DNA from: an uncultured virus (IMG/VR IMGVR_UViG_2606217110_000013)
Lineage: Duplodnaviria > Heunggongvirae > Uroviricota > Caudoviricetes
Reading direction: 5' to 3' (one strand)
IMG/VR virus record: IMGVR_UViG_2606217110_000013
Location: 57,548 to 77,547 of that record
DNA: 20,000 nt
Shown here: positions 1 to 20,000 of the stretch, in pieces
How positions within the stretch are numbered: position 1 is the first letter of the stretch
How the letters are laid out: each line of letters starts with the position of its first letter
Position numbers and translations under genes: made by a program
Notes under the pieces: model-generated
The model's input: the letters and a program-made list of their open reading frames with translations, nothing else
Told to the model about the DNA's origin: nothing
Database searches by the model: none

Positions 1-9
1 GAAGAGGCT

Positions 10-237
10 ATGTCGTCACGACTGAAAGTTATTAATTATTACCCCACCTCTGCAGAACGTTTGAGCCTTGAAATGGGCGAAAGACTACAGAAAGCTGCTG
101 GTCAGGATTTAAAGAACAAGTTGGGTTCAGGGGAAATTAAACTGATTAACGGTAAATATGTAGGTGAAAGCCTGAAAGTTAATAGCACCTCTATGCTAAA
201 AGCGCGGTTGCGTAAAGCGTATATCCCCGCTAAATGA
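10..237 (+). CDS. Hypothetical small basic protein (75 aa)
   Basis: ORF with GAGG RBS just upstream of the ATG and a terminator hairpin at its stop; no recognisable motif. Confidence 0.6.
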   Translation: MSSRLKVINYYPTSAERLSLEMGERLQKAAGQDLKNKLGSGEIKLINGKYVGESLKVNSTSMLKARLRKAYIPAK

Positions 238-263
238 AAAGGCCTATATGGGCCTTTTCATTT
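232..263. terminator. Bidirectional intrinsic terminator
   Basis: Perfect 13-bp inverted repeat AAATGAAAAGGCC-tatatg-GGCCTTTTCATTT between two convergent genes, with T-rich tails on both strands. Confidence 0.85.
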
Positions 264-509
264 TTATAGTGTACTCACCAGCGCCGCAAATTCCGTATAC
301 CCCCCAATATGCTCTCCATGTATGAATATCTGAGGTATGGTATCCACTGGTTTACCAACCAGGTTGCTCAACGTTTCTTTGTTGATCCCCGCAGATGTAA
401 TATCTATATACTCATAATCACCGTAGCCATGTCCCTTTAGTTGCTTCGCCAACTCGACCGCACGTTTGCAGTATGAGCAGTTATCTCGTCCGTAGATAGT
501 GATCGTCAT
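264..509 (-). CDS. grxA: Glutaredoxin (GrxA-like), probably the electron donor for a phage ribonucleotide reductase
   Basis: CSYC dithiol, TIPQIF cis-Pro motif, HIGGYTEF motif, 81 aa. Confidence 0.92.
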   Translation of the reverse strand: MTITIYGRDNCSYCKRAVELAKQLKGHGYGDYEYIDITSAGINKETLSNLVGKPVDTIPQIFIHGEHIGGYTEFAALVSTL

Positions 510-576
510 AACTTAACAAATACCTTTATAAATATTGATTCGAACATATCAGACTATACTACAAACAGATTTTTTT

Positions 577-598
577 GATAAGTATGTAGTAACTTATT
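577..598. promoter_or_regulatory. 22-bp operator-like motif, copy 1 (overlaps -35 of a putative grxA promoter TTATCA-17-TATAGT on minus)
   Basis: GATAAGTATGTAGTAACTTATT, matches consensus GATAAGTA-N6-TACTTATC found six times in the window. Confidence 0.6.
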
Positions 599-615
599 GA
601 TTGACTAGTAAACAA

Positions 616-644
616 TTGAAGTGATTACGACAATAGATTACAGT
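616..644 (+). promoter_or_regulatory. Putative sigma70 promoter of the HEPN gene
   Basis: TTGAAG (616-621), 17 bp, TACAGT (639-644); AGAGG RBS before ATG 683. Confidence 0.5.
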
Positions 645-682
645 AAGGATTGCCTTGAAATGTACATTTTATAGAGGTTTTA

Positions 683-1591
683 ATGATTGGTAAGTTGTCT
701 GATTCTTTGATTGAAAATAAATACAACGAATTTAGAGAAGAAATATCTTTACTTTTTGACTATTTAAATCAGATAAATGATACAACAAAGAAAAATATAA
801 AACGTCTTCTTAAAGAAGTGGAGTATGCACAAAATCCAGATACTATTATTAATATTAATGAAACTATTAAGATTAAGTGTGGCACAACGTTAGCTCGCCA
901 TTTATGTTCAAACCCATATACAGGTTCAACATTAGAGATAGGTAACAGCGCCATTGATTTAGAAGAAAAGATAAGATTGTGTAATACTTTGAAAAATAAA
1001 CAATATCAGTGGGTTATTACTGAAGCCTATGAGTTACTGGAAGACTATATTGAGGCAATATATGTCTATACTGTATGTGTTCGAAATGATTTATGGTCCT
1101 CAAGTGATTTTGGTAAGGTTGAAGATGATGAAATTGGGAAAAGGGAAGTTTATTACAGATTATTAAAAGCAAAAAGTAACCCATCGAAAAAAATAACTAA
1201 AATTTTCAGAAATAAAATACCTGGCTTCAAAGAGATAGAAACAAACAACAAGATTGGCAAAAACTATCGCTTTAACATCAAGCTAATTGAACTACTAAGA
1301 CATACAATAGTACACAATAGTGGACGATTCAATGATACAGAAAAATTTATAAATAAGGTTTTAGATGAATCTGAAATAAACGGTAAGAAAAGAGTTATTG
1401 GAGAAAGAGCTGTTAGAAGTTACATTACTAAAGTGCAAGAAGATGATATTGTGATGCTCTTAGAAAGACCATCTGAAATTTTAGGTTCTTTTGGTGGGTA
1501 TTTTAACAGAGCAAAATTTTTACTAAGTGATATTTTAGAATACTCACTAATCATTAAAGAAGAACTAAAATCATATCTAGGCAATCATTAA
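683..1591 (+). CDS. Putative HEPN-domain RNase (302 aa), AT-rich accessory gene, candidate defence/toxin protein
   Basis: RxxxxH motif R206-HTIV-H211 (LLRHTIVHNSG) plus an upstream acidic helix EAYELLEDYI; much more AT-rich than the backbone and in opposite orientation. Confidence 0.65.
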   Translation: MIGKLSDSLIENKYNEFREEISLLFDYLNQINDTTKKNIKRLLKEVEYAQNPDTIININETIKIKCGTTLARHLCSNPYTGSTLEIGNSAIDLEEKIRLCNTLKNKQYQWVITEAYELLEDYIEAIYVYTVCVRNDLWSSSDFGKVEDDEIGKREVYYRLLKAKSNPSKKITKIFRNKIPGFKEIETNNKIGKNYRFNIKLIELLRHTIVHNSGRFNDTEKFINKVLDESEINGKKRVIGERAVRSYITKVQEDDIVMLLERPSEILGSFGGYFNRAKFLLSDILEYSLIIKEELKSYLGNH

Positions 1592-1592
1592 C

Positions 1593-1615
1593 AAAAAAGG
1601 GGCCGAAGCCCCTTT
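1593..1615 (-). terminator. Intrinsic terminator of the tRNA/ncRNA operon (possibly bidirectional)
   Basis: Minus strand AAAGGGGC-TTCG-GCCCC-TTTTTT: GC stem, C(UUCG)G tetraloop, U6 tail. Confidence 0.9.
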
Positions 1616-1689
1616 GGATTTTGCGCTTAAAAAAGTGTTGCTAGGATGTTAGCAAGCTATGGTTAAGAACGTCTGCCGTAATTGTCTAT

Positions 1690-1767
1690 CACAGCGTTGA
1701 GCGGTCTGGTTTATGTTAGCGGAGTCTTAATCTGGGTGATTAAAAGGCCAAACCGCTCAACGCTGTG
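1690..1767 (-). ncRNA. c4-antisense-like long-stem RNA A
   Basis: 20-bp terminal stem CACAGCGTTGAGCGGTTTGG/CCAGACCGCTCAACGCTGTG whose single imperfection is a G-U pair on minus; inner hairpin TTTTAATC-ACCCA-GATTAAGA; starts 2 nt after the tRNA-Ser CCA. Confidence 0.65.
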
Positions 1768-1769
1768 TC

Positions 1770-1856
1770 TGGCGGAGAGTAATGGAATCGAACCATCATC
1801 GCTTGCGCAATGGGACGGTTTTCAAGACCGCTTGAGCACCATGCTCCCTACTCTCC
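1770..1856 (-). tRNA. tRNA-Ser(UGA), non-canonical 8/4 cloverleaf
   Basis: GGAGAGTA/TACTCTCC acceptor, GCGGT-CTTGAAA-ACCGT anticodon arm, long variable arm with GCAA loop, ATGG-TTCGATT-CCAT T arm, discriminator G, encoded CCA. Confidence 0.9.
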
Positions 1857-1858
1857 GG

Positions 1859-2008
1859 CCGTTGTGGTGGCCGGTACTGAATCTCCGGCATACGGTGCAG
1901 CCAATTAGGACTACGGACGATCACCGCTCGCGAAAGGGAAGATTTGCGGCCGCATTTCCCTAACATCCAAGAAAGCTATCGCATCAGTCTGCGAATCCAC
2001 CACAACGG
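1859..2008 (-). ncRNA. tRNA-mimic structured RNA with potential loop-loop pseudoknot
   Basis: 12-bp closing stem CCGTTGTGGTGG/CCACCACAACGG, D-like hairpin CGCA-GACTGA-TGCG, T-like hairpin GCCGG-AGATTCAGTA-CCGGC, two internal stems, no anticodon arm. Confidence 0.6.
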
Positions 2009-2078
2009 TAAGATCACTACCTTTCGACCAGTCATTGTGCACATGAACGACGATTAACCGTAATGATCTTATCGTTGT
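2002..2078 (-). ncRNA. c4-antisense-like long-stem RNA B
   Basis: 19-bp stem ACAACGATAAGATCATTAC/GTAGTGATCTTACCGTTGT (one A-C, one G-U), inner stem GTCGTT/AATGAC; starts 2 nt after the tRNA-Thr CCA. Confidence 0.65.
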
Positions 2079-2080
2079 AT

Positions 2081-2156
2081 TGGTGCCGGTTAGCGGACTC
2101 GAACCGCTGACATCCTGCTTACAAGGCAGGCGCTCTACCAACTGAGCTAAACCGGC
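2081..2156 (-). tRNA. tRNA-Thr(UGU)
   Basis: GCCGGTTTAGCTCAGTTGGTAGAGC...CCTGC-CTTGTAA-GCAGG...GGTTCGAGTCC...ACCA; canonical 76-nt cloverleaf. Confidence 0.97.
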
Positions 2157-2160
2157 AATT

Positions 2161-2247
2161 TGGTGGGGAGTGATGGAGTCGAACCACCCGAGTCGCAATG
2201 ACAGTAGATTTACAGTCTACCCCGCTGCCCCTACGGACTAACTCCCC
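2161..2247 (-). tRNA. tRNA-Tyr(GUA)
   Basis: GGGGAGT/ACTCCCC acceptor, GTAGA-CTGTAAA-TCTAC anticodon arm, class II variable arm, GGTTCGACTCC, ACCA end. Confidence 0.95.
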
Positions 2248-2252
2248 TAAAT

Positions 2253-2327
2253 TGGCGATGGTGGGTGGATTCGAACCACCGACCAGTTGGTTAACAGCCA
2301 ACTGCTCTACCGCTGAGCTACACCATC
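2253..2327 (-). tRNA. tRNA-Asn(GUU)
   Basis: GATGGTG/CACCATC acceptor, GTTGG-CTGTTAA-CCAAC anticodon arm, GGTTCGAATCC, GCCA end. Confidence 0.97.
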
Positions 2328-2535
2328 AATTCAGCACTGCCAGTATTTATTACTCAACAGTGCCAATCGCGACGGTTTAGTTTCTGCCAGGAAACGCACC
2401 GCTACTTGCACTTTTCGTTTGTGCCAGACGCTTTCGACTTCGCTCAATAGTAGAAGGCAAAATCTTTAAGTAGATGATGTTTCTGAGGACAGCACCTACT
2501 TTGTAATTTATACAATGTGATGTATGGAATCATTT

Positions 2536-2599
2536 GTTGTGAAAACAGGCACCAATGGCAACAGTGGTTAAACCTACACAACAATCCTGTCTTCACAAC
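2536..2599 (-). ncRNA. Long-stem RNA C, sharing its GTTGTG arm with RNA D
   Basis: 14-bp stem GTTGTGAAGACAGG/CCTGTTTTCACAAC whose single imperfection is a G-U pair on minus. Confidence 0.5.
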
Positions 2600-2715
2600 G
2601 TTGAGGCCACTACTCCGATTGAATGTTTGCCCAACATGTTACATATCAACGCTCGCCGGTATCTCTGTGAATAGAACCTTAGAATTGATAAAAATGTAAT
2701 GGCCTCAACGTTGTG
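2594..2715 (-). ncRNA. c4-antisense-like long-stem RNA D
   Basis: 20-bp stem CACAACGTTGAGGCCATTAC/GTAGTGGCCTCAACGTTGTG (one G-U on minus) enclosing 82 nt; preceded by T-arm-like hairpin GCTGG-N9-CCAGC. Confidence 0.65.
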
Positions 2716-2793
2716 TGCTGGCTAACCATACCAGCCGGGCTACGTCGCCGCTTTTTAACCCAGTATAAACGACATAATTGAACAAAATGACGT

Positions 2794-2868
2794 AACAGGA
2801 TGGGCGGTCAGTGGCTAAGAATCCGGGAGTCATATGGAGTTGAAAATATACCAACCGCCCATTCTGTT
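2794..2868 (-). ncRNA. c4-antisense-like long-stem RNA E
   Basis: Stem AACAGAATGGGCGGTTGGT/ACTGACCGCCCATCCTGTT (one A-C near the base, two G-U on minus) enclosing 37 nt. Confidence 0.6.
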
Positions 2869-3033
2869 CCCTCCTGCGTTCTGCAATCACACTCGCTCAG
2901 TGTGTCCCATTTCGGTAACGAGGCTGGAAACTGACCTCGCTGGTGTTTGGCTTATTAGGCTACTGCCAGATAGACTTCTTCGTTTGCACTTGTATTTAAG
3001 TTCAAACAGTCGCGTCTCAACGAAAACAAAGTC

Positions 3034-3070
3034 ATCTTATACATAAAAGATAAGTAAGTAAATACTTATC
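3034..3070 (-). promoter_or_regulatory. Putative promoter of the RNA operon overlapped by 22-bp motif copy 2
   Basis: Minus TTTACT (3062-3057), 17 bp, TAAGAT (3039-3034); perfect palindrome GATAAGTA-agtaaa-TACTTATC at 3049-3070. Confidence 0.6.
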
Positions 3071-3079
3071 AATATGTTT

Positions 3080-3370
3080 TTATTCGGTTGTGACTTTTTT
3101 GATCAAGGCCACTCTACGACTAGGTGTTCTTGTAATGGTGGCAGTGAATCGTTTCGCTTGGATAGTAATGGTTTCGTTCTCCTTAAGTTGCCCGTAGCGA
3201 GTTTCCACCAGGGTGCCAAGACGCCACAGACCATCATCGATACGTTTATGACTAGCAAATTTAATCAGCAACAGTTTTACGACTAACTGACCTACGTAAA
3301 AGGCGAATGCGACTCCGGCCGCTAAGAAATAGGTGGCCAACCACCATTCCCAAGAAGTTAAATTGCTCAT
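3080..3370 (-). CDS. Hypothetical membrane protein (96 aa)
   Basis: N-terminal hydrophobic segment WWLATYFLAAGVAFAFYVGQLVVKLLLI; ATGA overlap with upstream ORF. Confidence 0.75.
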   Translation of the reverse strand: MSNLTSWEWWLATYFLAAGVAFAFYVGQLVVKLLLIKFASHKRIDDGLWRLGTLVETRYGQLKENETITIQAKRFTATITRTPSRRVALIKKVTTE

Positions 3371-3519
3371 TTTTTCACCTTTGTTTCATGAACTACCCGA
3401 TACACACGCTTTCCGATGCACAGTGTTTTGGTTTTAAGTTCCTGCTTAATTAAATCACGACAGATGCCGAAGCCGATAAGGAAGCCACCCATAAAAGCTA
3501 ATGAGATGTATGGAATCAT
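3367..3519 (-). CDS. Small membrane protein (50 aa, below ORF-track cutoff)
   Basis: Hand-translated MIPYISLAFMGGFLIGFGICRDLIKQELKTKTLCIGKRVYRVVHETKVKK; ATGA overlaps at both ends. Confidence 0.75.
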   Translation of the reverse strand: MIPYISLAFMGGFLIGFGICRDLIKQELKTKTLCIGKRVYRVVHETKVKK

Positions 3520-3731
3520 TTTAACACTCCTGATTCTACTAATTGCTGTAGCAATACTTTCCCTTTATCAGTTAACTGGTAGTTGGCCGAACACCACGTT
3601 TCAGAAACGTTTGCAACCAACCCTAAACGCTCTAACTTAGCTCGCGTTTTAGGCTTCCAGTACTCAGGGAACTCCGGCCACTTACTGATTTCATGAAGCG
3701 TTTCCTTCTCCCGTTTACTTAATACGATCAT
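3516..3731 (-). CDS. Hypothetical protein, winged-helix-like (71 aa)
   Basis: LSKREKETL...LERLGLV...YQLTDKGKVLL resembles wHTH wing pattern; GGAG upstream of start. Confidence 0.7.
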   Translation of the reverse strand: MIVLSKREKETLHEISKWPEFPEYWKPKTRAKLERLGLVANVSETWCSANYQLTDKGKVLLQQLVESGVLK

Positions 3732-3894
3732 CCTTAATCTCCTTCAGGGTGTTGGTTATTTCTACAATGCGATAAATACGACCGCGTCTTTCTATAACAC
3801 CGCTTTTAATGTAGTCATTGATGCAACTGGACATCACCACAATACCTATGAAAAAACCAACTGCTAAAAATGCAATCATCCAGCCGAGCATCAT
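3715..3894 (-). CDS. Small membrane protein (59 aa, below ORF-track cutoff)
   Basis: Hand-translated MMLGWMIAFLAVGFFIGIVVMSSCINDYIKSGVIERRGRIYRIVEITNTLKEIKDDRIK; ATGA overlap with ligase stop. Confidence 0.75.
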   Translation of the reverse strand: MMLGWMIAFLAVGFFIGIVVMSSCINDYIKSGVIERRGRIYRIVEITNTLKEIKDDRIK

Positions 3895-5213
3895 TCTTTA
3901 TCTCCGATTCGATCTTCTGTATCGCGTAAGCAACGCGGCCATTTCAGTCGGGGGTGGCGTAAGCTGCCATCCGGTGTTTTCTCGTGACAATGAACCTCAA
4001 CAATACGACCACGGTACTTCTCTTTGTTGTTCCAGATCTCGTCCAGATATTTATGCTTAATACCGCTCGCACGAACGATGACGCCGTTTTCAAGACGAAT
4101 AACAATTTTTCCAAGTGTGTTGGCAAAACCAGAGTCCGGGTCGCCCGGCTCAAAGTCGATAATTTCACCATCTTCTGAATCTTCGTCTTTTAACTTCCAC
4201 CAGCTGCGGGTACGTTTAAACTCGTAAACAGAGTTCGGATCTTTGCCCATCTCCCCTTCTTCGTTATCGTCCAGGCGTTTCATGAAGCGTTCGATGAAGT
4301 CTTCGTGGCTATGGATGATATAGAACGGATGCAGGTGAATATCTTGTGTGTAGCCTTCACTGCGATCGTTTTTGAACAACGCCACCAGCATAGCCAGGCG
4401 CTCTTTCAGCTTCATACCTGTCTTTGCATACTCTTTGGATTTAGCCTGTGCTCGCCATTCCGGTAGGAAGAAGTCGAAAACATGATAAATAGCGCCAATT
4501 GCCTGCACGTTCTTTTTGCGCAATGCAGATACGGACTGGTTAAATGAACCGGCAGTTCCTTCACCATCGAAGAAGATGTGTTTGTGGCCTGAAAGTTTGC
4601 CTAATTCGAGCATGGCTGGCTTTAGGTGATCGAGAGACGTGATTGGATTACCAGTACGAGAAAGGAAGTTAACCTCTTCCTCGTCAACAATAACCTCGCA
4701 AATTACTCGCAAACCATCGAGCTTAAGACTGCCAATCATTGGCCATTTTGCTTTAGGATTTGGCTTGAAGGGGTATTTGTCGCCTTTTTCTTTATACGGT
4801 GACGCCAGCTGCACCTCGAATTTCGGAATGGGATTTTCAAAAACCTTGTTGCATAGGCTAATCCCAACGCCAGCTTTCGGGTCTTTTAAGAGGAAACGAC
4901 GGAACACGTCCTGCCCATCGGCGCACATTGACGCCACGATAGACTCAACAGCTGCTATTGCTGCGTTCCCCGTTAGCTCGCGAGAGGCCAGCTTGTTCAG
5001 TACATCAATGGCTTTTTCGTCACTTGGGATGGACTCACTAAGCGGCTCTGCCACTTTGTATTTCTTTACCCCAAAACGGATGAAAGGGTTGAGCATCAAT
5101 GAAACCATGCTTTGCTCGAAGTCATCCATGTTGGCCAATGCCTCTTTTTTTGCATTGGTTCCCATAGCTTTCATTTCGTCCAGCTTATGCTTAAGTGCGA
5201 TCAACTTTTTCAT
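3891..5213 (-). CDS. lig: ATP-dependent DNA ligase
   Basis: Motif I KLDGLR, III FFDGE, IIIa YHVFD, IV EGEMGKD, V WWKLK, VI LRHPR; GGAGG RBS. Confidence 0.95.
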   Translation of the reverse strand: MKKLIALKHKLDEMKAMGTNAKKEALANMDDFEQSMVSLMLNPFIRFGVKKYKVAEPLSESIPSDEKAIDVLNKLASRELTGNAAIAAVESIVASMCADGQDVFRRFLLKDPKAGVGISLCNKVFENPIPKFEVQLASPYKEKGDKYPFKPNPKAKWPMIGSLKLDGLRVICEVIVDEEEVNFLSRTGNPITSLDHLKPAMLELGKLSGHKHIFFDGEGTAGSFNQSVSALRKKNVQAIGAIYHVFDFFLPEWRAQAKSKEYAKTGMKLKERLAMLVALFKNDRSEGYTQDIHLHPFYIIHSHEDFIERFMKRLDDNEEGEMGKDPNSVYEFKRTRSWWKLKDEDSEDGEIIDFEPGDPDSGFANTLGKIVIRLENGVIVRASGIKHKYLDEIWNNKEKYRGRIVEVHCHEKTPDGSLRHPRLKWPRCLRDTEDRIGDKE

Positions 5214-5692
5214 TGTTGTTTTACCTCCATATGTTGATCGATTTGCTCATGTGTTTCTTTTGTTGTTTCTTCAAGCAACGCCGCATACACGTCAGTGATC
5301 GCTGTTTGTGATGTGGTGCTCTTCTTAACCATGCTATTAATCGTTACACTGTCACGTTTTCGTTTTAAAGTTCTGGCTTGTTTATTCCGTTCTTCAACCT
5401 CCTTAATGAGCGCGGTCATATCTTCGAAATACAGAGATTCTCCTTTACGAATCTCTTCAACCATCATTTTTAACGCCTTGCATTTGCCTGCTTTGATAGC
5501 GGTTGCGCACGACTGGAATGAAGTTCGAGGAAGACGGTTTTCTTTGAAGGCAAGAATGGTGTGCTGGCAAACGGAGTAGCTGCAATATGCCGACTCACCG
5601 TTTATCTTTACTTCCTCACAACGAAGTGAATAACCATTATTTCCTGAAATAGAGGGGATTTTTGACAAATCAGCTTTCACAATTACCGCCAA
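5210..5692 (-). CDS. Hypothetical Cys-rich protein (start uncertain: TTG 5692 or GTG 5680)
   Basis: Long ORF coupled to ligase by ATGA overlap; five Cys in the N-terminal half suggest metal binding. Confidence 0.75.
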   Translation of the reverse strand: MAVIVKADLSKIPSISGNNGYSLRCEEVKINGESAYCSYSVCQHTILAFKENRLPRTSFQSCATAIKAGKCKALKMMVEEIRKGESLYFEDMTALIKEVEERNKQARTLKRKRDSVTINSMVKKSTTSQTAITDVYAALLEETTKETHEQIDQHMEVKQQ

Positions 5693-5693
5693 A

Positions 5694-5715
5694 AATAATC
5701 TTGTGCTTACCTATC
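5694..5715. promoter_or_regulatory. 22-bp motif copy 3 (degenerate left half)
   Basis: AATAATCTTGTGCTTACCTATC directly upstream of the ligase operon. Confidence 0.45.
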
Positions 5716-5747
5716 ATTATTTGCGTAAAAAACGACACACTGAGAGC

Positions 5748-6524
5748 TTACCAACTTCCCCAGCTAATCATCTTGCGCTGATCGCTTTCTAAGCGATAGG
5801 GGACAAGAAGCTCTGTGACATGATTGGTGGCGTATGATTTAGCCTCTTGCTCTATCATCGGTAATTCGTTAGCAATCCTGACCATCTTCCCAGCAAACTC
5901 CGCCATTACGCCATCACATGCCTTCCCAGCATCAATAACGATATGCACCAGATCCAACTGGCTTTTGCACATGTCGCAAAGAGACGCATACTCACTCTCT
6001 CTGATTACATTTACGGCATCATTGGCCCCTTTATTAAGCAAGACTTCCAACAGGTTTGTCGGGGTAACGAAATCTGCTTTCAGAGATAATGTCTTTTCAC
6101 CACTTATCGAACGCAAGTACTCTTCGTAGTTATTCTTCATCAAACCGCTGCTGCGCATTGCTAGAACTGCTTCTTGAATGGCCGCTTCAATAGTTTCGTC
6201 GTTTGAAAGACAAAAAACGGTATTTGTGTAGATCACTCTGCCATCAAGCCATGCTCCAACCTGCACTTTAAGACTGAGCGGGTTTTCTTTGCTAATAAAA
6301 ACAACTAATGCAGAACGCCGTGCACAAGAAGGTTCGCCCCATACGTGTAACTCAACTTTCAGATAAGGCAACCCTGGTAGCGGGATCTCGTCCATACGAG
6401 CAGCGATATGATTCATTGCTGTATTGACGGCCTTTCCAATGATGTCTAGTCGACTGCCCTCGCTGATTTCTAAACCTGTTTTATCAATGATGTCACAGGC
6501 CAATTTCTGAATTTCGTCTTTCAT
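5748..6524 (-). CDS. Hypothetical protein (258 aa)
   Basis: Long ORF with AGGAG RBS; no motif recognised. Confidence 0.8.
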   Translation of the reverse strand: MKDEIQKLACDIIDKTGLEISEGSRLDIIGKAVNTAMNHIAARMDEIPLPGLPYLKVELHVWGEPSCARRSALVVFISKENPLSLKVQVGAWLDGRVIYTNTVFCLSNDETIEAAIQEAVLAMRSSGLMKNNYEEYLRSISGEKTLSLKADFVTPTNLLEVLLNKGANDAVNVIRESEYASLCDMCKSQLDLVHIVIDAGKACDGVMAEFAGKMVRIANELPMIEQEAKSYATNHVTELLVPYRLESDQRKMISWGSW

Positions 6525-6564
6525 ACCAACTCCTAGCTAACAGATGAAAGTATTCTTACAAAAA

Positions 6565-6586
6565 ACTAAGTATGTATCTACTTATC
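6565..6586. promoter_or_regulatory. 22-bp motif copy 4
   Basis: ACTAAGTATGTATCTACTTATC, 40 bp upstream of the 258-aa ORF. Confidence 0.6.
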
Positions 6587-6616
6587 ATTTTAGGCGCAAT
6601 AGTTCCCTATACGAAG

Positions 6617-6643
6617 ATGCCGGGCTTATAGTCTGCCCGGCAT
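6617..6643 (-). terminator. Terminator-like hairpin after the lipoprotein gene
   Basis: ATGCCGGGC-N9-GCCCGGCAT, 6 nt past the stop; U-tail weak. Confidence 0.6.
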
Positions 6644-6649
6644 TCACCA

Positions 6650-7064
6650 TTAATGAGCTACAGCCTCACTGTTGCACATCTTTCTGTAGACCTGCTTATA
6701 ACGCTGTAAGTCATGAGGATCATTAGGTGCCAACGACTTCGATAGGATTTTGTATACCACCCCTTTCGAAAACATGCCCTTTGGCTTCATTTCGAGTTCA
6801 ACAACATATGAGTGATAGCCCACGTATGCACCAAAGCCCATTTTTGGCGTTCAATTCTCCGCACACAAAGCCTGTCACACTCCCATCGTCATGATCAGTC
6901 CTGACAAACTTATCTTTCCTAAACATCACCGACGTGGGATCTTTCATATCATCCGCAATTGCTTGTTGGCCCAGAGCAATAGCCTTCTCGTCTGTAGGCT
7001 TACACCCCACTAAAGCAAACAAAGACAATAAAGCTCCTGTTAAAATCAGCTTATTTTTGCTCAT
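6650..7064 (-). pseudogene. Frameshifted phage lipoprotein (137 aa if repaired)
   Basis: Lipobox LVGC; removing one base from the CCC at 6837-6839 joins ORFs 6798..7064 and 6650..6841 into ...VCGELNAKNGFGAYVGY..., a recognisable CGxxNAKNxFGxYxG motif. Confidence 0.8.
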
Positions 7065-7297
7065 GTTGGCTTCCCTTTATTTATATTTATCGCAGGTATT
7101 AGTTAATCAAAACACGAGCAGTGCCACAATAATTAAATGGCGTACTATTTCTTATGGTTATTAGTTTCCTAGTAACTTTACCGACCATAAACTAAATCAA
7201 CAAAGCTGACATATTAACTAAATTTAAGTACCCTTTTTCGCACACTTGACGCTTGCCGCGTCTAAACTGTTCATCCTATATCAACAGAACAAAAAAT

Positions 7298-8443
7298 ATG
7301 AAATACATAAAATCTTCATCGTTGCTGGCATTAACTTTGCTTTTTAGCTCTGGATTCGTTAACGCAGACAATAAACAAACGCTGATAGAAGCCGCTACCG
7401 CAGGGGATACCGCAGCACAAAGTGAGTTAGGGACAAATTATTTTGATGGTATCAATGGTTTTGATAAGGATGTAGTTGAGGCCAAGAAGTGGATTGATCT
7501 CGCTGCAGAAAAGGGAGACAAAGTAGCATATTATGCACTTGGGGTTATGTACACATTTGGCGAGGGTGTAGATAAAGACCTAAATAAAGCTGTTGAGTAC
7601 TACAAACTTGCGGGGGATGCTCGTGAAGGTAGAGCCTACAACAATCTTGGTGCTATTTATCAAAAGGGGTTGCTTGGTAAAGTAGATCATGCACTCGCCA
7701 TTAAATACTTCAAACTAGCCTCTGATGCCGGGTATGTTAAAGCAACTTCAGTTCTTGGGGCGTATTACCAATATGGTAAAGGCGTTAAAAAGAATTATAA
7801 AAAGGCTTTTACTTATTACAAAAAGGCGGCAGACCAAGGCAGTTCAGAAGCTATGATAGGATTAGGAATACTATACGATGATGGGTTAGGCGTTAAACGC
7901 AATGATGCAGAAGCAGTTAAGTGGTATAAAAAGGCAGCGGAACTTGGAAACGCCGACGCCATAACCAATCTTGGCATTATGTATGAGAATGGGGAAGGTG
8001 TAAAAAAGGACTATAAAAAAGCAGCCGACCTTTATCAGACTGCTTGCGATAAAGGAGAAAAAAGAGGCTGCGATTACATTGCAGAACTGAAAGAAAGCGG
8101 CAAATATCGAGCGCCGGCTTCCAAAGCCAAAACAAAATCCGCCACCCAGCGACTTATTGCTAAATCCATTGATAAGGGCGTTAACGCTACATTTACCTGG
8201 CAGGGTGATGATGCTACCTTCACCGCTAATGATGGCAAAGTTGACTGCACATTCCTGAAGGATTTTTCAGAGAAAGGAGGCAATCTGGCTACCTCGTTTG
8301 TTTGCACAGATAACGTTCAAATCATCCTGAAGCAATTCAGAGATACCAAAAATGCCTACCTCGCGGTAATGACTGACAACTTCAATACTGAAGTTAAATC
8401 ATTTTCGGTCAATGTGTATGTGACTAATACTGGTTCAAACTAA
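7298..8443 (+). CDS. Exported Sel1-like repeat protein (381 aa) with unique C-terminal domain
   Basis: Signal peptide MKYIKSSSLLALTLLFSSGFVNA; about six to seven SLR units (LGxMYxxGxGVxKDxxKAxxxYxxAAxxG); ATG 7298 preferred over TTG 7253. Confidence 0.9.
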   Translation: MKYIKSSSLLALTLLFSSGFVNADNKQTLIEAATAGDTAAQSELGTNYFDGINGFDKDVVEAKKWIDLAAEKGDKVAYYALGVMYTFGEGVDKDLNKAVEYYKLAGDAREGRAYNNLGAIYQKGLLGKVDHALAIKYFKLASDAGYVKATSVLGAYYQYGKGVKKNYKKAFTYYKKAADQGSSEAMIGLGILYDDGLGVKRNDAEAVKWYKKAAELGNADAITNLGIMYENGEGVKKDYKKAADLYQTACDKGEKRGCDYIAELKESGKYRAPASKAKTKSATQRLIAKSIDKGVNATFTWQGDDATFTANDGKVDCTFLKDFSEKGGNLATSFVCTDNVQIILKQFRDTKNAYLAVMTDNFNTEVKSFSVNVYVTNTGSN

Positions 8444-9550
8444 TGCAGCTATGCCTTTTACCTTGCTTAAAAGTTCAAGCTGTCGTGAGTAAGGTTTTGC
8501 GCAATAGTAGGCTTTGATAATCTGCCCCGGGGTCGCATCGCCGGGGTCGAGTCCTTCCTCGCCCAAACATGCAATTTTCACATTAAGACCAATACTGCTC
8601 AGTCGCCTGGCTGCGGCCATAGTGTTGCGTATAGCCTGCTTTTCACTATCCCACATCATAATCACATTACGTAGCCCACGCGCCTTGAGCGTCAGGAACG
8701 CGCCCAGCTGATCTTCTGCATCCTGAGTGGTGTTACCAGATAGATGCATCCCGAACGTTCCTATTGGTTCCACGTAATCACGTAATGTTTCTTCGTCAAA
8801 AATAGCTCGTTTGACCCCCATAACATCGAACGCCCCCTCACAGACAACTACAGTCTGTTTGCCGACTGCATTATGGCCGTTGTAGAGAAACCTACCTGAA
8901 GCTGGAAGCTGCATAGGAAAGAGGTAGCGACGTTCTGCTGCACCGGTAATGTCACGCCCCTGGAAGGTCTTCATCACGCCATCCAGATCGTAAACCGGTA
9001 TCAGGATGCGCATATCAAACACCTGCCCTTTGACCTGGTCTGTGTACGGATCGACGTATGCGTGCTTGCCTTCGACGCAGTAACGCAGATCAAAGTATTT
9101 GGCCAGATCCGGGGAGATATGGCGCTCCACCAGATAATCAGGAAGACGACCGTCAATGGGGAGTTCGTAATGTCGAGGGAGAGCTACTGGCCCTTCGAGT
9201 TCAACCTTGCTGGCCAGCACGACCTCTTCCTTCTTCGGCGCCCATCCTTGTGAGATCAGCGCGTTCTGCACATATTCCTCGAACTGTCGTCGTGATTTAC
9301 CGCTGTAGTGCTTGAGGAAGACCAGCTTATTGAACTGAATCTCTTCGGGATGATCACCAGCAAAGCATTTGCCGACGCCACTGGTCAGATTGAAATATAC
9401 CTTCCAGTTGGAGCTGCCACATACCGGACACTCCTTGATATTCACTTCACGACCGCGAGCACTCACGCCTCCACGTCGATAAACGATACCTTCAGTGTCC
9501 AACCATTGTTCAAAATCTAATTCGGTAATTAGCTCTTTCAGCTCGCTCAC
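8435..9550 (-). CDS. DNA primase (zinc-binding domain plus TOPRIM), likely GTG start at 9550
   Basis: CPVC...CFAGDH zinc ligands, FQGR, VCEGAFD, WDSE, LDPGD TOPRIM motifs; follows the helicase. The ORF extension to 9688 runs through regulatory hairpins. Confidence 0.88.
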   Translation of the reverse strand: MSELKELITELDFEQWLDTEGIVYRRGGVSARGREVNIKECPVCGSSNWKVYFNLTSGVGKCFAGDHPEEIQFNKLVFLKHYSGKSRRQFEEYVQNALISQGWAPKKEEVVLASKVELEGPVALPRHYELPIDGRLPDYLVERHISPDLAKYFDLRYCVEGKHAYVDPYTDQVKGQVFDMRILIPVYDLDGVMKTFQGRDITGAAERRYLFPMQLPASGRFLYNGHNAVGKQTVVVCEGAFDVMGVKRAIFDEETLRDYVEPIGTFGMHLSGNTTQDAEDQLGAFLTLKARGLRNVIMMWDSEKQAIRNTMAAARRLSSIGLNVKIACLGEEGLDPGDATPGQIIKAYYCAKPYSRQLELLSKVKGIAALV

Positions 9551-9576
9551 GATAATTCCACTTTTAATAGGCAATA

Positions 9577-9604
9577 TTGTGACCAACCTAAATGTTGATA
9601 TAAT
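9577..9604 (+). promoter_or_regulatory. Antisense sigma70 promoter in helicase-primase spacer
   Basis: TTGTGA (9577-9582), 16 bp, perfect extended -10 TG-A-TATAAT (9596-9604). Confidence 0.7.
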
Positions 9605-9610
9605 ATAAAG

Positions 9611-9699
9611 GTTCATGTGTTTTTCTTTTGTGGTTTGGCAAAAGAAAAGTTGTTTCACCAATGAATCAAGCGTGGAGGTGTTCTCCACGCTTATTTTTT
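9611..9699 (+). ncRNA. Putative counter-transcribed antisense RNA (~90 nt)
   Basis: Bounded by the promoter above and a plus-strand terminator; internal hairpin TTTTCTTTTG-TGGTTTGG-CAAAAGAAAA. Confidence 0.6.
9668..9699 (+). terminator. Intrinsic terminator oriented against the replication operon
   Basis: AAGCGTGGAG-GTGTT-CTCCACGCTT followed by ATTTTTT on plus only. Confidence 0.8.
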
Positions 9700-11038
9700 A
9701 GGTAACGTCTAAGATTCGCTCAATGAAGCGCATTTGTTCGAGGTTTTGTTTAACGCGAATGCTGATCCCTCCCTGCTGGTTACGAGAACCAGCAAAGTAG
9801 AGACGAGCCTCTCCTTTCGCTTCTTCTTCTTCGGTTTTGTTGATCGTTATTACCAGGTCAGCAATACGTACTTTTTCGATGTTGTCGGCGGCGTGCATCA
9901 TTGTGGCAACTTCTGACGCGCCACCTTCACGGTTTGTCTGCGATGCCGTGATCCCAGCAACGTTATGCTTGTCATAAAGAGCACGTAAATCGGTGTAGAT
10001 ACTACGAATGTTAGCGCGATCATCACGAAGGTCATAACTGGCACGCATCAAATCTGCGTAGTCGACAACAACCATATCAGGCACCATGCCATTGGCTTTC
10101 ATGCTGTTAAGCATACGGTCCAGATCTGCCGGTGACATACTTCCTGACGGACGCTCAACAACCCACAAACTACCAATCCCCTTCGTGGCTCCCAACTCTG
10201 CCAACTTACGATGAACCTCATCGCGCCGTTCAACCAGCTTGGACATTTCCGTCTCCGACAATCTTGCATCAAAACGGTCGGATAAAATGGTGGTGTGAAC
10301 CTCCAGCGAGAGATACAGAACATTGTAGCCAGCAAGCGTTGCGTTTATGGAAAACTCACCCATTGCGGTCGATTTACCGGATTTAGCGAACCCCATGAAG
10401 AGCACCATTTCACGCTTCGCCCAGCCTTTTTGGTACAGCAACCTATCGAGCAGAGGGAGTCCAGTTGTAATGCTGTTTGGCACATACTCCTCTGAAGCCT
10501 CATATTCACGCGCTTTCAATCGCTCACTTGCGGAGGTGTAGTAGTCATAGATTCCGGTCGCTTCGTTCGATCCAATCTGCTGAACCTTGGCCATGATTGC
10601 CATCGCCCCCTGAAAGTCGCCCTTCTCTTTCAGTTCAGCAGCCTTAATCAGAGCATCATCAAACGCTACGCTTTTTGCGAAGGTTGATACCTGGTCAACC
10701 ATGTACGAGGTATCGGACAATTTTTCTGCAAGGATGCGCTTAAACGCAGCAACAACATCGGCGAATAGTTCCTCACGGATGGTCTTATCGCGTTTAGCAC
10801 GTTTAAGCATATCCAGAATCGCAGATGAAGAAGGCGCGCTCTTGTACATACGGTAATAGCCCGAAACCATATTAACCAATATGGCATTGGCCGCATTGGC
10901 AAATTGGCTAGGCACAACCAGATCTCCCGCACGAGTAAGAAACTCGTGATCACGACAAAAATATGCCGTCAGTCTGTTCTGGAAATCTTCATCAAACTCT
11001 TCGGACAGCCCGCGTCCTGTATGGCAAAGTTCGGTCAT
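9698..11038 (-). CDS. dnaB: DnaB-like (SF4) replicative helicase
   Basis: H1 GFAKSGKS, H1a YLSLE, H2 VVVDYADL, H3 TASQTNR, H4 ADLVITI; AAGGA RBS. Confidence 0.92.
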   Translation of the reverse strand: MTELCHTGRGLSEEFDEDFQNRLTAYFCRDHEFLTRAGDLVVPSQFANAANAILVNMVSGYYRMYKSAPSSSAILDMLKRAKRDKTIREELFADVVAAFKRILAEKLSDTSYMVDQVSTFAKSVAFDDALIKAAELKEKGDFQGAMAIMAKVQQIGSNEATGIYDYYTSASERLKAREYEASEEYVPNSITTGLPLLDRLLYQKGWAKREMVLFMGFAKSGKSTAMGEFSINATLAGYNVLYLSLEVHTTILSDRFDARLSETEMSKLVERRDEVHRKLAELGATKGIGSLWVVERPSGSMSPADLDRMLNSMKANGMVPDMVVVDYADLMRASYDLRDDRANIRSIYTDLRALYDKHNVAGITASQTNREGGASEVATMMHAADNIEKVRIADLVITINKTEEEEAKGEARLYFAGSRNQQGGISIRVKQNLEQMRFIERILDVT

Positions 11039-11081
11039 GTGCTTTCCTTTGTTTTTTAAACAAATTGTTTTCTAGTATTAG

Positions 11082-11822
11082 TTAATTAGATAGGGGATCA
11101 ATAAACCGCCGTGCTTCTTCCAGTTCTTCTGGAAAGTGGGCGGAAATAAGGCGCTCTGGAACGATTTCCATTAGCCAGATAGCGGAGAAAATTGCGCGTA
11201 TGCGCTTGCTGCGAGGGATGGTGCGCAAACGCTCCAGAATCCACTCAAAATAGCTTTCCTGAATCGGGTTGAACTGCATGTCTCCCATATGCTTAAAGCT
11301 AACAAGAGAGTCATCCAGACGGGTTGTTGCGCGTCTGGCTAATTTCTCTTCAAATATCTCAATCAGTTCTGGCTGCCACAAATGCTGTGGGCGCGGCAGC
11401 TTGTCCCACAGCCGTCGTGCAGCTGCGGAAAGAACGGTGGAGATAAAGTAGTCGTATGAGCAGCAATAGCGATCCGCAAACTGGCGTGCTTTCCATAGCG
11501 ACGTTTTATTGGCAGTCGACAACTCCTGATAAGGCAGGCGTTTTAACCCGGTGGTGAACGGAGCTGTTTCAAAGTGTTCGCGACCGTGCGTCAGCATGAT
11601 ATTTGAGTACTGACGTTTGTATGCCTCCGTAAAAAGGCAGGTGGCCATGAGAGGATGCATGTCGCGGTAATCAAACCACTTCGTCTCGAAGAGTTCAGCC
11701 TCGTCTTTGCAGCGCGACAAACCAATGTTTTCAGCAACCCACTTGTCCATAACAGCGGTATTCCACTCTGTCATGAAGTCGTACTGGTTGTTGTCGATGG
11801 TATCGAAAAAGATTTGGCTCAT
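11082..11822 (-). CDS. Hypothetical protein (246 aa), first gene of the replication operon; possible helicase loader or initiator
   Basis: Long ORF; AGGTGA RBS before ATG 11822; function inferred from position only. Confidence 0.8.
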   Translation of the reverse strand: MSQIFFDTIDNNQYDFMTEWNTAVMDKWVAENIGLSRCKDEAELFETKWFDYRDMHPLMATCLFTEAYKRQYSNIMLTHGREHFETAPFTTGLKRLPYQELSTANKTSLWKARQFADRYCCSYDYFISTVLSAAARRLWDKLPRPQHLWQPELIEIFEEKLARRATTRLDDSLVSFKHMGDMQFNPIQESYFEWILERLRTIPRSKRIRAIFSAIWLMEIVPERLISAHFPEELEEARRFIDPLSN

Positions 11823-11833
11823 GTGGCTCACCT

Positions 11834-11855
11834 GGTAGGTAGTTACTTACTTATC
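11834..11855. promoter_or_regulatory. 22-bp motif copy 5, just downstream of putative promoter TTCCAA-17-TATCAT (minus)
   Basis: GGTAGGTAGTTACTTACTTATC between promoter and RBS. Confidence 0.6.
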
Positions 11856-11936
11856 ACAATGAGCGGATGATAGCGACTGGTGGCAGTTTTTGGAAGTGGA
11901 AACAGAAGGGAGTTGTTCTGGTGGGTGTCTTTAAAA

Positions 11937-11991
11937 GACCTGCTTCCGTATATATATATACTAAGATACTTATTATATACGGAAGCAGGTC
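11937..11991. repeat. Perfect 18-bp inverted repeat with AT-rich 19-bp spacer
   Basis: GACCTGCTTCCGTATATA (11937-11954) / TATATACGGAAGCAGGTC (11974-11991). Confidence 0.9.
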
Positions 11992-12013
11992 ATAATTGTT
12001 GATACTACCAATA

Positions 12014-12769
12014 CTAGTATCCAAGAAAATCAGTATCTTTCTCTAATCTTATTTTTTCCAGCTTATACGATCCTGGAGGGCACTTCATTTTGTAGATTTC
12101 GATACCTGAATCAAATAGTTGATGAACATAATTTTGAAGTTGACTGCTAGCCTTACAACCTATTGTTATTTCCTTAATTAAGGATTTATCAAATAATTTC
12201 ACGCCACAATTCTCGGTTACGATTCTAACCTCCTCTTCATATTCCCAGACATCGCTTTTATTTAGGCAAAGAGCCGCTGCAATCTCTTTAGCTGAGTCGG
12301 TAAAAAAATTTACAACCGGAACATCAGAGGAATATTTGACCTCACCGCGAACAAAAAAAACATCATCAAACGCATTTATAAAACCATCATCAAATCCGAT
12401 GCAAAAACCAGAGTGAGAATGCGCATAATGCGACCACATAAGATAATTATCTGGTCTTTTTGTCAAACAAATAACTCCCCGACACTGCAGAAAAGTTGTT
12501 CTAATCATATAGTTATCAAAACTGCGACTATGTTCTGTTTGACTCAATAACCAGCGTTCAAATTCATCATTGTGATGATTAGGCCAAAGCTCAAAAAATC
12601 TTTTCTTAATGGCGTCTATATCAGCATCATAATCAAAATTAACTTTAAACTCGGCAGGATCGTTGAAATCATTCGGACGAGTTGCTCGAATTTTCCCATC
12701 TTCTAAGTAATACTTTAAATACTTTATTGTGTCTTCCGGGACGCTACTTCCAACATATTTGTAAAGCAT
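12014..12769 (-). CDS. DUF2971-family protein (251 aa), AT-rich accessory gene
   Basis: LYKY, FNDPAE, CLT, MWSHYA, GFCIGF, KSDVWEYEEEVR signature motifs; ATG 12769 with AAGG RBS. Confidence 0.85.
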   Translation of the reverse strand: MLYKYVGSSVPEDTIKYLKYYLEDGKIRATRPNDFNDPAEFKVNFDYDADIDAIKKRFFELWPNHHNDEFERWLLSQTEHSRSFDNYMIRTTFLQCRGVICLTKRPDNYLMWSHYAHSHSGFCIGFDDGFINAFDDVFFVRGEVKYSSDVPVVNFFTDSAKEIAAALCLNKSDVWEYEEEVRIVTENCGVKLFDKSLIKEITIGCKASSQLQNYVHQLFDSGIEIYKMKCPPGSYKLEKIRLEKDTDFLGY

Positions 12770-12781
12770 AAATATACCTTT

Positions 12782-12813
12782 TAAGAGAAGGCGTCTAATC
12801 ACGCCTTCTCTTA
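12782..12813 (-). terminator. 13-bp hairpin immediately after the par operon stop
   Basis: TAAGAGAAGGCGT-N6-ACGCCTTCTCTTA; no strong U-tail. Confidence 0.55.
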
Positions 12814-13173
12814 TCAACCTTTCTTCATCAACTCTCGTTTAATTTCATCGGTACGCATCGTGACATCGGCAGCTGTGATTGCCTCGTTAAGTTTCACGAT
12901 GTCCTCGATTTCCTGCGGTGACTTCTCTGCCAGATGGAAAATGGCTGCGCGAATCACGTCAGAACGGGTGAATTTCTCGAAGCGAGGGATGAACTTCATC
13001 ATCTCCAGCAGTTCGAAGTATTCGTCCTCCAGTGACATTGTGCGGCTTTTAATTTTCTCTTTGCCACGAGTCGGGCGTCCCTGTGGTCTGACTGGTTGGC
13101 GCAAAGGAGTTGTGTTCTTAGCCGGTGCATCAGGCTCTTTGCGCTTTGCTAGGTCACCCATTTTCATGGACAT
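12814..13173 (-). CDS. Type Ib partition centromere-binding protein (ParG/ParB-like, ribbon-helix-helix)
   Basis: Low-complexity N-terminus then SRTMSL strand and TRSDVIRAAI helix; coupled to parA by TAATG. Confidence 0.7.
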   Translation of the reverse strand: MSMKMGDLAKRKEPDAPAKNTTPLRQPVRPQGRPTRGKEKIKSRTMSLEDEYFELLEMMKFIPRFEKFTRSDVIRAAIFHLAEKSPQEIEDIVKLNEAITAADVTMRTDEIKRELMKKG

Positions 13174-13841
13174 TATTCTTCTTCCTCCAGACTCAACAGA
13201 TAATCTACAAATTCTTCAAACTCGGCTTCCGCCTTTTTGTCGCGCTCGCTACCGGTCATTTCAAAGATAGAACGACCAGACTCTTCCGCATCATCATAGA
13301 CGTTGCGGTTATATAGATTGACTGGCGCAGACTCGATTCCAAACGTCTCAACAATCTCTTTAGCCGCCAGAATGCGAGACACTTGTGATGGCAAAGCCGG
13401 GCACTGGTTCATGACCGCGCGGACCTTCACTTTATCGTTTACATTGCGAACATTGTCGATAATAGGATCGATGTCACGCAGAGATTTCAAATCACGACGC
13501 TTAGGACGAAGCGGGATAATGATAACGTCGGCCATCAGCATCGCTTGTCGCTGAATTTCGGAGTCGAAGCCACCAGCATCTACCACTACAAACTCAGCTC
13601 TACCCTGAAGCGATTTTAGGTGCTTAATGATGTCATCCTGAACGTATGCAAAAGGAATCAGCTCAAGGTCTTCGTTCTGTCGACGGTCTTCACACCAGCT
13701 CGTTGTCGTGCGCTGAATATCTATATCGGTAATATAAACCTTCTTCTTCTTTTTGACTTTCAGGCAAACGGCAATTTGCTGGGCAACGGTGGATTTGCCA
13801 GGCCCGCCCTTTGTGCCGCCAACCACAAAGATCTTGGTCAT
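13173..13841 (-). CDS. parA: ParA-family partition ATPase (short, type Ib)
   Basis: Deviant Walker A KGGPGKST, A' DIDIQ, Walker B VVVDAGG; 222 aa without N-terminal HTH. Confidence 0.93.
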   Translation of the reverse strand: MTKIFVVGGTKGGPGKSTVAQQIAVCLKVKKKKKVYITDIDIQRTTTSWCEDRRQNEDLELIPFAYVQDDIIKHLKSLQGRAEFVVVDAGGFDSEIQRQAMLMADVIIIPLRPKRRDLKSLRDIDPIIDNVRNVNDKVKVRAVMNQCPALPSQVSRILAAKEIVETFGIESAPVNLYNRNVYDDAEESGRSIFEMTGSERDKKAEAEFEEFVDYLLSLEEEE

Positions 13842-13904
13842 TGGAGAGTTCCCTTTGCGTATATAATTATCGTCTGAAACAACTTGTTTTCTTATATGTG
13901 ATAT

Positions 13905-13933
13905 AGCCTAAATGCCTACGGCTGCGGTGTAAA
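13905..13933 (-). promoter_or_regulatory. Putative parA promoter
   Basis: Minus TTTACA, 17 bp, TAGGCT. Confidence 0.55.
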
Positions 13934-13987
13934 GGTTAAATGGTAGGTTGTGATTAACAATTGGCAAACATAGCTTGTATTTGTCTG

Positions 13988-14039
13988 TTGAAAAAAGTAA
14001 CAATGACCTCTATATTACAAGTACGGTGATATGCCGTAC
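13988..14039 (+). promoter_or_regulatory. Toxin-antitoxin promoter and operator
   Basis: TTGAAA (13988-13993), 17 bp, TATATT (14011-14016); palindrome GTACGG-N7-CCGTAC (14021-14039) over +1, as expected for RHH antitoxin autorepression. Confidence 0.75.
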
Positions 14040-14159
14040 ACAATTTGATAATGCACACGTAATGGGCTATAGCCTTTTAAAGTAATTTTTGAGTCGAAAA
14101 CTCAGTTTGAACAGAGGAGATTGATGGCCTTCCTACATCACGGCCATCAGGAGGAATAC

Positions 14160-14429
14160 ATGTCAGCACTAAAAAAGCAGCGCATCGATTTGAGATTAAC
14201 CGATGACGATAAAAGCATCATCGAGGAAGCTGCCGCAATGTCTAACCAGAGCATTACTCAGTTTATGGTTAGCAGTGCATCTGAACGTGCCGTGAAAGTT
14301 ATAGAGCAACACCGTAGACTAGTTCTGAATGAAGAATCCTGGAATCTGGTTATGGACGCTATAAGCAATCCTCCGGCACCGAACGACAAGCTGAAACGAG
14401 CTGCTGATCGTCTGAAAAGCATGGAGTAG
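14160..14429 (+). CDS. ataR: DUF1778 RHH antitoxin, AtaR/KacA-like (89 aa)
   Basis: MSALKKQRIDLRLTDDDKSIIEEAAA...NPPAPNDKLKRA; GGAGG RBS before ATG 14160. Confidence 0.92.
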   Translation: MSALKKQRIDLRLTDDDKSIIEEAAAMSNQSITQFMVSSASERAVKVIEQHRRLVLNEESWNLVMDAISNPPAPNDKLKRAADRLKSME

Positions 14430-14436
14430 TTTACTC

Positions 14437-14958
14437 GTGGATAATATAAAGATAGAAATTTTCTCTGGAGAGAAAGATTATGATTTGAATGGTTTTGATT
14501 GCGGTGAAGAATCACTAAATGCCTTTTTAACCAACCACTTAAAAAGGCAGCATGAGGGAAAAATTCTTCGCGCTTATGTGCTTTGCACGAAAGAAGGCAG
14601 ACCAAAAGTGTTAGGGTATTACACTTTGTCAGGTAGCTGCTTTGAAAAGGAGTCCTTACCTTCAAGAAGCCAGCAAAAGAAGGTACCTTATCGGAATGTT
14701 CCAAGTGTTACTTTGGGTAGGCTGGCTTTGGACAAGTCCCTTCAAGGTCAAGGATTTGGCTCAATGCTTGTAACACATGCAATGCGCGTTGTGTACAATG
14801 CATCTCTTGCTGTAGGCATTCATGGACTTTTCGTTGAGGCGTTAAATGACAAAGCCAAGGCGTTTTATAAAAGTTTAGACTTTATCCAGCTGGTTGGTAA
14901 CAACGAGCGTTCTTTGTTCTATCCTACAAAATCTATCGAAAAATTGTTCGAAGAATAA
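14437..14958 (+). CDS. ataT: GNAT acetyltransferase toxin, AtaT/KacT-like (aminoacyl-tRNA acetylation)
   Basis: FDCGEESLNAFL, LGYYTL, LGRLALD, QGQGFG acetyl-CoA loop, Y144; directly follows antitoxin. Confidence 0.92.
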   Translation: MDNIKIEIFSGEKDYDLNGFDCGEESLNAFLTNHLKRQHEGKILRAYVLCTKEGRPKVLGYYTLSGSCFEKESLPSRSQQKKVPYRNVPSVTLGRLALDKSLQGQGFGSMLVTHAMRVVYNASLAVGIHGLFVEALNDKAKAFYKSLDFIQLVGNNERSLFYPTKSIEKLFEE

Positions 14959-14963
14959 TGTAC

Positions 14964-14981
14964 TCCCCTCAAGTGAGGGGA
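14964..14981. terminator. Hairpin between convergent toxin and spanin genes
   Basis: TCCCCTC-AAGT-GAGGGGA. Confidence 0.5.
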
Positions 14982-14989
14982 ACTTCGCA

Positions 14990-15205
14990 TCACCAACCGC
15001 AAACTCTCTCTCCCATCGTATTGTGAAAAAGGATTTGGCGTTCGGTTTCTTCGGTCATCACATCATTATTGCTGATATAGATAGGCCCAGCTCCATCGCA
15101 GAACAATACGCTGGCGGTTTGTGGTTTAATGACGCACCCACTTATCATACAACTCACGATGAACGGCAGAAGCATCTTTCTGACGTATTTTATTGCTCGT
15201 CTCAT
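14990..15205 (-). CDS. Putative o-spanin (Rz1-like lipoprotein)
   Basis: Basic N-terminus, hydrophobic stretch, lipobox ISGC, extra Cys residues; overlaps the 3' end of the i-spanin in another frame. Confidence 0.75.
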   Translation of the reverse strand: MRRAIKYVRKMLLPFIVSCMISGCVIKPQTASVLFCDGAGPIYISNNDVMTEETERQILFHNTMGERVCGW

Positions 15206-15377
15206 TCACCACTTCCACTGTGCTTTGAAGTCGTTTTCTGTCTTCCTGTTTTGCCTTCTCTTCCATTGCTCGTCGCGCCGCATTCCCGCCCATCGTGTAA
15301 GCGCCGACAAGAACGAAAAGAACGGCAGCCAGCGTAATCAAAGCAACTTTTAGCTTTGTCATCAGGCTGCCTAGCAT
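15126..15377 (-). CDS. Putative i-spanin (Rz-like)
   Basis: N-terminal TM followed by charged helical region; directly after endolysin. Confidence 0.7.
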   Translation of the reverse strand: MLGSLMTKLKVALITLAAVLFVLVGAYTMGGNAARRAMEEKAKQEDRKRLQSTVEVVNETSNKIRQKDASAVHRELYDKWVRH

Positions 15378-15378
15378 A

Positions 15379-16071
15379 TTAGACCATCCCTTTCTGGTGT
15401 TTTCTTACCTGCGACCAGGCAATGAATCCGGCCACAACAATAGTGGCAATACCGAAGATGATGCGTACTGTATCCCCGCTAGAGATATGACCTTGTGCTT
15501 TATCCATAGCAGCGGAAACCTGCGGCATAACATCGGCCAGCTGCGCCAGACCAATACCTGCTGTAACAGTTGCGCCTGCGGTTTCTTTAGTTACAGGAAC
15601 AGCCTTCACGGTTTTCACCGGCTTAACAACGCCAGCTCGACGCAGACCTTCCTCAATAACTTCTGCCGCATACCAGGTGTTCAGCGTTTTTAGCGGACCT
15701 CGCCCATTCTCATGGCGAATGATTGCCTCAACCAAAGGTCGAAGAATGTCGTAATCATGCAGATCGATAATCATGTCTGCGGTTACACCAACGGCTTTAG
15801 ACACCTCATTAATGTAGGCGTCAGTATTGTTTTCATTCGGCGGTGCCCAACGTTCAATAACTTCACGAATGGTATCGATACTTGAGCCGTCTTTTGCGCG
15901 ACGTTTGTCGTGGTAGGTAATTAGAGTCACCGCCAGCGCACGAATCCCCCAAACAGGGTCTTTAAACGTGCAAAAGCGCGGTTCGTCTGGATTCGCAACC
16001 AGACCTTGCCACGGTGATCCTTTATCAAGATTACCGGGGTTATTATTACGAATGCCTCTCGGAGTCTTCAT
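15379..16071 (-). CDS. Endolysin, lysozyme-like fold, with hydrophobic C-terminal tail (230 aa)
   Basis: RGIRNNNPGNL, F..P.WGIRA, RWAPPNENNTDAY, AIIRHENG motifs; AGGAG/AAGG RBS before ATG 16071. Confidence 0.85.
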   Translation of the reverse strand: MKTPRGIRNNNPGNLDKGSPWQGLVANPDEPRFCTFKDPVWGIRALAVTLITYHDKRRAKDGSSIDTIREVIERWAPPNENNTDAYINEVSKAVGVTADMIIDLHDYDILRPLVEAIIRHENGRGPLKTLNTWYAAEVIEEGLRRAGVVKPVKTVKAVPVTKETAGATVTAGIGLAQLADVMPQVSAAMDKAQGHISSGDTVRIIFGIATIVVAGFIAWSQVRKHQKGMV

Positions 16072-16084
16072 CCTTGATCTCCTG

Positions 16085-16408
16085 TTATTGCAGTCCACTT
16101 TTTACGCCATACGCGGCTAACCCCAAAAGCAGTGCGGTAATAATGAACGACGTTATTTTAGAAACAATGCCGCCAAAGAACCCACTTGAGATGGAATCTA
16201 ACCGGTTAAGGAGTTTGTCCAGATTGGAGTGTTGAATACTATGTTGCGCCGGGGTCATATCACCAAAGTAGGTTTTCAGCTGATCATTGACCTCCTGGCC
16301 AATTTCTTCACGTAGCTCTTTACCTAATTTGCCAACAACCTCCCGAGCAACGATCGCGGCAATACGCTCAACTTGCTCTGTTGTAACGCCCGCCATCTCG
16401 TTCGACAT
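16085..16408 (-). CDS. Putative holin-like membrane protein (107 aa)
   Basis: First gene of lysis cassette, C-terminal TM (ITSFIITALLLGLAAYGV); GGAGG RBS favours ATG 16408. Confidence 0.6.
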   Translation of the reverse strand: MSNEMAGVTTEQVERIAAIVAREVVGKLGKELREEIGQEVNDQLKTYFGDMTPAQHSIQHSNLDKLLNRLDSISSGFFGGIVSKITSFIITALLLGLAAYGVKSGLQ

Positions 16409-16469
16409 GTTTTCCTCCATGAAAAGTCAAATCGGGATGGCGGATTTATATCACATTTCACCCTTTTGT

Positions 16470-16491
16470 TGTAGGTGTGTACTTACCTATC
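16470..16491. promoter_or_regulatory. 22-bp motif copy 6, upstream of lysis cassette
   Basis: TGTAGGTGTGTACTTACCTATC. Confidence 0.6.
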
Positions 16492-16723
16492 ATTCAGCAT
16501 TGCAACCGATTGATGAGAAAGCACCTACTCCAACCCATCGCCAGTTATAGATGCTACCCGCTTTGTATAAGGTATAGTCGTTCACTTTTTTAACAGCATA
16601 TATGGGTATGACTGTCTCCTGTCCACCAATGATAGCTTCACCATAACATATAGGTGTCGGCAATTTCTGGCAGCCAGTAAGAGAGAGAACAACAGCTATT
16701 GTTAGAAATAATCTTTTCATCAT
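16490..16723 (-). CDS. cor: Cor-family superinfection-exclusion lipoprotein
   Basis: Lipobox LTGC; PIC.G.AIIGGQET...IY.V.K....T.YKAG...NW.WV...F....C pattern of phi80/N15/T1 Cor. Confidence 0.85.
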   Translation of the reverse strand: MMKRLFLTIAVVLSLTGCQKLPTPICYGEAIIGGQETVIPIYAVKKVNDYTLYKAGSIYNWRWVGVGAFSSIGCNAE

Positions 16724-16730
16724 TTACTCA

Positions 16731-17339
16731 TCAGTTATACAGATTTCTATTTATTACCGGTACTCTGCCATTTACGCTAAAACTATGGCCGCCATTAAGT
16801 TGGTTTACGAATATCGAGCTAACAGTATTTCCATATGCCGCATATCCATAAACCATTGTCATGGCTCCGCCCGGTACTGGAACAGCGAACACATTCGCAT
16901 ATGTTGGGATTATCGCTGGAGGGTAATCAAAAACATGCCCTCCAGAGCTGTTCCACTCCGTATTATTAAGAAAGGTAAATGAAAGTGGGATATTTGCCGT
17001 ATTATAGATTTCCCCCCCTTGTGCATTGAAAAAACTCATGCCCCAAGTTTCTTTTTTGGCTATACCTTTCGAAAATACGTATATCGTGGCACTAGAGTCG
17101 CTACCCTGACCTCCGAAACTGTAAATCACCTGGTTGTTACGCACTATTCTGTTGGCTATTAATGAAACAGCTTTCGAATAGGCAACAAAAATAATCGGTG
17201 AACGATCTGGAGATATTTTGGTGTTAAACTCTGTCCCGCCGGACAAAGAAACAACCTGCTTTCTCTGAAAAACGATAGGAGACAAAGAAGGAGACATCCA
17301 GACCTTCCCGTCAGATCGATATATCTTGCTTCCGTACAT
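16731..17339 (-). CDS. Putative tail-tip/receptor-binding protein (202 aa), like the gene preceding cor in phi80/N15
   Basis: Beta-rich; YG.....DGKVW and WGMSFFNAQG repeats; synteny with cor. Confidence 0.65.
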   Translation of the reverse strand: MYGSKIYRSDGKVWMSPSLSPIVFQRKQVVSLSGGTEFNTKISPDRSPIIFVAYSKAVSLIANRIVRNNQVIYSFGGQGSDSSATIYVFSKGIAKKETWGMSFFNAQGGEIYNTANIPLSFTFLNNTEWNSSGGHVFDYPPAIIPTYANVFAVPVPGGAMTMVYGYAAYGNTVSSIFVNQLNGGHSFSVNGRVPVINRNLYN

Positions 17340-17593
17340 TATTTTTGAAAAACCAATATGTTTAAATTACCACTAGCTCCAGACCACGAAATGGTATTTC
17401 CAGAAACCGTAAGACTTGTGTACTTTCCATTGGTTACGTCCATTATGTAATAGTCGATTCCCAATCCCGCCTCAACCTCATATGTTCTACTTCCTGAACC
17501 AGAGGGAGTAAAATAATCGAGGTAATAAACAGGGGCCAACGCATTGACCATCTCCTGTCTTGATGGCGACCAAACCTGTGCACCATAGCTCAT
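17339..17593 (-). CDS. Small tail-tip accessory protein (84 aa)
   Basis: MSYGAQVW...VSGNTISW pattern; AAGGA RBS; TAATG coupling to next gene. Confidence 0.65.
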   Translation of the reverse strand: MSYGAQVWSPSRQEMVNALAPVYYLDYFTPSGSGSRTYEVEAGLGIDYYIMDVTNGKYTSLTVSGNTISWSGASGNLNILVFQK

Positions 17594-17618
17594 AAATATA
17601 TCCTTATACTTTTAAGCA

Positions 17619-17641
17619 GGGGCTGGTTTAGCTCCAGCCCC
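17619..17641 (-). terminator. GC hairpin after the tail fibre gene
   Basis: GGGGCTGG-N7-CCAGCCCC; weak U-tail, may be a stabiliser or leaky terminator. Confidence 0.5.
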
Positions 17642-17653
17642 GATTGAAGTTGT

Positions 17654-20000
17654 TTATTCTTTAGGTGAATTTAACTTCGTTTCAAGCTCCTCAACCCTTT
17701 TGGTCAATTGCTGAATATGATGAATGAGTGGTACAACCAAACGCTCATACATCACTCCTTCAGCGACCATACCATTTGAGGAAATATCTTCTGGAGAATC
17801 ATTATTTGTTGGTTCACGCCAATGGACATATTGCGGGGCAATCTCACCAACCTCTTCAGCAATAAGGCCGTAATACCCCCAATCCTTTCGGTCACCTCGA
17901 CAAATTGAACGATACCAAACAGGTCTTAATGACAAAAGTTCATCAGCATATCGATCTTGTAATGTTTCAATATCCTTTTTATAGCGCCTTGAAGACGTTG
18001 AACGCCAAACTGTATTGATACCTGGGTTTGGATCAATGTACATATTGGCACCGCTAGTAGTTGTGCCAATATCCCATATAGCAAACCCTCCACTACCGCC
18101 TGATTTGACAACCAGTGTTTCAGCAACAATATCCAGGTTGCCACTATAGCCTGTCAGTGATGATCTGCTTGCATAGGAGCTTAGAAGGTTTGCTACCTCT
18201 GTTTTCGTGTAAGCATTAAGGTTAGCCGCAGTCAAAGTTATATCGGCAGAGCCATCAAACGCCACACCAGCAATTTTCCTTGCTGTCTGCAATTTTGTGG
18301 CGGTTGCGGCATTACCAGTAGTGTTCTGATTACCAGTTGTATTCACACCAGGGATTGAATCCTTAGCGGTATATACCTGCGCCCACGCTGACCATGCTGC
18401 ACCTGTGTTATCTCTTCGTGAGCGAATGAAAACTGGCGCATGTGCACCGCTCGTACCACTCCAGCCAATAAGCAACTCGCCCTCACCAGCAGCACTCGCA
18501 CCTTTCATGTGCAATACGTTGCCATACGTGGTCGGGTAGCTATTGTTGTACGCCTCATACATTTGAATGCCAGCAGTGCCTTGAGTAGAGCCGCTTAACG
18601 CCGTAACTCGGCCACGAGATACCAATGTATTAATGTTGATATCGCCTGAACCATCAAACTTAACACCATTGATGTTTCTCGCTGTTTGCAACTTCGTAGC
18701 TGTTGAAGCATTACCGTTCAAACTACCATTTACGCCACCAGTCACATTTAGTCCATTACCAATTGATACAGCACCGCTGGTATTATTAATTGTAATCGGT
18801 CGCAAACCGTTCCATGAACCTAATGTGTCTCCTGATGCTGTTAGCAGGAAATATGTGTTCGCCCCATCATTACGGATAAAGAACCCATAGTTACCGTAAG
18901 CAATGCGGAAACCATTTGCATATTTTGAAACGATCTCACCAGAAGACGTTACCCCCCCAGATAATGTGCCACCTGAAAGCGGTAATGCTCCTACATCAGA
19001 AGCTGTTGGTTTGTTTCTGGTGTTATAAGAACGACGCCAGCCTGGCGCATAATCACTTCCATTGTACACATAAATAAATTCCGCATTATTAACACCACCA
19101 TGACCCGATGTTGTTGTCGTTGTAACACGAATAGTGTAATGGCTTGTTGCCTTATTACTAAACACCTCAATCACGGAACCAGATAGATCGATCCTACCGC
19201 AACCAGTGTCGTCTATATAATTATTGTTGGCGTAAGCCCATGAGCACCGTGCAATCCAATATTTGTTTGAAAATGCACCCTGATTATTTAGCCACGTTAT
19301 AAACTGAGCAGTCGTAAATGCTGTTCCGTTACCACTATTTAACCATCCGGCGGCAGCGGTTGGTGCGTTTATATCAGCCGGCTGAGGCATAAATCCAGTC
19401 GTGTAAACCTGCTCCCAACCACTTTCAAAACCATAGCCATCTCTTGAGGAACGGTAGAACAGACCACCATTTTTATAGTGAGCTTTAATTTGAAGCGTAC
19501 GGCAACTACCTACACCGGTATAAAAGTTGGCAAGAATATAACTAGCGCCTGCTCTAGTTACATTGTAAGCACCAGATTCAGCATTCCACGGCACGCCACC
19601 ATCAGCATCCGCATATGTATCCGTTGCCCTTCTGGCAAAAGCAGCCACATGCGCGGCGGTTAAAGTGATATCTTTGGAACCATCAAACTCAACACCAGAA
19701 ACCCGTCTTGGCGTTTGCAGCTTTGTTGCTGTTAATGCATTACCGTTCAGACTTGCGGACAGTTTGGTTCCAATAACCAGTTCGCCGGTTGCGTTATCAA
19801 TAGCAAACGGTCTTAATGTATTCCAGCCACCATAAACATCACCTTGATTGGTAAGCAGCAGGTAAGTTTTAGCGCCATCATTACGCCATAATGCCCCATA
19901 CTCCCCACCTATCATTCGAATCTGATTACCACCACGCGCTACAATTTCGTCTGTGGCAAAAAGTTTTTTGCACGACAAGTTATCGTTAACGATTAACGAA
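17654..20000 (-). CDS. Side tail fibre (Stf-like) with C-terminal peptidase S74 intramolecular chaperone; 5' end beyond window
   Basis: Frame open to the window edge (SLIVNDNLSCKK); three GNA.TATKLQT.R...GV.FDGS.DI repeats; C-terminal SSRRYKKDI...GLIAEEV...YERLVVPLIHHIQQL. Confidence 0.92.
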   Translation of the reverse strand, partial: SLIVNDNLSCKKLFATDEIVARGGNQIRMIGGEYGALWRNDGAKTYLLLTNQGDVYGGWNTLRPFAIDNATGELVIGTKLSASLNGNALTATKLQTPRRVSGVEFDGSKDITLTAAHVAAFARRATDTYADADGGVPWNAESGAYNVTRAGASYILANFYTGVGSCRTLQIKAHYKNGGLFYRSSRDGYGFESGWEQVYTTGFMPQPADINAPTAAAGWLNSGNGTAFTTAQFITWLNNQGAFSNKYWIARCSWAYANNNYIDDTGCGRIDLSGSVIEVFSNKATSHYTIRVTTTTTSGHGGVNNAEFIYVYNGSDYAPGWRRSYNTRNKPTASDVGALPLSGGTLSGGVTSSGEIVSKYANGFRIAYGNYGFFIRNDGANTYFLLTASGDTLGSWNGLRPITINNTSGAVSIGNGLNVTGGVNGSLNGNASTATKLQTARNINGVKFDGSGDININTLVSRGRVTALSGSTQGTAGIQMYEAYNNSYPTTYGNVLHMKGASAAGEGELLIGWSGTSGAHAPVFIRSRRDNTGAAWSAWAQVYTAKDSIPGVNTTGNQNTTGNAATATKLQTARKIAGVAFDGSADITLTAANLNAYTKTEVANLLSSYASRSSLTGYSGNLDIVAETLVVKSGGSGGFAIWDIGTTTSGANMYIDPNPGINTVWRSTSSRRYKKDIETLQDRYADELLSLRPVWYRSICRGDRKDWGYYGLIAEEVGEIAPQYVHWREPTNNDSPEDISSNGMVAEGVMYERLVVPLIHHIQQLTKRVEELETKLNSPKE

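What the first reader, a model, noticed from the sequence alone, without database searches (positions are those of the whole stretch)
1593..3070. A 1.45-kb RNA-only operon: array of c4-like antisense RNAs with different loops, interleaved with tRNAs
Seen: from a promoter at ~3035-3062 to a UUCG terminator at 1615-1593 the minus strand has no credible CDS. It reads RNA E, T-like hairpin, RNA D, RNA C, tRNA-Asn, Tyr, Thr, RNA B, tRNA mimic, tRNA-Ser, RNA A. RNAs A, B, D and E have 19-20-bp closing stems with related ends (ACAACG/ACAGCG/AACAG ... CGTTGT/CGCTGT/CTGTT) that differ in sequence yet keep pairing, while their interiors are unrelated. Most stem imperfections are G-U only on minus. Known: P1/P7 c4 RNA is an RNase P-matured long-stem antisense RNA acting on an adjacent icd-ant target. 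No such target is in this window. Inference: a conserved-scaffold, variable-guide cassette that uses tRNA processing to release several trans-acting antisense RNAs, aimed at the element's own genes, host genes or competing phages. The c4 resemblance is from recalled architecture.
Basis: partly seen in the sequence, partly recalled or inferred. Interest (0 to 1): 0.85.

Follow-up and report, generated by a model that had tools for sequence, protein, structure and literature searches.

The report
Phage RNA operon targeting ribosome rescue
This gene-free stretch of an E. coli phage-plasmid makes only RNAs: four tRNAs, conserved long hairpins, and a leading small RNA that copies the message half of the cell's ribosome-rescue RNA and can pair with it, so it may tamper with how stalled ribosomes are rescued.

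Summary
Window 1593-3070 (minus strand) is a protein-free RNA operon of an SSU5/pHCM2-type phage-plasmid. It has 4 tRNAs, four 19-23-bp hairpins, a tRNA-like RNA and a terminator.

The c4 reading does not hold:
- The Rfam C4 model finds nothing here or in phage Cyrano, yet finds P7's real c4.
- Three hairpin interiors are conserved across relatives, not variable.
- No target in the element beats shuffled controls.

What is there is a mosaic RNA module. It is shared with the C1-controlled ban-operon leader of P7, with lambdoid late leaders, and with tRNA clusters of virulent phages. Its promoter lies under a palindrome repeated through the element, probably a repressor operator.

Its first RNA (3027-2876) is abundant in one RNA-seq run. 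It carries a tmRNA-type tag frame (ANEEVYLAVA, 10 codons plus stop) conserved at the peptide level, a stop-in-loop helix and a covarying pseudoknot. It has no tRNA-like domain. Its 5' arm is complementary to host tmRNA around the resume codon, and one hairpin interior pairs with tmRNA 15-65.

Most likely the operon supplies tRNAs and interferes with, or re-templates, host trans-translation. The long stems are probably processing signals.

This scan noted the tmRNA-like RNA and the hairpin family before, on other DNA. I found no description in print.

The parts
3055..3068 (.). 14-bp palindrome over the -35 region; probable repressor operator
   Evidence: In the own 77.5-kb record it has 7 forward and 6 reverse matches at up to 2 mismatches, against 0 and 0 for the reversed control. 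It is conserved in relatives. Binding was not tested.
3034..3062 (-). Inferred sigma-70 promoter: TTTACT, 17 nt, TAAGAT
   Evidence: Sequence and spacing are conserved across SSU5-like lineages; the Klebsiella type has TATGAT as the -10. The consensus scan does not report it, since it matches 8 of 12 positions.
2876..3027 (-). Leader RNA: tmRNA-like tag-template RNA with no tRNA-like domain
   Evidence: Only sub-threshold Rfam tmRNA matches. Structure covaries: 9 of 18 pairs change on both sides, and 0 of 500 shuffles do as well. In run X3, depth is 611 in bin 2905-3071 against 6-16 around it, with adapter-bearing ends at 3009-3013 and 2880.
3003..3027 (-). 5' arm complementary to host tmRNA positions 81-105 (resume codon and tag codons 1-5)
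   Evidence: Duplex energy -26.3 kcal/mol. 0 of 500 shuffles reach it on tmRNA 70-112, and 3 of 100 on whole tmRNA. All 58 family rows score -22 kcal/mol or lower, and 57 of 58 keep GTTTTCG.
2955..2987 (-). Tag reading frame: GCA resume codon, 10 codons (ANEEVYLAVA), UAA; a second UAA follows
   Evidence: Present in 89 of 94 related regions. 110 of 120 IMG/VR pattern matches have exactly 10 codons, with synonymous codon changes and all three stop codons.
2794..2868 (-).
   Evidence: The window has a 26-nt deletion at 2864 that shortens the stem and removes a small upstream hairpin.
2594..2715 (-).
   Evidence: 99.2% of cells paired; 3 pairs change on both sides; 0 of 500 shuffles do as well.
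2536..2599 (-). Hairpin 3: 14-bp stem whose 5' arm reuses the last bases of hairpin 2's 3' arm
   Evidence: The Klebsiella form keeps the pairing with different letters.
2519..2534 (-). 16-mer identical to an arm of a palindromic site elsewhere in the element; a DNA-level half-site
   Evidence: 3 exact copies plus a two-armed site in the own record, against 0 for the reversed control. Invariant in relatives.
2328..2518 (-).
   Evidence: Conserved blocks and compensatory changes seen in the alignment. Folding alone is not significant: z -1.5.
2253..2327 (-). tRNA-Asn (GUU)
   Evidence: Present in 76 of 93 related regions.
2161..2247 (-). tRNA-Tyr (GUA)
2081..2156 (-). tRNA-Thr (UGU)
2001..2079 (-).
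   Evidence: Stem. Cassette turnover. Duplex -36.3 kcal/mol, z -6.5, the only one of 76 interiors to stand out; 0 of 100 shuffles reach it.
1859..2008 (-). tRNA-like scaffold RNA ('tRNA mimic'): acceptor-like stem, D-like and T-like hairpins, variable middle
   Evidence: 12 distinct variants share the ends but have different middles. No Rfam match.
1770..1856 (-). tRNA-Ser (UGA)
1690..1767 (-).
   Evidence: 99.8% of cells paired; 2 pairs change on both sides; 0 of 500 shuffles do as well.
1596..1615 (-). Intrinsic terminator: 8-bp stem with UUCG loop, followed by a U run

Best explanation
This is a repressor-controlled, protein-free RNA operon. It is built from RNA modules that enterobacterial phages exchange.

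Transcription starts under a palindrome that recurs through the element, so the operon is probably shut off with the other lytic operons in the plasmid state. The same module in P7 sits behind the C1 operator Op(ban).

The transcript is then cut into four kinds of piece:
1. A roughly 130-150-nt leader RNA.
2. Hairpin-clamped RNAs, whose 19-28-bp stems are most likely cutting and boundary signals of the RNase III type.
3. Four tRNAs.
4. A tRNA-like scaffold RNA.

The leader RNA imitates the message half of tmRNA. It has an upstream A-rich stretch, a GCA resume codon, a 10-codon tag ending ...YLAVA, the stop codon in a helix loop, and then a pseudoknot. It has no tRNA half. Its 5' arm can pair with the host's own tmRNA exactly over the host resume codon. 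The interior of hairpin 4 can pair with the 5' part of tmRNA.

The likeliest function is therefore twofold: to supply tRNAs, and to block or re-template host trans-translation during phage growth.

Shown here: the anatomy, the conservation, the covariation, the peptide-level constraint on the tag frame, the complementarity to tmRNA, and abundance in one RNA-seq run.

Inferred: the cutting enzymes, repression by the palindrome, and any effect on ribosome rescue.
For: Anatomy: see the observation check.

RNA-level selection on the window's minus strand:
- Stems A, D and E are 99.8%, 99.2% and 97.3% paired over 21, 28 and 27 distinct variants.
- They have 2, 3 and 1 pairs changed on both sides.
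- There are 118 G.U cells against 16 A.C cells.

Shared module:
- The P7 record annotates Op(ban) as controlling the tRNA genes.
- The P7 leader holds homologues of the leader RNA and of hairpin 1. After its tRNAs come hairpins with the same ends, the mimic, and an unannotated tRNA-Ser.
- An HK620-type prophage has the leader RNA, a hairpin and the mimic between Q and the holin gene.
- The leader RNA also lies in the tRNA clusters of a Felixounavirus and a Kuttervirus and in an N4-like phage.
- It matches 766 phage records and 258 of 5426 complete E. coli genomes.

Operator.

Tag frame:
-.
- The Kuttervirus copy keeps Ala-Asn with other codons, GCU AAU.
- The overlapping +1 frame is broken in several lineages (read).

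Leader structure, including the pseudoknot.

Pairing with tmRNA.

Expression: run X3.
Against: - No tRNA-like domain was found. ARAGORN reports no tmRNA in the window, in the first 11 regions scanned or in 5 distant loci, and RF00023 gives nothing at the locus. My own search for a T-arm plus acceptor pairing found no consistent partner. Without such a domain, no known route puts a tag template into a ribosome.
- All Rfam tmRNA matches are below threshold: 14-23 bits against cut-offs of 47 and 84.
- Overall similarity of the operon to E. coli ssrA is at chance level: score 20 against a shuffled mean of 20.1.
- With a 63-nt upstream stretch that runs into the promoter, the window's pairing with tmRNA is not better than shuffles (68 of 200). 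The same holds for the Felixounavirus type (80 of 200) and for one 80-kb type (48 of 200). The signal appears only with the transcribed 38 nt or a restricted target.
- The abundant RNA in X3 seems to start at 3009-3013, inside the anti-tmRNA arm.
- X3 is one run of assembled contigs. It gives no strand and no true ends, and runs X1 and X2 are flat.
- The hairpin-4 result is 1 of 76 tests, and the duplex is rich in G.U pairs and interrupted.
- RNase III cutting and repressor binding are untested.
- The conserved loop motifs of hairpins 1, 2 and 5 remain unexplained.
Confidence: 0.55

Rival explanations
1. First reader's model. The long-stem RNAs are c4-like antisense regulators on a conserved scaffold with variable guide loops. 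tRNA processing releases them, and they are aimed at genes of the element, the host or competing phages.
For: - The stems are conserved RNA structures next to tRNAs.
- The slot after tRNA-Thr or tRNA-Asn holds at least five different hairpin cassettes among relatives.
- One interior (hairpin 4) and the leader's 5' arm are antisense to a host RNA.
Against: - No C4 match, with a working positive control.
- No CCA after any stem.
- The interiors of three of the four hairpins are conserved rather than variable.
- No complementarity to the element's own record above shuffles for any of 9 pieces.
- 75 of 76 interiors show nothing against tmRNA.
- Host-wide targets were not searched.
Confidence: 0.1
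2. Pure processing and stability architecture. The stems are only RNase III or exonuclease-blocking punctuation, or shields against Rho termination, for a tRNA operon. The leader is a cis-acting leader, and its likeness to a tmRNA tag has no function of its own.
For: - Stem lengths of 19-28 bp fit RNase III substrates (established knowledge).
- Hairpins begin 2 nt after the CCA of tRNA-Thr and tRNA-Ser.
- The same hairpin ends occur in lambda's late leader. RNase III sites have been reported there, but I recall that paper (Daniels et al. 1988) and did not see it.
- A long untranslated transcript needs protection from Rho.
Against: - It does not explain invariant single-stranded loop motifs kept across genera.
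- It does not explain the 10-codon frame kept with synonymous changes and three different stop codons in 110 of 120 loci.
- It does not explain the pseudoknot.
- It does not explain an arm complementary to tmRNA in all 58 family rows.
Confidence: 0.2
3. DNA-level elements. The inverted repeats are recombination or inversion sites, or the boundary sequences at which phages exchange modules, and not RNA structures.
For: - In one relative (L063) the interior of hairpin 2 is the exact reverse complement of that of another (L089), an inversion between the arms.
- Shared ends (CACARCG ... CGYTGTG) sit at module boundaries in unrelated phages.
- A recombinase-arm half-site lies inside the operon.
Against: - Strand-specific G.U pairs (118 against 16) and compensatory changes show selection on one transcribed strand.
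- The elements always lie in the sense direction of an operon.
- The inversion is seen in 1 of 28 variants.
- Module exchange at the stems may well occur in addition to the RNA role.
Confidence: 0.07

Closest known systems
tmRNA (SsrA; Rfam RF00023, permuted forms RF04321 and RF01850)
   Same: - A-rich stretch followed by a GCA AAC GA... resume region.
- A 10-codon tag of the AN(D/E)xx(Y/F)LA(V/A)A type, against ANDENYALAA in E. coli K-12 (ARAGORN).
- The stop codon in a helix loop, followed by a pseudoknot.
   Different: - No tRNA-like domain, no alanine-accepting stem and no CCA end.
- About 150 nt rather than 363.
- Below every Rfam cut-off.
- Carries an arm antisense to the host tmRNA.
- The tag ends ...AVA, not ...LAA.
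'TLD-only' tmRNA of mycobacteriophage DS6A (Hudson, Lau and Williams 2014, PMC4131195; passages seen)
   Same: A phage keeps only one half of tmRNA. That paper says a similar molecule strongly inhibits tmRNA.
   Different: It is the mirror image: DS6A keeps the tRNA half, and this RNA keeps the message half. That survey of RefSeq plasmids and viruses reported phage ssrA only in mycobacteriophages and Bacillus phage G.
P1/P7 ban operon with its tRNA genes, controlled by the C1 operator Op(ban) (annotation of NC_050152)
   Same: Homologous module: leader RNA, hairpin 1, tRNA-Asn and tRNA-Thr, hairpins, the mimic and tRNA-Ser, all behind a repressor operator.
   Different: In P7 the operon runs on into protein genes (terB, ban). 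Only the tRNAs are annotated there. The operator sequences are unrelated.
P1/P7 c4 antisense RNA (Rfam RF01695)
   Same: A small phage RNA closed by a long stem formed from its 5' and 3' ends.
   Different: No sequence or structure match. No adjacent icd-ant target. No CCA. In P7 it lies in a different place from this module.
Small stable RNAs of the phage T4 tRNA cluster (species 1 and 2) and E. coli tRNA spacer RNAs such as 3'ETS-leuZ (recalled, not checked here)
   Same: Functional or stable non-tRNA RNAs are co-transcribed with tRNAs and released by tRNA processing.
   Different: No sequence relation was tested. The RNAs here have long clamp stems and a tmRNA theme.
Lambda late leader: RNase III processing sites (recalled) and the Hfq-bound sRNA LPR2 (named in review PMC12197685, passages seen)
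   Same: Lambda's leader holds a hairpin with the same ends. Its interior is nearly identical to the interior of a P7 hairpin of this family.
   Different: Whether those lambda features coincide with this hairpin was not checked. Lambda lacks the leader RNA and the tRNAs.

Membership tests
c4 antisense RNA (RF01695) | Match to the C4 covariance model (cut-off 45 bits) | tested here: not met
   0 matches at E<=10 in the window, the own record and the Cyrano genome. The positive control, P7 c4, scores 69.6 bits.
c4 antisense RNA (RF01695) | Loops complementary to a nearby target in the same element (icd-ant leader) | tested here: not met
   None of 9 pieces exceeds dinucleotide shuffles against the own record, which is 71% complete.
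c4 antisense RNA (RF01695) | RNase P maturation with a tRNA-like 3' CCA context | tested here: inconclusive
   No CCA follows any of the four stems (read). Cleavage itself cannot be tested here.
tmRNA | Tag reading frame without a start codon, beginning at a resume codon and ending in an Ala-rich hydrophobic tail plus a stop | tested here: met
   ANEEVYLAVA plus UAA UAA. The frame is kept in 89 of 94 relatives and in 110 of 120 pattern matches, with synonymous changes and varying stop codons.
tmRNA | Helix around the stop codon, followed by a pseudoknot | tested here: met
   18 pairs in 5 helices; 92.2% of cells paired; 9 pairs change on both sides; 0 of 500 shuffles do as well.
tmRNA | tRNA-like domain: acceptor stem with G3.U70, T-arm and 3' CCA | tested here: not met
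   ARAGORN finds no tmRNA. RF00023 gives nothing at the locus. My own search found no consistent partner.
tmRNA | Score above the Rfam gathering threshold | tested here: not met
   RF04321 scores 21.5-22.7 bits against 47. RF01850 scores 14.4-17.3 bits against 84.
tRNA | Cloverleaf with an anticodon | tested here: met
   4 genes. The 'mimic' is not called a tRNA by ARAGORN or Rfam.
RNase III processing stems | About two turns of nearly perfect double-stranded RNA | tested here: met
   Stems of 19-23 bp here and up to 28 bp in relatives.
RNase III processing stems | Cleavage that depends on rnc | not testable with these tools
   The RNA-seq contigs show no ends within the stems.
Repressor-operator controlled phage operon (P1 Op(ban) type) | Operator overlapping the promoter and repeated at other operons | tested here: met
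   13 matches against 0 for the control in the own record. Binding by a repressor cannot be tested here.

The most novel reading that the evidence does not exclude
The leader RNA docks with its 5' arm onto the host's own tmRNA over the resume codon, and so offers its own tag template to rescued ribosomes. Unfinished proteins would then receive a phage tail (...YLAVA) in place of the degradation tag (...YALAA), or not be tagged at all. The interior of hairpin 4 clamps the 5' part of tmRNA as a second grip. The operon would be a phage device that takes over ribosome rescue, built from one half of tmRNA plus antisense handles. The same device would be present in hundreds of temperate and virulent enterobacterial phages.
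Probability: 0.3. Interest if true: 0.9.

Novelty: new variant of a known kind. Interest (0 to 1): 0.78.

Why it matters
Phage tRNA clusters are usually annotated as tRNAs plus empty spacers. Here the spacers hold conserved structured RNAs.

The leading RNA belongs to a family found in 766 phage records and in about 5% of complete E. coli genomes. It is almost never annotated, and it points at a specific host process, trans-translation.

If the link to tmRNA is real, it opens an unrecognised front in phage-host conflict. It would also explain why such different phages keep this RNA beside their tRNAs.

Even on the cautious reading, the locus gives a clean, testable set of RNA processing signals and swappable RNA cargo. 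The finding also corrects annotation: several records call spurious small ORFs across these RNAs.

Tried and rejected
- c4 family: rejected.
- Y RNA, GOLLD, ROOL and other Rfam families: no match at E<=10 over 1400-3300, 1850-2015 or 2860-3040, apart from tRNAs and weak tmRNA hits.
- Coding potential: 0 of 9 ORFs hit Pfam. The 26-nt indel in relatives breaks the 61-aa frame. An upstream in-frame UUG is not kept in frame in relatives.
- Antisense targets inside the element: none above shuffles.
- General homology of the operon to E. coli ssrA: at chance level. A shared 10-mer is not significant.
- E. coli-wide blastn with the leader RNA: no hit to chromosomal ssrA at E<=10.
- A tRNA-like partner for the tag RNA: none is consistent across 10 lineages.
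- boxA-like antitermination signal: the 3' arms of some relatives' cassettes resemble the boxA core as I recall it. The window's operon has no such heptamer, and window-wide counts are at chance (8 found, 5.8 expected).
- Integron attC-like and MITE-like readings: considered from the inverted-repeat shape. Dropped because of the strand-specific G.U pairs.
- Raw-read run X16: nothing laid, so it is no test.
- Literature: 10 searches found no description of this operon, of the hairpin family or of a tag-only tmRNA-like phage RNA. The searches for 'late leader' plus RNase III and for 'ban operon' returned 0 papers. The tag-peptide string search returned only unrelated matches.
Full report
**What the window is.** The stretch matches Escherichia phage CMS-2020a at 98.8% and phage Cyrano at about 96%. 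In the plasmid collection, 183 of the 1679 matching records cover at least 80% of it. They include pHCM2 of Salmonella Typhi, Klebsiella and Enterobacter plasmids, and part of Yersinia pMT. It is therefore an SSU5/pHCM2-type phage-plasmid. Upstream on the same strand lie a DNA ligase gene and small ORFs. Downstream, a 302-aa ORF of no known family converges on the operon.

**Checking the observation.**
- ARAGORN finds four minus-strand tRNAs: Ser, Thr, Tyr and Asn.
- They fold far better than shuffled sequence: z -10.1, -4.2, -6.1 and -3.2.
- In the element's own 77.5-kb record, 4 of the 12 minus-strand stems with at least 17 pairs fall in this 1.45 kb.
- None of 9 mechanical ORFs hits Pfam.
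- The terminator is found by the scan. The promoter is not; it is inferred from conservation.
- Folding either strand gives similar energies, so a single sequence cannot name the strand.

**Relatives.** A 17-base pattern from hairpin 1 fetched 86 stretches from IMG/VR. Together with 10 named loci and the window, these gave 93 distinct regions out of 97. The tRNA content varies:

| tRNAs present | Regions |
|---|---|
| Asn only | 35 |
| Asn-Tyr-Thr-Ser | 19 |
| Asn-Ser | 17 |
| none (truncated or unrelated) | 17 |
| Asn-Thr-Ser | 4 |
| Asn-Tyr-Thr | 1 |

I aligned 27, 28 and 21 rows for them. For hairpin 2 I left out L063, whose interior is inverted, and added the window.

| Hairpin | Cells paired | Pairs changed on both sides | Shuffles reaching the covariation score |
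|---|---|---|---|

Hairpin 1 varies mainly by one-sided G.U changes. It has one position that is A.C in 14 rows, G-C in 9 and A-U in 4.

Over the three stems there are 118 G.U cells at 14 pair positions, against 16 A.C cells at 3 positions. Cells count sequences, not events, and the rows are related. Even so, the asymmetry points to RNA read from the window's minus strand.

**The interiors are not variable guides.** Each of these three hairpins keeps loop motifs across genera:
- Hairpin 5: AAGACUCCGC.
- Hairpin 1: UCCCGG.
- Hairpin 2: CACAGAG, a small GGG-loop hairpin that itself covaries, and AAUCGG.

These are seen. Only the slot after tRNA-Thr or tRNA-Asn changes. It holds at least five hairpin types, all with ends of the CACAAC...GUUGUG kind.

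**c4.** The Rfam C4 model finds nothing in the window, in the own record or in the complete Cyrano genome. It does find P7's c4 at 69.6 bits, far from P7's tRNA region. No stem is followed by CCA. No piece of the operon pairs with the element's own record better than shuffles.

**Control of the operon.** A 14-bp palindrome covers the inferred -35 region. In the own record it has 13 matches at up to 2 mismatches, against none for the reversed control.

In P7 the homologous tRNA region lies behind the annotated C1 operator Op(ban). The P7 stretch contains:
- homologues of the leader RNA, with one helix changed from CGAGG/CCUCG to CGGGG/CCCCG, and of hairpin 1;
- after tRNA-Thr, two hairpins with the same ends, the mimic at 97.5% identity, an unannotated tRNA-Ser, and a further hairpin.

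The interior of that last hairpin is almost the same as a segment of lambda's late leader.

**The leader RNA.** The 150 nt after the promoter are the best conserved part of the operon. In RNA-seq run X3, contig depth is 611 in bin 2905-3071 and 76 in the next bin, against 6-16 around them. Adapter-bearing contig ends lie at 3009-3013 and 2880. That suggests an abundant RNA of about 130 nt. Runs X1 and X2 are flat, and X16 laid nothing. These are contigs from one run, so strand and true ends are not shown.

A relaxed Rfam scan gave weak matches to permuted tmRNA models over this RNA. The same model picks the homologous spot as its only match in the own record, in Cyrano and in P7, at 21.5-22.7 bits against a cut-off of 47.

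The matched part is a reading frame. It starts with GCA at 2987, runs for 10 codons (ANEEVYLAVA), and ends in UAA UAA. E. coli K-12's tag is ANDENYALAA.
- The frame is present in 89 of 94 related regions.
- Within SSU5-like elements, codons 6-10 change only synonymously.
- A scan that fixed only the first 9 bases and a 9-mer downstream returned 120 loci. Of these, 110 have exactly 10 codons of the form AN(D/E)xx(Y/F)LA(V/A)A. The last Ala uses GCC, GCT, GCG or GCA, and the stop is TAA, TAG or TGA. The other 10 are unrelated chance matches.
- Copies lie in an HK620-type late leader, a Felixounavirus tRNA cluster, an N4-like phage and a Kuttervirus. The Kuttervirus copy spells Ala-Asn as GCU AAU.
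- The overlapping +1 frame, which has an AUG, is broken in several lineages.

The helix around the stop codon, the next hairpin, a pseudoknot and a fourth helix all covary. Of 18 pairs, 9 change on both sides, and 0 of 500 shuffles do as well.

The HK620-type copy of the RNA matches 766 phage records. The window's own copy matches 258 of 5426 complete E. coli genomes, almost always unannotated.

**What it lacks.** No tRNA-like domain was found:
- ARAGORN finds no tmRNA.
- RF00023 gives nothing at the locus.
- My own search for a T-arm plus acceptor pairing found nothing consistent.
- Overall similarity to ssrA is at chance level.

It is therefore not a tmRNA, but it is built like the message half of one.

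**Pairing with the host tmRNA.** I tested this.
- For six lineages, the 63 nt upstream of the resume codon pair with tmRNA within positions 54-139, at -40 to -47 kcal/mol. No shuffle out of 200 reaches this in five of them, and 5 of 200 do in P7.
- For the window, the Felixounavirus type and one other type, the same test fails: 68, 80 and 48 of 200 shuffles do as well. In the window, the 63 nt run into the promoter.
- With the transcribed 38 nt only, the window's arm pairs with tmRNA 81-105 at -26.3 kcal/mol. Here 3 of 100 shuffles reach it on whole tmRNA, and 0 of 500 on positions 70-112.
- All 58 aligned family members reach -22 kcal/mol or lower, and every duplex ends at tmRNA 105-106. Of the 58, 57 keep GTTTTCG.

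Of 76 distinct hairpin interiors tested against tmRNA, one stands out: hairpin 4 of this window. It pairs with tmRNA 15-65 at -36.3 kcal/mol, z -6.5.

**Reading.** The anatomy is firm. The function is inferred. The operon most likely supplies tRNAs and acts on trans-translation.
- The long stems most plausibly mark cutting sites and hold exchangeable RNA cargo.
- The conserved loops of hairpins 1, 2 and 5 are unexplained.
- The tRNA mimic is a scaffold with fixed ends and a variable middle, in 12 variants.

**Literature.** In the passages I read, Hudson et al. 2014 (PMC4131195) found phage ssrA only in mycobacteriophages and phage G, plus the TLD-only DS6A form. The 2025 tmRNA database paper (PMC11915505) mentions only that form among phages. 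A 2025 review of phage sRNAs (PMC12197685) never mentions tmRNA. I did not read their supplements.

This scan has noted the tag RNA and the clamp hairpins before, on other DNA.

Noticed in passing
window 2519-2534 (minus); also 3505-3520 (minus), and own record G000 50864-50879 and 56894-56926: An invariant 16-mer inside the RNA operon is identical to one arm of a palindromic site about 600 bases before the window start. It has three exact copies in the record.
   Followed up: partly
L063 (hairpin 2 homologue) compared with L089: The interior between the two arms of hairpin 2 is an exact reverse complement in one relative. This is a DNA inversion between the 19-bp arms, seen in 1 of 28 variants.
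   Followed up: no
window 2864: Compared with nearly all relatives and with the RNA-seq contigs, this window lacks 26 nt. The loss lies between two AACA repeats. It removes a small covarying hairpin and shortens hairpin 1 from 27-28 bp to 18-19 bp.
   Followed up: partly
relatives' cassettes (for example L004 1146-1222 and L026 1053-1128), P7 locus L105, lambda L104: The 3' arms of several cassette hairpins read like the boxA antitermination core as I recall it, but they are paired inside the stem. The window's own operon has no such heptamer.
   Followed up: partly
L010 (Yersinia pMT) 1501-2007, next to 2019-2924: In pMT the conserved RNA module stops after hairpin 2 and abuts caf1R. The F1 capsule operon thus sits where other elements carry the tRNAs and accessory genes. 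In other relatives the same downstream position holds an AbiGi-type gene or a recombinase gene.
   Followed up: no
L119 3120-3230 and IMG/VR locus L129 (downstream of the tag RNA): Some relatives' clamp hairpins enclose a canonical T-arm directly before the 3' arm of the stem. One 47-kb phage type has a T-arm followed by a stretch resembling the 3' acceptor strand of tmRNA.
   Followed up: partly
L001 (Cyrano) 4024-4236; AYO145A locus L121 1486-1626: Database records annotate small 'hypothetical protein' genes across these RNAs, on the opposite strand. They are probably spurious.
   Followed up: no
window 1997-2008 and 2594-2599: The last bases of the 3' arm of hairpins 4 and 2 (CGUUGUG) double as the 5' strand of the next structure, the mimic and hairpin 3 respectively. 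The two folds therefore compete or form in sequence.
   Followed up: no
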